Of a stretch of DNA of 64,000 bases, positions 1-64,000 are shown in pieces. How positions within the stretch are numbered: the first letter of the stretch is position 1; each line of letters opens with the position of its first letter. The stretch comes from Candidatus Limnocylindrales bacterium (GTDB lineage: Bacteria; Chloroflexota; Limnocylindria; Limnocylindrales; CSP1-4): assembly GCA_038214255.1 (NCBI GenBank), contig JBBQRZ010000009.1, forward strand, positions 25,129 to 89,128. The letters run 5' to 3'. The notes under the pieces were generated by a model. That model was not told where the DNA came from, searched no databases, and saw nothing but the letters and a program-made list of their open reading frames with translations. A program made the translations under genes and the position numbers.

Positions 1-1264
1 GGTGGATCCGCCGAGCTTGCGCTCTCAGCTCATCGCGGAAGTCGGGATGCGCGATGGACGTAAGCGCCTCCGCCCGCTCGCCAAGGCTCTTGCCGAATAG
101 GTCGGCGACGCCCCACTCGGTAACGACGGTTCGGACGTGGGCGCGAGTCGTGACGATCCCGGCGCCTTCCTTCAAGGAGGGCGTGATCCTCGACAGCGTC
201 CCGCCTGCGGCGGTCGACGGAAGCGCGATGATCGCCCGGCCTTCAGGAGCAAGGGCGGCACCCCGGACAAAGTCCATCTGCCCACCGACGCCCGAGTAGA
301 GGCGGTGGCCGATCGAGTCGGCGACGACCTGGCCCGTCAGGTCGACCTCGATCGCGGAGTTGATCGCGACCATGCGGCTGAACGAACGGATGACGTGGCT
401 GTCGTTCGTGAAATCGACCGGGCGCATCTCGACCATCGGGTTGTCGTTGACGAAGTCGTACAGTTGCCGCGATCCCATGACGAAGGCCGTGACGATCTTG
501 CCCCGGTTGCGCTCCTTGCGGGCACCAGTGATGACGCCCGCCTCGACGAGGTCGACGACCGGGTCGGTGAACATCTCCGTGTGGATCCCGAGGTCGTGTT
601 TGTCGCGAAGGGCGATCGCCGTCGCCGCGGGGATCGCCCCGATCCCGAGCTGGAGGGTCGCGCCGTCGGGCACGAGCTCCGCGACGAATTCGCCGATCTT
701 CCGCTCGATGTCGCCGATCTCACCCACGGCGTGCTCGTACGGCGGGACATCGACCTCGACGGCCAGATCGATATCGCTGACGTGGACGAAGCTGTCACCC
801 AGCGTTCGCGGCACCGATGGGTTGAACTGCACGATGACGGTCCTGGCCGCGCGAATCGCGGCGTGCATCGCCTCCACGCTCGTCCCGAGCGAGCAGAAGC
901 CATGGCGATCGGGCGGGGTCGCGTTGACGAGGACGGCGTCGAGCGGGAGTGCCCCCGACTCGAAGAGGCGTGGCACGTCGGACAGGAAGACCGGGACGTA
1001 GTCGGCACGCCCCTCGTTGACGGCGGCCCGCGCGTTCGGGCCGATGAACAGTGCCCGGTGGCGGAAGTGCCCGGCCATCTCAGGTGCGAGGTGCGGCCCC
1101 GGCCCCTCGATGTGGAGATGGACCACGCCCAAGTTCTCGAGTTGCGGTGCACGCGCAACGAGAGCGTCGAGCAGCACCGAAGGAGCGGCGGCGGCACAGT
1201 GGACATAGACCTGGTCGCCCGAGTGGATGCCGGCGACGGCTTCCTCCGGCGTGACGATCTGCAT
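1..1264 (-). CDS. Acetyl-CoA hydrolase/transferase family protein (4-hydroxybutyrate / succinyl-CoA:acetate CoA-transferase-like); 3' end lies outside the window
   Basis: Absent from the ORF track because it runs off the left edge. Reverse-strand translation from ATG (complement of 1262-1264) reads MQIVTPEEAVAGIHSGDQVYVHCAAAAP...LQLGIGAIPAA...HTEMFTD...INSAIEVDLTGQVVADS...YSGVGGQMDFVRGA, the conserved blocks of this family. The + strand ORFs listed here (137..1465 etc.) are Arg/Asp-rich shadows. Confidence 0.85.
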   Translation of the reverse strand, partial: MQIVTPEEAVAGIHSGDQVYVHCAAAAPSVLLDALVARAPQLENLGVVHLHIEGPGPHLAPEMAGHFRHRALFIGPNARAAVNEGRADYVPVFLSDVPRLFESGALPLDAVLVNATPPDRHGFCSLGTSVEAMHAAIRAARTVIVQFNPSVPRTLGDSFVHVSDIDLAVEVDVPPYEHAVGEIGDIERKIGEFVAELVPDGATLQLGIGAIPAATAIALRDKHDLGIHTEMFTDPVVDLVEAGVITGARKERNRGKIVTAFVMGSRQLYDFVNDNPMVEMRPVDFTNDSHVIRSFSRMVAINSAIEVDLTGQVVADSIGHRLYSGVGGQMDFVRGAALAPEGRAIIALPSTAAGGTLSRITPSLKEGAGIVTTRAHVRTVVTEWGVADLFGKSLGERAEALTSIAHPDFRDELRAQARRIH

Positions 1265-1364
1265 GGGCGGAGTCTAGGTGGGCCGCTCGCCCCGATCCGC
1301 GCCCCGCTGCGCTGGGTCCCAACGGTTGGTGGGAAACGATTGCAAGGGAACGCTGGCGCGACCT

Positions 1365-2456
1365 TCAGGCCGCGTTGGGCCGAGCTCGACCGATGTCGAT
1401 GGTCACGAGGACGATGCCGGCCGCCGGTGCCGACAGGCGGGCCGGGCAGCCGCTCGAGGCGATGAGCGCCAGGATCGCGCCGTTCGTCGCGAGCGTCGAC
1501 GCCACGAGGCGGTCGAACCCGTGATCACTCGCCCACGTCACCGCAGCGATCAAGAGCGCCCGTCCGACCCCCTGCCGCTGCCAATCGTCGGCGACGGCCA
1601 CCGCCATCTCGAGGCCGGGCTCCCCGGGTTCGAGGCAGAGGTGCCCGACGATGTGCGCACGGGTCCGGTCGGCGTGCAGGGACTCGGCGGTGAGCCCCTC
1701 GCCGTGCTCGTGATCCGGCCCGCACAGGAGCACCGCGGCGGTTTTTCCGATACCACGGCTCACCGCGTGGAAGCGGGCGAACCGGCTCTCCGGCGTCAGG
1801 CCTGCGTAGAACGCGGCCAGGTCGTCGCGGTCGCCGGCCCGGATCGGCCGGATCCGGACGCGCCCGGGCCAGGACCGGGAGGACCGAGCGGCCGACCCCC
1901 CGGCCACCGTCGTGACCGAGTCGGCGCCGGGTGGCGCGAACGGCCAGACATCGTCGAGCCGCTGGTCCGGTCGGACGAAAATGACCGGCCGTGGCGCATG
2001 ATCGAGGACGTAACGGGAGACGCTGCCGAGGAGGAGCCTCCCGACGGGACCGCGGGCGTGGCTCCCGACCACGATCAGGTCCGCACCCTCCGCCTTGGCG
2101 GCCTCGATGACCGACACACCCGGGTCACCCTCCCAGATCAGGAACTGTGCCGTAACGCCGTCCCGTCGCGCCGTCTGGACGATCTTCCCGAGGGCAGTCT
2201 CGCGCTGGGATCGAACCTGGTCGACACGCGTGTGAAACGGACCGCCCGGAGAGCGCAGCCTGGACGGATCGATCACGCTCAGGTAGATGAGACTGGCGCC
2301 GCCCTGATTCGCGAGGTCAGCTCCGGCGCGCTCCGCCCCGCCGGACGTCGGGCCGGTGTCCGTCGCGACCAGGATCCGATGCGGGATCGGCGAGAGGCCA
2401 TCCTCCGTGAGCGTGCCGGGGTCCCGTGACAAGACGTCCATGTCGAGAGCATCCAT
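1365..2456 (-). CDS. Universal stress protein (UspA) domain fused to a Pat-type GNAT (protein lysine) acetyltransferase domain
   Basis: 363-aa ORF. The N-terminal half has USP blocks (ILVATDTGP; GADLIVVGSHARGPVGRLLLGSVSRYVLDHAPRPVIFV). The C-terminal half starts RIRPIRAGDRDDLAAFYAGLTPESRFARF and has the GNAT A-motif VADDWQRQGVGRALL, as in Pat/AcuA-like acetyltransferases. GAGGTGG lies 7 nt upstream of the ATG. Confidence 0.85.
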   Translation of the reverse strand: MDALDMDVLSRDPGTLTEDGLSPIPHRILVATDTGPTSGGAERAGADLANQGGASLIYLSVIDPSRLRSPGGPFHTRVDQVRSQRETALGKIVQTARRDGVTAQFLIWEGDPGVSVIEAAKAEGADLIVVGSHARGPVGRLLLGSVSRYVLDHAPRPVIFVRPDQRLDDVWPFAPPGADSVTTVAGGSAARSSRSWPGRVRIRPIRAGDRDDLAAFYAGLTPESRFARFHAVSRGIGKTAAVLLCGPDHEHGEGLTAESLHADRTRAHIVGHLCLEPGEPGLEMAVAVADDWQRQGVGRALLIAAVTWASDHGFDRLVASTLATNGAILALIASSGCPARLSAPAAGIVLVTIDIGRARPNAA

Positions 2457-2545
2457 CGGAAGCCACCTCAGGGCTAGATGCCGGTCGGCCCGTTGCGAGG
2501 GGCCGGACGTCCCGAGGCGAGGCCAACTTTGCTAGGCTCGGCCCC

Positions 2546-3730
2546 ATGGCCGCGCGCCGCCCATCGGAGCCCTTCGCCGACGAGTCGCTGGACGCGGCCG
2601 CGCTCCACGCGCTCGACGAGGCGTCGCGGGCGATCGCCGGACTCCTCGACATCGAGGAAGCACTCCAGCTCATCGTTGAGCGGGTCAGAACGCTGGTCGG
2701 GGCGCGCTACGCGGCGCTGGGAATCGTCGATGCGGATGACCAGATCCAGCGCTTCATCACGAGCGGCATGTCGGGCCATCAACGTGAAGCGATCGGACCG
2801 TTGCCGCGTGGCCGGGGGCTGCTCGGTCTGATCATCCACGAGCAGCGCTCCTACCGGATCCCGGACATCGCCGGCCATCCCGACAGCTCTGGCTTCCCGG
2901 CGGATCATCCGCCGATGACCTCGTTCCTCGGCGTTCCGGTGACATCGCGCGGCCGTTCCGTCGGCAACTTCTACCTCACCGACAAGGCCGGTGCCGCCGA
3001 GTTCACCACGGCAGACCAGCGGCTCGTCGAGCTCTTTGCGCGACATGCCGGCATCGCGATCGAGAATGCCCGGCTGCACGAGCAGGTCGCCGACTTCGCG
3101 ATCGTCCAGGAGCGCGACCGGATCGGTCGCGATCTTCATGATGGGATCATCCAGTCGCTCTACGCGGTGTCGCTCTCGCTCGAGGACGTGCCGGAGATGA
3201 TGGTCTCGTCCCAGGACGAGGCTGAGGCCCGCGTCGACGCGGCGATCGACTCGCTCCAGGCCGCGATCCGCGAGCTGCGCAACTTCATCTATGGCCTCCG
3301 GCCCGAGACCTTCGACGGCGCCGACGTTCCCGCGGGCATCGCCGCCCTCGGGGAACAGTTCCGCTTCAACACGCTCGTCGACGTCGAGCTCGAGATCGAC
3401 GCCCAAGCCGGCCATAACCTCTCGCGCGAGCAGGGCGCCGAGCTCCTCCAGCTGGTCCGGGAGTCGCTGAGCAACGCGGCACGCCATGCCCGAGCCCACC
3501 ACGTCGTCGTCAGCCTCCATCGCCGGGACGGTCGCGCGGAGCTCGTCGTAGCCGATGACGGCGTCGGCTTCGATCCCGCGGCGCCGGTCGCCGCCGGCCA
3601 CAACGGCCTTGGCAACATGCGCGCTCGGGCGGAGGCGATCGGAGCGACGATCACGTTCGAGAGCGCCATCGGCGATGGGACCCGTATCATCGTCGTGCTT
3701 CCAGCCGGTCCGAGCGCTGACGTGATGTGA
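2546..3730 (+). CDS. GAF-domain sensor histidine kinase (HisKA_3 class, DosS/DevS-like)
   Basis: GAF block (ALGIVDADDQIQRFITSG...FLGVPV...VGNFYL), H-box ERDRIGRDLHDGIIQSLY, and ATPase boxes (ESLSNAARHA, DDGVGF, GLGNMRARA). ATG 2546 is preferred over the ORF-track start 2426, which would overlap the divergent gene. Confidence 0.85.
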   Translation: MAARRPSEPFADESLDAAALHALDEASRAIAGLLDIEEALQLIVERVRTLVGARYAALGIVDADDQIQRFITSGMSGHQREAIGPLPRGRGLLGLIIHEQRSYRIPDIAGHPDSSGFPADHPPMTSFLGVPVTSRGRSVGNFYLTDKAGAAEFTTADQRLVELFARHAGIAIENARLHEQVADFAIVQERDRIGRDLHDGIIQSLYAVSLSLEDVPEMMVSSQDEAEARVDAAIDSLQAAIRELRNFIYGLRPETFDGADVPAGIAALGEQFRFNTLVDVELEIDAQAGHNLSREQGAELLQLVRESLSNAARHARAHHVVVSLHRRDGRAELVVADDGVGFDPAAPVAAGHNGLGNMRARAEAIGATITFESAIGDGTRIIVVLPAGPSADVM

Positions 3731-4407
3731 CGATGGCCGAAACCAAACCCGCCAGACCCCTCCGCCTGCTCGTGGTGGACGACCACGAAGTCGTCCGGAA
3801 AGGGCTCGTGGCCCTGCTCGACCGCCGGCCCGGCTTCCAGGTCGTCGCCCAGGCCGGGTCCGTCGAAGCGTCGATCGCGCAGGCACGGCTGCACCGTCCC
3901 GACATCGTCGTGATGGACGTCCGGCTACCGGACGGGTCCGGAGTCGAGGCGTGTCGCGAGATCCGCGCCGAGCTGCCGGAGACGCGCGTGATCATGCTCA
4001 CCTCGTTCCCGGATGACGAGGCCGTCCTCTCAGCGATCGTCGCGGGTGCCGCCGGCTACCTCCTCAAGCAGATCCGTGCGCGAGACCTCGTCTCGGCACT
4101 CGAGGCCGTCGGACGCGGGGAGTCCCTCCTCGACCCGGCGGTAACCGAGCGCGTGCTCGAGCGCGTCCGGCGCATCGCCACCGGGCAGATCGACGACGAG
4201 CTGTCGGCCCTGACCCCACAGGAACGGAAGATCCTGATGCTCGTCGCCGAGGGGAAGACGAACAAGGAGATCGCGGCCGATGTCTTCCTCTCTGACAAGA
4301 CCGTCAAGAACTACGTCAGCTCGATCCTGTCGAAGCTGAACCTCGAGCGGCGCGCCCAGGCGGCCGCGTTCGTCGCGAAGCAACGGAGCGGCCGAGGCGG
4401 AACGTAG
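3727..4407 (+). CDS. NarL/LuxR-family response regulator (DosR/DevR-like)
   Basis: REC domain (LLVVDDHEVV; DIVVMDVRLPDGSG) plus a LuxR-type HTH (LTPQERKILMLVAEGKTNKEIA...TVKNYVSSILSKL). The start overlaps the kinase stop (GTGA); an alternative ATG is at 3733. Confidence 0.9.
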   Translation: MTMAETKPARPLRLLVVDDHEVVRKGLVALLDRRPGFQVVAQAGSVEASIAQARLHRPDIVVMDVRLPDGSGVEACREIRAELPETRVIMLTSFPDDEAVLSAIVAGAAGYLLKQIRARDLVSALEAVGRGESLLDPAVTERVLERVRRIATGQIDDELSALTPQERKILMLVAEGKTNKEIAADVFLSDKTVKNYVSSILSKLNLERRAQAAAFVAKQRSGRGGT

Positions 4408-4409
4408 CC

Positions 4410-5615
4410 ATGGTCCGCATCCTCGTGTACACCGGCAAGGGCGGCGTCGGCAAGACGAGCATCGCCGCCGCCAGCGCGATCCTGTGCGCCGCCCGTGGCG
4501 CCCGTACGATCGTGCTGTCCACGGACATCGCCCACAGCCTGGCGGATGCGCTGGACGTCGAGCTCGGGCCGGAGCCGTCGGAGATCGCGCCGAACCTGTG
4601 GGCTCAGGAACCCGACGTCTACTACAACATCGGCCGCTACTGGCGGACGATCCAGAACTACGTCGCGGATCTGTTCGCGTGGCACGGACTCGACGAGGTC
4701 CTCGCCGAGGAGATGAGCGTCCTGCCCGGGATGGACGAGCTCGGCAACCTGCTCTGGATCGCGGATCATGTGGACCAGGGCAAGTTCGACGTCATCGTCG
4801 TCGATGCCGCGCCGACCGGCGAGACCCTCCGTCTCCTCTCGCTTCCCGAGGCGAGCCGCTGGTGGATCGAGCGCATCGCGCCGATCGGCAAGCGGGTCTC
4901 GCGAATGGGCGGCCCGGTCCTCCAGCGGATGCTCGGCGTGCCCTTGCCGCGGGAGGAAGTCTTCAAGGCCGCCGAACGGCTCCTCGGCCGCCTCGACCGG
5001 CTGCACAAGCTGCTGGCCGACCCGGAGCAGTCGACGGTCCGGGTCGTCCTCACGCTCGAGAAGATGTCGATCGCCGAAGCCCAGCGTTCGTTCACGTATT
5101 TCCACCTGTTCGGGTACCCGAGCGATCTCGTCGTCGTGAACCGCGTCCTGCCAAAGGACGCCGGCGGCTATTTCGCGGGCCTGCGCGACATCCAGAAGCG
5201 CTACCTCCCGCTCGTCGAGCAACAGTTCGGACCGGTGCCGGTGCGGACCGTCCGGATGTTCGACCAGGAGATGGTCGGCATCGAGCGGCTGCGAGAGGTG
5301 GGCCACGCTCTCTTCGGCAACGGCGACCCCGCGGAGATCCTCTACCGCGGCCGTCCCTATGAGGTGCTTCGAGAGAACGGTGGGTACGTCCTGAAGCTCG
5401 AATTGCCGTTCGCGTCCAAGGACGAGGTCCGGCTGTCCCGCACCGGCGACGAGCTCGTGCTCCACGTCGGCGCGTGGCGACGCAGCTTGGTCCTACCGCG
5501 GATGCTGCTTGACGCGCCCACGCGTGGGGCGAAGATGGAGGGCCAGACGTTGCGCATCCGGTTCGAGGCACCGGCCCACGCTGCGACACGCGCGGCACAC
5601 GGAGGACGACGATGA
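4410..5615 (+). CDS. ArsA/GET3-family ATPase with a C-terminal HSP20 (alpha-crystallin)-like domain
   Basis: Deviant Walker A at the N-terminus (VYTGKGGVGKTSIAAA), STDIAHSL and VVDAAPTGETLRLL blocks. The C-terminal ~90 aa (GGYVLKLELPFASKDEVRLSRTGDELVLHVGAWRRSLVLP...LRIRFE) resemble the ArsA_HSP20 module. Confidence 0.85.
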   Translation: MVRILVYTGKGGVGKTSIAAASAILCAARGARTIVLSTDIAHSLADALDVELGPEPSEIAPNLWAQEPDVYYNIGRYWRTIQNYVADLFAWHGLDEVLAEEMSVLPGMDELGNLLWIADHVDQGKFDVIVVDAAPTGETLRLLSLPEASRWWIERIAPIGKRVSRMGGPVLQRMLGVPLPREEVFKAAERLLGRLDRLHKLLADPEQSTVRVVLTLEKMSIAEAQRSFTYFHLFGYPSDLVVVNRVLPKDAGGYFAGLRDIQKRYLPLVEQQFGPVPVRTVRMFDQEMVGIERLREVGHALFGNGDPAEILYRGRPYEVLRENGGYVLKLELPFASKDEVRLSRTGDELVLHVGAWRRSLVLPRMLLDAPTRGAKMEGQTLRIRFEAPAHAATRAAHGGRR

Positions 5616-5944
5616 CCGAAGCACGACGCACCGCGACCCGCATCGAGGACACGTCCGCGCCCGCGACTCGCGCGCGCCGAAGCCCGGGCACCGAGGGGGG
5701 CGATCGACTGGCCGAGCTCGAGACGCGGCTCGCCAAGCTCGAGAAGACCCGCAGGCTGCGCGAGCGTGGTCGCGGGCTCATGGCGCGGGTCGTGCCCGAC
5801 GAGGCGTCCGCCCACTTTCGCAACGCGGGCCGCGAGAACCTCCTCGCCGTTCGTTCGATCGTCGACTTCTGGATCGAACGGATCGATGATTCGGAGGGCC
5901 GCTCGAGTCGTCGCACGCGCCGCGAATCGATCGAGATCGACTAG
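5612..5944 (+). CDS. Hypothetical 110-aa protein translationally coupled to the ArsA-like gene
   Basis: ATGA start/stop overlap with the ArsA-like gene. Charged coiled-coil-like N-terminus (LAELETRLAKLEKTRRLRERG), then VPDEASAHFRNAGRENLLAVRSIVDFWIERI. I recognise no family. Confidence 0.55.
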   Translation: MTEARRTATRIEDTSAPATRARRSPGTEGGDRLAELETRLAKLEKTRRLRERGRGLMARVVPDEASAHFRNAGRENLLAVRSIVDFWIERIDDSEGRSSRRTRRESIEID

Positions 5945-6013
5945 GAGGCGGTCGTCTCGGACGCCAACGGCCGGCTCAAGGCCGTGCACGGTCGGCTCGG
6001 TACGATCTGACCC

Positions 6014-7084
6014 ATGGACGCCGTCGCCTTCGCCCTCGGGCTGCTCCTGTTGGCGCTCGCCCTCTGGGATCTGTTCGAGACCGTCGTCGTTCCGCGCCCC
6101 ACCCCGGGCTGGTTTCGGATCGGCCGGTACCTGGTTCGCTCGGCGTGGCGCGGCCTCCGTACCCTGCGCAACGGCCGGCCGGGTCGGTCATACGACAGGA
6201 TCCTGGGGCTCTTCGCACCGGCGGCCACTGTCGCCCTCCTCGCCGCGTGGCTCGCCACCTTGATCGTCGGATACGGCCTGATCCTGTACGCCCTGCGCGA
6301 CGAGCTGCAGCCCGTCCCGGACGATCTCGGCAGCGCCCTGTACTTTGCCGCCAGCTCCGTTCTGACCCTGGGATACGGCGATATCGTCGCGGTCGGCATG
6401 CCGGCTCGCGTCATCGTCATCACGGCTGCCGTCAGCGGCCTTGGCACCGTCGCCCTGGTGGTGACCTTCCTGTTCTCGTTGTACGGCTCGTACCAGCGCC
6501 GGGAGATCCAGGTCGTTTCGCTGCAGGCCGCGGCCGGGGCCCCGCCATCGGCGGTCGCGCTCCTCGAGACCTACGCCCAGCTCCACCTCGTCGAGCGGCT
6601 TCCAGACCTGTTCATGGACTGGCAGCGCTGGGCGGTGGAAGTGCTCGACTCCCACGTCGCCTATCCGCTCCTCGGATTCTTTCGCTCGAGCCATGACAAC
6701 CTGTCGTGGATCAGCGCCCTGGGGACGGTGCTCGATGCCAGCAGCCTCGTCCTGACGACGATCGCCGGTGTCCAGCGCGGGGAGGCCAAGCTGTTCAAGC
6801 GGGTCGGGACGCACCTGGTCGAGGACATCTCCAACCTCGGCTTTGGCACGGGCGGGCCCACGACGCTGGATCGCTCGGCGTTCGATGCCGCCTGCGACCG
6901 ACTCGAGGCCGCCGGTTACGTCCTCGAACCACGCGACATCGCGTGGCCGGCATTCGAGGCCGGTCGCGCGACATACGCGCCGCGTCTGGAGGCGATGGCC
7001 AGCTATTGGGCAACGCCGGCCACGCAGTGGCTCGGCGACCAGGTCGCCCTCAAGCTGCCGCTCCACCAGCGCGACGACCCCTGA
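6014..7084 (+). CDS. Two-TM potassium channel family protein with a large C-terminal cytoplasmic domain
   Basis: Canonical K+ selectivity filter TLGYGD (SSVLTLGYGDIVAV) flanked by hydrophobic helices. The ~220-aa C-terminal domain is of unknown type. Confidence 0.85.
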   Translation: MDAVAFALGLLLLALALWDLFETVVVPRPTPGWFRIGRYLVRSAWRGLRTLRNGRPGRSYDRILGLFAPAATVALLAAWLATLIVGYGLILYALRDELQPVPDDLGSALYFAASSVLTLGYGDIVAVGMPARVIVITAAVSGLGTVALVVTFLFSLYGSYQRREIQVVSLQAAAGAPPSAVALLETYAQLHLVERLPDLFMDWQRWAVEVLDSHVAYPLLGFFRSSHDNLSWISALGTVLDASSLVLTTIAGVQRGEAKLFKRVGTHLVEDISNLGFGTGGPTTLDRSAFDAACDRLEAAGYVLEPRDIAWPAFEAGRATYAPRLEAMASYWATPATQWLGDQVALKLPLHQRDDP

Positions 7085-7123
7085 CCCGGCACCCCGACGC
7101 CCTTCGGGCCGATGGCTCCCGCG

Positions 7124-8137
7124 CTACCTGAGCGTGCTGGCCAGCAGGATGCCGTTCGCCCAGTAGGTCCCGGTCGGGCCCGATGGGAGCAGGTCGAAGG
7201 TCGCGCTGCCCACGTACGACTCCAGCGTCGCCGACACGACGATGGCCCCATCGACCGGATCGCCGGGCCGCAGGTCCCCGAGCCGCCGGCCGTCGGGAAG
7301 CCGATGGCCGGGCGAGACGTCGAGCGTCCGCCCGTCCGACAGGTCGAGATGGACGACCTGATGGGTCGCCGGAACCGGGGTCGAGCCGACCGCAACGACC
7401 GTGCCGATGACGCGATGGCCCAGGCCGTCGCTCGTCCAGACGGCCATGCCGGGCCGAAGGGTCTCCACCGAACGATCGCCGTCAGGCGTTGCAATGCGCG
7501 TCCCGCGGGCGAGGCAGATCGGGCATGGGGGCTGCCCCGACGGATCGTGACGCACGACCGTGATCGCGGCCCCGGCGTCGATCGTGCCGACGACGTGCCA
7601 GCCGGTCTGGCCCGTGGCATCGGCCGCCGCGATGTAGTCAAACCCGAATGTTCCGCTGACGTCGGTCAGGATGATGGCGCGGAGCATCTTCCACTCGCGG
7701 TAGATCGCGAGCACCTGGTCGGGGTTCGGGGAGGCCGACGGGTCCATCCCGAGATGGGCCACGATCGCCGCGTGGGTCGGCGCATCGGCGCGGATCGCTG
7801 CCAGGTGTTCGTTGGCGAGGGCCGCTTCGTCGGCCCGGGCGACCGGGTAGAAGTCCGGATCGCAGAACAGGGGGCGCCCCAGCTGGTCGACGAGTCGGTA
7901 GCGCAGATCGGGCCGGTCGAGGGGGGCGACAGAGGGCGCCGGCGTCGGCTCGGCGCTGCGACCGGGCGACGTGTCCGGCTCGATCGTCATGCCCGGTCCG
8001 GTCGAGCCGGTCGCGGCCGTTGCTTCGATCACGGTCACGCTCGGGCTCGGCGCCCGGCCGGTACCCGATCCGGCGCACGCGGCGACGCCCGTCAGGAGCA
8101 TCACCGCGAGAAGCGCCGGTCGCAGGTCGTTCATCAT
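7124..8137 (-). CDS. Secreted lipoprotein with a C-terminal Hint (bacterial intein-like) domain
   Basis: The real start is MMNDLRPALLAVMLLTGVAACAGS (signal peptide plus lipobox LTGVAAC), inside ORF 7124..8599 whose upstream part is a shadow. The last ~130 aa begin CLARGTRIATPDGDRSVETLRPGMAVW and end TYWANGILLASTLR, a Hint/Hedgehog-intein fold pattern. Confidence 0.75.
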   Translation of the reverse strand: MMNDLRPALLAVMLLTGVAACAGSGTGRAPSPSVTVIEATAATGSTGPGMTIEPDTSPGRSAEPTPAPSVAPLDRPDLRYRLVDQLGRPLFCDPDFYPVARADEAALANEHLAAIRADAPTHAAIVAHLGMDPSASPNPDQVLAIYREWKMLRAIILTDVSGTFGFDYIAAADATGQTGWHVVGTIDAGAAITVVRHDPSGQPPCPICLARGTRIATPDGDRSVETLRPGMAVWTSDGLGHRVIGTVVAVGSTPVPATHQVVHLDLSDGRTLDVSPGHRLPDGRRLGDLRPGDPVDGAIVVSATLESYVGSATFDLLPSGPTGTYWANGILLASTLR

Positions 8138-8171
8138 GCGTGCGACGCCCGCCGCGCCATCGTGGTTCCCG

Positions 8172-11006
8172 TCAAGCCGCAGCCGACCCGGCGGACAGCG
8201 GCAGGCTGGTGGCCGCGAGCAGCGCGGGCAGGTCCGAGGCCGGGACGGGCCTCGAGAACAGGAAGCCCTGGACCTGCAGGCAACCGAGGTCTCGCAGTCG
8301 TTCCAGCTGATCCGCCGTCTCGACGCCTTCGGCGGTCGCCGACAGACCGAGGGCGCGGGCGAAGGCGAGGGTGGCCGTGACGATCGCCGTGTCCTCCCGC
8401 GAGCGACCCAGGCCGTCGATGAATGACCGGTCGATCTTGAGGCCCTGGACCGCGAACCGCTTGAAGTACTCGAGCGCGGAGAAGCCGGTCCCGAAATCGT
8501 CGACGACGAGCTGGACGCCCATGTCGCGCAGCTGGCTGAGCGAGCCATCGCTGGCCGCGGAGGCGTCGAGCATGAGCGACTCCGTGATCTCCAGGACAAG
8601 CGCCGACGGCTCGAGTCCGGTGGCCGCGAGGGCGGCGCCGACCTCGGCCGCGAAGCCCGGCTCGACGGCCTGACGGGGTGAGACGTTGACGCTCATCGTC
8701 AGGGCTCGTGGCCAGTGCCAGCATCGCGCAGGACGCGCAGCTGGCGGCAGGCCGCCGCGATGACGAGCCGGCCGAGCGGCACGATGAGCCCGGACGCCTC
8801 GGCCAGGGGGATGAACTCCATCGGCGCCACGAGGCCGCGCTTCGGATGGCGCCATCGGACGAGCGCCTCGAAACCGGCGATCCGGTTCGAAGGAAGCTGG
8901 ATGATCGGCTGGTAATGGAGCTCGAACTGCTCGTTGTCGATCGCCGTCCGCAGCTCCGCCTCCATCTCGAGCCGGCCCCTGGCGCGGACCCGCATCGAGG
9001 GGTCGAACACGGCGAAGCGGCCCCGGCCCTTGGCCTTAGCCTCGTACATCGCGGCGTCGGCATGCGCGAGCAGATCGTCCGCCGCGATGTCGGATCCAGC
9101 CGCCATGGCGATCCCGATGCTCACGCCGACGACGATGGCGCGCCCGTCGAGCTCGATCGGCCGGCCGAGCTCCTCGAAGAGACGCTCGGCAAATTCGGTC
9201 GCCTCGCCGACCGATCGGACCCGGTCCAGCAGGACCGTGAACTCATCGCCTCCCTGCCGAGCGGCGACATCGGTTGCCCGGATCGTCGCGCTCAGGCGGC
9301 GTGCCACCTCCACGAGCAGACGGTCGCCCGCGCGGTGCCCGAGGGAGTCGTTGACGACCTTGAAGTTGTCGAGGTCGAGGAACAGGACCGCCACCTTCGC
9401 CCGACGCCGCCCTCGGCCGGCGAGGGCGCGCTCGACGTGATCGCGGAAGAGGACCCGGTTGGCGAGCCCGGTGAGTGGATCGTGGAGCGCATCGTGGAGA
9501 AGCTGCTCCTCGAGGCGCTTCTGCTCGGTCGTGTCGACGAGCAGGCCCTGGGAGACCCGGCGGCCGGCCGTCGAGCCCTCGGTCATGCTGTACGCCTCGT
9601 CGTTGGATCCAGACCACCGATCCGTCGCGAGCGACCATCCGGTAGTCCGCTCGCAGTGGTCGCCCGCTCGCCCAGTGCGCGGTGTACGAGGCGATGGTCG
9701 GTTCAAGGTCGTCCGGATGGATCAGCCGTGGCCACAGCTCCGGGTCGTCGACGAAGGCCTCCGGTGGGTAGCCGAGGATCGTCTCGATCTGGGGGCTCAT
9801 ATAAGCTCGCTTGCCGCCGTCGGTGACGGTCGGGTCGGCCACGTCAATGTAGACCGCCGCCGGGACGCGCTCGACGAGCACGCGATAGCGAGAGTCGGCC
9901 TCAGCTCGCTGGAGGAGGGCCACCTCGAGCTCGTCACGGGCCTGTCGGGACCGGTCGAGCAGCCGGCCCTGCTCATGAACGAGCAGCGACTGCCGAACGC
10001 CGGCCAGGATGATGACGCCGAACGCCGCGGCGTCCACGAGCCCGAGATCGGGTGTGGCCACATGACGGGCGACGATCAGGACCGTGCTGCCGAAGAGAGC
10101 GACCAACGGCAGGGCGCCATGGATCGCCGTGGTCGCCCGCCTGGAGCGCATCCCGGCTGCCTCGCCGAGCCGCCAGCTGGCTCCACCGAGGCCGACCACG
10201 ACGATGCCGAGGGGAAAGAGGTAGTTGACGAGGCTGCCTGCGGGCGGCGCGACCACGGCCGCCTCGCGCAACCACTCCACCCAGGTCAGGCCGAGCATCG
10301 CGAAACCGGCGAGGAGCAGATAGCCGCCACTCGCCCGAAGCACGCCGCGGATCGCCAACAGGGCGATGAGACCGGCTCCTGCCGTGGCGAGATGGAGGAT
10401 CGGGTAGGCGATCGTCACCGCAGCGGCGAGCGTTCCGAGTGCCATCAGGTCGTCGCCATGCATGGCGAGGATGGCCGCGGTGATCGCCAGGAACATCGCC
10501 GCGGAGTCGAGGTAGACGGCTACCTCCTCGGCACGAGGGAGGCGGCCACGAACTGCCACGAGGAGGGCCAGGATGACCGGCACCACGATGCCGAGATATC
10601 CCACATCCGACGGCGTGGGAAAGCCGGCGAATCCCGTCGCGACCTGGACGTCCCAGCACAGCTGGCCGAAGGTCCACGAAAGCGCACCCAGGGCAACGAG
10701 CGTGCGCACGCGGCGCTCCAGTCCGGTCGAGCGATGCGCCGCGCTCGCGGTGACCGCCACCGCGATCAAGCCGCCGAGCGTCGTGTAGGCGGGCTCCCAG
10801 GAGACCACCAGCCCGCCGGCATCGACTGCCGCGAGGAGCATGAGAATGCCCATCAGGGGCAGGCCGGCGAGGAGGATCACCGGGACGGTGACTCGATCCC
10901 GGAGAGCCGCGCAGAGATGGATCAGGCGTCGCTGGCCATCGCCGGGACCGCGTTGGCGTGCCCGATCGGCCAATGCCCCAATGACCAGACGGTCGTCAGC
11001 CCCCAC
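8172..11006 (-). pseudogene. Membrane sensor-PAS-GGDEF-EAL c-di-GMP signalling protein, interrupted by two frame shifts
   Basis: Three ORF-track pieces join into one architecture. 9243..11315 carries the multi-TM region and PAS start (YMSPQIETILGYPPEAF...YRMVARDGSVVWI). 8699..9706 carries the PAS end, GGDEF (ARQGGDEFTVLL) and EAL start (FELHYQPII...FEALVRW). 8172..8855 carries the EAL end (LEITES...DDFGTGFS...AEGVET...QGFLFSRP). The shifts lie near 9604-9610 and in the GGG run at 8702-8704. The GTG start at 11006 is tentative. Confidence 0.8.
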
Positions 11007-11011
11007 GGTGT

Positions 11012-12708
11012 TCAGGCCGCGCCACGCTCGAAGCTGACGGCGCCGATCGGCCGGACGCCAGCCAGGAACGCGGTCAGGGCTGCGGGGGTGAGGGGCTCGG
11101 CGAAGTAGTACCCCTGCCCGAGGCCCGCCCCCAATGTCTGTAGCTCGGCCAGCTGGTCGGCTTGCTCGATCCCTTCCGCCACGGTCTGTTCTTCCCATTG
11201 GTCTTCGCCATGTACATCGAGACATCGGCGTCGCGCAGCAGCTGGTCGGCGGTCTGGGTTCGGGAGGTCGAGGCAGCGACGCCGATGCTGGCATGGACGA
11301 AGAGCTCCTTGGCACCGCGCTCGAACGGCGCCTCGAGCGCAGTCAGCAGCCGCTGTGCGACCGCAGTCGGCGCCTCGGCCTCGGCTGGATCCTCGATGAG
11401 GACCGCGAATTCGTCGCCGCCCATGCGCGCGATCGTGTCGCCGCCACGGACTGCCCCGACCAGGCGCTCCGCGACCGCGATAAGGAGCTGGTCTCCTTCA
11501 CCGTGGCCCAGGCTGTCGTTGACGGTCTTGAAGTCGTCGAGGTCGATGAAGAGGACGGCGATCGCCTGGCCGAATCGGTGCGTCCGAGCGAGCGCGTGCT
11601 CGAGGCGGTCGGCGAACAGGGCACGGTTCGCCAGCCCGGTGAACGAGTCATGGAACGCCTGCCGCCGGAGCTCTTCCTCAAGACCTTTGCGGGCGGTGAC
11701 ATCGCGGTAGTTGACGACCACGCCGCCGACCGCCGGGTCGTCGAGGAGGTTCTTGAGAACCGCCTCGATCGCTCTCCACGATCCGTCGGCGTGTCGGACG
11801 CGCATCTCGCCGGAGACTTGCGCGCCCGGCGTCCGCATCACGTCGGCGAACAGGCGCTCGCCGAACTCGCGATCCTCGGGATGCACGATCGCGAGCGCGG
11901 CCTGGCCGAGGCGCTCGTCGGGACGGGCGCCCAGGACGCGCTCGGCCGCGGCGCTCTCGTACACGATCGTTCCATCGGCACGAAGGACCATGTTGACGTC
12001 GACGGAGTTCTGGACGAGCGAGCGAAAGCGCTCCTCGCTCCGACGCAATTGACGGTTCTGCCGCGTCAGGAGCCGGTAGGCGCCGGAGAAGGCCCCGAAC
12101 AGGAGCGCCAACAGGACGAGTTCCATCGCGCCGACGAGCAGGAGCACGTCCCGCCGCGTCGTCGCGATGCTGGTCTCGATCGGCGCTGCGTCCTCGTAGA
12201 TCTCATAGGCGGCGAGGACCTTGCCGTTCGCCAAGTCGCGGATCGGCAGGTAGATCTCCAGGAAGCGTTCGGCGAGTCCTCGCTCGAAGACGTTCTCATC
12301 GGCCGTGGCGCTGGAGAACTCGGTAGCGACGTTTCCCTCGAGAGCTTCGCCGAGCTCCGCGCCGGCCGGGAACTGGCGCCCGCGCAGCGCGCCCAGGTCC
12401 GAGAACATGACCGTTCCGTCCGGTGCCCAGATCTTGATCCGGAGGATCTTGCCGGACGCCACGAGCCGGCTCAGCTGGGCGTCGATCGCCCCGCCTCGGA
12501 GCCCCTGTGCCGTGACAAGCGGGTCGACATAACCTCGAACGACGGCCTCGGTCGTTCGAACGGCCTCGTCGACAGCGGTCGCTGAGAGGTGGTCCGAGAC
12601 GTTGGCCGACACGGCGAGCGCCGTTCCACTGACGAGCAGGGCGGAGACGAGCAGGACGCCGGCTCGCAGACCGGGAGGCCAGCCGGCCCTGATCGATGGT
12701 CGCTTCAT
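11012..12708 (-). pseudogene. Membrane sensor-PAS-GGDEF protein with an internally deleted EAL domain (only the last ~60 EAL codons remain, out of frame)
   Basis: ORF 11074..12708 has a signal/TM segment, a periplasmic-like domain, a second TM, PAS, and GGDEF (ARMGGDEFAVLI). After MYMAKTNGKN the frame runs into nonsense. A different frame reads TVAEGIEQADQLAELQTLGAGLGQGYYFAEPLTPAAL and stops at 11012-11014, which is the extreme C-terminus of an EAL domain. Confidence 0.75.
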
Positions 12709-12878
12709 GGTCGCGTGAGAGCCTCAGGTTGCGTGGCGCACAGGTTCGCCTTGGCGACCGTAGGTGGTGCGCGGAGGCACGACAAGGTGACGTTCGTTCC
12801 CCGCGCGTGCGGTCTGGAGTACCCACGCGCCCGCCGCCCACCGTCGCGGCTCGCGCAGCGCCGCGGATTCGGTGGCCG

Positions 12879-13208
12879 CTACCCCTCCGTGACGGTGGAC
12901 TCCTGGTCGATCCGCGGCGCGTGACGGGCGCGGCCTGCCTCGGTGACGACCGGGTCCAGCTGGGCCGACATCGGAGCGAACGGGCGCCGGCTGAAGATGG
13001 CCTCCACGGGCAAGTCGAAATGTTCGCCTGCACGGAGGGCGAGATCGAGGCTTGGGTTGTACTCGCCGCGCTCGAGGTAGCCGATCGTCTGGTAGTTCAC
13101 GCCGATCGCATCGGCCAGCTCCTGGCGCGACAGCCCGCGCTCGGCGCGCAGGACCGCAAGCCGGTTGTGGAGGACCGGCTCGACGCGGTCGGCCTGGCGC
13201 GCCAGCAG
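12879..13208 (-). CDS. Small XRE-family helix-turn-helix transcriptional regulator (start codon unresolved)
   Basis: The reading frame gives NRLAVLRAERGLSRQELADAIGVNYQTIGYLERGEYNPSLDLALR. The ORF-track start (GTG 13100) would cut the HTH in half. Between it and the upstream in-frame stop (13221-13223) there is no ATG/GTG/TTG, only CTG at 13208/13205. Confidence 0.55.
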   Translation of the reverse strand: MLARQADRVEPVLHNRLAVLRAERGLSRQELADAIGVNYQTIGYLERGEYNPSLDLALRAGEHFDLPVEAIFSRRPFAPMSAQLDPVVTEAGRARHAPRIDQESTVTEG

Positions 13209-13360
13209 GCGTCCTGGTGATCAGGCCGGCAACGCACAGGCGATCCGGCAGCGCCCTGCGTCCCGGAGATCGACTGAGTTCGCCAGCCGCCTCCGACAAC
13301 CACGAACCGCGAGGCGGTCACCGTGCGGAGCGATTGGAACGGAGCGCTACTCCGTCGCCG

Positions 13361-13621
13361 CTAGATCGCGGCGCGTCGACCCGTGACCGCCCGATACGCC
13401 GCGACCACGATGATCGCGCCGAATACTGCGACCACGATGCTCTCGATATTGATGCCGGTGACGTCGGCGACCTTCAGAACGGTGCCGGCAACGAAGCCGC
13501 CGACGACCGCGCCGATGATGCCCAGGATGATCGTGCCGATCACGCCTTCCTTGCCGCCCATGATCATGTTCGTGATGAACCCGGCGATCGCACCCACCAC
13601 GATCCACGCAATGATGCCCAT
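13361..13621 (-). CDS. GlsB/YeaQ/YmgE family stress-response membrane protein
   Basis: MGIIAWIVVGAIAGFITNMIMGGKEGVIGTIILGIIGAVVGGFV is a typical transglycosylase-associated/GlsB sequence. GGAGG lies 6 nt upstream of ATG 13621. The longer ORF-track start is a shadow extension. Confidence 0.85.
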   Translation of the reverse strand: MGIIAWIVVGAIAGFITNMIMGGKEGVIGTIILGIIGAVVGGFVAGTVLKVADVTGINIESIVVAVFGAIIVVAAYRAVTGRRAAI

Positions 13622-13783
13622 GGCTGCCTCCTGCCGGCGAACGGGCGCCGCGTGGAGGCCCACACCGTCGAGCGTCCGGATCGCCGTGGTCGATGGTACC
13701 CGGTCCGATCTGGTATCTCGGCTACAGATTTGTGACGAAAGAAGGCCCCGGCGTCGCCGGGGCCTTCGTTGCATGCGCTGCGG

Positions 13784-14221
13784 TCAGACCGTGACGGGAA
13801 CCCGCCCCGGTGCGGGAACGATGCCCAGCTGGACGAGCATGCCCAGCTGATCGACGAGACCCCAGTGCTCGGTCAGGCGCCCGTTGACGACCCGCCCGAT
13901 GTGGATCTCGTTCCACGTCGCGCGCTTGCCGGTTGCCGGGATGCCCATGAAGTCACCCTTCATGGTCCCGCTCGCAGTCAGGCGGTGGACGATCCGGTCG
14001 CCGCCCTCGATCGCGTCATCGATCGTGTAGTGGAGATCGGGGAAGGCCGTCTTCAGCGCCTTCAGGGCCTGCTTGAAGCCCTCGCGGGTCGCGGGCAGAC
14101 CGGGCTGCGGGGAGCGATCGACGAAGTCGGTCGCCACGAGCTCGTCGATGAGCTCGAACTTGCCGTTGTTCAGGACCTCGAGCGGGATGCGCTCGATCAT
14201 CTTCTGGTTCGTTGTGGTCAT
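13784..14221 (-). CDS. SnoaL-like ester cyclase / polyketide cyclase family protein
   Basis: 145-aa ORF with the ester-cyclase pattern (NNGKFELIDELVATDFVDRSP...FPDLHYTIDDAIEGGDRIVHRLTASGTMKGDFMGIPATGKRATWNEIHIGRVVNGRLTEHWG). Confidence 0.8.
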   Translation of the reverse strand: MTTTNQKMIERIPLEVLNNGKFELIDELVATDFVDRSPQPGLPATREGFKQALKALKTAFPDLHYTIDDAIEGGDRIVHRLTASGTMKGDFMGIPATGKRATWNEIHIGRVVNGRLTEHWGLVDQLGMLVQLGIVPAPGRVPVTV

Positions 14222-14341
14222 GTTGAACCACCCTCACTTGGTCTCCGCGCTGTTATGGCGGTCCAGCGTCGGGCCCTCTCGCGGATGCCCACCGGGTTTG
14301 GATTTCCCCGGCAACTGGTCGGGTTGTGTGCAGAGCGGAAT

Positions 14342-14370
14342 AGTACGTACTGCATGGTACGGTCCGTACT
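14342..14370. promoter_or_regulatory. GTAC-rich inverted repeats; candidate PadR operator
   Basis: AGTACGTACTGCATGGTACGGTCCGTACT ends immediately before the padR-like ATG. AGTACG (14342-14347) and CGTACT (14365-14370) are inverted. It contains the self-complementary AGTACGTACT and GTACGGTCCGTAC, and is locally AT-rich relative to the flanks. Confidence 0.5.
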
Positions 14371-14946
14371 ATGTCAAACGATCGGCTCACCCATACGTCG
14401 TATCTCGTGCTCGGGCTGCTGGCGCGCGAAGGGCCGTCGACACCATACGAGCTCGAGCAGCACGTCCGGGTCACGTTGGGGAACTTCTGGTCGTTCCCGC
14501 ACACCCTCCTGTACACCGAGCCCCCTCGTCTGGCGGCGCTCGAGCTGGTCACTGAGACGCGCGAGACCCTGGGCCGGCGTCGACGGGTCTTCACGATCAC
14601 GGAAGCCGGCGAGTCCGCCCTGGGCGCGTGGCTCGATCGACCCTCGACGGCGGCCACCGAGCTGCGGGACCTCGGGCTGCTCCAGCTCTTCTTCGCCGAC
14701 CTCGCCTCCGGGCTGGTGCGACTCCGCCTGGCCGAACAGCAACTGGCGAACCACCAAGCAAAGCTGGCCGCCTATCAGGAGGACGAGCGCCTCGAGCAAC
14801 GCCCGGGTGGACCTCGCAGGGGGCAGCGAACCGTCGAGCACTGGCGCGGCGAGACACTGCGGATGGGGCTGCTCTACGAAGGCGCAGCGGTCGATTTCTG
14901 GGCCGACGTCGTGGCCAAGGCCCGCTCGGCCACGGACGCGGCCTGA
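14371..14946 (+). CDS. PadR-family transcriptional regulator
   Basis: N-terminal winged helix typical of PadR (THTSYLVLGLLAREGPSTPYELEQHV...FWSFPHTLLYTEPPRLAALELV...RRRVFTITEAG) plus a C-terminal dimerisation domain. Divergent from the SnoaL-like gene. Confidence 0.85.
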   Translation: MSNDRLTHTSYLVLGLLAREGPSTPYELEQHVRVTLGNFWSFPHTLLYTEPPRLAALELVTETRETLGRRRRVFTITEAGESALGAWLDRPSTAATELRDLGLLQLFFADLASGLVRLRLAEQQLANHQAKLAAYQEDERLEQRPGGPRRGQRTVEHWRGETLRMGLLYEGAAVDFWADVVAKARSATDAA

Positions 14947-15089
14947 TCGCTCCGAGCTGATCCATCCCAGATCGGCGTCGCCACAGCCCGAAAACCGCCG
15001 TGCCTCCGAGGGACGTACCTTCTCCTGGATCCTGTGGCCACGGCGCCTGCTGCCCCCGGCGCCGGCCGCAGAGCACAGGAGGCTCGATC

Positions 15090-16181
15090 ATGCCGAAACG
15101 CGCTCTGGCCTGGGTGGCCGCTCTCGGGCTGCTCGCGATCGCCGCGGCCCCGGTGGCAGCTCACGACGAGGAGCACCACGAGCACCAGCACGGGTACGCG
15201 GTCACCAGACTGGTGACGGACGACCAGTCCGCCAACCATGCCCTGCATGAAGATCCGAACCTGGTCAACGGCTGGGGCATCGCGGCCAGCCCGACCTCGC
15301 CATGGTGGGTCGCGGCGAACCACGCGAACGTATCCACGCTATACAACGGCGCCGGCGACATCCAGCCGCTCGTCGTCAAGGTCGATGGCGGGCCGACCGG
15401 GACCGTCTTCAACGGTTCGACCGACTTCGTCGTCAGCTCCGGGGGCGCGTCCGGCGCGGCTCGGTTCCTGTTTGCCACGGAGGGCGGTCAGATCCTCGGC
15501 TGGAACCCGGGCGTGCCCGGGATGCCGGTCCCGTCGAGGACCTCATTCGTCGGCGCGACCGTGCCGGACGCCATCTACAAGGGTCTGGCGATCGCCCAGA
15601 CCGGGGCCGCCAACTACCTCTACGCGGCCGATTTCCACGGCGCCAAGATCGACGTGTTCAACGGCAGCTTTGCGCTCCAGCACTGGAGTGGCGCCTTCAT
15701 CGACCCGCGGATCCCCGACGGCTATGCGCCGTTCAACATCCAGGCCCTGAACGGGTGGATGTTCGTCACGTATGCCAAGCAGGACGCGGATCATCACGAC
15801 GAGATCGCCGGCCGGCATCTCGGCTACGTGAGCGCCTTCAAGCCGGACGGGTCGTTCGTCGGGCGGGTGGCCTCACGTGGCCCGCTCAATGCCCCTTGGG
15901 GTCTTGCGTGGGCACCGAAGGCAGGCTTCGGCAAGTTCAGCGGTGACCTCCTGGTCGGTAACTTCGGCGATGGCCGGATCCACGCGTACCGCTGGACGGA
16001 AGACGGCTTCCGCTTCCACGGGACGCTGCGCAACCGGCACCATCGCGCCATCCGGATCGACGGCCTGTGGGGCATCGGCTTCGGCAACGGCGCCGGCTCC
16101 GGCCCGACCACGACGCTCTACTTCGCGGCGGGTCCGAACAACGAGGAGCACGGCCTCTTCGGGTCGATCCGCTCCCGGTAA
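15090..16181 (+). CDS. Secreted TIGR03118-family beta-propeller protein with a His-rich N-terminus
   Basis: Signal peptide MPKRALAWVAALGLLAIAAAPVAA, then HDEEHHEHQHG, then family blocks (LVTDDQSANHALHEDPNLVNGWGIA; ATEGGQILGWNP; DLLVGNFGDGRIHAY). AGGAGG lies 8 nt upstream of ATG 15090. Confidence 0.8.
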   Translation: MPKRALAWVAALGLLAIAAAPVAAHDEEHHEHQHGYAVTRLVTDDQSANHALHEDPNLVNGWGIAASPTSPWWVAANHANVSTLYNGAGDIQPLVVKVDGGPTGTVFNGSTDFVVSSGGASGAARFLFATEGGQILGWNPGVPGMPVPSRTSFVGATVPDAIYKGLAIAQTGAANYLYAADFHGAKIDVFNGSFALQHWSGAFIDPRIPDGYAPFNIQALNGWMFVTYAKQDADHHDEIAGRHLGYVSAFKPDGSFVGRVASRGPLNAPWGLAWAPKAGFGKFSGDLLVGNFGDGRIHAYRWTEDGFRFHGTLRNRHHRAIRIDGLWGIGFGNGAGSGPTTTLYFAAGPNNEEHGLFGSIRSR

Positions 16182-16209
16182 GCGCACGGCCCGCCCCCAA
16201 GCTTTACCC

Positions 16210-16239
16210 GCGCCGGGCGCCTTGGGAGGCGCCCGGCGC
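16210..16239 (+). terminator. Rho-independent terminator-like hairpin after the TIGR03118 gene
   Basis: Perfect 11-bp stem GCGCCGGGCGC (16210-16220) / GCGCCCGGCGC (16229-16239) with an 8-nt loop, followed by the T-containing TCTCCCTTTG. Confidence 0.6.
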
Positions 16240-16489
16240 TCTCCCTTTGACTCGGCCTACCGCTCCTCGGGCCACCGGGAGTGCAGTGGATCAACGCGGG
16301 GTTGGAGCTCCGCGCTCGGCGATCAGGGTGGTTACCACGGGCGCGCAACGTTCGTCGACCGGACCGGCCGCGCGCTGTAGCCTGAGTTACCGGGCTTCAC
16401 CTCATGAGGCGGGATCGTATCCGGCGGTACGGTGCAGACCGGTGCACGGGCGAGATTGACGGCAAGCTACCCTGGTGGAAGTTCGTGCC

Positions 16490-17056
16490 ATGCCCAGTAT
16501 CACCGTGAGCTGGTGGGCCATCGCACTGCGCGGAGTGGCCGCAATCGCCTTCGGGGTCGTCACCTTTCTGTTTCCGGCAATCGCCTTGGCAGCACTCGTC
16601 CTGCTGTTCGCCGCCTACGCGTTCGTCGACGGAGTCTTCACCCTCGCCAGTGGCCTCCAGCGACGTGCCGGTGGCCAACGCGACTGGATGCTGGTTCTCG
16701 GCGGGATCGCCGGCATCGTGGTCGGCCTGCTGACCGCCGTCGTGCCGGGGATCACGGCGCTCTTCCTTCTGACGCTGATCGCCGTGTGGGCGATCCTGAC
16801 CGGGATCCTGGAGATCGTGGCCGCGTATGGGATGCGCGAGCTGATCCGCGGCGAGTGGCTATTGGCGGTGAACGGCGTCGTGTCGCTCGTCTTCGGCCTG
16901 TACATCGTTTTCTTCCCGGGACCGGGCGCCCTCGCCGTGATCTGGCAGATCGCGCTGTACGCGCTCGCCTCCGGTGTCGTCCTGTTGGCGCTCGCGGTCC
17001 GGCTTCGGGCTCGGGCCCGCGGCTCCGACATGCGGCAGGGGACGGCCGCCGCCTGA
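16490..17056 (+). CDS. HdeD-family (DUF308) acid-resistance membrane protein
   Basis: Repeated DUF308 helices (WWAIALRGVAAIAFGVVTFLFP; LLFAAYAFVDGVFTLA; WAILTGILEIVAAY; LAVNGVVSLVFGLYIVFFPG). ATG 16490 is preferred over GTG 16475. Confidence 0.8.
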   Translation: MPSITVSWWAIALRGVAAIAFGVVTFLFPAIALAALVLLFAAYAFVDGVFTLASGLQRRAGGQRDWMLVLGGIAGIVVGLLTAVVPGITALFLLTLIAVWAILTGILEIVAAYGMRELIRGEWLLAVNGVVSLVFGLYIVFFPGPGALAVIWQIALYALASGVVLLALAVRLRARARGSDMRQGTAAA

Positions 17057-17156
17057 CTCGCGGCCCCGGCCGCTTCCCTCGCCACGCTGAGGGCACGCCG
17101 ACTGACACCCGCCGGTATCATCCTGCGATCTGGCGATGTTCCGAAGGAGGCCACCC

Positions 17157-17405
17157 ATGCCGCTCTACATGGACCACCACAATCTCCCTGGCGTTAAGGC
17201 GGGCGACGTCGCCAAGGCGCACGAAGCGGACGTTCGGGTGCAGGGACAGTACGGCGTGGATTACCAGCACTACTGGGTCGACGAGGAGGGCGGCCAGGTC
17301 TGGTGCCTGGTCGACGCTCCCGACAAGGAGACCGCGGCGCGCGTGCATCGAGAGGCCCACGGCCTCGAGGCCCACGAGCTCAACGAGGTGAGCCAGGGAG
17401 CCTAG
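17157..17405 (+). CDS. DUF4242 domain protein (SCO4226-like small ferredoxin-fold protein)
   Basis: MPLYMDHHNLPGVKAGDVAKAHEADVRVQGQYGVDYQHYWVDEEGGQVWCLVDAPDKETAARVHREAHG matches the DUF4242 pattern. GGAGG lies 7 nt upstream of ATG 17157. Confidence 0.75.
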   Translation: MPLYMDHHNLPGVKAGDVAKAHEADVRVQGQYGVDYQHYWVDEEGGQVWCLVDAPDKETAARVHREAHGLEAHELNEVSQGA

Positions 17406-17542
17406 GGCCCGCGCCCGACGCCCAGCCTTCGACCACCGATCTTCGGGCCCCCTCGCCCGATCCCGAAGCGCTCGCTCAGCCGCCGAGACGAATCCGAGAC
17501 CGAGCGTGAGCGCGCCCAGAGGCTGACGACTCGCCGGCGGGT

Positions 17543-19018
17543 TCAGCCTGCCACGTCGGCATCGGGCATGGGTCGGTTCGAGGCGCGGGTGGGGCCGGCA
17601 TCCCGGCCAACCGCCCGAGGGGGTTCGGGCAGGGGGCCACGACTGCCGGCCGCGATGCGACCGGGGATCGCCAGCGCCGCCAGCGCTCCGATCGCGACGA
17701 TCACCGCGCCGACCCAGACCGCCGGGACGAGGCCGTCGACGTACGCCTGCGGGCTCGTGTAGGAGCCGCTGGCCGAGAAGACCGAGGCGAGCACCGCCAC
17801 GCCGAACACGCCGCCGATCTCGCGGATCGCGTTGTTGGCGCCCGACGCCTTGCCCTCCTCGTCGGTCCGAACGGCCGACAGGACGACATTGGCGATCGGG
17901 GCGAAGAACATGCCCATCCCGATGCCGCTGACGACGAACGCCGGAACGAGGGCCGCATAGGCTACGGTCGGGGTGCTGACCGCCGCCAGCCAGGCGAGCC
18001 CGATGGCCATGAGGGCCAGGCCCGGGACGAGGATGGGACGGGAGCCGATCCGGCCGGCGAGCACACCGGCGATCGGGGCGACCACGGCGGGCATCGCGGT
18101 CCACGGCAGGATCCGAAGGCCGGCCTCGAACGGGTTGAGCCCCTGGACGACCTGGAAGAACTGCGAGAGCAGGAAGATCGAGCCGAACATCCCGAAGTAC
18201 ATCAGGAGCGACACGGCGTTGGCTGCGGCGAAGCCGCGGTTACGGAATATGTGGAGCGGCAGCATCGGGGCGGCCGCGCGACGCTCCCAGGCGACGAACG
18301 CGACCAGCAGCACGGTGCCGATGATGAGCGCGGCCAGGATCTGGGGGTGGGTCCAGCCCCGGTCGTTGCCGTGGATGACGCCCCACACGAGACCCAGCAG
18401 GCCGGCGCTTGCCAGACCGAGACCGACGAGGTCGAGGCGACCGGCCGGCCCACGCGTCTCTTCGAGGCGGAGGAAGGCCAGCGCGACGGCCACGATGCCG
18501 ACCGGCACGTTCAGCCAGAAGATCCAATGCCAATTGACGCCCTGCGCGATGGCCCCGCCGACGAGCGGGCCGACCGCGATCGCCAAGCCGCCGACGCCAC
18601 CCCAGGCGCCGAGCGCGAGGGCCCGACGCTCCGGCGGCACGGCGGCGGACAGGATCGTCAGGGTGAGCGGCGTGACGATCGCTCCGCCGATCCCCTGGAT
18701 CGCGCGAGCCATGATCAGGACGCTGCTTGACGGTGCGAGCGCCGCGGCGGCGGAACCGGCCGTGAATACCACGAGGCCAAGGACGAACAAGCGGCGGCGC
18801 CCAAAGCGGTCACCGAGGGCCGCGCCGGTGAGAAGAAGGACGGCGAACGTCAGGGTGTAGGCATTGACCATCCACTCGAGGTCCTGGAGCGACGAGCCCA
18901 GGTCGCGTCGGATGACCGGCAGGGCGGTGGTCACGACGAGGTTGTCGAGGGCGACCATGAACAGGGCGATGGCGGTGATGGCAAACGTCCAGGCGGTCGA
19001 TGCGCGGGTGCGAGGCAT
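17543..19018 (-). CDS. MFS transporter, DHA2 (EmrB/QacA, 14-TMS) drug:H+ antiporter family
   Basis: 491 aa. N-terminal MFS motifs (LDNLVVTTALPVIRRDLG; GALGDRFGRRRLF), many hydrophobic segments and length typical of DHA2. AAAGGAG RBS. Lies downstream of a TetR gene. Confidence 0.9.
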   Translation of the reverse strand: MPRTRASTAWTFAITAIALFMVALDNLVVTTALPVIRRDLGSSLQDLEWMVNAYTLTFAVLLLTGAALGDRFGRRRLFVLGLVVFTAGSAAAALAPSSSVLIMARAIQGIGGAIVTPLTLTILSAAVPPERRALALGAWGGVGGLAIAVGPLVGGAIAQGVNWHWIFWLNVPVGIVAVALAFLRLEETRGPAGRLDLVGLGLASAGLLGLVWGVIHGNDRGWTHPQILAALIIGTVLLVAFVAWERRAAAPMLPLHIFRNRGFAAANAVSLLMYFGMFGSIFLLSQFFQVVQGLNPFEAGLRILPWTAMPAVVAPIAGVLAGRIGSRPILVPGLALMAIGLAWLAAVSTPTVAYAALVPAFVVSGIGMGMFFAPIANVVLSAVRTDEEGKASGANNAIREIGGVFGVAVLASVFSASGSYTSPQAYVDGLVPAVWVGAVIVAIGALAALAIPGRIAAGSRGPLPEPPRAVGRDAGPTRASNRPMPDADVAG

Positions 19019-19038
19019 GCTTCCGATCTCCTTTCTAG

Positions 19039-19052
19039 TTAGTGATTACTAA
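19039..19052. promoter_or_regulatory. Candidate TetR operator upstream of the MFS pump gene
   Basis: TTAGT-GATT-ACTAA has perfect 5-bp inverted arms, in the AT-rich 62-nt spacer between the tetR stop and the pump start. It shares the TTAGTGA core with the site at 19654-19677. An A8G6 homopolymer pair (19064-19077) is adjacent. Confidence 0.6.
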
Positions 19053-19080
19053 GTACGACGGCGAAAAAAAAGGGGGGCGA

Positions 19081-19647
19081 TCAGTGCTTGGCGGTGGCCC
19101 CGCCAAGGATCGCGAGCTTCAGATCGACGGCGGCGTCCAGATCGCCGATCGAGGCGGCGACGTTGAGCAGCATCCCTTCGGCGAACCAGGCATGGAGCGC
19201 CGCCTCGTCGGCGCCCGACGCTCGAGCGACGACCTCGTACAGGGCCGTCCACTCGTCGCGCACGACGGCCTGGATGTCCGGGTCCTCGCACGCCGCGTAG
19301 GCATGGAGTTGGAGTCGAAGCATGTCGCGATCGCGGAGGAGACTGATGTAGGTGAGGCCCATCGCGTGGAGGATGGCGGTGGGGTCGGCGGTCTCCTCCT
19401 GCGCGGCTCGCGCGCTCGACTCGAAGGCCGAGCGGGTGCGTGCGAAGCACGATCGCACGGCGGCCAGGAACAGATCCTTCTTCGTGTCGAAGAGCTGGAA
19501 CAGGTAGGGCTGCGACACGCCGACCCGCAGCGCGATCGACTGGGTCGAGGTGCCCGCGTAGCCGCGGACGGCGAATTCTTTGACCGCCGCCGCGATGACC
19601 TCGGCCCGTCGTTCCTCGGCCGGCAGACGGGCGGTTGCAGCGTTCAT
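19081..19647 (-). CDS. TetR/AcrR-family transcriptional regulator
   Basis: N-terminal TetR HTH (RRAEVIAAAVKEFAVRGYAGTSTQSIALRVGVSQPYLFQLFDTKKDLF). Located directly upstream of the MFS pump on the same strand. Confidence 0.9.
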   Translation of the reverse strand: MNAATARLPAEERRAEVIAAAVKEFAVRGYAGTSTQSIALRVGVSQPYLFQLFDTKKDLFLAAVRSCFARTRSAFESSARAAQEETADPTAILHAMGLTYISLLRDRDMLRLQLHAYAACEDPDIQAVVRDEWTALYEVVARASGADEAALHAWFAEGMLLNVAASIGDLDAAVDLKLAILGGATAKH

Positions 19648-19653
19648 GGGAGC

Positions 19654-19677
19654 AGCTTAGTGACTGATAAGTAAGCT
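19654..19677. promoter_or_regulatory. Candidate TetR autoregulatory operator
   Basis: AGCTTAGTGACTGATAAGTAAGCT has 6-bp perfect outer arms AGCTTA/TAAGCT and contains the TTAGTGA core. It lies 7 nt upstream of the tetR ATG. Confidence 0.55.
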
Positions 19678-19695
19678 GTCAACCGTTCCTCTGCG

Positions 19696-20139
19696 TCAGC
19701 GGGTCATCGCCGCTTCGAGTTTCTCGACCTTATCGAGCAGCGCGTTGATGGCGGTGTCCTGCGCTGCCAGGTGCGCCTGGATCTGCCCGGCCTCGTGGAA
19801 GGTCGCGTCCGCATCCTGGTAGGTCATCAGCGAACGCTGGTCGGCGGCGCGCCCCAGCACGTTCTGGCCGACCATGATCACCGAGAGCATGACCAGTTGG
19901 ATGAACGTCTGGCTGATCCACTGGACCAGTGGAAGCAGGCCCCCGGCGATCGCCTGTGGCAACACGACGAGAGCCAGCATCGCGAACGCGTAGGCACACC
20001 ACATCGTGCCGACCGCCGCGGTCAGCGCCAAGGCGATCTTGCCGTTGATGCCGACGTGCTCGTCCTTGGTGAGCGGCGGTCCCGCCTTCTTCCGCTCGGT
20101 GACCCGGGGGTGGGGCTGGGGTCTGAAGGTGATCGGCAC
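19696..20139 (-). CDS. Small two-TM membrane protein with a C-terminal coiled coil (DUF1003-like)
   Basis: GTG 20139 is preceded by GGAGG at 8 nt. Two hydrophobic helices, then IMVGQNVLGRAADQRSLMTYQDADATFHEAGQIQAHLAAQD, reminiscent of the DUF1003 SQNRQ...D...E pattern. The family call is tentative. Confidence 0.45.
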   Translation of the reverse strand: MPITFRPQPHPRVTERKKAGPPLTKDEHVGINGKIALALTAAVGTMWCAYAFAMLALVVLPQAIAGGLLPLVQWISQTFIQLVMLSVIMVGQNVLGRAADQRSLMTYQDADATFHEAGQIQAHLAAQDTAINALLDKVEKLEAAMTR

Positions 20140-20339
20140 GAGGAGGACCTCCGTTTCGTTGGAGCGCTGAGCGTATTCCGGCTGGCGCGCGGACGTGGTC
20201 CTGCTCGGGGCCAGCCCCAAGGCCGGTGGTACCATCGAGGGGTCGCAGAGGTCAGGCCCGTCCACCAACCTGAGTCCCTGTCCGGCCCCAGACCCGGGGC
20301 GCATCGGGAAGCCGTCCCGCTCAGCCCTGGAGTTCGCGC

Positions 20340-21539
20340 GTGGCCCTTGCCCCCTGGATCGCACCGGCTGTCCTGGCCGAGTACGTGCACAACTTCGGCA
20401 TCCGCCTGAACCGCCAGCTCCGGGGCCACAGGCGCCATCCCGGTGAGGCCGCGGCCATCGTCCGCGCCTGCATCGAGGCCTGCTGGAACGGCCGCACCTT
20501 CACTGCGAGTCCGGGCCATTTCGACATGTTCTGGACCCGCGATCTGTCGTTCTCGGTGCCGTCACTCATTCGGCTCGGGCACGGCGAGCGCGTTCGTGAA
20601 TCGATGGGCTATGCCCTCGAGGTTTGGGCAAAGCGCCGTCGCCACATCACGACGACCATCCACTACTTCGATCGCCCGGGCGACGTGTTCGAGTACGGGG
20701 TCGACTCGCTGCCGCTGTTCATGGCCGCGCTGCGTGCCGCCGATGCCGGCGATCTGGTCGAGCGCCATCGCGTCTGGCTCCAGGCCGAGGTCACGCATTT
20801 CTACGACATCGTCGTCGACCCGGCGACCGGGCTCGTCCGCTCGGATCGGAAGTTCAGCGCCCATCGGGACACGGTCGTCAACCGCTCGAATGCCTTCGGC
20901 AACACGATGGTCGCCCTGCTCGCGAAGACGATCGAAGAGACCGGCTGGTTCGTCTCGCCGTTCGCTCGCCACTTCGACGGTGAGTACGACCGATTGCTCC
21001 TCGAGCATTTCTGGGTCGATGACCATTTCCGCGACGCGCTCGGCGACGGGACCGTCTCGGGCGAGGCCAACATCTGGCCCTTCTACACCGGCGTCGTCAG
21101 CGACCCTGAGGTCATCGCGCCGGCCCTCGCCTACCTCGACGCGAACGGCTTCTGCGATCCCTACCCGCTGCGCTACGAAACGAGCCGGCGGCCCGAGCGC
21201 GAAGTCTGGCTGACCCGCCACATCCTGCCGGACTACCAGGGCAGCACGGTCTGGACCAGCCTCGGCGCGATGTACCTCCAGGTGCTGCGGACGGTGAACC
21301 CGTTCCTCGCCGCCGCCGAGACCGCCCGTTACGTGGCCTGGATCGAGCGCGACGGGACGTTCTGGGAGGTCATGAACGCCTTGGGCCAGAACTGGGTGAG
21401 CCCGCGCTGGATCATGATCGGCGAGGAGTCGATGCTCTGGTCGGCGATCTTCCTCGACGCCCTCGAGAACCTGGAGCTGGCGCCGGCCTATCTGTCCGAG
21501 CCCGTCCTGCCTTCGCTCGACGACGCGCTGGTCGCCTGA
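20340..21539 (+). CDS. (alpha/alpha)6 six-hairpin glycoside-hydrolase-like protein (GDE_C/GH63-like)
   Basis: 399-aa ORF with good coding character. FWTRDLSFSVPSLIRLGH, ANIWPFYTGV and MLWSAIFLDAL resemble amylo-alpha-1,6-glucosidase/GH63-type barrels. Specificity is unknown. Confidence 0.55.
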   Translation: MALAPWIAPAVLAEYVHNFGIRLNRQLRGHRRHPGEAAAIVRACIEACWNGRTFTASPGHFDMFWTRDLSFSVPSLIRLGHGERVRESMGYALEVWAKRRRHITTTIHYFDRPGDVFEYGVDSLPLFMAALRAADAGDLVERHRVWLQAEVTHFYDIVVDPATGLVRSDRKFSAHRDTVVNRSNAFGNTMVALLAKTIEETGWFVSPFARHFDGEYDRLLLEHFWVDDHFRDALGDGTVSGEANIWPFYTGVVSDPEVIAPALAYLDANGFCDPYPLRYETSRRPEREVWLTRHILPDYQGSTVWTSLGAMYLQVLRTVNPFLAAAETARYVAWIERDGTFWEVMNALGQNWVSPRWIMIGEESMLWSAIFLDALENLELAPAYLSEPVLPSLDDALVA

Positions 21540-21579
21540 CCGCCTCGGGCTGCCGCGACGCTCCCCGAACGTCGACCCA

Positions 21580-22242
21580 TCATGGCTCCGGTTTGGGGAA
21601 TTCGCGGCCTGGAACGCCATAACCTCGCAGCACGCTGTCGACGACGCGATTCGCGAAGTCGAGCGTGAGCTGCCCGCCGAACATCAGGCGGAAGTAGACG
21701 GGCCCCACGAGGAGCTCCGTGGCGACATCGACGTCGACGTCCGGCCGCAGGTCACCGCGGGCGATGCCTCGGGCGATCAGGCGCGCGATCTCGTTGCGAC
21801 GGGCCTGGACGACGGTGGCGCGGAACGGGTCGCCGAGCGTCGGGTTGACGGCGATCTGCGAGAGCAGCGCCCGGATCACGGGACCGAATGGCGTATCGGT
21901 GACCGCGCGCATCGGGTTGACGACCGCGGCGAGGAGCTCCTCGCGCGTGTCATCGCTGTCCGCGACGGCGATGTGCGGGGCGGCGAGCTCGGCGAGCAGC
22001 TCCTGGGCGAGCGCCTCCTTCGAGCCCCAGCGACGGTAGATCGTGGCCTTGCCGACGCCGGCTCGAGCGGCGACATGCTCGAGGCGAAGGTCCGCGAAGC
22101 CTTCCTCGCCCAGGAGCTCACGCGTCGCCTCCAGGATCTTCCGATGCACCTCGTCGCTCCGAGGTCTCCCCCGCCGCGCGCTGGCAGCCTCCGAGGCAGG
22201 GGGAGCCGCGGCGGGCGGTGTCAAGGCAGTTGGCTGGGTCAT
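21580..22242 (-). CDS. TetR/AcrR-family transcriptional regulator
   Basis: HTH block RKILEATRELLGEEGFADLRLEHVAARAGVGKATIYRRWGSKEAL. ATG 22242 (MTQPTAL) is preferred. Confidence 0.9.
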   Translation of the reverse strand: MTQPTALTPPAAAPPASEAASARRGRPRSDEVHRKILEATRELLGEEGFADLRLEHVAARAGVGKATIYRRWGSKEALAQELLAELAAPHIAVADSDDTREELLAAVVNPMRAVTDTPFGPVIRALLSQIAVNPTLGDPFRATVVQARRNEIARLIARGIARGDLRPDVDVDVATELLVGPVYFRLMFGGQLTLDFANRVVDSVLRGYGVPGREFPKPEP

Positions 22243-22255
22243 GCATCCATGATAC

Positions 22256-22270
22256 GATACGGGCCGTATC
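22256..22270. promoter_or_regulatory. Perfect 15-bp palindrome; candidate TetR operator in a divergent promoter region
   Basis: GATACGG-G-CCGTATC has 7-bp perfect arms. It lies in the 59-nt AT-richer spacer between the tetR start (22242) and the divergent small-ORF/DJ-1/methyltransferase operon (22302). Confidence 0.65.
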
Positions 22271-22301
22271 ACAAGCAATTATCCCGGACGGAGTCATCCA
22301 C

Positions 22302-22550
22302 ATGATCGAAAATCGCCAGATCGTCGAGACGATCGAACGCGCGAACGATGCCCAGCCCTTCTGCCCGTGCGGATCGCACACGATGCCGGTGTGGCGCGAT
22401 GGCGCCGTTTGGCTCGAATGCGCCTCGCTCACGGAGCCTCGCGAGGGTCGCCTTCAGCGAGTCCTTGCTGCCGTGACGGCACCGGCGCACGTCCACCAGC
22501 GGATCGTGGACGTTCCGCCGATCATGACGGACCTGGGCCGCGTCGCCTGA
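22302..22550 (+). CDS. Hypothetical small Cys-containing protein (82 aa)
   Basis: MIENRQIVETIERANDAQPFCPCGSHTMPVWRDGAVWLECASL. First gene of the operon divergent from the TetR gene. GGACGGAG lies ~10 nt upstream. I recognise no family. Confidence 0.5.
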   Translation: MIENRQIVETIERANDAQPFCPCGSHTMPVWRDGAVWLECASLTEPREGRLQRVLAAVTAPAHVHQRIVDVPPIMTDLGRVA

Positions 22551-22566
22551 GTCGCAGCCGCGCCGC

Positions 22567-23118
22567 ATGAGCGCCGAGCTCCCGCTCGACGGCATGCGCG
22601 CCGTCGTCCTCGTCGCCGACGGTGTCGAGGACCTCGAGTACTGGGTCACCGTGATGCGCCTGCGCGAGGCCGGCGCCCTGGTCACCTCCGTCGGCGCCTC
22701 CCTCGAGCCGGTGAAGGGCAAGAACGGCCTCGAGGCCCGGGCCGACCGATTGGCCGCCGACGTGGACGCCTCGGCCGTCGATGGCCTGGTCGTTCCGGGC
22801 GGCTGGGCACCCGACAAACTGCGCCGGTATCCAGCCATCACGGACCTCGTGCGGGCGGTCGATGGCGCGGGCAAGCCGATCGGCATCATCTGTCACGGCG
22901 GCCTCGTCGCGATCTCGGCCGGCATCGTCGAGCGCGGCCACCCCGCGACAGGTTCGCTCGGGATCCGCGACGACCTCGTCAACGCCGGGGCTCGCTTCGT
23001 TGATCAGCCCGCGTTCCGCGACAGCAACCTCGTCTGGGGCCGGATCGTCGACGACATCCCCGACTTCGAGCGGGAGCTCATCGCGCTGTTCACGGAACAC
23101 CACAGCTCACACCGCTGA
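22567..23118 (+). CDS. DJ-1/PfpI-family protein (glyoxalase III / intracellular protease-amidase type)
   Basis: Nucleophile elbow GKPIGIICHGGLVAISAG, DGLVVPGGWAPDKLR, and typical length (183 aa). Confidence 0.9.
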   Translation: MSAELPLDGMRAVVLVADGVEDLEYWVTVMRLREAGALVTSVGASLEPVKGKNGLEARADRLAADVDASAVDGLVVPGGWAPDKLRRYPAITDLVRAVDGAGKPIGIICHGGLVAISAGIVERGHPATGSLGIRDDLVNAGARFVDQPAFRDSNLVWGRIVDDIPDFERELIALFTEHHSSHR

Positions 23119-23297
23119 GCCGATCCGGCCGGAACGTGTCGCGCGGACGACGTGTCGGGACTACCCTTTCACGATTCGAACTCCCAGGCCGGCGCCCCGC
23201 AAACAGGCATAGCGAAGAACGCAGCGAGATCGCCGCGGGCTCGCCGGGCGTCGACCAGACCGTGGAAGCCATCGGGGCAATGGAGGGAAGGATCGCC

Positions 23298-24401
23298 ATG
23301 ACCACCGAAACCGTCGCCGCTGCAACCGAGAAGACCGCGGAGGAGCTAGTCGGCCGCCTGTTCGAAGCGAGCCTCGGGATGTTCGACATCATGGCCGTCT
23401 ACGTCGGCGACCGGCTTGGGTTGTACCGGGCGCTGCACGAGGGAGGGCCCGCGACCGCCGGTGACCTCGCCGCTCGCGGTCAGATCGACCCGCGATACGC
23501 CCGCGAATGGCTCGAGCAGCAGGCGGCAAGTGGGATCCTCGAGGTCGACGACGTCGCCGCGGGCGCCGAGGAGCGCCGCTATCGCCTTCCGGATGCGTAC
23601 GTCGAGCCGCTGCTGAACGTCGACAGCCCGTATTCGATCGCGCCGCTCGGCCGGTCGATCGTGGCCTGCGCGAAGGTGATGCCCCAACTCCTCGAGGCGT
23701 ACCGTACCGGAGGCGGCGTCGCCTGGTCTGACTACGGCCCCGATATGATCGAGTCGCAGGGTGACTTCAACCGCCCATGGCTCCTCGGCACCTTCGGGAG
23801 CGAGGTTCTGCCGGCGATCCCAGCCATCCACGAGCGGCTTGTCGCGGACCCGCCGGCCCGCGTCGCCGACGTCGCGTGTGGTGTCGGTTGGGCGGCCATG
23901 GCGATCGCGCGTGCGTACCCGAAGGTGCGGGTCGACGGCTTCGATCTCGATGAATCGTCGATCGAGCTGGCGCGCCAGAACGCCCGCGACGCCGGCCTGA
24001 CCGACCGGGTGACCTTCCAGGTCCGCGATGTCGCCGAGGCCGAATCCGACACCTACGACGTCGCCGTGATCATCGAGGCGCTCCATGACATGACCCAGCC
24101 GGTCGCCGTGCTGACCTCCATCCGGCGCATGCTCCGAGCCGACGGAGTCGCCTTGATCGCCGACGAGAAGACCGAAGACGCATTCACCGCGCCGGCAAGC
24201 GAGGCGGAGCGGGTCTACTACGGCTTCAGCTTGTTCACCTGCCTGCCGGCCGCGATGACCGAGCGGCCGACCGCCGCGACCGGGACCCTGATGCGCGCCG
24301 ACATGATGCAGCGGCTTGGGTCCGAGTCAGGATTCCGATCCGTCGAGCGCCTCGACAAGCCCGAGCTCGACATGCTTCGCCTGTACCGGTTGACGCCGTA
24401 G
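23298..24401 (+). CDS. Class I SAM-dependent methyltransferase with an N-terminal winged-helix dimerisation domain
   Basis: The N-terminus LGLYRALHEGGPATAGDLAARGQIDPRYAREWLEQQAASGILE is a winged-helix type. The SAM motif is VADVACGVGWAAMAIA...VDGFDLD. GGAGGGAAGG lies upstream of ATG 23298. Confidence 0.8.
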   Translation: MTTETVAAATEKTAEELVGRLFEASLGMFDIMAVYVGDRLGLYRALHEGGPATAGDLAARGQIDPRYAREWLEQQAASGILEVDDVAAGAEERRYRLPDAYVEPLLNVDSPYSIAPLGRSIVACAKVMPQLLEAYRTGGGVAWSDYGPDMIESQGDFNRPWLLGTFGSEVLPAIPAIHERLVADPPARVADVACGVGWAAMAIARAYPKVRVDGFDLDESSIELARQNARDAGLTDRVTFQVRDVAEAESDTYDVAVIIEALHDMTQPVAVLTSIRRMLRADGVALIADEKTEDAFTAPASEAERVYYGFSLFTCLPAAMTERPTAATGTLMRADMMQRLGSESGFRSVERLDKPELDMLRLYRLTP

Positions 24402-24496
24402 GGGCTGCGGCCTGGACATCCCGACCTCCGGCGAGTCAGCGTCCCTCGCCCGGAGCGCCCGCGGCCGACTGCGTCGTCGCGTTTGTCGCTTCGACT

Positions 24497-24784
24497 TCAG
24501 GCGTCCGCCTGGCTGCCATCGCGGCCACGACCCAGGTCGCCGCGGACAGCCGCCGCACCATGGTCGGTGGACCAGGCGCTGATCGCATCGGCCAGCGCAA
24601 CCGATCCGGGTCGCACCGCGAGCCGGTCGTCCAGTCCCCGGATGCCGGGGCCCAGCTCGGCGAGCTGGCCGCGATACGCGGGCTTGTCCCCGTCGGTTCG
24701 GTCGGACGTCGGATAGACATCGAAATAGCCGTCGCTGCTCACGACGATCCTGGCTTCAGGCGGAGAGAAGGGCGTTCGAGCCAT
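24497..24784 (-). CDS. Hypothetical protein (95 aa)
   Basis: MARTPFSPPEARIVVSSDGYFDVYPTSDRTDGDKPAYRGQLAELGPG... has strong GC3 coding bias. Lies downstream of the PAS-like gene on the same strand. No family recognised. Confidence 0.4.
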   Translation of the reverse strand: MARTPFSPPEARIVVSSDGYFDVYPTSDRTDGDKPAYRGQLAELGPGIRGLDDRLAVRPGSVALADAISAWSTDHGAAAVRGDLGRGRDGSQADA

Positions 24785-24879
24785 GGTGTGGAGTCCGATC
24801 CATCGCGCGCTTCGGACCGGCCGAATGGGAGCCCGGCGCCTGCGATGTGTCCCCACCATCGGGGCCCGGCGTCATTCCG

Positions 24880-25416
24880 TCAACTGAGGCTGCGAGGGCT
24901 CGCGGCGAACGCGTGCGGTGGCTCTCGCGAGAGAACGCCCTTCGGGGCGCCCGCTTCGCCGAGCTGATGATCCGCTGCCACCACGACGAGGTGCGACACG
25001 AAGAATCCCGGCAGCGGTACGTCGGCGAGTGCCCGGAATCGGACTCGCACGACTCCGCCCGCCGCACCGAGGACGTCATATTCGCCTTCCATCGACCGTT
25101 GGCTCGTGAACGCACTCCACGCCGACTGGAGCTCGTCAGCCGGCTGGGGGCTCACGTCGTCAATGCAGAGCCCGACGGGGTCGCGACCGAATAGGGACAT
25201 CGCGTTGTCGGTGGCGGCCACGTATCGCCGGTTGGCGTCGACGATGAGGACGATCTCCTCGGGCCCGTCCCCGGACGATGCCGCCTGGTATGCCAACCAT
25301 GCACCGACGACCTCCAGGGTCAACGCCGAGCGGTCGGACGTGCCGCCCGTCGACGCGTTGAGGCGTCGTTCCGCGGCGCGCCAGCGGCCGAGGATCGATG
25401 CAACGTCCTTGGACAT
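24880..25416 (-). CDS. Stand-alone PAS-fold protein
   Basis: The core IVLIVDANRRYVAATDNAMSLFGRDPVGLCIDDV...SMEGEYDVLGAAGGVVRVRFRALADV is PAS-like. There is no output domain. Confidence 0.55.
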   Translation of the reverse strand: MSKDVASILGRWRAAERRLNASTGGTSDRSALTLEVVGAWLAYQAASSGDGPEEIVLIVDANRRYVAATDNAMSLFGRDPVGLCIDDVSPQPADELQSAWSAFTSQRSMEGEYDVLGAAGGVVRVRFRALADVPLPGFFVSHLVVVAADHQLGEAGAPKGVLSREPPHAFAASPRSLS

Positions 25417-25731
25417 CGACGTGCCTCCAGGCCTGGGATCGCGACCGGCGTCCCGACCGGCTTCCCCCTGCCGACCGAGACGCCCCTCTGACGGTCAGTA
25501 TCCGGCACGGCTCTTGGGCGACCCCCCTGCGACAAAGCGTCCTCCATCGGTGCGAAGTACGCAAGCACTGATTTGTGGCAATCAAGAGCCGCGTCGTCGA
25601 GTCGAGCCGGACTTGACCACCACATTGCGGGTTAACTTGGCACGGCGCGTTCGTTTTGGGTGGTAGTGTGGCCTCGGGCACAACCGGAACCCCAGCGTGG
25701 CGGGAGAATTAAAGCTCCGGCCGAAGGACAA

Positions 25732-26898
25732 ATGAATACCGAAGAGCCAGCCCGTAACGGACCCAAGGAGTCTATCGAGCCTGGCGTCGAGGCTCGGACG
25801 GTGGTCGAGGACGCTCAGCGATTGTTCGATGCGGCTCCGTTGGGAGATGGCCGCCCCCGATCAGCCGACGACGGCGCCCGGTCGTCGTTGGATGCGGACC
25901 AATCAGCGGCCGACGCGGACCAGACGGCGTCCGACACGGACCAGACTGCGTCCGACACAGACCAGACCGCCTCGGGAACCGATCAAGCGATCGCCGACCG
26001 AGATCAGGTCGCCTCCGACCGCGACCAGGAGACGGCCGACCGCGACCACTCCACTCGGACCGGCCTGACAGTCGAGGACGAGACCGCATACCAGACCGCC
26101 AACCAGGAGCGGGACGCCGGGTCCATCGGGCGGCTCGTGAACCGAGTCACGCGCGGGCGTGTGGCGCACGAGCGTGACACGACGTCCATCCAACGCGATC
26201 GAACCGCATCGACACGCGATCGGGCCAGTGATACCCGTGAGGCGCCGAGAGCCGGCCCGCTCGTGGCGACGACCGACGCCGAGGCGTCCCTGATGCAGCA
26301 GCTCGATGAGCTTGCCGCCCGGGCCGCGGCCGAACGGGCGCGAGCAGCCGCGGATCGCGAGCGGGCCGCCAGGGATCGCGCCGAGAGCGCGCGGGAACGG
26401 GCGCGGCTCGAGGCGGAGCTGCGCTCAGCACATCTCGACGAGCTGACCGGCGCGTACCGGCGTGAGATGGGTCAACTGGCACTGTCCCATGAGATCGATC
26501 GGGCGCGACGTTCTGACGGGCGGTTCGTGGTGGCCTTCGTCGACGTCGATCGGCTCAAGGATGTGAACGACCACGATGGCCACGCAGCCGGCGATCGCGT
26601 GCTGCAGGCCGTGGCTCGCGCGATCCGCACGAGGCTTCGATCCTTCGACCCGATCATCCGCTACGGCGGCGACGAGTTCGTGTGCGGGCTCGGCGGGACG
26701 GACGTTGCGGAAGCGGAGCGCCGGTTCGAATCGATCGAGGTCGCGATCGAGACGGAGACCAGCGTCGGCATCAGCGTCGGCCTCGCGGTCCTGGCGGACG
26801 GCGACACCGCCGAACAGCTGACCGAACGGGCCGATGCCGCCATGCTCGAGGTCAAGGCGGTCCACCACTCGCGCGAGTACCCCGCACCCGGCGCCTGA
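25732..26898 (+). CDS. Diguanylate cyclase (GGDEF) with a long Asp/Gln/Arg-rich heptad-repeat and coiled-coil N-terminus
   Basis: The C-terminus is a GGDEF domain (DELTGAYRREMG...FVDVDRLKDVNDHDGHAAGDRVL...IRYGGDEFVCGL...AMLEVKA). The N-terminus is low complexity with DQxAxDx heptads and an ERARAAADRERAARDRAESARERARLEAELR coiled coil. Confidence 0.85.
   Translation: MNTEEPARNGPKESIEPGVEARTVVEDAQRLFDAAPLGDGRPRSADDGARSSLDADQSAADADQTASDTDQTASDTDQTASGTDQAIADRDQVASDRDQETADRDHSTRTGLTVEDETAYQTANQERDAGSIGRLVNRVTRGRVAHERDTTSIQRDRTASTRDRASDTREAPRAGPLVATTDAEASLMQQLDELAARAAAERARAAADRERAARDRAESARERARLEAELRSAHLDELTGAYRREMGQLALSHEIDRARRSDGRFVVAFVDVDRLKDVNDHDGHAAGDRVLQAVARAIRTRLRSFDPIIRYGGDEFVCGLGGTDVAEAERRFESIEVAIETETSVGISVGLAVLADGDTAEQLTERADAAMLEVKAVHHSREYPAPGA
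25891..26049 (+). repeat. About 7.6 tandem copies of a 21-bp (heptad-coding) repeat inside the GGDEF gene
   Basis: Encodes DADQSAA DADQTAS DTDQTAS DTDQTAS GTDQAIA DRDQVAS DRDQETA DRDH. The central three DNA units are nearly identical (gaccagacNgcgtccgacacN). Confidence 0.85.
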
Positions 26899-26927
26899 CC
26901 GACCGCGCCCGGCGGACTGGGCGTCGC

Positions 26928-27505
26928 CTACCGGCCCAGGAGCCCGAGCCCTTCGAGGATCAGGATCGACCCGAAGATCGCAAACGTTGCCGCCGCGCCG
27001 TAGCGGATCGCGCGCTCGGGCAGGCGCGAACCGAGCAGCTTGCCGACCGGATCGCGATGGCATCGGCCGCGACCATGCCGGCCGTCGAGCCGAGCCACGT
27101 GCCGACGGCCTCTTCTCGGGTCGCGAGGGTGATCGTCGCAAGCATCGTCTTGTCGCCGAGCTCGGCGAGGAAGAACGCCGTGCCGACCGCCACGATGATC
27201 GACCCGGTGGTGCGCGATGCCTTCGCGGCCTCGGCCTCGTCGAGTGCATCGCCCCGCAGCGTCCAGGCCGCGAAAACGAAGAAGGCCAAGCCGGCCACGA
27301 CCGCGATCGCGCCGGTCGGCAGCGCCGTGGCTACGACCGAACCCAGCACGACCGAGCCGAGGTGGACGATGAGTGTCGCGACGCTGATGCCGACGAGCAC
27401 GTCGATGGCGCGGTAGCGGGTCGCGAAGGCCAGCGCCATCAGCTGGCTCTTGTCGCCGAGTTCGGCGACGAAGATCACGCCAAAGCTCAGAAGGAAGGCT
27501 TCCAC
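26928..27505 (-). pseudogene. GDT1/TMEM165 (UPF0016) family Mn2+/Ca2+ transporter, frame-shifted near the 3' end
   Basis: Two ELGDK(S/T) motifs (VAELGDKSQL; LAELGDKTML). After VAADAIAI the ORF-track frame becomes Arg/Ser nonsense. Another frame continues VGKLLGSRLPERAIRYGAAATFAIFGSILILEGLGLLGR and stops at 26928-26930. The shift is near 27045-27053. Confidence 0.8.
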
Positions 27506-27544
27506 GTTTCGCGTGGGTCGAGCGGGGTCCAGCTGGGGCTCGGC

Positions 27545-27790
27545 TTATTGCTGATAGTGCTCCACGACGTCCACCGGGCGCAGCTGCGCGTCGTCCGGAT
27601 CCAGTCCGGCGGCGCGGCGCGCCTCGCGCTGATGCAGGAGGTCGTAGCAGCGATCCAGCTCGACCTTGATCTCGTCGAGGCGCTCGCTGGCGTCGGTGCT
27701 CAGTCCATCGCCGCGCCCGGCCTCCGCATAGAGCTGCTCCTCTTCGGCCGATAGGGCGTTGATGTATCCGAAGATGTCGGGGTCAGTCAT
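27545..27790 (-). CDS. DUF2630 family protein
   Basis: MTDPDIFGYINALSAEEEQLYAEAGRGDGLSTDASERLDEIKVELDRCYDLLHQREARRAAGLDPDDA is the DUF2630 pattern. GAGGAG lies upstream of ATG 27790. Confidence 0.8.
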   Translation of the reverse strand: MTDPDIFGYINALSAEEEQLYAEAGRGDGLSTDASERLDEIKVELDRCYDLLHQREARRAAGLDPDDAQLRPVDVVEHYQQ

Positions 27791-27824
27791 GACGTCTCCT
27801 CGTTGGGGCGGTGCGACGTCATCG

Positions 27825-28058
27825 TCACCCAACGGCGAGATCCGCGCTGACCAGCGAGTCATTCGCGCCGGACCAGCTCCAGCTCGCCTCGGGACTCACG
27901 GCTCGATCGGCCGTCTGACCCCTCGACCTGGCCATCGCCGCGACGAAGGCCGCGTGGCGGCGGGACACGATCCGCGCGTCCTTGCACGGGCAGCCATCGA
28001 CGAGACAGGCCCGCCGTATTGGCTGGTCTTGGGTCGTTGCGTCCTGTGTGGCATCCAT
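27825..28058 (-). CDS. Hypothetical small Cys-containing protein (77 aa)
   Basis: ATG is preceded by GGGAG at 8 nt. MDATQDATTQDQPIRRACLVDGCPCKDARIVSRRHAAF. Moderate GC3 bias. No family recognised. Confidence 0.3.
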   Translation of the reverse strand: MDATQDATTQDQPIRRACLVDGCPCKDARIVSRRHAAFVAAMARSRGQTADRAVSPEASWSWSGANDSLVSADLAVG

Positions 28059-28206
28059 CGTTCCGACTCCCTACCCTATCGACCGTCCGGATCCTCCGGG
28101 CGATGTCGACAGATTGGGCTCGGACGAGGGCACGGCCATCGGGCGGTGGGCGCGTCGCCGATGGCGATGGCGCCTCAATCCTCCCTCGCGGCCGGACCTT
28201 GCTACC

Positions 28207-28881
28207 TTACCGGCGCTCATCGATCGGAAGACCGAGCGCCGCGAGCTTGCGGCGCAGCGCGGCCGCTCCGTCGAACTGGATCGCGATCAACCCGAGCGCG
28301 GAGGCCGCCTGGACATTGGCCGCCGAGTCGTCGATGAAGACGGTCGTGGCCGGATCGAGGTCGTGGCACTCGAGCAGGTGCCGGAAGATCCGCTCGTCGG
28401 GCTTGGCCACGCCGACCTCGCCGGAGATGACGACGGCCGCGAACGAATCGAGGAACGGGTAGCGTGGCCGGGCCAGGGGGAACGTCTCCGCAGACCAGTT
28501 GCTCAGCGCGTAGGTCGGCACCCCGGCTTGCTGCAGCTCGGCGAGGATCGCGACGGTCGGTTCGATCGCATCACCGAGCGTCTCCGGCCAACGCCGCCAG
28601 TAGGCCTCGATGAGCTCCCGTTGATCTGGATGCTCAAGCGCGAGCGTCTCGACGGCTTCCGCGAACGGCCGGCCAGCGTCCTGCCGGACGTTCCACGCCG
28701 GATTACAGACGTCCGCGAGGAATCGTTCCATCGCCGCGTCATCGCCGGCGAACAGCGGCCGATACAGGTAGCGCGGATCCCAGTCGATGAGGACGCCGCC
28801 CAGGTCGAACACGACGGCCACCGGACGTGCGCGGGGCGACACTCCCCCGTGGGCCGGGCGTTGATCGGATGCTGACGTCAT
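28207..28881 (-). CDS. HAD-superfamily hydrolase (subfamily IA)
   Basis: Motif I VVFDLGGVLIDW, motif II YALSNW, motif III/IV GVAKPDERIF...VFIDDSAANV. ATG 28881 (MTSASDQ) is preferred over the long ORF-track start. Confidence 0.85.
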   Translation of the reverse strand: MTSASDQRPAHGGVSPRARPVAVVFDLGGVLIDWDPRYLYRPLFAGDDAAMERFLADVCNPAWNVRQDAGRPFAEAVETLALEHPDQRELIEAYWRRWPETLGDAIEPTVAILAELQQAGVPTYALSNWSAETFPLARPRYPFLDSFAAVVISGEVGVAKPDERIFRHLLECHDLDPATTVFIDDSAANVQAASALGLIAIQFDGAAALRRKLAALGLPIDERR

Positions 28882-28929
28882 CACCTCGCAGTCTCGCAGA
28901 GGATCGGGCCATTGCGCTGGTACCTGCGG

Positions 28930-29607
28930 ATGCACACACTCGACGCCTCGCCGCAGGGAGTCGCCGTGCTCGCCGAACCCGGGGTCATCCGTCTCCTCCG
29001 ATTTCGGCCCGCCAAGGCGGCGTTCGATGCCGTCCTTCGAACCCAGGTCGTGCCCGCCATGCGCCAATGCGACGAGCTCGTCGACGTCTTCGCCGGGCGG
29101 AGGGGCCCGGGCGACCATGGGCCCCGGCTCGTCGCTTCGGCATGGCGCTCGCCCGAATCGATGCTCGCGGCCGTCGGCGCCTCGCGCGAGATCGATGGGA
29201 ACGGCCTGGAGCCGGAGGATGGCTCGACCGAGAGCGAGCTCCTGTGGCTACCCCTGGCCTTCGCATTCCGCGGCGACGCCCGCGGCCTGCCGGCGGTGCT
29301 GCGGCTCGTGACCGGCCAGGTGCGGCCCGACGAGCTCGAGACCTACATCACCGACGCCCACGCCCGGACGATCGCCGATGCGGCTGCCGGGCGCGGTCCC
29401 GTGGCGCTCTATCTCGCGCCTGATCCGCCCGATTCGTTTCGGACGCTGTCCGTGTGGATCGACTGGGAGACGTTGCAGCAGGCGACGGGCGGCGACGTCA
29501 ATCGCCCGATCGCGACCCGCCACGCCGAGCGGCTCCTGGAATGGGAAGCGGAGCATTACGAGATCCTCCCGGGCATCGTCGATCCCGTCGGGGCACCGCG
29601 CATCTAG
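28930..29607 (+). CDS. Hypothetical protein with two tandem ABM/Dabb-like (ferredoxin-fold) halves
   Basis: An internal duplication is visible: VIRLLRFRPAKAAFDAVLRTQVVPAM...ASAWRSPESMLAAVG versus VLRLVTGQVRPDELETYITDAHARTI...LSVWIDWETLQQATG. The start is ATG 28930 or 28912. Confidence 0.5.
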   Translation: MHTLDASPQGVAVLAEPGVIRLLRFRPAKAAFDAVLRTQVVPAMRQCDELVDVFAGRRGPGDHGPRLVASAWRSPESMLAAVGASREIDGNGLEPEDGSTESELLWLPLAFAFRGDARGLPAVLRLVTGQVRPDELETYITDAHARTIADAAAGRGPVALYLAPDPPDSFRTLSVWIDWETLQQATGGDVNRPIATRHAERLLEWEAEHYEILPGIVDPVGAPRI

Positions 29608-29613
29608 GCGCGT

Positions 29614-29979
29614 TCAGCGAGGATCGCGCTCTTCCGGGCGCCCCCGGGCGGCATCGGCGGCCTCGCCGTCGGGCGGCGGTGGACCGTGGAGTGCGCGCGT
29701 GAGTCCGACGGCCAGGAGCGCGCCGATCGCCGGGCCCAGCCAGTAGATCCACAGGTCCCCGAGATCCATCACCGCGACCGCGGGCCCGAACGAGCGGGCC
29801 GGGTTCATCGACGCGCCTTCGATCGGGAGTGCGATGAGCCCGCAGAGGGCGATCGTGCCGCCCACGGCGAGGGCCGCATTCGGGCCGACGATCTGGTGCC
29901 GGTCCGCGGTGCCGAGGATGACCGTGATCAGGAACAGGGTCAGGATCGCTTCGACGGCGAGCGCTGTCGCGTCGGCCAC
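29614..29979 (-). pseudogene. C-terminal half of an MIP/aquaporin channel (N-terminal half missing)
   Basis: 121-aa ORF with TM4-TM6 and the second NPA box (PIEGASMNPARSFGPAV...LWIYWLGPAIGALLAVGL). Upstream there are only ~165 nt to the preceding MFS gene, with an in-frame stop, so the first NPA repeat is absent. Confidence 0.7.
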
Positions 29980-30143
29980 GTAGGGCGTCGAGACGCCCGC
30001 GCTGGCGGCGGAACCGAACAGACCTTTCTCCTTGCTGCCTGCGTTTGGTGGGCACGAACGTAGGTCTCGGCGGCTCGCAGCGACATGACCGCGGCCGCGT
30101 CGCGGCTATCCAGCGTCGGGCGAACGTCCCCCGGGACGAGGAG

Positions 30144-31583
30144 CTAGCCGAGGGGTCCGCCCGTCCCCGCCTGCACGGCGGCGGTCCGGCTGCCGGGCAG
30201 CCCGAACGACGCGACGACGACGATCGCCGCCACCGCGGCCAGCAACCCGAACCCGAGGGAGATGCCGGCACCCGTGACAGCACCGCCCAGGACGGCTCCG
30301 GCGAGGCTCGCCCCGATGACGCCGCCGAGATAGCGCCCGGTGTAATACGTGCCGGCGGCCATGCCGACCCGGTCGGGCCCGATCATTTCCAGCGCCGCCG
30401 CCTGGCGAGGCGATCCCGACAGCCCCATTCCGAATCCGACGACCGAGAGCGCCGCCGCGAGCACGAGCGACGACGCTACGGGCGCCACCTGCCACAGGAC
30501 GGCTAGGGCCAGCGCCGTCGCGACCATGCCAGCGATCGCCGGCGCCCGCCGCCCGACTCGGTCGGAGATGCGGCCGCCGTACGGGGCGGCGATCGCACCG
30601 AGCCCCGAGATCCCGAGGAGGACGAGGCCGGTGGCCTCGGGCGATCCGTGCTGCAGCCGTTCCACGAGCAGCGGTACCAGCAGGAAGCATCCGTGGAGCA
30701 CGACCGTTGCACCAAACACGCCCGTGATCGCCGCCGCGAACGGCTTCGACGCGAACAGTCGCGGGTCCACCGCGGGATGCGCCGTACGAAGTTCGAGCAC
30801 GAGGAATGCCCCAAGCAGCGGCAGGATGGCGATAGCCGCGACGGCTCCCGCGGGCCCGGCTGCGGCGCCTCGGAGCGCGACGAGCAGCGCGATGAGCGTC
30901 GCCGCCAGCAGGCCGAGGCCCGGCAGGTCGATGGGGCGCGGGCGCGCGCCCATGGCGTCGTCGACTGGCACCGTGCGCGGCGGCGCCAGGACCCCGACCG
31001 CGACTGCCGCGATGAGCGCTACCGGAGCCGCGACGAAGAACATCGCGCGCCACCCGAACCAGCCGACGATGAGCCCGCCGATGAGCGGCCCGAGGGCGGC
31101 GCTCGTCGAGACGAGCATGTCGAACAATCCAAAGGCGGCGCCCCGACGATCCGGCGGTGCTTCCATCCGCACGAGCGCGATCGCGCTTGTCGAGACGAGC
31201 GCCCCGCTCATGGCCTGGAGGACCCGCGACGCAGCGAGGACCGCGAAGGACCAGGCGGACGCCGCCAGCAATGAGGCGAGTCCGAATGCGACGACGCCGA
31301 CGAGGAACATCCGCCGGTGCCCGACCCGGTCGCCGAGGCTGCCACTGGCCGGCAATGACACGGCCACGGCTCCCAGGTAGACCGTTACGAGCGAGGCCAC
31401 GGTCGCCGGATCCACGCCGAAGGTGTCCATGACGCTCGGCAGGGCGACGGCCAGCATCGTGGAGTTGATCGGCACGAGGACCGAGCCGGCCGCGATGCCG
31501 AGCATCGTGGCCGTCAGGAGCCGCTCGGTGGTCGGGCTGGGTCCAGGCCCGGCGACCGGCGGGTCGCCGGGGCTGTCGATCAC
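30144..31583 (-). CDS. MFS transporter, DHA2-like drug:H+ antiporter
   Basis: Many TM segments and MFS motifs (GSLGDRVGHRRMFLVG; GGRISDRVGRR). The GTG start at 31583 overlaps the TGA stop of the upstream PEP-utilising gene (GTGA). Confidence 0.85.
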   Translation of the reverse strand: MIDSPGDPPVAGPGPSPTTERLLTATMLGIAAGSVLVPINSTMLAVALPSVMDTFGVDPATVASLVTVYLGAVAVSLPASGSLGDRVGHRRMFLVGVVAFGLASLLAASAWSFAVLAASRVLQAMSGALVSTSAIALVRMEAPPDRRGAAFGLFDMLVSTSAALGPLIGGLIVGWFGWRAMFFVAAPVALIAAVAVGVLAPPRTVPVDDAMGARPRPIDLPGLGLLAATLIALLVALRGAAAGPAGAVAAIAILPLLGAFLVLELRTAHPAVDPRLFASKPFAAAITGVFGATVVLHGCFLLVPLLVERLQHGSPEATGLVLLGISGLGAIAAPYGGRISDRVGRRAPAIAGMVATALALAVLWQVAPVASSLVLAAALSVVGFGMGLSGSPRQAAALEMIGPDRVGMAAGTYYTGRYLGGVIGASLAGAVLGGAVTGAGISLGFGLLAAVAAIVVVASFGLPGSRTAAVQAGTGGPLG

Positions 31584-33217
31584 AGGATGCGAACGAGTCC
31601 GGTCGTCCCGTCGAGCTCGACGGTCGTTCCCTCCGCGATGCGGAACGTCGCGTCGCCGAGGCCCACGACCGCGGGCAGCGCGAACTCGCGGGCGACGACA
31701 GCGGCATGCGACAGGACGCCGCCAGTGTTGGTGAGGAGCCCTCCGGCGATGCCGAACAGCGGCACCCACGACGGATTCGACGAGGGCGCAACGATGATGT
31801 CGCCGGCCTCGACCCGCCCGAAGTCGTTCGGCCCGAGCACGATCCGGGCCGTGCCGCGGACGATCCCGGCCGACGCACCCGTTCCCCGCAGCGTTCTGTC
31901 GTCCGCCGGCTTGAAACGGTCACCATCGAACCGGTCGCCGACCGCGCCACCATCCTCCGGCTGCTTCCCGACGTGCCGCGGGGGCGTGATCATCGCCTGG
32001 CGAGCGTGCTCGGCCCGCCGTTCGGTCACGAAGGCCTGGCGGTCGGCGGGCCTCCGCACCAAGGTCGGCACGTCCGTGCGCCGGACGAACAGGATGTCCG
32101 TCGGGACGCCCAGTACCCCGGTCGAGACGAGGCGTGCCGCGACCCGCATGACGAACCCGCGCAGGCAGGATTGGATGAGCCGATCGATCCAGTAGTTGTG
32201 GACCTCGGTCAACGGCCCGACATCGCGGGCGAAGGCCAGCAATTCCTCGAACCGGGCAAGTCGCTCGTGGTCGCCCGCCAGCTTCGCCCGCACCCCGTCG
32301 GCGAGCGTCTCGGCCTCGGCGAGGAGCCGGGCCCGACGATCGTCGGCCGACGGCCCTGGATTCCGCAGACGCCGGCCGAGGTCGGCCAGCAGCATCCCCG
32401 GCTCTTCGCTCCAGGATGGGAACGCGAGGTCGTCGAAGCTGCCCCCGAGGTGGCCGTGCTCGTCGAGGAAGCGACGGACCTCGGTGATGAAGGCACCGGC
32501 CGTCGGGTCGGCCTCGAGGTCGTCGAGGGTCGGCCGGTCGTCGCGCAGCAGTCGTTCCGCGATCGTCGGCTCGGCTTCGGCAATCTCCGCCAGACGGTCC
32601 AGTCCCCGCTCGACCGCGTGCAGCTCGTCGATCGCGCCCTGGGTCAGCCGTACGGCCTCGCCCGGGGGCGCATCGGGGAAGACCGACTCGTACAGGTCGG
32701 CCAGGTCCTCCATGACCTGATAGGGACCGCTGATCGCGTAGAAATGGATGCTCCAACCGCGTTCCGCAAGGCGCCAGGCGATGTCCCACGCCTGGGCCAG
32801 CTTGTCGGCCGGGAGCTCCTCGACGCGGACTGACCGGAACCATTGGCGGATCCGGCGTAGCTCGGGCACGGCTCGCTGGTCCCAATACGCTCGCACCTCG
32901 CGGATGTGCTGGCGGTGGCGCTCAGTGAGGGCCGCCTGGCCGGCCGCTCGTCCTGCCTCATCTCCCGGCCACGCCCGGCGCATCGCGAAGTACGCGTAGC
33001 CGTTCCAGACGCGACCCAGGAACTCGAGCGGCGCCTCGAACCTGGCCGCACCGTAGCCGTAGCCATGGGCGATGACCGCGATGTAGTCGGTCGTCAGCGG
33101 GGCGACCACGTGCGGCATGTGCATGTCGTCTCGTTCCCAGGTCAGCTCCGCGTCGGTCGGGTCGTCCCAGGTCACCGGGAAGTCGACCGCCGGCATGGTC
33201 GCGTCCGAGGTCGTCAT
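31580..33217 (-). CDS. PEP-utilising enzyme, central domain plus C-terminal mobile phospho-histidine domain (PpsA/RPH C-terminal-like subunit)
   Basis: The C-terminus is LRGTGASAGIVRGTARIVLGPNDFGRVEAGDIIVAPSSNPSWVPLFGIAGGLLTNTGGVLSHAAVVAREFALPAVVG, the swivel-domain signature with the catalytic His. The ~440-aa helical N-terminal region begins FPVTWDDPTDAELTWERDDMHMP. ATG 33217 lies 10 nt after the upstream stop. Confidence 0.85.
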   Translation of the reverse strand: MTTSDATMPAVDFPVTWDDPTDAELTWERDDMHMPHVVAPLTTDYIAVIAHGYGYGAARFEAPLEFLGRVWNGYAYFAMRRAWPGDEAGRAAGQAALTERHRQHIREVRAYWDQRAVPELRRIRQWFRSVRVEELPADKLAQAWDIAWRLAERGWSIHFYAISGPYQVMEDLADLYESVFPDAPPGEAVRLTQGAIDELHAVERGLDRLAEIAEAEPTIAERLLRDDRPTLDDLEADPTAGAFITEVRRFLDEHGHLGGSFDDLAFPSWSEEPGMLLADLGRRLRNPGPSADDRRARLLAEAETLADGVRAKLAGDHERLARFEELLAFARDVGPLTEVHNYWIDRLIQSCLRGFVMRVAARLVSTGVLGVPTDILFVRRTDVPTLVRRPADRQAFVTERRAEHARQAMITPPRHVGKQPEDGGAVGDRFDGDRFKPADDRTLRGTGASAGIVRGTARIVLGPNDFGRVEAGDIIVAPSSNPSWVPLFGIAGGLLTNTGGVLSHAAVVAREFALPAVVGLGDATFRIAEGTTVELDGTTGLVRIL

Positions 33218-33227
33218 TCGGGTCACC

Positions 33228-34206
33228 TCAACGCGTCGTGATGGGACGGGCCTGGAGCAGGTACCAACGACCGGCCGATCGTGCCGCCTCGAGATCGACA
33301 TGCGCCCCGAATCGCCGTTCGACCTCGCAGGCGAGCTTGACGAGCTCCTTCAGCGCGATGTCGTCGAGGGCGGGGGTCCCAGGCGGATTCGGCCGGCGGA
33401 CCACGCCGGTCTCGAGCGCCACGAGGATCTCCCCCGTTGCGCCTGGGGTGAAGTTGACGACAGCGCGGCTCGCCTTGTCGACGACGATCGTGTCGGGCGT
33501 GACCGTTCCGGCCACCATCGGTTCGCCGAGACCGGGAATCGCGTTGATCAGGATCTGGTCGTCGCGTCCGGTGACCGGGTGGCGGGTGAAGACGACGGCC
33601 GCCGTATCGGCCGGCACGAGTGCCTGGACGACCACGGCCATCCCGAGCTCGTCGAGGGAGACCTGCCGACGCACGCGATATGCGACCGCTTCGGTACTCC
33701 ACAGCGACGCCCAACAGCGGCGGACCGCGCGCTCGATGTCGTCGGGGGCCACGCCAAGCTCGGTGTCGTGGAGGCCGGCAAACGACGCGGTCGCGCCGTC
33801 CTCATCGATCGCCGAGGATCGGACCGCAACGCGCAGCGGGGCGGGCGACGTAGCTCGGAGCAGGTCGACGGCCTCCCGGAGGGCCTCGCGGACGGTCGGC
33901 GCGAGCGGAGATCCGTCAATGAGCGCCGCGACGGTCGTTCGCGCCGTTTCCGCGGGCAGTGCGGCAATGGCATCATGAAACGCGGCCTGATCCGGGATCG
34001 CCGCGATGTGGGCGTCGAACGCCGCCGTCGTCAGGCAGAAGCCGGGCGGTACCGTGAAGCCGAGCCGAGCCAGCCGGTCGAGCGACGCCCCTTTGCCACC
34101 GAGCAGACGCGCGTCGACCGCGTCGGTGCCAAGGACGGCAACGAGCGCCTGGGACGCGGTGACGGTGGCGGCCGGATCCGCTCGGATGGCCCAGCTCCCT
34201 TGTCAC
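33228..34206 (-). CDS. PPDK_N-type ATP-grasp (ATP/AMP-binding) subunit of a PEP-synthase-like phosphotransferase; 5' end probably frame-shifted
   Basis: The reverse frame reads LLGGKGASLDRLARLGFTVPPGFCLTT...RSSAIDEDGATASFAGLHDT...CWASLWSTEAVAYR...NAIPGLGEPMVAG...RWYLLQARPITTR. The conserved frame has no ATG/GTG/TTG back to its upstream stop. A GTG at 34206 overlaps the serine-hydrolase stop (GTGA) but is in another frame, implying a 1-nt shift between ~34165 and 34206. ATC 34187 behind GGGAG is the alternative. Confidence 0.7.
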
Positions 34207-35102
34207 CTCAGGCGTGAGGCTGGGCGCGAGTCTAGCAACCCGGCGCAACCGGATCGTCGGAACGTGCTCCGGGGAGCGTCGCCGACGGCGACGATGACCG
34301 CGTCGGAGAGTGCGGGCCACGCCTCGAGCGCCCACGCCTCGAATTCGCGATCGGTCAGGCAGACCAGGGCGAGATCGAGGGCCGGGTCGACCCACAGGAA
34401 CGTTCCCGCCCCGCCGATGTGCCCGAAGGTCGCGGACGAGTTCGTAGTCCCCGTCCAGTGCGGGCGCTTGTCGTCGCGCAGCTCCGGCCCGAGACCCCAG
34501 TCGAGCTGGTCGTAGCGGCCCACGCCCGGCAGCACCCCCGCCAGGCCCGGGAACGCAACCGTTCTCATCGCCGCGTAGGTGTGCGGAGCGAGCAGGGTTG
34601 GTCGAAGCAGCTCACCGGCGAGCCCCACCAGATCGGAGAGCGGCCCGGTGAGGCCCTGGGACGGCCGATCCGTCAACCGCGTCTCGTCCATCCCGAGCGG
34701 GCTGAGGACGTGGGCCTCCAAGGCCGCACCGACGGGCGTCCCCGCCCGCTCGGCCAGCACTGCCCCGAGTCGGTCGTACCCGGGGTTCGAATAGATCCGC
34801 CGCTTGCCGGGCGCCGCGAGCAGCGCGTCACCCTCGAAGTTGAGCCCCGACGCGTGGGCAAGCAGATGGCGAACGGTCGACCCGGGTGGCCCGGCCGGCT
34901 CATCGAGGTCGATGAGGCGGCCGTCGACGCCGACGAGGACAGCGAGGGCCGTGACGAGCTTCGTGACGGACGCCCACCGGAACACATGGTCCGGGTCGCC
35001 GTGGCTCGCGATCACCCCGGCCGGGCCGATGAGCGCCGCCGCCGCGTGGTCGGCGCCCCACGCCTCGATCCGGGTCAGCGCAGCCGCCAGGGAGTCGCTC
35101 AT
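34203..35102 (-). CDS. Serine hydrolase of the beta-lactamase/transpeptidase-like family
   Basis: SxxK motif in FRWASVTKLVTALAV. The YSNPGY box is present. ATG 35102 (MSDSLAAAL) is preferred; the upstream part of ORF 34203..35408 is a shadow. Confidence 0.8.
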   Translation of the reverse strand: MSDSLAAALTRIEAWGADHAAAALIGPAGVIASHGDPDHVFRWASVTKLVTALAVLVGVDGRLIDLDEPAGPPGSTVRHLLAHASGLNFEGDALLAAPGKRRIYSNPGYDRLGAVLAERAGTPVGAALEAHVLSPLGMDETRLTDRPSQGLTGPLSDLVGLAGELLRPTLLAPHTYAAMRTVAFPGLAGVLPGVGRYDQLDWGLGPELRDDKRPHWTGTTNSSATFGHIGGAGTFLWVDPALDLALVCLTDREFEAWALEAWPALSDAVIVAVGDAPRSTFRRSGCAGLLDSRPASRLR

Positions 35103-35202
35103 GCCGGCGATGCTAGCGCGCCTCTCGCCCGGGACGACCGGCGTCCGGCGCTCGCCCGACCGGCGCATGTCCAAGGTTGCCCCCATGGGGCACCATGGGG
35201 GC

Positions 35203-36810
35203 ATGCCCAACCGACGCTCGCCGCTCCGCCGCGCCTCCGTCCTGCTCCTCCCGCTGCTCATCGTGGCCCTGGCCGCTCCAGTGGCCGCCGAGGCGAACGA
35301 GTTTCCGAGGGGCTTCGAGGGGTACCACACGTACAGCGAGGTCGCCGCCGATGTCGCGGCCGTGGCTGCCGCCCACCCCAACATCGTCCGGCGGTTCTCG
35401 ATCGGCACGAGCTACCAGGGCCGCCAGCTCTGGGCCGCGAAGATCTCCGACAACGTCGCGGTCGACGAGAACGAGCCCGAGGTCCTGTTCGACGGCGGGA
35501 CGCATGCCGACGAGCACATGGGCGTCGAGATGGCGCTCCACATCCTCCACTGGCTCGCCAACGGGTACGGCACGAACACCCGGATCACGAACATCGTCAA
35601 CAGCCGCGAGATCTGGATCGTGTTCCTCGTCAATCCCGACGGCGCTGAGCACGACATCGTGAACGGCCGCTTCCACTTCTGGCGCAAGAACCGCCAACCG
35701 ACCCCCGGCACGAGTTCCATCGGGACGGACGTCAACCGCAACTTCGGGTATCGCTGGGGCGGCGGCGGACGGACGAGCTCCAATCCGGCGGCGATCACCT
35801 ACCGCGGCCCGGCGGCGTTCTCTGCGCCCGAGACCCGAGCGATGCGCAACTTCCTCGCCAGCCGCGTCATTAACGGCCGCCAGCAGATCCGCACCGCCAT
35901 GACCTTCCATGAGAGCGGCCGGCTCATCCTGTGGCCGTACGGCTACGCGATGCAGGACGTTCCGGGCGACATGACGGCGGCCGACCACCTCGCGCTCGCG
36001 AAGATCGCCCGACACATGGCTGCCACCAACGGCTATCGACCCGAGCAGGCGAGCGACCTGTACATCAGCTCCGGCACCACCCGCGACTACGAGTACGGGA
36101 TGTACCGGATCTTCGTCTACACGATCGAGCTGTCGAACCGCGACTACATGGACGATTCGCTCATCGCGAGCGAGACCGGCCGTAACCAGGAAGCGGTGCT
36201 CAGCCTCATCGAGCGGGCCTGGTGCCCGCTTGCGGTCCTGGGCCTCGCCACCCGGACCGCTCGGTGCGGCGCGTTCGACGACGATCTGGAGGTTGCTCGC
36301 GGTTGGACCGTGAACCCTGATGGCACGGACACCGCTCCGGCTTCGGCCCGATTCGCCCGCGGCAATCCTTCATCGACCTACGCCGCCGGCATCAAGCAGG
36401 TGGGCACCACGCCGTCGGGCAGCCGGGCGTTCGTTACGGGGCTTCCAGCCGGCGCGAGTCCCCCCTCCTACGACCTCGACGGTACGACGACGATCCGCTC
36501 ACCGGCGATCACCCTGCCCGTGACGGGCGGTCAGCGGCTCTCGTTCCGTTACGTCTTCGCCCACGACCGAGCGTCCACAGCCGCCGATTCGTTCAAGGCG
36601 ATCGTCGAGCGGTCCGACGCGACCCAGGACGTCGTCTTCACGCGCGTGGGCGCGCCCTCCGACCTGGACGGGACCTGGCGAAGCGCCTCCGTCCCGATGG
36701 ACGCTTACGTCGGCCAGACGGTCCGAATCCGCTTCGTCGCGACCGACGGCGGAAGCGCGAACCTGGTCGAGGCCGAGATCGACGACGTGCGGGTGACGCG
36801 CGGGAACTGA
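35203..36810 (+). CDS. Secreted M14-family zinc carboxypeptidase with a C-terminal beta-sandwich extension
   Basis: Signal peptide [31 protein letters not shown]. Zn ligand block [10 protein letters not shown], plus [17 protein letters not shown] and [14 protein letters not shown]. Alternative ATG at 35185. Confidence 0.9.
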
Positions 36811-36872
36811 GATCAGCGGTGGCGTCGATGGTTCGTCACCGATTCGTCGCACGACCGACTTACACTTCGGGC

Positions 36873-37541
36873 ATGAGGTTCTTTAGCTCCAAGCCCCAGA
36901 CCATCCCCTCCCCCACCGAAGCTCTCCCGGGTCGGTCCGAGCCGATCGTGACGCCCGGCGTCCACACGGTCCTCGGCACGCCGATCGCCGGCCCATGGCC
37001 GGATGGCACCCGGACCGCGGTCTTCGGCCTCGGGTGTTTCTGGGGAGCCGAGAAAGACTTCTGGCAGCTCCCCGGCGTCGTCAGCACGGCCGTGGGCTAT
37101 GCCGGCGGCCACACCCCCAACCCGACCTACCGGGAGGCCTGCACCGGCCAGACCGGCCACGCCGAGGTCGTGCAGGTCGCGTACGACCCGTCAAAGGTCT
37201 CGTACGAGCGGCTGCTGAAGCTGTTCTGGGAGCACCACGACCCCACCCAGGGCATGCGCCAGGGCAACGACATGGGCTCCCAGTACCGGTCGATCATCGT
37301 CGCCGCCGATGCGGACCAGCGCCGGGCCGCTGAGGCGACGCGTGATGCGTACCAGGAGCGCCTCAGCGCGGCCGGATACGGCCCGATCACGACCGAGATC
37401 GTCGACGCCGGCCCGTTCTACTACGCCGAGGACTACCACCAGCAGTATCTCGACAAGGTTCCGAACGGCTACTGCCCCAACCACTCGACGGGCGTGACAC
37501 TCCCCGATGTCGTGGTCACGCCGCTGCAATACGTTGGCTGA
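36873..37541 (+). CDS. msrA: Peptide-methionine (S)-S-oxide reductase
   Basis: [13 protein letters not shown] active-site box, then [16 protein letters not shown]-like block, [30 protein letters not shown] and YHQQYL. The N-terminus aligns with long-form MsrA ([10 protein letters not shown]). Confidence 0.95.
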
Positions 37542-37564
37542 CCCCAACCCATATTGCCGGGCAC

Positions 37565-37600
37565 GAAGAGAGCCGGTCGGTCAAGCCGGCCGGCTCTTCG
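37565..37600 (+). terminator. Hairpin after msrA (terminator-like)
   Basis: AGAGCCGG (37569-37576) pairs with CCGGCTCT (37590-37597) around a 13-nt loop, followed by TCGTTCGC. The T-tract is weak. Confidence 0.45.
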
Positions 37601-37692
37601 TTCGCTGTACTCGGGGCAGGCTGTCGAACGCGAGGGCAGCTAGTTCATCCGGCCCAAGGCGGCTGACGTAGAGGGCGATCGAGTCCACTCTG

Positions 37693-37887
37693 TCAAGCGT
37701 GAGCCTCCGTTGCCGTTCGCAGCTTGCGAAGCGCCTTGGCCTCAATCTGTGCGACGCGCTGGGGGCTGATGCGAAGGACGGCGGCGACCTCCTTTATCGT
37801 CCGAGCGTCGCCATCCAGCGAGCCGTATCGCAGTTGCAGGACGAGCCGCTCGCGGTCGGTGAGCGTGTCAGTGCCGTAGACGATCAC
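37693..37887 (-). CDS. Sigma-70 region-4-only HTH protein (64 aa)
   Basis: [49 protein letters not shown] is a textbook sigma70_r4 domain without regions 2/3. Its GTG start overlaps the upstream stop (GTGA). Confidence 0.7.
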
Positions 37888-38084
37888 TTGTCACGCTCGG
37901 CGATGGCCGCCTCTACGTATGCCCGGACTTTCGGCGGCAGGTTGTCGGGCATGGGCACGGTGCCAGCGATGAGGGCGTCAATCGCCATCTGCTGCCCCCT
38001 CGGTGAGGCGTGCCAGACGAGCCCCCGCTTGATGGCGACGCGCAGGTCGTCGGGATCGGATAGGACTAGGTGGAGACACGTCAT
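37884..38084 (-). CDS. Hypothetical protein (66 aa), micro-operon gene 3
   Basis: [70 protein letters not shown] overlap with the upstream ORF. No family recognised. Confidence 0.45.
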
Positions 38085-38329
38085 GACGGCATATCCTCGT
38101 GGCCCGGCCGACGCCACGCCCGAGCTTCAGCCTCGGTGTCGAAGTGGGTGAAGTTGATTTTGGGGAAGCAGGCGCCCGCGTCATACGTATCGAACACCCA
38201 CCAGAGGCCGGGCGGGAACCTGTAGATGCTGAGGCAGAACTTGACGAGCGGGCTCGGGTTAGCGGTGGGCAGGTACACGACCTCGTAGCGCTGAGTCTCG
38301 GGTCGGGGGAACGTGTCGGCCGGTGTCAT
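38081..38329 (-). CDS. Hypothetical protein (82 aa), micro-operon gene 2
   Basis: MTPADTFPRPETQRYEVVYLPTANPSPLVKFCLSIYRFPPGLWWVFDTYDAGACFPKINFTHFDTEAEARAW. ATGA overlap with the upstream ORF. No family recognised. Confidence 0.45.
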   Translation of the reverse strand: MTPADTFPRPETQRYEVVYLPTANPSPLVKFCLSIYRFPPGLWWVFDTYDAGACFPKINFTHFDTEAEARAWRRPGHEDMPS

Positions 38330-38502
38330 GCTCGACCTGCTTTCTCGACTTCGGTGTAATACCAGTACACGGCGGCAAGGGCCACGAACAGCGGTGCCGC
38401 TTCGGCGACCGCGCAGACGACGACTACGAGACGATGCAGGCGGCGATGAACAGGGCGGCCGTCTCGGCGACGATCCGCAGGGCGCCATGCCGGAGGGCCC
38501 AT
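38326..38502 (-). CDS. Hypothetical single-pass membrane peptide (58 aa), micro-operon gene 1
   Basis: MGPPAWRPADRRRDGRPVHRRLHRLVVVVCAVAEAAPLFVALAAVYWYYTEVEKAGRA has an Arg-rich N-terminus and one TM helix. Alternatively, a GTG at 38531 opens a 35-codon hydrophobic ORF (to 38424) that would join this frame by a shift to give a two-TM, holin-like product. Confidence 0.35.
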   Translation of the reverse strand: MGPPAWRPADRRRDGRPVHRRLHRLVVVVCAVAEAAPLFVALAAVYWYYTEVEKAGRA

Positions 38503-38579
38503 GCGATGGATCCGAAATGCTTGCGAGTCACGGGTGACCTCGGTTGGTCGAGCCGACCTGGCCCATTGCCCTATCCCGG

Positions 38580-38685
38580 GTGCGCGCGTTCCTTGACGCG
38601 CACGCGACGTAGCGCGACACGAGGACCGCGCGGCCGGGCGCGCAGAACTGCGCGCGGGCACGCGCGCGAAGTCCCGTGCGCGCAG
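38580..38685. promoter_or_regulatory. Cluster of TGCGCGC-containing inverted repeats upstream of the micro-operon
   Basis: GTGCGCG-N10-CGCGCAC (38580-38603). GCGCGCAG-AA-CTGCGCGC (38638-38655). Further TGCGCGC/GCGCGCA copies at 38581, 38649, 38658-38668 and 38677-38683. Confidence 0.5.
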
Positions 38686-38732
38686 GGGGGCGAGGCACTG
38701 CAATGTTTGCGGCCCGCTGAGCTCCCGAATGG

Positions 38733-39359
38733 CTATTGCCCAGATCCTGGCACCGCTGATCGTGAGGCGATGACGCTGGCCGAACCCTCGCGGGCCAGGA
38801 CCGCCGCCACGACCAGCGCCGCAACCGCGTCCGCCCACCAGAGCCCGAACGCCGCAGCGCCCGCAAGGCTCACGAGACTGATGGCCGCAAGCAGCGCCGC
38901 GACCGCGGTCAGGATGCTGTCCGCCCGGAGCGCGCCACTGCGGAGCGCGGCCGCCACCCGGAACTTCGCAACGGCGAGCGGGGGCAGCACCAAGACGGAC
39001 GCGAACAACAGGACCAAGCTGGTGGACGAAGCTTCGGGATGGGTCTGCTCGGCGAGTGCTCGGACCGAGGCGACCACGAGATAGACCGCGAGCGCGATGA
39101 GCGCCACGCCCACCGCGCCCTCGGCCATTCGTTCGACCCGCGCGGCGCGCTCCGGCTGGCGAGCCTCCACAGCGAATCGCCAGACCAGGGTCACGGACAC
39201 GGCGGCATCAAGGACGGCGTCGCCACCGAAGCCGAGCAGCGAGAGGCTGCCGCTCCGCAGCGCGGAGTAGACGGCAATCGTGCCGGCGACGGCACTCCAG
39301 CCGATGCTGACCATCGAGAGTGCCAGGGCGCGCCGGATGTCCCTTGCACGGGGATGCAT
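38733..39359 (-). CDS. Cation-efflux (CDF-like) membrane protein without a cytoplasmic C-terminal domain
   Basis: Six hydrophobic segments. SGSLSLLGFGGDAVLDAAVS resembles the CDF TM2 metal-site block (SxALxADAxHxxxD-like). 208 aa. Confidence 0.6.
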   Translation of the reverse strand: MHPRARDIRRALALSMVSIGWSAVAGTIAVYSALRSGSLSLLGFGGDAVLDAAVSVTLVWRFAVEARQPERAARVERMAEGAVGVALIALAVYLVVASVRALAEQTHPEASSTSLVLLFASVLVLPPLAVAKFRVAAALRSGALRADSILTAVAALLAAISLVSLAGAAAFGLWWADAVAALVVAAVLAREGSASVIASRSAVPGSGQ

Positions 39360-39432
39360 CGACGCAGCGTAGCGGCGCGTGGGGCCGCACTGTCGCCTTC
39401 GGACGCGACCGGCGCTCCGCTACGCTGTTCGC

Positions 39433-40083
39433 ATGGGCGACGCGCGGCCATCGATCCCGACGGGCATCACTCGCGGCGGCGTCGTGGCGATCGCTCGCGG
39501 GGTCACGCCCGAGACCGCCCGGGCCGTGGCGGACGCTCTCGCCACCGGGGGGGTGGGCGCCTTCGAGATCACGCTCAACGAGCCGATCGATCGGGCGCTG
39601 CGCGGGATCGAGGCCGTGGCAGCCCGATCGCGCGGCCTCGAGGTCGGCGCCGGCACGGTCCTTACGATCAAATCGGCGCAGGCAGCGATCGACGCCGGAG
39701 CAACCTTCCTCGTCATGCCGCACACCGATCCCGAGCTGGTCGACTGGGCCGCGGCGCGCGGGATCGCGGCCTTGCCCGGCGCCGCTACGCCGACTGAGAT
39801 CCTCGCCGCGTGGCGGGCGGGCGCGGCCGCGGTCAAGGTGTTCCCGGCGTCGTCGTTGGGCCCCACGTTCCTGCGCGAGGTCCGGGGCCCCTTGCCGGAC
39901 ATCCCGCTCCTGCCGACCGGAGGCGTGACTGCGGACACGGCCGGCGCTTTCATCGCGGCCGGGGCCATCGCCGTCGGCCTGGGCGGTTGGCTGATCGGTG
40001 ACGGGGAACCGGCCAGGGTCACGACCCGGGCCCGGCAGGTCGTTGCGGCCGTGACCGCCGCCCGCGAGGGACGCCCGCAATGA
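39433..40083 (+). CDS. eda: 2-dehydro-3-deoxy-6-phosphogluconate/galactonate (KDPG/KDPGal) aldolase
   Basis: VVAIARG, FEITLN, GAGTVL, KVFPAS and LPTGGV blocks of class I KDPG/KHG aldolases. ATG 39433 is preferred. Confidence 0.85.
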   Translation: MGDARPSIPTGITRGGVVAIARGVTPETARAVADALATGGVGAFEITLNEPIDRALRGIEAVAARSRGLEVGAGTVLTIKSAQAAIDAGATFLVMPHTDPELVDWAAARGIAALPGAATPTEILAAWRAGAAAVKVFPASSLGPTFLREVRGPLPDIPLLPTGGVTADTAGAFIAAGAIAVGLGGWLIGDGEPARVTTRARQVVAAVTAAREGRPQ

Positions 40084-41060
40084 CCGTCGAGGTCGTCACG
40101 CTCGGCGAATGCCTGATCTCGCTCGTCGCAGGCCAGATCGGCCCGCTGGCCGAGGCGACCACCTTCGAGCGGCACGTCGCCGGCGCCGAGGCCAACGCGG
40201 CCGTGGGCCTGGCCCGACTGGGCCACTCGGTGGCCTATGTCGGTCGAGTCGGCGACGACGGTCTCGGGACGGCGATCCGCCGGCGCCTTCGCGGCGAGGG
40301 CGTGGACGTCGACCATCTCCGCTCCGACGCGGCGGCGACCACCGGCATCATGTTCCGCGAGCGCCGGGCGCTCGGCGCCGCCGAGATCGTCTACGCCCGG
40401 GCGGGCTCGGCCGGCTCACGCCTGGATCCGGCCGACGTCGAGCGGGCGGCCGCCGATGGCGTCTTCGGCGGCGCTCGATGGCTCCACGTCACGGGCATCA
40501 CGGCGGCGATCTCGGACGGCGCACGAGCGGCGGTCGATCGGGCCGTCGCGACCGCGCGCGAGGCCGGCCTCACGATCAGCCTCGACGTGAATTTGCGGCG
40601 TCGACTCTGGATCGACGAGGCGGCGGCGGCCGTCCTCCGACCCCTGGCGGCGCGCGTCGACGTCGTGCTCGGGAGCCGCGACGAGCTGGCGGTCATCGCC
40701 GACCGGCCGGTGCACACCGAACCCGGAACGCTCGCCGCGGCGGTCGTCGCTTTGGGGCCATCGATCGCGGTCGTCAAGCTCGGTGCCGGCGGCGCGCTGG
40801 CCCTGGAACGTGGGCGCGAGGCGATCCGTCAGCCGGCCCTCGAGGGTGCGACCGTCGTGGATCCGATCGGCGCGGGCGACGCGTTCTCGGCGGGGTTCAT
40901 CGCGGCTCGTCTCGATGGGGCCGACCTCTCCGGCGCCCTCCGCACGGCCAATGCCTGCGGCGCCGCCGCCGTCGCCGCGATCGGGGACCTGACCGGACTC
41001 CCGACGACGATCGAGCTCGAGCGGCTCCTGCGCGCGGACTGCGCCGACACGATCCGTTAG
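40080..41060 (+). CDS. PfkB-family sugar kinase (2-dehydro-3-deoxygluconate/galactonate kinase type)
   Basis: N-terminal GE(C)LI...AGAEANAAVGLARLG and the C-terminal DPIGAGDAFSAGF anion-hole motif. ATGA overlap with eda. Confidence 0.85.
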   Translation: MTVEVVTLGECLISLVAGQIGPLAEATTFERHVAGAEANAAVGLARLGHSVAYVGRVGDDGLGTAIRRRLRGEGVDVDHLRSDAAATTGIMFRERRALGAAEIVYARAGSAGSRLDPADVERAAADGVFGGARWLHVTGITAAISDGARAAVDRAVATAREAGLTISLDVNLRRRLWIDEAAAAVLRPLAARVDVVLGSRDELAVIADRPVHTEPGTLAAAVVALGPSIAVVKLGAGGALALERGREAIRQPALEGATVVDPIGAGDAFSAGFIAARLDGADLSGALRTANACGAAAVAAIGDLTGLPTTIELERLLRADCADTIR

Positions 41061-41133
41061 CTGCGGCCGCACGGCAGGGCAGCTGCGTGGGCGCCGTGGC
41101 CGCCTATTGGGCGAACGTCGCCGCTGTGCACGC

Positions 41134-42027
41134 CTACCCGGCGAACTCGACCGCCGGATAGCCCCGGAACCCGGGCCGGACCCGGAACACCGAGCCGGCG
41201 TGCGGTTCGGCCGCGCGTTCCTCGTCGGAACGTTCCGACCAGGCCGAGGTGATGTACAGGTCCTCGAACGCCGGGCCACCGAACGTGCAGCTCGTCACGT
41301 GCGAGACCGGCAGCCGCACGATGACATCAAGCCGGCCTGCGGGATCGTAGCGATGGACCGCCTGGCCACCCCACAACGCGATCCACAGGCCGCCGTCGGT
41401 GTCGATCGTCATGCCGTCCGGGGCGCCCGGCTCGTCGTCTGGCAGGACCATCCAGGGACGCCGTCCCGCGAGCCGCCCGGTCGCGGGGTTGTAGTCGAAC
41501 GCGTCGACGCGTCGCGTCGGCGTATCGATGTAGTACAGCGTCCGGCCGTCCCCGCTCCAGGCCAGGCCGTTGGAGATCGTCACGTCGTCGAGCAGGCGCT
41601 CGACGGTCCCGTCGGGATCCAGCCGGTAGAGCGCGCCCATCCCCGGCCGCTTCTCGTAGCCCATCGTGCCCGCGAGGAACCGGCCGGCCGGGTCGCACTT
41701 GCCGTCGTTGAAGCGGAGGTCCGGTCGATCCGCGTCGACCGGGGCCAGGCGCGTCCAGGCATCCGAGCCGGGAGCGGTGGTCCAGAAGCCGTCGGCCAGT
41801 GCTGCGACGAGGCCGCCACCCGCCCGAACCGCGACCGAGCCCACGTCGTGCGGGGTCGCAACCGTGCTGGCCGCCCCATCGCCGGGCCGGTAGCGCAGGA
41901 CAGAGCGGCCGACGATGTCGACCCAGACGAGCTCGCCGGTCCCCGCGTCCCAGATGGGCCCCTCACCCAGCTCGCACTGCTGATCGAGGACCAGCTCCGC
42001 CTCGAGGATCGTCGTCATGGGACGCAT
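41134..42027 (-). CDS. SMP-30/gluconolactonase/LRE-family lactonase
   Basis: CELGEGPIWD, RFNDGKCDPAGRFLAGTM, NGLAWSGDG and PDGMTIDTDGGLW blocks of the six-bladed lactonase family. Confidence 0.85.
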   Translation of the reverse strand: MRPMTTILEAELVLDQQCELGEGPIWDAGTGELVWVDIVGRSVLRYRPGDGAASTVATPHDVGSVAVRAGGGLVAALADGFWTTAPGSDAWTRLAPVDADRPDLRFNDGKCDPAGRFLAGTMGYEKRPGMGALYRLDPDGTVERLLDDVTISNGLAWSGDGRTLYYIDTPTRRVDAFDYNPATGRLAGRRPWMVLPDDEPGAPDGMTIDTDGGLWIALWGGQAVHRYDPAGRLDVIVRLPVSHVTSCTFGGPAFEDLYITSAWSERSDEERAAEPHAGSVFRVRPGFRGYPAVEFAG

Positions 42028-42080
42028 CGTAGGGCCGGCCGAGGCCCACGTGCGGCCGGCCGCGACGCTACCCTGACGAC

Positions 42081-43240
42081 GTGCGGATCGCGGACGTGCA
42101 GACCCGGATCGCGGGCAACGCCTGGAAGAACTGGGTCTTCGTCCGGGTCGAGACCGACGACGGCGTCGTCGGCTATGGCGAAGGCACCGTCAACGGATTC
42201 GCGGCCACGGTTGCCGCGGCGATCGAGGAGCTCCAGGACGCCTACCTGGGCCTCGACCCGCACGATATCGAGCTGTTGCTCCAGCGGATGATCCGCGACG
42301 TCTATACGGACGGCGGGCAGATCCACATGGCCGCGGTCGCCGCGATCGAGGTCGCTTGCTGGGACATCGTCGGCAAGGCGGCCGGCGAGCCGATCCATGC
42401 CCTGCTCGGCGGCAAGGTCCGCGATCGGGTCCGGGTGTACGCCAACGGCTGGTATCGCACCGACCGGACGCCGGACGCGATCGCCGCCAAGGCCCGCGAG
42501 GTCGTGGCGCGCGGCTACACGGCGATGAAATTCGACCCATTCGGGGCCGCCTGGCGGGTGGAGGACCGGTGGGAGGAGGACCTCTCGATCGACATCGTTC
42601 GGGCGGTCCGGGACGCGGTCGGTCCGGACGTGGACCTGATGATCGAGGCCCACAACCGCTTCACTGCCGCCACGGCGCTGCGCCTGGCCGAGCGGCTGGC
42701 CGAGTTCCGGCCGGCGTGGCTCGAGGAGCCCGTCCACCACTCGCAGATGGGCTCGCTCATCGAGGTCGCGCGCCGCTCCCCGGTGCCCGTCGCGACCGGC
42801 GAGAGCTTCACCTCGCTCGGTCAGTTCGCCGACCTGCTCTCGCACGACGTCGTCCAGATCCTCCAGCCCGAACCGCTGCACGTGGGTGGGCTGTGGCGGA
42901 CGCGCCAGGTCGCCTCGATGGCGGACGCCCACCTCGCCGTCGTCGCGCCGCACAACGCGCAGGGACCGGTCTGCGGCGCGATGGCCGTCCAGCTTGGCGC
43001 ATGCATCCCGAACTTCTACGTGCAGGAGACGTTCGACGAGTTCAACGCGGACTGGACGCAGACCCTGGTCGATCGACCGGTTCGGCCCGTCGAGGGGCAC
43101 GTCGAGATATCGGATGCGCCCGGTCTCGGGATCGACCTCGACTGGCACGCCCTGCCGGCCCATCCGTACGAGCGTCGTCACCTGTTGCGGCTCTTCAGCC
43201 CCGGTTGGGAGCGACGCGACGAGGCAGCCCGCGACCCCTC

Positions 43241-43244
<4 letters not shown>
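42081..43244 (+). CDS. Enolase-superfamily (mandelate racemase/muconate-lactonising) sugar-acid dehydratase, galactonate-dehydratase-like
   Basis: NWVFVRVETDDGVVGYGEGT, AIEVACWDIVGK, KFDPFG, WLEEPV and ATGES blocks. GTG start. Confidence 0.8.
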
Positions 43245-44437
<1,193 letters not shown>

Positions 44438-45369
44438 TGGTTCGCCGCCTCGTCCCACGCGGCGAACGCCGCGCGCACGGTCGGGCCCACGCCATCGACG
44501 CCGAGGCGATCGAGTCCTGAGAGCGCCGCTCCAGCCACGGGCGGCGCGCTGAGCCGGACGAGCCGTGCGCGCGGGGCGATCCCCCGGATCGACGCGTCGA
44601 GGGGCTCGTAGAACCTCGCTTCGTCGGTCCGGAAGACCCCTCCACCGAGCACGATGTCCGGATCGAGTCGGGTCATGTGGAGGCGCCGGAGCATCGCCCC
44701 GGCCATGGCGGTCAGCTCGTCCGCCAGCCGATCGACGATCGAGCCGGCGACGGCATCTCCGGCACCTGCCGCGGCGAACACGACGGCCGACAGCTCGGCG
44801 ACTCGCCGCGCGTCGATCCGGCCGTCATAGAGCGCGGCCGTCACCGTCGAGGGGCGAGCCCGGTTGAAGTGGGCCGGCATGTCGCGCTCGAGGCCCGTCC
44901 TCGGACCCCGCCCGTCGCGAGCCCGGACCGCGGCGCCCAGCCCCGCGTACCCCACGTCGTGGCCGCCGCCCCAGTCTCCGGAGATGTCGCCAAGGGCCGC
45001 AAGCCGGGCTTGGCGGCCGTCGGGCGCCACGCCACCGGCGTTGACGCCCTGGCCGCAGATGAGCACCACGCCCCAACACGGTCGGTTCCGGCCCGCAGCG
45101 CCGCGAAGGTGTCGTTGGTCAGGACGTCCTCGTCCGCAAACCCGCAGGCGGCCAGCGCGCTCTGGAGCAGGCGCACGTCACGCGGCGAGTCGGCGGCTGC
45201 GAGACCGTAGACCGCGACCTCGGGCCTGCGGCTCGGGCCTCCCGCGAGCCCGCCCAGGTCCGGGCGCCACAGTCAAGGCCACCGGACCGTCTCCACGACG
45301 ACGCGACCACCATCGCGCCGGCCAGTCCGCTCACCGGCCCACGGCCACCGCCATCGAGCCACTTGCGGC

Positions 45370-48270
45370 ATGCTGTGGCCCGACGGACCCGATCCGACCA
45401 CCGAACCGGAGACCTGCTTGGTCGCCAACTACGACTACGACTCGACCGACAACCCGAGCTCGACCCGCAACGGTGCCTCACGAGGCGGTGCGGGTCGCCG
45501 TTCCACCCTCGGGTGGCTCGCCCTGATCGTCTTCGCGTTTCTGGCCGGCATCGGGATCATCACGGCGCTGGCCGTGGTCGTAGCCTTTCGATCGCTGACC
45601 TCGGGCCTCGACGACCCGCACAAGCTCACGCAATACCCGCTCTCCGAAGAGACGATCCTCTACGACCGGACCGGGAAGACCGAGATCGCGCGCTTCGGCC
45701 AGTTCAAGCGGGAGGTCGTCAGCTTCGACCAGATCCCGCCGATCCTCATCGACGCGACCACGGCCGTGGAGGACAAGACGTTCTGGGAGAACGCCGGGTT
45801 CGATCCCCTGGCGATCCTGTCGGCCGGTCTCGACTCCCTGCGCGGCGCGAACCGCGGCGCCTCGACGATCACCCAGCAGCTCGTCCGGACCCGCCTGTTG
45901 CCGCCGGAGCTCGTGCAGGATCCGAACCGGACACTCGAGCGCAAGCTCAAGGAGATCGTCCAGTCGATCCGCGTGACCCAGGCATTCCCGGGCGAGGAGG
46001 GCAAGCGCGAGATCATCACGGCCTACCTCAACCAGAACTACTACGGCAACCAGAGCTACGGGGTCAAGGCGGCCGCTCGCTCGTATTTCGGCATCGACAT
46101 CACCAAGGGCAAGATCGACCCGGCCCAGGCCGCGATCCTGGCCGCCCTGCCGAAGTCCCCGACCAACTACGATCTCGTTCGCAATGCCACCGCGCGGTGC
46201 ACGCAGGCCGTCGGCGAGGGGGCCGAGTGCCCGGCCGCGGCCAGCGAGCTGGTCGTTCCGCCCGAGACGGTCGTCGTCCAGCGCCGCAACGCGATCCTCG
46301 ACCTGCTGGCCGCCGGCCGCACGCCCATGTCCGGCACGCAGTATTCGCCGGCCGACTTCGAGGCAGCCAAGCAGGAGGAGGTCACCCTCGCCCGGCAGAC
46401 CACGCCGCGCTGGCTGGCCCCGCACTTCGTCTGGGCGGCGCGGGATGAGCTCGCGACGAAGCTGTGTGGCGCGGGCCAGACCACCTGCGACCAGCTCGAG
46501 GCGGGCGGCCTCCGGGTGACGACGACGGTCGACCTCCGGCTCCAGAAGATCGCCGAGAACTGGGTCCGGGCGGCCGCGATCGCGCCGCACCAGAAGGACC
46601 CGGCGGCCTACGCGAATTCGCAGCTCGGCTTCAGCACGTACCCCGCCTGGATGCGCAACCTCGAGAACAAGAACGTGCGCAATGGTGCGCTCGTCGCACT
46701 CGACTACCAGACCGGCGAGCTCGTCGCGTACGTCGGGTCGGCGAACTACTACGCCGCGCAGAGCAGCAAGCGCTTCCAACCGCAGTACGACGTCGTCGGA
46801 CAGGGCTTCCGCCAGCCCGGCTCCGCCTTCAAGCCGTTCAACTACGCGATCGGCATCGAAGATCACAAGATCACGGCCGGGACGATGCTCATGGACAGCG
46901 CCACCGATTTCGGCGGCGGCTTCTCCCCGAGCGATGCGGACAACCTCGAACGCGGCCCGGTCCGGGTTCGCAATGCCCTGCAGTTCTCGCTGAACATCCC
47001 GTCGGTCAAGGCGATGGCCGTCAATACGCCCGGCCGCGCGTTCCAGCGAGCGCAGGACTTCGGGATGAAGTTCCAGTCGGGCTCGGAGGGCGCGGGCCTC
47101 GCCCTCGCCCTCGGCGTCGCCGAGGTTCGACCGGTCGACTTCGTCACCGCCTACGGCACCCTGGCCAACGGCGGCCAGAAGGTCGGGCACACGACGATCC
47201 TGTCGATCAAGGACACGGCCGGCACCGACGTCGTGCCGCCGTACAGTCCGCCCGCCGCCGTGAAGGTCGTCAGCGAGCAGACGTCGTTCATCGTCACCGA
47301 CATCCTGCAGGGCAACACCAACCCGACCATCAACCCGTACTGGGGCCAGTTCCGGGTCCGCGCCGCCGACGGCACCCGCCGCCCGGCGACCCTCAAGACC
47401 GGGACGAACAACGATGCCAAGGACCTCAACGCGTACGGCTACATCGCCCCGCCGACCAAGGCCGGCCGCACGGACGGGGCGTATGCCCTTGCCGTCGGGG
47501 TCTGGGACGGGAACAGCGACAACACTCCGGTTTCGACCCCGGCTCAGCCGGTCTTCTCCATCGATATCGCGACATTCGTCTGGCAAGGCTTCCTCGAGGA
47601 GGCCTCGCGCAAGTGGCCGGTCACGAAATTCGCGCAGCCGGCCGCCGGGCTGACGAAGGTCGCGATCGATCCGTGGACGGGCCTGCGCTCCACGTCGTCC
47701 AAGGCGATCGATGAGTGGTACCTGAGCGGCACCGAGCCGAAGGATCGCCTCGCGCCGAATACGTGCGCCGACAAGGTCATCGAGCAGGTCGGCATCGAAT
47801 CCGGGTTCCCGGGCTGGCTGACCGCCGATCGGGACTGGATCCGACGGGCGCAGCGCGGGGCGGGCACCGCCGGTGGTCCGGATCGGACCCGGGTCGCCTA
47901 CTTCTACAACGGGGCGTACGCGCCGTACGGCCGTTCCTGGGGGGCCATCGTGGGTGGCCCCGGCTGCGGGCCGAGCGCGGCGCCGAGCTGCATCCCGCTC
48001 CCGACGCCGGACGCGAGTGGCATCGTGCCCTCCTTTGCGATCCCGACGCCGTCGGGCTCCGAGATCGCGGCCGTGCCATGCCCGCCGGCGTCCCAGTCGG
48101 CCGGTCCCTCGCTCGAACCGAGCGTGTCTCCGAGCGACACCCCGCCCCCGACGAGCCCACCCACGCCGGCGCCGACGCCCGCCCCGACGCCGGCACCTAC
48201 CCCGGCGCCGACGCCCGCCCCGACAGCGGCGCCGCCGTCGGCCGGAGCGGCGGCCAGCTCCGGTCCCTGA
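45370..48270 (+). CDS. Class A penicillin-binding protein (bifunctional glycosyltransferase/transpeptidase) with a Pro/Thr/Ala-rich tail
   Basis: GT51 motifs EDKTFWENAGFD and RGASTITQQLVR. Transpeptidase motifs SAFK (SxxK), SLN (SxN) and KTGT. One N-terminal TM anchor. 966 aa. Confidence 0.9.
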   Translation: MLWPDGPDPTTEPETCLVANYDYDSTDNPSSTRNGASRGGAGRRSTLGWLALIVFAFLAGIGIITALAVVVAFRSLTSGLDDPHKLTQYPLSEETILYDRTGKTEIARFGQFKREVVSFDQIPPILIDATTAVEDKTFWENAGFDPLAILSAGLDSLRGANRGASTITQQLVRTRLLPPELVQDPNRTLERKLKEIVQSIRVTQAFPGEEGKREIITAYLNQNYYGNQSYGVKAAARSYFGIDITKGKIDPAQAAILAALPKSPTNYDLVRNATARCTQAVGEGAECPAAASELVVPPETVVVQRRNAILDLLAAGRTPMSGTQYSPADFEAAKQEEVTLARQTTPRWLAPHFVWAARDELATKLCGAGQTTCDQLEAGGLRVTTTVDLRLQKIAENWVRAAAIAPHQKDPAAYANSQLGFSTYPAWMRNLENKNVRNGALVALDYQTGELVAYVGSANYYAAQSSKRFQPQYDVVGQGFRQPGSAFKPFNYAIGIEDHKITAGTMLMDSATDFGGGFSPSDADNLERGPVRVRNALQFSLNIPSVKAMAVNTPGRAFQRAQDFGMKFQSGSEGAGLALALGVAEVRPVDFVTAYGTLANGGQKVGHTTILSIKDTAGTDVVPPYSPPAAVKVVSEQTSFIVTDILQGNTNPTINPYWGQFRVRAADGTRRPATLKTGTNNDAKDLNAYGYIAPPTKAGRTDGAYALAVGVWDGNSDNTPVSTPAQPVFSIDIATFVWQGFLEEASRKWPVTKFAQPAAGLTKVAIDPWTGLRSTSSKAIDEWYLSGTEPKDRLAPNTCADKVIEQVGIESGFPGWLTADRDWIRRAQRGAGTAGGPDRTRVAYFYNGAYAPYGRSWGAIVGGPGCGPSAAPSCIPLPTPDASGIVPSFAIPTPSGSEIAAVPCPPASQSAGPSLEPSVSPSDTPPPTSPPTPAPTPAPTPAPTPAPTPAPTAAPPSAGAAASSGP
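48160..48228 (+). repeat. Tandem 12-bp (PTPA)n coding repeat in the PBP tail
   Basis: Encodes PTPAPTPAPTPAPTPAPTPAPTAAP. An imperfect ccgacgcccgcc-type unit repeats about five times. Confidence 0.8.
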
Positions 48271-48302
48271 CCGCTTCGCGGCACACGCCCGCCGATCGGG
48301 AC

Positions 48303-49093
48303 GTGGTCGTCAGGTTCCACGACGTCGTCGTCCGGCATGCCGGCCGGACGATCCTCGGGCCGCTCGACTGGGAGGTCAGGTCCGGCGAGCGCTGGGTGGT
48401 CCTCGGACCGAACGGCTCGGGCAAGACGACCCTCCTCTCGGTCGCCGCGATGTCGCTCTGGCCCACGGCCGGCACCGTCGAGGTGCTCGGCGAGCGATAT
48501 GGCCGGGTCGATGCGCGTGAGCTGCGTCGCCGGATCGGCAGCGCCGGCAGCTCGGTCGAGGCGGTGATGCGCCCGGACCTGACGCCTCGGACGCTGATCA
48601 TGACCGCGCGCCACGGGGCGCTCGAACCGTGGTGGCACGTCTACGACGACGCCGACCGGGCACGGGCCGGCAGCTCGCGGAGCGGATGGGCCTCGGCCCG
48701 ACCGTCGACCAGCCGTTCGCGACGCTGTCCGCCGGCGAGCGCCGGCGGACGTCGATCGCGCGGGCGCTCATGCCGGACCCGGACCTGCTTCTCCTCGACG
48801 AACCGACGGCCAGCCTGGACCTGCCCGCCCGCGAGCTCCTCCTGCGCGATCTCGAGGATCTCGGGCGCGACGGTCGACCGCAGGCGGTCGTGCTCGTCTC
48901 CCACCACCTCGAGGAGATCCCGGCGGGCTTCCAGCACGTGCTCGTGCTCCGCGGGGGCCGGGTCGTCGCGGCCGGGCCGATCGAGCGCGTGCTGCGCGCC
49001 GACGTTCTCACGAGCGCCTACGGCATCCCGATCCAGCTGGAGGCGCGCGACGGACGCTGGACGGCCCGGATGCAGCGGCCACCGCCCAGCTGA
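48303..49093 (+). pseudogene. ABC transporter ATP-binding protein (single NBD, YlmA/ModF-like), frame-shifted
   Basis: Walker A GPNGSGKTT lies in one frame (part of ORF 47715..50702). The signature LSAGERRR, Walker B LLLLDEP and H-loop VSHH lie in ORF 48629..49093. They join at ...YDDADRARA / RQLAERMGLG, with the shift at 48663-48670 (GGGCCGG). Confidence 0.8.
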
Positions 49094-49133
49094 ACGACAT
49101 GCGGACGTCACGGACCCGAGGCACGATGGCGAC

Positions 49134-50702
49134 ATGAACCCGACGACGGCGGCCACGATGCGCGCCGCGCGACGACGTGACACGCCACGGCCGAGGCTCC
49201 GAGCCGCCATCGCAGGGATCGCGGCGACGAGCGTCGCCCTGGGTCTCTCGGAACTGATCGCGGGCGTGGTACCCGGCGCCACGTCGCTGATCGCCGCGAT
49301 CGGGCAGCAGGTGATCGACCACCAGCCGCCCGGCGCGAAGGACGTGGCCGTCACCCTGTTCGGGACAAACGACAAGCTCGCGCTCGAGGTCGTCGTGACG
49401 CTGGCCGCGGTCGCCTTCGGGGCTGCGCTTGGCATCGTCGCGATCCGGCGGTTCACGCTCGCGGCGGTGGCGTTCGCCGGCTTCGGCGTGGCCGGGTTCG
49501 TGGCCGCGCTGGGACAGCCGCAGGCCAGCGCTGCCATCGTGGCCGTGCAGGCTGGCGCGTCCGTGGGCGCCGCCATCCAGGCCCTGACCTGGATGACGAC
49601 ACGGATGCATGGGTCGGACGACGAGGCGGTCTCCGATCCGGCTCGACGCTCGTTCCTCCTGCGCGCCGGGGCACTCGGCATCGCCGGTCTTGCGGCTGGC
49701 TTCGTTGGGCGCGACCTCATGGATCGATCGCGCATCGCACCGTCCACGGGCGCCGTCACGATCCCGCCGGCATCGAGCACCGTGGCGCCCCTGGCGACGG
49801 GTGCCGACCTCGCGCCGACCGTGCCCGGGCTCACGCCGATCGTCATGCCCAACGGCCCGTTCTACCGGATCGATACCGCGCTGATCGTCCCCGACGTCGA
49901 TGCCGCCGGCTGGTCGCTGCGGATCCACGGTCTCGTGGATCGCGAGACGACCCTCACCTATGCGGAGCTAGTCGAGCTGCCGCTGTTCGAGCAGTACGTG
50001 ACGATCTCGTGCGTCAGCAACGAGGTCGGCGGCCACCTGGTCGGCAACGCCAAGTGGACCGGCGTCCACCTGCGTGAGGTCCTCGATCTCGCCGGGGTGC
50101 AGTCCTCGGCGACTCAACTCGTCGGCCGCTCGGTCGATGGGTTCACGGCCGGCATGCCGACGGCCTGGGTCATGGATCCCGCGCGCGAGCCGATGATCGC
50201 GCTGAAGATGAACGACGAGCCGCTGCCGCGAGCCCATGGCTTCCCGGCCCGGCTGATCGTCCCCGGCCTGTACGGCTACGTGTCGGCGACGAAGTGGCTG
50301 AGCGAGCTCGAACTGACGACGCTCGAGGCGTTCAACGGATACTGGATACCGCTCGGGTGGGCCAAGGAGGCGCCGATCCTCACCCAGTCGCGGATCGACA
50401 CCCCGACCGGTGACGTCACGGTCGGACGCGTCCCGGTCGCGGGCATCGCGTGGGCCCCGGATCGCGGCGTGAGCCGGGTCGAGGTCGGCATCGACGGGAC
50501 GTGGCGGGACGCCCAGCTCTCGGCGCCGATCTCGGACACGACCTGGGTCCAGTGGGTCTACCCCTGGGACGCGACGCGCGGAGACCATGCCATCTCGGTC
50601 CGTGCGACGGACGGTCGGGGCACCCTCCAGGAGGAGCAGCCATCCCGGCCCGCGCCCGACGGCGCTCGGGGCTGGCACACGATCCGGGTGAGCGTCCGCT
50701 AG
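49134..50702 (+). CDS. Membrane-anchored molybdopterin-dependent oxidoreductase (sulfite-oxidase/YedY fold)
   Basis: N-terminal multi-TM region. A RRSFLL Tat-like motif occurs internally. The catalytic domain has YVTISCVSNEVGG, MNDEPLPRAHGFPARLIVPGLYGYVSATKWL and an Ig-like C-terminus. It occupies the last 522 codons of ORF 47715..50702. Confidence 0.85.
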   Translation: MNPTTAATMRAARRRDTPRPRLRAAIAGIAATSVALGLSELIAGVVPGATSLIAAIGQQVIDHQPPGAKDVAVTLFGTNDKLALEVVVTLAAVAFGAALGIVAIRRFTLAAVAFAGFGVAGFVAALGQPQASAAIVAVQAGASVGAAIQALTWMTTRMHGSDDEAVSDPARRSFLLRAGALGIAGLAAGFVGRDLMDRSRIAPSTGAVTIPPASSTVAPLATGADLAPTVPGLTPIVMPNGPFYRIDTALIVPDVDAAGWSLRIHGLVDRETTLTYAELVELPLFEQYVTISCVSNEVGGHLVGNAKWTGVHLREVLDLAGVQSSATQLVGRSVDGFTAGMPTAWVMDPAREPMIALKMNDEPLPRAHGFPARLIVPGLYGYVSATKWLSELELTTLEAFNGYWIPLGWAKEAPILTQSRIDTPTGDVTVGRVPVAGIAWAPDRGVSRVEVGIDGTWRDAQLSAPISDTTWVQWVYPWDATRGDHAISVRATDGRGTLQEEQPSRPAPDGARGWHTIRVSVR

Positions 50703-50745
50703 CCGGTCAGGCCGGGTCACCACGGAATCGGTATAGATTCGAAGC

Positions 50746-51315
50746 ATGCCCCGACGCCGCTACATCTTCGATCCGCCCGAGCGATTCGTGGCGGGCACAG
50801 TCGGCGAACCCGGCGATCGCACCTTCTTCCTGCAGGCCCGCGACGGCGACCGCGTCATCTCGGTCGCCCTCGAGAAGGCGCAGGTCGCGGTCCTTGCGGA
50901 ACGGCTCGGCGCCTTGCTCGATGAGCTCGGACGACGCGGCGTGCCGGAGGTCCCGGAGGTCTCGGAGGTGCCGGCGGAGACCACCGACACCGCCCCGCTC
51001 GACGAGCCGCTCGTCGAGGCGTTCCGCGCGGGCTCGCTGACCCTCGGCTGGGACGGTGGCGCCGGCGTCGTCCTCGTCGAAGCGCGGGCCGTCGACGAAG
51101 AGGGCGAGCCCATCGATCCCGACGAGGACGATGACGAGGACGAGGATGGGCCGGACCTGCTCCGCGTCCGGTTCTCGGCCGGGGCGGCGAGGACGTTCGT
51201 CGACCGCGCGGCACGCGTCGTAGCGTCCGGGCGCCCGCCGTGCCCGCTGTGCGGGAATCCGCTCGATCCGGGCGGGCACATCTGCCCGCGTCGCAACGGC
51301 CATTACGTCAACTAG
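50746..51315 (+). CDS. DUF3090-family protein (actinobacterial, C-terminal zinc-ribbon-like CPLCG...HICPRRNGH)
   Basis: MPRRRYIFDPPERFVAGTVGEPGDRTFFLQA...VALEKAQVAVLAERL...an acidic linker...GRPPCPLCGNPLDPGGHICPRRNGH is the characteristic DUF3090 layout. Confidence 0.85.
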   Translation: MPRRRYIFDPPERFVAGTVGEPGDRTFFLQARDGDRVISVALEKAQVAVLAERLGALLDELGRRGVPEVPEVSEVPAETTDTAPLDEPLVEAFRAGSLTLGWDGGAGVVLVEARAVDEEGEPIDPDEDDDEDEDGPDLLRVRFSAGAARTFVDRAARVVASGRPPCPLCGNPLDPGGHICPRRNGHYVN

Positions 51316-51331
51316 CCCGGACCGCCACGAC

Positions 51332-52066
51332 GTGCTCGACGCCGCGACCACCCTCGACGTCCTGCGCGAGGGCGAGATCGAGATCCTCGGGCGGATCGTC
51401 GGGTCGAGCAACAACGCCCTGTTCGTGACGGCCACCCGGATCTGCCCGGATCCGGAGCCCGCCCAGGTCATCGATGCCGTCTACAAGCCGACCGCAGGCG
51501 AGCGGCCGCTCGACGACTTCCCCGACGGCACGCTGTCGCGGCGCGAGGTCGCGGCCTGGCGCGTATCGGAAGCGAGCGGCTGGGGCATCGTCCCTCCGAG
51601 CGTCCTGCGCGACGGCCCGTTCGGCGTCGGGATGCTCCAGGCGTTCGTCGACGCCGACCCGACCGTCGACGTGGTCGCCATGGTCCTCGAGGACGACCCG
51701 CGCCTGCGTCGCATGGCGGTCTTCGACGCGGTCGTGAACAACACCGACCGCAAAGGCGGGCACATCCTGCCGCTCGACGGCGGCCGGCGGATCCTCGGCG
51801 TTGATCACGGCGTGTGCTTCTCGCCCGTGCCCAAGCTTCGGACCGTACTGTGGGGCTGGCGCGGCGAGTCGTTCGACCAGGACGAGCTCGCCGGCCTCCG
51901 CCGGATCCGCGGCGCGCTCGACGGCGACCTCGGCGTCGGGCTGCGCGAGCTGCTCAGCCGGCTCGAAGTGCGGGCAACGGTCCGACGGGTGGACGAGCTG
52001 CTGGGTTCCGGCCGGTTTCCCTATCCCTCCCCGACCTGGCCCTCCATCCCTTGGCCGCCGTTCTGA
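51332..52066 (+). CDS. SCO1664-family protein (PI3/PI4-kinase-like fold)
   Basis: GSSNNALFV...VYKPTAGERPLDDFP...REVAAWRVS...FDAVVNNTDRKGGHIL...DHGVCF are kinase-like catalytic and activation-loop blocks typical of this family. It starts 16 nt after DUF3090. Confidence 0.85.
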   Translation: MLDAATTLDVLREGEIEILGRIVGSSNNALFVTATRICPDPEPAQVIDAVYKPTAGERPLDDFPDGTLSRREVAAWRVSEASGWGIVPPSVLRDGPFGVGMLQAFVDADPTVDVVAMVLEDDPRLRRMAVFDAVVNNTDRKGGHILPLDGGRRILGVDHGVCFSPVPKLRTVLWGWRGESFDQDELAGLRRIRGALDGDLGVGLRELLSRLEVRATVRRVDELLGSGRFPYPSPTWPSIPWPPF

Positions 52067-52773
52067 GGGCCGTCCGGCTGGCTCGTGCCCGGCGGAACGA
52101 GCTCCACGAGCACGGCGCCCGTGACATTCACGACGGTCGTGCCGTCGTGCTTGATCCGCCAGCCCTCGACGCTCGCCGGCGGGACGTGGCCGTGTAGCCA
52201 TAGCGGTGGCCGGACCCGGTCCAGCAGCCAGCGGTACGCCTCGAATCCCACGTGATAGGGGTCCGCGGCCCGATCGCCGACGCCACGGGGCGGCGCGTGG
52301 CTCAGGACGACGACCGAGGACCGACCACCGAGCAAGCGCCGCGCGGGCTCGAGCGCCGCGATTCGGACGATGTCGGCCCGGGCGCTGTCGTCGTGGCGGC
52401 GGCGATCGCCGTGCCGCAGCCCGGGCCACTCGAGGGCCATGACCGGTAGGTCGTCGATCACATGGACCGCGCCCGATCGCAGGGAGTGCGGGGAGTTGAT
52501 CGCGACCGACTCCGCCCAGCGACCGCCGTGGTCGTGGTTGCCGCGCACGTACTGGAGCGGCACCGCGAACGCGTCGGCCAGGAAGCCGAGGTAATCGGGC
52601 TCGAGGTCACCCGCGCCGATGATCGAACCGAGCGCGCCGAGCTCGCGCCGGTTGATCTGGTGCCCGAGGGCCGCGTCCTCGTCGTCCGAGACCGCCAGCC
52701 AGCGGACGGGTCGGCCGGCGCGGCGGCGGAACGGCTCGGGATCCGGCCAGGCAAGGCGCAGCCGGCGGATCAC
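52021..52773 (-). CDS. Calcineurin-like metallophosphoesterase
   Basis: WLAVSDDED, GAGDLEPDY, VRGNHDHG, VVLSHAPP and LHGHV are the five MPE metal-ligand blocks. GTG start at 52773. Confidence 0.85.
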   Translation of the reverse strand: MIRRLRLAWPDPEPFRRRAGRPVRWLAVSDDEDAALGHQINRRELGALGSIIGAGDLEPDYLGFLADAFAVPLQYVRGNHDHGGRWAESVAINSPHSLRSGAVHVIDDLPVMALEWPGLRHGDRRRHDDSARADIVRIAALEPARRLLGGRSSVVVLSHAPPRGVGDRAADPYHVGFEAYRWLLDRVRPPLWLHGHVPPASVEGWRIKHDGTTVVNVTGAVLVELVPPGTSQPDGPQNGGQGMEGQVGEG

Positions 52774-53446
52774 TCCGGCTCCGGGTCGGGCCGCTCGACC
52801 GCGGCTCGCGTCCGGAGCGGCCTGGCTGCTTCGACCTCGCCGCCAGCGATTCGAATGACTCCGTGCGCTGGACGCCCGGTGGGACCAACTCGGTGATCGA
52901 GGCGTCGATCTCCTGCTGGCCGCCGTACAGGGCGAGCGCTACGCGATTGTGGCCATCGACCACCCAGTACCCATCGGCGTATTTCACGACATCGATCGGC
53001 GGCAGGATCGCGAGCGCGTCGTGGGCCTTGCGCAGGCGTTCCCAGCGAGCTCGCCAGTTCTCACCGCGGAACGGCTTGAGCGGCAGGAAGTCCCCGCCGC
53101 GCTGGTCCCCACCGCCCACGGCCGTGCCGCGGATCTCATCAACCGGGATTGGGCGGACGCCGATCGCCACCGGGCGGGCCAGACGGGAGTCGGGGTGGAC
53201 GTCGGCGAGCGAGGGAAGCGGATGGCGCCCGAGACGCCGCACGCGGCGGACGCGCATCCCGGGAAGCTCGCAGATCGTGCGGGTCGTGGCGTCCAGCGCG
53301 GCATTCACACCGCGATGCAGCGGCTCCACGGCCGCGTTCACACCGTCGAGGAGCGGTTCCGCGGCCGCCTTCGGGGCGGCGAGCAGCCGCCGAACGGCCT
53401 CCCGCGGCCGTGATGATCGGGAACCGGTCTCGTGCTCGTCGGACAT
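52607..53446 (-). CDS. ParB/Srx-fold nuclease-domain protein (3' end possibly frame-shifted; alternative stop 52770)
   Basis: IPVDEIRGT...PPIDVVKYADGYWVVDGHNRVALALYGGQQEIDASITEL is a ParB-like nuclease core with the DGHNR motif. The ORF-track frame overlaps the downstream MPE gene by 167 nt with Arg/Pro-rich sequence. Another frame from ~52830 ends ...AAVERPDPEPE at a TGA that overlaps the MPE GTG (GTGA). Confidence 0.7.
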   Translation of the reverse strand: MSDEHETGSRSSRPREAVRRLLAAPKAAAEPLLDGVNAAVEPLHRGVNAALDATTRTICELPGMRVRRVRRLGRHPLPSLADVHPDSRLARPVAIGVRPIPVDEIRGTAVGGGDQRGGDFLPLKPFRGENWRARWERLRKAHDALAILPPIDVVKYADGYWVVDGHNRVALALYGGQQEIDASITELVPPGVQRTESFESLAARSKQPGRSGREPRSSGPTRSRSDPPAAPCLAGSRAVPPPRRPTRPLAGGLGRRGRGPRAPDQPARARRARFDHRRG

Positions 53447-53637
53447 CGCGGTGGAGTGTGCCCGATGTCGGCCACGCGTGCCCGAGGCGCGCCCGCCGTG
53501 CCCGAGGCACGGCGGCCGTGTGCGCGCAAGCCGCACCGGCTCGGCTTAGCGCCGGATGTCCGGCCGGTTACGCCCCCTCTGTCGCGACATCCGGCGGATC
53601 AGCAGGGATCCGGCCGGCCAGGATCTGACCGCCAGGG

Positions 53638-54270
53638 TCAGGCTACGGATCGAACCGCCTTGACGACCATGGTGTTCGCGAAGACGTCGTGAAAGCCTTG
53701 CTTGGTCGGGCTCGAATAGGTCGTGTACAGCAGGTAGAAGAACCAGGCGAGCGACGCCAACCCGATGACGATCCCGAGCAACGGGAAGGGGTTGAACGCC
53801 TGGGCGATCGAGAACGGTGCACCGAGGGCCAGCCATCGCCGGACGGCCTGGTCGGTCGTGAGCGTCTTCCCGTCGCCCGCGTTCCCGACCTGCATCCCGA
53901 GGACCTTCATCCCCACGGTCGCCCGCATCCGGGTCCAGGTGTAGATGAAGTACCCGCTGCTCACGGCCAGGCCGATGAGCGCCTGGATGATCCCGCCCAG
54001 GTAGTTGTAGGTGAAGGTCCCGTTGTTCAGGTCGATGCTCGAGGTGGCGAGGCCGATCCCGGCAAGGACGATCGCGACCACTGTGAAGATCACGGCCAGG
54101 ATGATCGCATCGATGATGTACGCGATCGCCCGGTTGGGCACATCGGCATAGACAAGCCCGGTGGTTCCGCTCGGTCCCGTTGTCGGCGCAGGGGCTGGGG
54201 CCGGCGGCGGTGTTGGGGCAAGGGGGTCGGTCATGCGGGTCGGTGCCTCCGTCTCTCCCATCCCGTCCAC
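53638..54270 (-). CDS. RDD-family membrane protein
   Basis: Pro-rich N-terminus, then YADVPNRAIAYIIDAIILAVIF...RMRATVGMKVLGMQV...QGFHDVFANTMVV, the RDD domain layout. Alternative ATG at 54234. Confidence 0.8.
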   Translation of the reverse strand: MDGMGETEAPTRMTDPLAPTPPPAPAPAPTTGPSGTTGLVYADVPNRAIAYIIDAIILAVIFTVVAIVLAGIGLATSSIDLNNGTFTYNYLGGIIQALIGLAVSSGYFIYTWTRMRATVGMKVLGMQVGNAGDGKTLTTDQAVRRWLALGAPFSIAQAFNPFPLLGIVIGLASLAWFFYLLYTTYSSPTKQGFHDVFANTMVVKAVRSVA

Positions 54271-54468
54271 CGATCATGGCGGACGGCGATCCAACTCATC
54301 CTAGCCCCATGGGGAAGGCTGGCAAGCCCGGATTCGCACGATCATCGTCCCCGCGCACCGGACCGGGCGCCGACCTGCGACCAGGGAGAAGCCACCCGAC
54401 GACCCGTGAAGTCGTGGTGCAGGCGCGGGTGACTGCCGGGTGGGGCCCGGGGCGCTACGATCGCTCGG

Positions 54469-56550
54469 ATGCTGGCGATCGACCCGGACGCGCTCCTCGA
54501 CGACCTCGATCCCGCCCAGCACGATGCCGTCGTCACGACCCGCGGCCCGCTCTGCATCCTGGCCGGGGCCGGCACGGGCAAGACACGGGTGATCTCCCGC
54601 CGGGTGGCCTACGCCCTGGCGACCGGGGTCGTGCGGCCGCGCGACGTCCTGGTCGTGACGTTCACGGACAAGGCCGCGGGCGAGATGCGGGCGCGTCTGG
54701 CCGCCGCGGGTCAGGGGGCGGTCGCCGCCTCCACGTTCCACGCCGCGGCCCTTCGCCAGCTTCGTCATTTCTGGCCGCGGATCCACGGCAACGAGGCGCC
54801 GGGGATCCTCGAGGGCAAGGCGCGCCTGCTGGGACCGCTCGCGGCGTCGTTGCCCGGCGGCTTTCGCTATCTGGCGGTCCGCGACCTCGCAGCCGAGATC
54901 GAGTGGGCCAAGGCGCGCCGACTCGATCCGGGCCGGTACCGTGCCGGCGTCGAGGCAGCCCGTCACGATGGCCCGCTGCCGGTCGACCTCATGGCGGGCT
55001 TGTACCGCCGCTACGAGGCGGCCAAGGACCGGGCCGGCCTGATCGACTTTGAGGATATGCTCGCGCGGACGGTCGAGCTGCTCGAGACGGACCCTTCGGT
55101 CGCCGCCGAGGTGCGTGATCGGTACCGCTGGTTCTCGGTCGATGAGTTCCAGGACACCAATCCGCTTCAGGCCGCGCTCCTCGACGCCTGGCTCGGCGAC
55201 CGCGACGACCTCGCCGTCGTCGGCGACGAGGACCAGACGATCTACACGTTCACCGGCGCCTCGAGCGATCACCTCACCGGGTTCGTCGATCGGTTCCCGA
55301 CCGCGCGGGTGGTGCGCCTCGAGACGAACTTCCGCTCCACGCCCCAGGTCCTGGCCGTCGCCAACCGCCTGCTAGCCGCCGGTCGCACCGCGGCCAGTGA
55401 ACGGGCTCCCGGGAGGCCGCCTCGACCGGCCAAGCGCCTGGTCGCCAGCCGGCCGGAGGGGCCCGAACCGACGATCGTGGGATTCGAGTCCGACGAGGCT
55501 GAGATCGTGGGGCTCGTCGCCGCGATCCAGCGCCTGGCCCGAGACGGCGGGAGCCACGCGACGATGGCCGTGCTGGTCCGGACCAATGCGCAGCTGCCCT
55601 CGCTGGAGTCGGGCCTCGGGGTGGCCGGCGTCCCGTTCCACGTCCGTGGCGAGCGGTTCTTCGCGCGTCCCGAAGTGCGCCGCGCGCTGCGGGTCGCGGC
55701 CACGCTCGCGGAGCCGCCGCGCCACATGGCCGCGGAATCCGGGCCCGGCGACCACGGCCCCGCGCGGACCGGGCTGCGGACCCGCCTGGCCACCGCCTTC
55801 GAGCGCGAGCTCGGCGTGCGAGCGGACGAGGTCCCCGAGAGCGATGCGGCCCGCGAACGACACGCCGCGGTGGTCACGCTCCTCAACCTGGCGGACGACC
55901 TCGTGCGGAGCGACCCGGCCGCCGGCGAGGCCGAGTTCCTTGCCGACACGCAACGGCGAGCCGAGGCGGAATCTGGCGGTGCGGCCGCGGGTGTCGAGCT
56001 GCTCACCTACCATCGAGCGAAGGGCCTCGAGTGGGACGCCGTGTTCCTCCCAGCGCTCGAGGAAGGCACGCTGCCGATCCGCCAGGCGACCGAGCCCGAC
56101 GAGCTCGCCGAGGAACGTCGGCTGCTCTACGTCGGGATCACGCGGGCGCAACGCCACCTGTGGATGTCATGGGCCCGCCGGCGCTTGGGATCGAGCGGCC
56201 GCGAGAGCCGTCGGTCTCGCTCGCGCTTCCTCGACGCGCTTGCGCCGGCCTCGCCACGTCCGCATCGCGAGGCCGGCGCCGCCTCCGGTCGAGGCACGGC
56301 CGAACGGGCCCCAATGCCGGCGCCCGCCGATCGTTCTCCCCTCTCGAATGCCCTGCGCACGTGGCGCACGGAGCGGGCCCGCGCCGACCAGGTCGCCCCG
56401 TTTATCGTGTTCCACGATGCGACCATCGAGGCGATCGCGGCGCGGCGACCGCGCTCGATCCCGGAATTGCGCCGCGTGCCCGGGATCGGCCCGATGAAGC
56501 TCGAGCGCTATGGCGAGGAGCTGATCGCCGTCATCCTCCGGTCCGGCTGA
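54469..56550 (+). CDS. uvrD2: ATP-dependent DNA helicase, UvrD/PcrA family with a C-terminal HRDC domain (UvrD2-type)
   Basis: SF1A motifs AGAGTGKT, VVTFTDKAAGEM, VDEFQDTN, VGDEDQTIYTF, TYHRAKGLEWD and LLYVGITRA. HRDC tail LRTWRTERARADQVAPFIVFHDATIEAIAARRPRSIPELRRVPGIGPMKLERYG. Confidence 0.9.
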   Translation: MLAIDPDALLDDLDPAQHDAVVTTRGPLCILAGAGTGKTRVISRRVAYALATGVVRPRDVLVVTFTDKAAGEMRARLAAAGQGAVAASTFHAAALRQLRHFWPRIHGNEAPGILEGKARLLGPLAASLPGGFRYLAVRDLAAEIEWAKARRLDPGRYRAGVEAARHDGPLPVDLMAGLYRRYEAAKDRAGLIDFEDMLARTVELLETDPSVAAEVRDRYRWFSVDEFQDTNPLQAALLDAWLGDRDDLAVVGDEDQTIYTFTGASSDHLTGFVDRFPTARVVRLETNFRSTPQVLAVANRLLAAGRTAASERAPGRPPRPAKRLVASRPEGPEPTIVGFESDEAEIVGLVAAIQRLARDGGSHATMAVLVRTNAQLPSLESGLGVAGVPFHVRGERFFARPEVRRALRVAATLAEPPRHMAAESGPGDHGPARTGLRTRLATAFERELGVRADEVPESDAARERHAAVVTLLNLADDLVRSDPAAGEAEFLADTQRRAEAESGGAAAGVELLTYHRAKGLEWDAVFLPALEEGTLPIRQATEPDELAEERRLLYVGITRAQRHLWMSWARRRLGSSGRESRRSRSRFLDALAPASPRPHREAGAASGRGTAERAPMPAPADRSPLSNALRTWRTERARADQVAPFIVFHDATIEAIAARRPRSIPELRRVPGIGPMKLERYGEELIAVILRSG

Positions 56551-56787
56551 CCCGCCGCCGATGGTCACGGTTGACAGAACAGGTGTTCGCCTGCCACAGT
56601 AATTGCACAACCGGTCCGTAACGACGGGCCCGGTCGAGCGCCTCGAAACGGACGCTCCCGGTTCCCCGCCAGGACCACAACACCGCTCCGGCCCTCCATT
56701 CCGGCTGTCCAGAGCGGAACCATCAAGGCCGCGGCCCGTGGCAAATCACGCCACCGGCGCGCCAGAAAGCACCGAGAACAACGCACC

Positions 56788-56976
56788 ATGATGACCCGAT
56801 CTGGGACCACGACCTTTGCTGGTCGTGCGAGCAACATGCGCCGCCTGCGGCGGCGCGCATCGTCCGCCACCCGTCCCTACTGCAGCACCAACGGCTGCAC
56901 GAGCTTCCTCGAGGTCGACCCGACCACCGGCGTCGCCTTGTGTCCGATTTGCGGCTTCGTGCGCCGCTCGCACTGA
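56788..56976 (+). CDS. Hypothetical Arg-rich small zinc-ribbon protein (62 aa)
   Basis: CSTNGC...CPIC (CX4C-X14-CX2C). Basic N-terminus. Preceded by a ~235-nt less GC-rich leader containing TTGACA. Followed by a perfect hairpin. Confidence 0.4.
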   Translation: MMTRSGTTTFAGRASNMRRLRRRASSATRPYCSTNGCTSFLEVDPTTGVALCPICGFVRRSH

Positions 56977-56980
56977 GCCC

Positions 56981-57010
56981 GGTCATCCCGTCGCGTGCGG
57001 CGGGATGACC
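56981..57010 (+). terminator. Perfect 10-bp stem hairpin after the zinc-ribbon ORF
   Basis: GGTCATCCCG (56981-56990), a 10-nt loop, then CGGGATGACC (57001-57010). No T-tract follows, so it may be a terminator or an RNA stability/regulatory element upstream of the aminotransferase gene. Confidence 0.45.
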
Positions 57011-57045
57011 CACCACACGGCCCGGGGAACCGCCATCCTCCGGTC

Positions 57046-58410
57046 ATGACCCCCACGAAGCCGCTCGACCGCGGTCGTCTCGCGACACTCATGGCGGACG
57101 AGACCGCCCGGTTCGCCGTCGACCACCCGCGGTCCCACGACCTGCACGAGCGCGCCAAGGGCTCGCTCCTTGACGGCGTCCCGATGAACTGGATGGTCAA
57201 GTGGGCCGGTCCATTCCCGCTCTTCGTCGACGAGGCGTCGGGGGCCCGATTCACCTGCGTCGACGGCCACGAGTACATCGACCTCTGCCTCGGCGACACC
57301 GGGGCGATGGCCGGACATGGGCCGGAGCCCACGATCGCCGCGGTCGAGCGCCAGCTGCGGCGTGGGATCACCCACATGCTCCCGACCGAGGACGCCATCT
57401 GGGCCGGGGAGGAGCTGCGCCGCCGGTTCGGGCTTCCCGCCTGGCAGTTCACGCTGTCGGCGACCGACGCCAATCGGTTCTCGCTCCGCCTCGCGCGCCA
57501 CATCTCCGGCCGATCCAAGGTCGTCGTGCACGACCACTGCTACCACGGCTCGGTGGACGAAGCGATCGCCGAGCTCGACGCCGGCCGCAACGTCATCCCC
57601 GTCAAGGGCTCCGTCGGGCCGCAGGTCGACGTGGCGACGACGACCCGAGTCGTCGAGTTCAACGACGTCGAAGGCCTCGCCCGCGCGCTCGAAGATCGCG
57701 ACGTCGCGGCCGTGCTCATCGAACCGGCGCTCACCAATGTCGGCATCGTCCTGCCCGAGCCCGGATATCTCGATGCGGTCCGCGAGCTGACCCGGCGGAC
57801 GGGCACGATCCTCATCATCGACGAGACGCATACGATCTGTGCCGGTCCTGGCGGCGCCACCGGAGTGTGGGGCCTCGAGCCGGACATGCTCGTCATCGGC
57901 AAGACGATCGGTGGCGGCATCCCGGCCGCGGCCTACGGGATGTCGGCGTCGATCGGCGATCGCGTCCGCGCCACGATCCCGCTCGAGGAGTCCGACGTCG
58001 GCGGCATCGGCGGCACGCTGGCGGGATACGCGCTCTCCCTTGCGGCGATTCGCGCAACGCTGGACGAGGTCCTGACCGACGACGCGTTCGGACGGATGAT
58101 CCCGCTCGCCGAGCGCTGGGCCGCCGGCGTGGACTCGATGATCGCATCGCGCGGCGTGCCGTGGCACGTCACCCGCCTGGGCGCCCGCGCCGAGTATCAC
58201 TTCATGCCGTCGCCGCCGCGGACCGGGGCCGAGCAACACGCTCACGGCGATTTCGAGCTCGAACGGTTCCTCCACCTCTGGGCGATGAACCGGCGGGTCC
58301 TCATGACGCCGTTCCACAACATGGCGCTCATGTCGCCGGCCACGACCAAAGCGGACGTGGACCGGCACACCGAGGTGTTCGGCGAGGCCGTGGACGCGCT
58401 CTTCGCCTAG
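57046..58410 (+). CDS. Class III (PLP-dependent) aminotransferase, glutamate-1-semialdehyde-aminomutase-like
   Basis: YIDLCLGDTGAMAGH, SATDANRFSLRLAR, LIEPALTNVGIV, ILIIDETHT and VIGKTIGGGIPAAAYG (PLP Lys) blocks. ATG 57046 is preferred. Confidence 0.85.
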   Translation: MTPTKPLDRGRLATLMADETARFAVDHPRSHDLHERAKGSLLDGVPMNWMVKWAGPFPLFVDEASGARFTCVDGHEYIDLCLGDTGAMAGHGPEPTIAAVERQLRRGITHMLPTEDAIWAGEELRRRFGLPAWQFTLSATDANRFSLRLARHISGRSKVVVHDHCYHGSVDEAIAELDAGRNVIPVKGSVGPQVDVATTTRVVEFNDVEGLARALEDRDVAAVLIEPALTNVGIVLPEPGYLDAVRELTRRTGTILIIDETHTICAGPGGATGVWGLEPDMLVIGKTIGGGIPAAAYGMSASIGDRVRATIPLEESDVGGIGGTLAGYALSLAAIRATLDEVLTDDAFGRMIPLAERWAAGVDSMIASRGVPWHVTRLGARAEYHFMPSPPRTGAEQHAHGDFELERFLHLWAMNRRVLMTPFHNMALMSPATTKADVDRHTEVFGEAVDALFA

Positions 58411-58428
58411 CGTTTCCAGGTCTCCGCG

Positions 58429-58887
58429 TTATCGATCGGCCCGGCACGCCTCATCGAACCGTGCGAGCTCAGCGGCCCGATCCAGCGGCCGGCGATGTTG
58501 TCGATCCGTCGGCGCCTCGCCGTTGAGCCGCGCGATCGCCCGATCGGCAGCGTCAAGCACGCCCACGAACTCCCGCCGCAGTACCGGCCGCGCGATCGTC
58601 GAGACCGCCGACGCACGCTCCAACAGGGTGTCCCGGCGCGCCGGGAGCGTCCGGACCTCCTTGTCCGTCTCGATCCAGGGCGGCGCCATGCCGGCGTTGC
58701 GGAGCGTGCGGTGGGCCATCGCGCGATCGCCGGACGCCGAGTCGTCCTCGAGCGGCAGCGGGCTCCCCTGGTGAGGGAGGCCGTCGAAGGCACCATCGCC
58801 CATGGCCTCGCGGATCTGGCGCTCGACGAGGCTCTCCCACGCCCGTCCGAGCTCGCGGCCGTGGCGATTGCGCGGCTCCTGACTCAC
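58429..58887 (-). CDS. DUF1992 (DnaJ-homologue C28-like) domain protein
   Basis: WESLVERQIREAMGDGAFDGLPHQGSPLPLEDD is the DUF1992 signature. The GTG start at 58887 is tentative. Confidence 0.65.
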   Translation of the reverse strand: MSQEPRNRHGRELGRAWESLVERQIREAMGDGAFDGLPHQGSPLPLEDDSASGDRAMAHRTLRNAGMAPPWIETDKEVRTLPARRDTLLERASAVSTIARPVLRREFVGVLDAADRAIARLNGEAPTDRQHRRPLDRAAELARFDEACRADR

Positions 58888-58950
58888 GCTCCTGAATCTA
58901 GCGCGGCTCGTGACAGGCGAGCTGACGCCACGCGCCGGTAAGGTGGACAT

Positions 58951-61900
58951 GTGCACAAGGCCCCCGACGGCACCGTCATCGTCAGTGCAACGGATCTCGT
59001 CGGCTATCTCGCCTGCGACCACCTCGCCACTCTGGAACTCGGACGAGCCGAGGAACGATGGGAGCGTCCGCACCGACGCGAGGACCTGACAGTCCGGCTG
59101 ATGCAGGATCGTGGCGACGCCCACGAAGCGGCGCATCTCGTGCGCCTACGAGACCAGGGCCGTCGCGTCATCGAAATCGACAAATCCGAGCTGACAACGC
59201 CCGAGCGACTTCGCGAAGCCGAGGCCGCCACGGTGGCCGCGATGCGCGAAGGCGTGGACGTCATCTACCAGGCCACCTTCTTCGACGGTCGATGGCGCGG
59301 GCACGCGGACTTCCTCTATCGGACCGAACGCCCAAGCCCGCTACTCGGCGACTACAGCTACGACATCGCCGACACGAAGCTGTCTCGCGGAGTCAAGGCG
59401 GCCGCGATCATCCAGATGTGCGTCTACGCCGACTTGCTCGAACGGCTGCAGGGCATCGCGCCGACGACCATCTACGTGGTCACTGGCGACGGGGTCGAGC
59501 ATCCGCACCGCCTCGAGGACTATGGCGCGTATTACCGCCACGCGAAGGCCCGATTCGAGGCGCGGGTCCTGGGCGGCTCGGGCGCGCTGTCCACCTACCC
59601 GGACCCGGTCGATCACTGCCGCGTCTGCGTCTGGTACCCGCGCTGCATCCAGCAACGTCGCGACGACGATCACCCGTCGATCGTCGCCGGGATGCGCCGG
59701 GTCGACACGGAGCGGTTGATGGACGGCGGAGTGCCGACCCTCACTGCGGTCGCCAAGCTTGGGGCTGACGCGACCGTAAGGGACGTCCCGGGTCGCACGC
59801 TGCGACGGCTGAGCGATCAAGCTCGATTGCAACTCCATGAGCGCGTGACCGGCACCCGTGTCTACGAACTCATCCAGCCCGAGCCGGATGCCACGGGTCG
59901 CGGCCTCGCAGCGCTACCCGAGCCGACCCCATGGGACGTTTTCTTCGACATCGAGGCCGATCCATGGGCCCTGGATGGCGGCCTCGAATATCTGCTGGGC
60001 ATGGCGGTCCTGGTCGATGGCGAGGAAGCATACCTGCCGTTTTGGGGCCATGACCGCGAAGAGGAGAAGGCGGCGTTCGAGTCGTTCATCGACTTCGTCA
60101 TCGCCCGACTCGACGCCCATCCCGAGCTCCACGTTTACCACTACGGCGGCTACGAAACCGGCGCGGTCAAGCGGCTCATGCAGCGCCATGCGACCCGAGA
60201 GGACGACGTCGATCGATTGCTCCGCGGCGGCGTGTTCGTCGACCTGCTCAACGTAGTGCGCCAAGGCGTACGCGCTTCCGTTGAGTCGTACTCACTCAAG
60301 CAGATCGAGAAGTTCTACCTCGCCCAGCGCGAGGGCCCGGTCACCGAGGCCGGCTTCAGTGTCGTCGAGTACGAACGCTGGATGCAGGTACGCGATGACT
60401 CGATCCTGTCGGGCATCGCCGACTACAACCGAGATGACTGCGTGTCCACGCTCCGACTTCGCGACTGGCTCGAAGGTCGGCGAACAGAAGCCATGAACGA
60501 GTTCTCAGACGCCGATTGGGCGCGTCCCGCCGCTCGAGACGGGGCGCCGAGCGAGGGGCAGACTGCCCGAGCGGCGGAGATCCAGCAGCGCATCGATTCC
60601 CTTACGCACGGCGTGCCTGCGGATCGAAACCGTCGAACCCCCGAGCAGCACGGTCGATGGCTGCTCGCACAACTGCTGGACTGGCATCGACGCGACGACA
60701 GGCCGGCGTGGTGGCTGTGGCACGACCTTCGATCAAAGTCAGCTGAGGCTCTGATCGAGGCCAGCGAGGGGATCGGCAGTCTGCAATTCGAGTCGGACGT
60801 CGAGCCACGGGCCCGAAGCATCGTCCGGCGCTATCGATTCCCACCGCAGGACCATAAGTTCCGCCCCGGCAGCCACACCGTCGACCCCGCTCGTGGCGAC
60901 TTTGGGAGTGACGCTGGCGACGTGGTGGCGGTCAACGATGTTCTCGGAACCATCGACCTGTTGCGTGGACCGACGCGCCTCGACTATCACCCGTCAGCCC
61001 TGATCCCGGGCAAACCCATCGGTGCCGGGCCAATGCCCGATGCCCTCCTGCGGATCGCCGACCACGTCCTGGAGCGAGGTATGGAAGGTCCAGGACCATT
61101 TCAGGCGGCGCGAGATCTGCTCCTCCGGAATCCACCCCGGGTTGTCGGCACGCCCGTCGGAAGTGCCCTCCGCGAGCCGGCTGAAACGGCCTTCGATGCA
61201 GCCATCCGTGTCGCCGACGCTCTGGACGGGACGGTCCTGCCGATCCAGGGCCCGCCAGGCACCGGCAAGACCTACACCGGGGCGTGGATGATCATCGACC
61301 TGCTTCGACGAGGGCGGAGGGTCGGTATCGCCGCCCAATCGCACAAGGCCATCTCGAACCTCCTGTTCGAGATCTGTGCGGCAGCAAGCGAAACCACGTT
61401 TCCACTCCGTGCCGTTCAGCGGTGCGATACCGGAGATGAGGTGCGGAATCACGCCGGTGTCCGCCTCGCCACGAACAACGCCGACGTGGAGAACGGGCTC
61501 CGCGACGGGACATTCCATCTGGCTGCCGGGACTTCGTGGCTGTTCGCTCGCGAGGAGATGCTCGGCGCGGTCGACGTCCTGTTCGTCGACGAAGCTGGGC
61601 AGATGGCACTCGCGAATGTCATCGCGATGAGTGGCGCCGCAGCGTCGATTGTTCTCCTTGGCGATCCGAACCAGCTTCCCCAGGTCAGCCAGGGCACGCA
61701 TCCAGAGGGTGCTGGAGCCTCCGCACTCGAGCACCTGCTGGGCGGGCTCGCGACGATCGATGACCGGCTGGGACTCTTCCTCGACACGACATGGCGGATG
61801 CATCCTTCTGTGAACGAGTACGTCTCCGACACGTTCTACGATGGGAGGCTCGAGGCTCACCCGTCGACGTCGCTCCAGCGGGTGACATCCAAAAATCCCG

Positions 61901-62478
61901 CACTTGATGGTGCTGGCATCCGGTACATCGGAATCGCTCACGACGGCAACGCATCCCGCTCGCGCGAGGAAGCCGACGCTGTCGCGGACGCCATCGCCAG
62001 TGTCCTGGGGCACGACCGGACAGATCGCCACGGCCGTACGAGACCGATCGGCCTTGAAGACCTGATCGTCGTGGCGCCGTACAACGCCCACGTGGCCCTG
62101 ATTCATGGCGCGGTGGAAGCCCGCCTCGGTCCGGGCGTCCCGGTGCGCGTCGGCACCGTCGACAAATTCCAGGGCCAGGAAGGGGCGATCGCGATCTACT
62201 CGATGGCATCTTCGAGCCGCGAGGACGCCCCTCGCGACATGGACTTCCTGTATAGCCGCAATCGTTTGAACGTCGCCGTGTCGAGGGCCCAGGCGATCGC
62301 CCTCGTCGTCGCCAGCCCTCGGCTCCTTGAAGCCGAATGCCACACGGCTGAGCAGATGCGGCTCGTGAACGCCCTCTGCCGCCTTGTCGAGGTCGCTAGA
62401 CACCCAGCCCCATGGATTGCTCCGGCGAGCGATCTGTCGGCCCCGGCAATCCAGGTCCTGACACTCGGCTTCGACTGA
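58951..62478 (+). CDS. Three-module nuclease-helicase: Cas4/RecB-like PD-(D/E)xK nuclease (four-Cys cluster), RNase-H-fold DEDD-like exonuclease (TM0106 family), and SF1B Upf1/Dna2-like helicase
   Basis: Nuclease: GHADFLY, YDIADTKLS, IIQMCVYADLL, plus Cys in LACDH and CRVCVWYPRC. Exonuclease: VFFDIEADPW, VYHYGGYE, IADYNRDDC. Helicase: GPPGTGKT, FVDEAGQM, LLGDPNQLPQV, TWRMHPSVNEYVSDTFYDGRL, VDKFQGQE, LNVAVSRA. The GTG start is preceded by AAGGTGG. Confidence 0.9.
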   Translation: MHKAPDGTVIVSATDLVGYLACDHLATLELGRAEERWERPHRREDLTVRLMQDRGDAHEAAHLVRLRDQGRRVIEIDKSELTTPERLREAEAATVAAMREGVDVIYQATFFDGRWRGHADFLYRTERPSPLLGDYSYDIADTKLSRGVKAAAIIQMCVYADLLERLQGIAPTTIYVVTGDGVEHPHRLEDYGAYYRHAKARFEARVLGGSGALSTYPDPVDHCRVCVWYPRCIQQRRDDDHPSIVAGMRRVDTERLMDGGVPTLTAVAKLGADATVRDVPGRTLRRLSDQARLQLHERVTGTRVYELIQPEPDATGRGLAALPEPTPWDVFFDIEADPWALDGGLEYLLGMAVLVDGEEAYLPFWGHDREEEKAAFESFIDFVIARLDAHPELHVYHYGGYETGAVKRLMQRHATREDDVDRLLRGGVFVDLLNVVRQGVRASVESYSLKQIEKFYLAQREGPVTEAGFSVVEYERWMQVRDDSILSGIADYNRDDCVSTLRLRDWLEGRRTEAMNEFSDADWARPAARDGAPSEGQTARAAEIQQRIDSLTHGVPADRNRRTPEQHGRWLLAQLLDWHRRDDRPAWWLWHDLRSKSAEALIEASEGIGSLQFESDVEPRARSIVRRYRFPPQDHKFRPGSHTVDPARGDFGSDAGDVVAVNDVLGTIDLLRGPTRLDYHPSALIPGKPIGAGPMPDALLRIADHVLERGMEGPGPFQAARDLLLRNPPRVVGTPVGSALREPAETAFDAAIRVADALDGTVLPIQGPPGTGKTYTGAWMIIDLLRRGRRVGIAAQSHKAISNLLFEICAAASETTFPLRAVQRCDTGDEVRNHAGVRLATNNADVENGLRDGTFHLAAGTSWLFAREEMLGAVDVLFVDEAGQMALANVIAMSGAAASIVLLGDPNQLPQVSQGTHPEGAGASALEHLLGGLATIDDRLGLFLDTTWRMHPSVNEYVSDTFYDGRLEAHPSTSLQRVTSKNPALDGAGIRYIGIAHDGNASRSREEADAVADAIASVLGHDRTDRHGRTRPIGLEDLIVVAPYNAHVALIHGAVEARLGPGVPVRVGTVDKFQGQEGAIAIYSMASSSREDAPRDMDFLYSRNRLNVAVSRAQAIALVVASPRLLEAECHTAEQMRLVNALCRLVEVARHPAPWIAPASDLSAPAIQVLTLGFD

Positions 62479-62487
62479 CCGTCGACG

Positions 62488-63728
62488 TCAGGTGGCGCCG
62501 AGCTCCCGCCGGACCCAGGCAGCGAGGACCCGGGCGCACGCCTCGACCTCGTCGAGGGGCACGTGCTCGTCGGCGCTGTGGGCGACCTTGACGTCGCCAG
62601 GGCCGTAGATCACGCAGGGGGTCGCGCCGGCATTGATGAACATCTGCATGTCGGCGCCGTAGGGTTCCCCGAGAAGGGCCGGGCGGAGTCCGGTGACCGC
62701 CTCCGCGACCTCGGCGAGGCCGACGGGCAGCGGATGATCCGGCGCGACGCGGGCGGATCCGAACCGGCCGCCGGTGATCTCGACGGTCGCAGCGTGATCG
62801 CGGAGGAAGTCGTCGGCCGCGCAGGCCGCGGCGATACACGCCCGGAGCTCGGCCTCGGCCGCGGCGGGCGTCTGGCCTAGGCGGACGCCGTAACGCCCAT
62901 CGACGGTCACGCCGTCAAGAACCGTCGAGGCCCATTCCCCGCCCCGGACGATCCCCACGATCGTCGGATACGGCAGCCCGAGGCGTTCATCAGCGGGTCG
63001 GTCTCGGCCCCGTTTCGGCGGGTCTCGTCGGCCTCGAGCGCGCGGAGTAGCACGAACAGCTTGTCGAGGGCCGACACACCCTCGCGCCGCTGCGAGGCAT
63101 GCGCCGCCCGGCCGGGGACCGTGAGCCGGAACGTGATCGCGCCCGCGTGCGCGACGACGACGTCGAGGTTTGAAGGCTCCGGGATGATCGCGAGGTCTCC
63201 GGTCACGCCGGCCCGGATCGCCGCGAGGGTGCCCTGCCCGCCGTCCTCCTCGGACGGGACGAACGCCACGACTAGCTCGCCGTCGAGACGACCGAGATCG
63301 CCGCCACGGCCCAGAGCGCGGACCGCGCCCAAGATTGAGGCGACGCCGCCTTTCATGTCACACGCGCCGCGACCGAACAGACGCCCGTCCCGGATCTCGC
63401 CGGCCCATGGGTCGCCGGTCCACGTCGTCGGATCGCCCGGCGGAACCACGTCGAGATGGCCGGACAGGACGACCCGCCGGCCGGCGCTCGGGCCTGCTCG
63501 GCCGATCACGACCGGAAGCGACGTCCGCGCCATCTCCTCGCCCGGCCAGTCGGGATCGGCGCGGATCGCCTCGAGATCCGGCCTGACGATCTCGACGGCC
63601 AGGCCGAGCGCACGGAGGGCGTCCGCCGCCCAGCCGGCGACGGCCTCCTCGGAACCGGTGATGCTCGGGATCCGGACCAGCGCCTGGAGGTCCTCGACCA
63701 GCCGCTCGCGATCGATCGGGTCAGTCAC
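62488..63728 (-). pseudogene. M20-family metallopeptidase (ArgE/DapE/acetylornithine-deacetylase-like), frame-shifted
   Basis: ORF 62907..63728 carries SGHLDVVP, GRGACDMKGG and PSEEDGG. ORF 62488..62958 carries the C-terminal lobe (GADMQMF...ATPCVIYGPGDVKVAHSADEHV). The junction is ...ETDPLMN / LGLPYPTIVGIVRGGEW, with a 1-nt shift at ~62977-62987. Confidence 0.8.
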
Positions 63729-64000
63729 GCAGGATCGGTCGGGTCATGCAGGTCGGGCCACCCGAGCCGTTGATGCCGATCTCGCTCGCCGCGTACGTAT
63801 GCACCTCGCAGCCAGCCGCCGCGAGGGCCGCGGCGGTCCGGGGATTGCCGTCGGCGAGGATGACGACACCTGGGCGCACCGCCAGGACGTTGCAGCCAAG
63901 GGTCGGAAATTCCTCGTCGGGCACCTCGATCATCCGGATGTCGAGCGCGCCAAGCAGCTCCCACAGCCCGACGGGGAGGAGCGGCAGATAGACGACAGCC
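63721..64000 (-). CDS. Amidinotransferase/arginine-deiminase-superfamily protein (DDAH-like), 5' end outside the window
   Basis: The C-terminus ...GCNVLAVRPGVVILADGNPRTAAALAAAGCEVHTYAASEIGINGSGGPTCMTRPILRD carries the catalytic-Cys block of the guanidino-modifying enzyme fold. The frame stays open to the window edge. Its stop overlaps the M20 GTG start. Confidence 0.75.
   Translation of the reverse strand, partial: AVVYLPLLPVGLWELLGALDIRMIEVPDEEFPTLGCNVLAVRPGVVILADGNPRTAAALAAAGCEVHTYAASEIGINGSGGPTCMTRPILRD

Follow-up and report, generated by a model that had tools for sequence, protein, structure and literature searches.

A translationally coupled micro-operon with a free-standing sigma-70 region 4 gene in a Candidatus Limnocylindria genome

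Small membrane toxins paired with a soluble partner are represented by GhoT/GhoS and by CptA(YgfX)/CptB(SdhE). Among two-subunit sigma factors, Tn916 Sig7-Sig8, B. subtilis SigO-RsoA and T4 gp55/gp33 have a region-4-like gene that overlaps a small neighbour gene in a mobile-element-type context. In the Tn916 pair, which is encoded by two small overlapping genes on the element, Sig7 was recognised solely through its similarity to region 4, and Sig8 escaped ordinary searches (10.64898/2026.10.01.756105). The locus described here shares parts of both arrangements. It lies in a window of 64,000 nucleotides, the whole stretch of DNA that was analysed, from a MAG (2.8-Mb genome) of Candidatus Limnocylindria (Chloroflexota), an uncultured freshwater/soil lineage. 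A chain of minus-strand ORFs is flanked by msrA on one side and by a CDF gene and the sugar-acid genes eda-kdgK on the other (Table 1). Our main reading, to which we assign a probability of about 0.45, is that this chain represents mobile-element cargo in partial decay that carries a sigma-4-type regulator of its own, and that it is a lineage-specific accessory micro-operon rather than an active prophage.

Table 1. Features of the micro-operon and its flanks (positions in the 64-kb window)
Feature	Coordinates	Strand	Description
ORF0	38424..38531	-	GTG start, 35 codons; first hydrophobic helix; probable genuine 5' part of the first gene
ORF1	38326..38502	-	58 aa/codons in the first-pass annotation; second hydrophobic helix
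ORF2	38081..38329	-	82-aa orphan; four beta strands and a C-terminal helix predicted
ORF3	37884..38084	-	66-aa helical protein; family motif LxDP...G.xW...Q.A[IV]DA...G.xP...PP
ORF4	37693..37887	-	64-aa free-standing RpoD-type sigma-70 region 4; GTG start within the GTGA overlap
Heptamer array TGCGCGC/GCGCGCA	38581..38684		Forms GC-rich palindromes in the gap that separates the first micro-ORF from the CDF stop (38733)
Stable hairpin ACGAAGAGCCGG...CCGGCTCTCTTCGT	37563..37601		Between convergent msrA (stop 37541) and the micro-operon

Coding signal and the first gene

The first-pass annotation of this DNA had described four minus-strand ORFs coupled by ATGA, ATGA and GTGA overlaps. We recovered these overlaps at the same positions (38329-38326, 38084-38081 and 37887-37884), and the coding frame changed at the junctions. 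Codon log-odds were derived from 780 long genes of this genome; on this scale, true 60-codon chunks scored 0.50 ± 0.28 bits/codon, and off-frame chunks had a 95th percentile of 0.28. ORF2, ORF3 and ORF4 scored +0.40, +0.33 and +0.34 bits/codon, with GC3 values of 0.83, 0.82 and 0.77, respectively. Three-base periodicity was clear in just those frames that start/stop overlaps link into the chain. The best coding frame followed the order 2 > 0 > 1 > 2 > 0, switching exactly at the ORF junctions. Because the codon log-odds were positive and the frame switches coincided with the junctions, the ORF chain exceeds chance expectation and consists of real genes. Shine-Dalgarno (SD) sites were present upstream of ORF0, ORF2 and ORF3, and that of ORF4 was weak. 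A possible fifth ORF (37688-37581) had a codon score of 0.09 and was rejected as not coding-like.

The islet (~1 kb) had a GC content of 65.4% compared with 70.2 ± 2.6% for the genome, which placed it at the 3.8th percentile among 1-kb windows. Windowed GC bore out the earlier impression that the islet is less GC-rich, to a modest degree. The GC step was sharp on the CDF side only, because msrA itself was already at 67.8%. Codon usage of ORF2-ORF4 was inside the host range, so any "foreign" status rests on distribution and on the mild GC dip.

The beginning of the operon required revision. The first gene had been annotated as a 58-codon, Arg-rich, single-pass membrane peptide (ORF1), and this is probably wrong: the N-terminal 26 codons of ORF1 scored -0.70 and were not preceded by an SD, and only the 3' two-thirds (about 38424-38326) was coding-like. 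The alternative offered at the time, a frame-shifted two-TM protein starting at 38531, was supported. An SD (GAGG) lies 6 nt ahead of the GTG at 38531, ORF0 had a GC3 of 0.86 and a codon score of +0.48, and the best frame passed from 2 to 0 at about 38470-38440. We favour a first gene that starts at 38531 and undergoes a -1 frame change near 38425-38440 into the ORF1 frame. The motif VAE[TA]A[AP]LF[IV]A was present twice, in both the ORF0 and the ORF1 frames, with a spacing of 62 nt (63 minus 1). The frame change may reflect the loss of 1 nt or an indel introduced by assembly. As read from the sequence, the product is probably a broken or mis-assembled protein of ~68 aa with two membrane helices.

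The sigma-4 protein, an orphan and a three-member family

ORF4 is a bare sigma-70 region-4 HTH, as had been recognised at first sight, and the match to Sigma70_r4 (PF04545) was unambiguous, with an E-value of 3.8e-16 and 58.8 bits against a 24.1-bit cut-off. RpoD models matched at 1e-13 to 1e-15, and the best PDB match was 4g6d, sigma-A region 4 (1.3e-13). ORF4 consists of the 4.1 helix and the 4.2 HTH; the first sigma-4 helix and the linker are missing. No trace of sigma regions 1-3 was detected in any islet frame by tblastn, in which region 4 alone of the genome's own RpoD matched. Since fusions with ORF2 or ORF3 also gained no sigma score, we rejected the idea that ORF4 is what remains of a once complete sigma gene.

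Compared with the genome's own RpoD, ORF4 was identical at 31 of 51 residues, and 13 of these 31 codons differed synonymously (42%). Helix 4.1 was identical at 11/14 positions and the second conserved stretch at 10/10. The synonymous differences together with the conserved helices suggest that the divergence of ORF4 is old and under selection, and that ORF4 is not a fresh copy. Recent copying from the host rpoD was rejected as the origin of ORF4 on the proportion of synonymous codons and because Firmicutes SigA was equally distant (56-61% identity to both). The positions equivalent to R584, E585 and R588, which we take from established sigma-70/-35 structural work to be -35-reading positions, were P, Q and A in ORF4. 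The compared residues indicate that ORF4 keeps its core and the RNA-polymerase-facing (flap) residues, and that three of the four -35 base contacts are replaced. ORF4-like matches in 150 genomes proved to be full-length rpoD, contig edges or frameshift artefacts, and stand-alone sigma-4 genes in relatives were thereby rejected. A second sigma-4-only relic, of the ECF type, is located elsewhere in the same genome (C7, about 17060-17330).

The two middle ORFs had been said to match no family, which held for ORF2 and failed for ORF3. ORF2 matched itself alone among 5.8e9 proteins and among 1.84e9 representatives, and it was not found in 300 family genomes. Its AF2 model had a pLDDT of 63.5, and Foldseek returned no significant match. 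We rejected two candidate relationships. One was half of a DUF11 Ig-like repeat: the match of 3.5e-5 sums about 10 repeats of one protein, the Pfam model of DUF11 had no match to ORF2, and none was present elsewhere in the host genome. The other was the N-terminal beta-meander of enolase-superfamily enzymes, for which Foldseek E-values were at least 0.9 from a model of pLDDT 63.

ORF3 was modelled by AF2 with a pLDDT of 81, which predicts a small helical protein with confidence. It belongs to a family of three, together with 67-68-aa relatives in two further Limnocylindria genomes, G239 and G314. A profile built from the two relatives matched ORF3 at 27.6 bits, a score reached by 0/2000 shuffles, with an hhalign probability of 96.4%. 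In both relatives, a small two-TM gene lies directly upstream with a 4-nt overlap. A two-TM gene is therefore located upstream of the ORF3-family gene in all three genomes, with ORF2 intervening in the one studied here. A tyrosine integrase and a partial tRNA were found near the relative in G314, and HipA, VapBC, a Cas4-like nuclease and a PARG-like gene near that in G239. Neither locus contained a sigma-4 gene. As no homology was detectable between ORF0/1 and the two-TM proteins of G239 and G314, the view that all three genomes carry the same module rests on ORF3 and on the layout. Profile comparison and gene order indicate that ORF3 and its coupled two-TM protein represent a very small, new gene family of Limnocylindria, linked to integrative elements and to islands rich in toxin-antitoxin genes.

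ORF3 initially resembled part of MetH (tblastn E 5e-4 genome-wide; 0/150 shuffles; hhalign 92.5%; NCBIfam on the same region). The hhalign value dropped to 71% with the ORF3 family profile, and the relatives alone gave 0.3-0.5%. A PDB search with ORF3 returned no MetH match. We rejected a domesticated MetH fragment, as the true relatives show no MetH similarity and the resemblance is probably due to chance.

Genomic setting and competing readings

msrA and eda/kdgK were syntenic in relatives, and junction comparison showed that the intervening 2.6-4.8 kb differed in content in every relative examined. The msrA-eda interval is a hypervariable slot. The genes of the micro-operon were not found in about 300 family genomes at either the DNA or the protein level, and neither ORF2 nor the stand-alone sigma-4 gene had a counterpart in any collection searched. 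The absence of an integrase, a tRNA or a clear att site, reported at first reading, was upheld: no recombinase ORF was present between msrA and eda, no tRNA within the window, and the similar flanking 18-mers (15/18 identical) scored no better than shuffles, so att-like repeats were rejected. An Rfam search found nothing in the islet region. We also rejected truncation of the CDF gene by an insertion, as the CDF genes of relatives are equally roughly 200 aa. The micro-operon is probably accessory, mobile-element-derived DNA, because it is absent from about 300 family genomes, the interval is variable, and the ORF3 relatives lie near an integrase and tRNA or near HipA/VapBC.

Upstream of the first micro-ORF, the heptamer array contained five exact copies in 104 nt, compared with 24 across the window. 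It was the sole cluster of at least 4 copies in 120 nt across the 2.8-Mb genome. A long hairpin was predicted at this array, with a z-score of only -1.7. The array may be a candidate operator and/or a hairpin terminator of the CDF gene. At the other end of the operon, the hairpin beside msrA was seen both in the sequence and in the predicted fold. It was missed by a simple terminator scan because it has no T run, and is a probable two-way terminator.

If the micro-operon is accessory cargo with its own regulator, its core would be a variant of a very rare mobile-element-associated module, in which a two-helix membrane gene is translationally coupled to a ~67-aa helical protein of the ORF3 family. 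The variant in this genome would have a membrane gene disrupted by the -1 change, the orphan, beta-rich ORF2 inserted between the core genes, and the sigma-4 gene appended via GTGA. Most likely, ORF4 would serve as a small transcription regulator of the cassette itself and recognise a sequence other than TTGACA, for which the TGCGCGC palindromes 50-150 nt upstream would be the obvious candidate. Less likely, ORF4 might sit where sigma-4 normally contacts RNA polymerase.

The first-pass annotation had likened this arrangement to phage lysis, toxin-antitoxin and abortive-infection cassettes. None of our results marks it as one of these, and the toxin-antitoxin and Abi likeness is one of layout. 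It is nevertheless conceivable, if somewhat unlikely, that the locus is a toxin-antitoxin-like or Abi module, in which the membrane protein would be the toxin, ORF2 and/or ORF3 the antidote and ORF4 an autoregulator, with the toxin inactivated here by the frameshift. Its genes are small and tightly coupled, with the HTH gene in the terminal position, and a frameshifted membrane gene is the expected look of toxin decay. The ORF3 relatives, moreover, are always paired with a small two-TM protein, in a HipA/VapBC island or in an integrase-bearing element. However, layout by itself is weak evidence, and ORF0-3 had no toxin, antitoxin or defence match in Pfam, NCBIfam or PADLOC; the sole PADLOC match was to the region-4 part of MzaA. 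In Foldseek, ORF3 showed no fold match to known antitoxins.

The periodicity and positive codon scores in exactly the overlap-chained frames, together with the SD sites ahead of ORF0, ORF2 and ORF3, argue against non-functional debris. On that view, the islet would be a patchwork of degenerating gene pieces at a site of frequent recombination, with frames kept open by the rarity of stops in GC-rich DNA. The purifying pattern of ORF4 against rpoD and the ORF3 relatives, which are full-length and of equal size, also speak against it. The disrupted frame of the first gene, the ECF-type relic elsewhere in the genome and the lack of an ORF2 homologue in the searched collections would be expected of debris. 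So would the initial resemblance of ORF3 to a MetH piece, but this weakened under the family profile. We consider debris an unlikely explanation.

A two-subunit (split) sigma, in which ORF4 would provide sigma-4 and either ORF3 or ORF2 an unrecognisably diverged sigma-2-like subunit, would follow the precedents of SigO-RsoA in B. subtilis and of Sig7-Sig8 on Tn916 (10.64898/2026.10.01.756105 for the latter). ORF3, predicted to be a small helical protein, is coupled to ORF4 by GTGA, as such a pair might be. We nevertheless regard this as quite improbable. Comparison by hhalign of 17 sigma-2 segments of the genome with ORF2/ORF3 gave 0.1-0.3%, although Sig8-type partners also escape searches. 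Fusing ORF3 to ORF4 left the sigma profile scores unraised, and Foldseek found no sigma-2 for ORF3 despite the many holoenzyme structures in the PDB. In addition, ORF3 relatives exist without a sigma-4 gene, and ORF4 is just 64 aa, with neither the first sigma-4 helix nor the linker. Pairing of ORF4 with a region-4-less sigma encoded elsewhere in the genome was rejected, as no partner was found among 18 Sigma70_r2 (PF04542) matches. All but two of these genes had their own region 4; the exceptions were a gene truncated at a contig end and an ECF-type gene without a PF04545 match.

We are similarly doubtful of a version in which the two-TM and ORF3-family pair is an undescribed toxin-antidote or phage-exclusion module and the recruited sigma-4 is a decoy, not a promoter reader. 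ORF4 would then dock on the beta-flap of RNA polymerase or on sigma-4-binding partners and thereby switch -35-dependent host transcription. If true, ORF4 would parallel, on the side of the cell or of a mobile element, the takeover factors with which phages target sigma-4.

A remnant of a phage lysis cassette with the two-TM protein as holin is very hard to credit. In its favour, the first of these tiny genes encodes a small two-helix membrane protein, and GC is slightly reduced. Against it, no endolysin, spanin, phage structural or replication gene was found in the window region examined, and sigma-4 alone among the micro-ORFs matched a PHROG. Phage and IMG/VR collections, screened by tblastn and by sequence pattern, yielded nothing for ORF0/1, ORF2 and ORF3, and the C-terminus of the first-gene product is only weakly charged.

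Comparison with known systems

To our knowledge, no member of the Limnocylindria has been cultured, and the mobile-element biology of the lineage is undescribed. As a singleton in one MAG with one gene broken, the cassette is of limited value. On the preferred reading of accessory, mobile-element-derived cargo, it resembles several described systems in part.

The layout of a ~60-80-aa two-helix membrane protein with a small helical protein, recurring in the ORF3 family, is like that of GhoT/GhoS and CptA/CptB. The gene order differs from theirs, and no sequence or fold similarity to these pairs was found. In contrast to the two-subunit sigma factors introduced above, the gene order here is reversed, and no sigma-2-like partner was detectable by profile or fold. 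Sig7 has 143 aa (10.64898/2026.10.01.756105), and ORF4 is under half that size.

Sigma-2-less phage proteins (IMG/VR L126-L140; PHROG 351) carry a C-terminal RpoD-like sigma-4 helix, [ST]P[EQ]R[VI]..., that is very like that of ORF4, and hhalign of ORF4 with the IMG/VR proteins gave 98% over 58 columns. They share with ORF4 a Pro at the R584 position and a Thr after LRKLR, although the search pattern preselected part of this signature. These proteins are 200-270 aa long and have a conserved N-terminal YRIKVxVRNN domain, which ORF4 lacks and to which ORF2 and ORF3 do not align. Stand-alone HTH proteins of the GerE/LuxR type are similar to ORF4 in size (~65-75 aa) and in having a sigma-4-like HTH only, yet ORF4 is clearly RpoD-derived, and GerE/LuxR PF00196 reached 20.5 bits with ORF4, under its 23.5-bit cut-off.

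Because the polymerase-facing and core residues appear to be kept while the -35-reading residues are replaced, ORF4 is a clean candidate for asking whether DNA or RNA polymerase is the target of free sigma-4 proteins. Like region 4 of RpoD/SigA (PF04545; PDB 4g6d, 1ku7), it has the full HTH domain, at 56-61% identity, with helix 4.1 kept. Unlike these proteins, ORF4 is free-standing, without regions 1-3, bears P/Q/A at the presumed -35-reading positions and is encoded in what is probably an accessory cassette.

Coding potential and layout of the micro-ORF chain

The source MAG comprises 2.8 Mb in 55 contigs at 70.2% GC, and the window belongs to its contig C9. Named neighbours of the msrA gene assign the MAG to Candidatus Limnocylindria/Limnocylindrales (phylum Chloroflexota). 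The first-pass annotation had described a chain of four minus-strand ORFs with ATGA, ATGA and GTGA overlaps along ORF1-ORF2-ORF3-ORF4, and both coordinates and overlaps were found as described. A simple scan revealed no sigma-70-type promoter.

Features of the micro-ORF locus (window positions)
Feature	Position	Strand	Remark
Region with the msrA-eda/kdgK interval	36819-40083		
msrA	stop 37541	plus	convergent neighbour of the chain
Stable hairpin	37563-37601		between convergent msrA and the micro-operon
ORF4	37887-37693	minus	
ORF3	38084-37884	minus	
ORF2	38329-38081	minus	
ORF1	38502-38326	minus	58 codons as first read
ORF0	38531-38424	minus	GTG start, 35 codons; overlies ORF1 start in a different frame
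Heptamer array	38581-38684		upstream of ORF0
CDF-type transporter gene	39359-38733	minus	short

Codon statistics, proposed earlier as a check, were obtained with a log-odds score trained on 780 long genes of the same genome, on which true genes scored 0.50 ± 0.28 bits per codon and the 95th percentile of wrong-frame chunks lay at 0.28. ORF2, ORF3 and ORF4 scored +0.40, +0.33 and +0.34, respectively. The best frame in a sliding window ran 2 > 0 > 1 > 2 > 0, switching exactly at the ORF junctions. GC3 was 0.83, 0.82 and 0.77 in the same order, GC1/GC2 periodicity was normal, and GAGG-type Shine-Dalgarno (SD) sites preceded ORF0, ORF2 and ORF3. The micro-ORFs are coupled and genuinely coding; they are not frames left open by chance. 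The suspected GC dip relative to the flanks was real (65.4%, the 3.8th percentile of 1-kb windows) but mild, and it was not sharp at the msrA edge because msrA itself has 67.8% GC.

The first gene is frame-disrupted. It had been read as a 58-codon Arg-rich ORF, which is unlikely: the first 26 codons of ORF1 scored −0.70, and its ATG lacks an SD site. The alternative offered at the time, an upstream start with a frame shift giving a two-helix (two-TM) membrane protein, held up well, as the same DNA in the ORF0 frame scored +0.48 with a GC3 of 0.86 and a good SD site, and the coding signal past the ORF0 stop carried on in the ORF1 frame. The motif VAE[TA]A[AP]LF[IV]A occurs in both halves, at a spacing of 62 nt, 1 nt less than 21 codons. 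The simplest reading is an ancestral gene of ~68 codons encoding two hydrophobic helices, now carrying a 1-nt deletion or an assembly indel. Large genes such as rpoD (599 aa) and metH (1288 aa) are uninterrupted, so indel errors are infrequent in this assembly. No slippery heptamer suggesting programmed frameshifting was found in the first gene.

The neighbouring CDF-type transporter (208 aa) has the TM domain and lacks the cytoplasmic C-terminal domain, and is full length for its type. Its gene is patchy, being present at the same length in 7/41 related genomes in unrelated contexts.

ORF4 is a free-standing RpoD-type sigma region 4

The last ORF had been called a bare sigma-70 region-4 HTH, and this assignment proved unambiguous (Pfam 3.8e-16), with RpoD models as the top NCBIfam matches and region 4 of S. 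aureus sigma-A as the best PDB match. ORF4 gave a gap-free alignment with region 4 of the host's own RpoD (C13:56369-58165), with 31/51 residues identical. Of these 31 residues, 13 differ in codon, and identity to distant SigA proteins is likewise 56-61%, so ORF4 did not arise by recent copying of the host gene. Identity to the host RpoD was concentrated in helix 4.1 (11/14) and a ten-residue block (10/10), falling to 8/18 in the first HTH helix and 2/7 in the N-terminal half of the recognition helix. Selection has preserved the conserved blocks. In sigma-70, the −35 hexamer is read by R584, E585 and R588. At the equivalent positions, ORF4 carries P, Q and A, while Q589, R586 and K593 are retained, leaving it with altered −35 contacts.

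In the 200 nt upstream of ORF0, five exact TGCGCGC/GCGCGCA heptamers lie in a palindromic arrangement within 104 nt, forming the genome's sole cluster of four or more copies per 120 nt; the heptamers are otherwise under-represented in the window (24 found vs ~52 expected). They could act as an array of operators bound by a protein such as ORF4. The array folds as a long GC hairpin, which may be just the terminator of the CDF gene.

A split sigma factor, with ORF4 as the region-4 half and another small subunit as its partner, is possible at lower weight. There is a precedent in Tn916, where the genes for region-4-like Sig7 and RsoA-like Sig8 overlap (preprint 10.64898/2026.10.01.756105). Nothing here supports the idea. 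Among the 18 Sigma70_r2 (PF04542) hits of the genome, there was no candidate partner without region 4; just two lacked a PF04545 match, namely a gene truncated at a contig end and an ECF-type gene. Neither profile comparison nor fold gave a sigma-2 signal in ORF2 or ORF3, and relatives of ORF3 are found where there is no sigma-4 gene. Partners of this kind easily escape recognition, which leaves the idea some, though low, probability. No relic of regions 1-3 was found in the islet, and conceptual fusion of ORF4 with ORF3 or ORF2 improved no sigma model.

IMG/VR phage contigs encode sigma-2-less proteins of 200-270 aa whose region 4 is very similar to ORF4 and shares its Pro at the R584 position. 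The N-terminal domain of these proteins has no relation to ORF2 or ORF3. They show that RpoD-like sigma-4 domains circulate in phages separately from sigma-2. In this family (L126-L140), a conserved N-terminal domain with the motif YRIKVxVRNN and a weak HTH_3 signal is joined to the RpoD-like region 4, and the proteins carry the PHROG 351 label 'sigma factor'.

Two side observations concern sigma genes of the same genome. On contig C7 (~17060-17330, +), a GGDEF-like gene and a response regulator flank a second sigma-4-only stretch. It is of ECF type (Pfam 46.6 bits), lacks region 2, shows no clear start and is probably what remains of a gene. The lineage's primary sigma factor, encoded by the minus-strand C13 gene (599-aa open frame), has a region 1 rich in Asp, and ~200 aa are inserted between its regions 1.2 and 2.1.

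ORF3 relatives lie in mobile or defence contexts

The middle two ORFs had been assigned to no family, which stands for ORF2 but not for ORF3. When 300 family genomes were searched at the protein level, two small ORFs of 67-68 aa that align with ORF3 over the full length came up, both from a single other genus (genomes G239 and G314). Their profile scored 27.6 bits against ORF3 (top of 2000 shuffles, 8.5 bits), with an hhalign probability of 96.4%. The AlphaFold prediction for ORF3 is a small helical bundle (pLDDT 81) with no significant match in PDB or BFVD. With a profile of all three sequences, class-wide, metagenome and viral searches added no members to the family.

In both G239 and G314, a gene for a two-TM protein (64-80 aa) precedes the ORF3-family gene with a 4-nt overlap. 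These two-TM proteins are homologous to one another and show no detectable homology to ORF0/1. The G314 locus runs from a partial tRNA 3' end (spotted by eye; ARAGORN gave no call) through unknown genes and the pair to a tyrosine integrase at the contig end. In G239, the pair neighbours a Cas4-like nuclease, a PARG-like macrodomain protein, a UDG-family glycosylase, HipA and VapBC. Such contexts are typical of mobile or defence DNA. A toxin-antidote module is a possible, less weighted reading of the cassette.

The PARG-like gene (L175:6013-7110, −; Pfam PARG_cat_C 2.6e-12) lies directly downstream of the G239 ORF3-family gene, which it probably overlaps. Back-to-back with the G314 pair, and just upstream of an 83-aa hydrophobic ORF, is a c-di-GMP-I-GGC riboswitch aptamer (Rfam RF03167, 64.8 bits vs gathering 59; L176:7645-7719, +; G314:C4 ~311945-312018), in surroundings that resemble an element integrated at a tRNA and carrying a tyrosine integrase.

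ORF3 at first gave a MetH-like signal (tblastn E 5e-4 genome-wide, 0/150 shuffles); the NCBIfam MetH model aligned to the same region, and hhalign gave 92.5% against 26 MetH segments. Descent of ORF3 from part of the MetH folate domain was rejected, as the G239 and G314 relatives gave 0.3-0.5% and the probability fell to 71% with the family profile. The resemblance is most likely due to chance.

A narrowly distributed cassette in a hypervariable slot

The distribution of the cassette is extremely narrow. Among 5.8 billion clustered proteins, ORF2, ORF3 and ORF4 each matched only themselves, and a full HMMER search of 1.84 billion representatives gave no credible match for ORF2. Its sole hit, to a protein with DUF11 repeats, was a sum over repeats and was discarded since the Pfam model was negative and the genome has no DUF11 gene. 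Nothing turned up in scans of phage, plasmid, IMG/VR, JGI metagenome and GTDB contigs, and neither the islet DNA nor ORF2 was found in ~300 genomes of the family. ORF4-like hits in 150 family genomes were all full-length rpoD or artefacts of contig ends and of one frameshifted assembly.

The ORFs were absent from the msrA loci of other MAGs (0/80). In same-genus relatives, the msrA and eda/kdgK (sugar-acid gene) flanks are syntenic, and the interval between them spans 2.6-4.8 kb in the relatives, or 1.8-4.8 kb with the window and loci L027-L032 taken together, and has other genes in every genome examined, including an oxidoreductase, an adenylate cyclase and membrane proteins. This interval is a hypervariable slot in this genus. 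Comparison of the msrA-transporter junction, suggested as a way to recognise an insertion, showed that relatives lack the cassette; given the differing contents, it sits in a flexible slot and is not a discrete insertion into a conserved junction.

We infer that the cassette may be decaying mobile-element cargo, in which ORF4 would act as the regulator, binding DNA or polymerase. Non-functional debris is also possible, at lower weight. The cassette is a singleton from a single MAG, with one gene broken. A phage lysis cassette, one of the resemblances named at first, has essentially no support. The original observation was thus confirmed, and its interpretation in part only. Sigma-4-only proteins and small coupled accessory modules are kinds already known, and the cassette is a variation on them.
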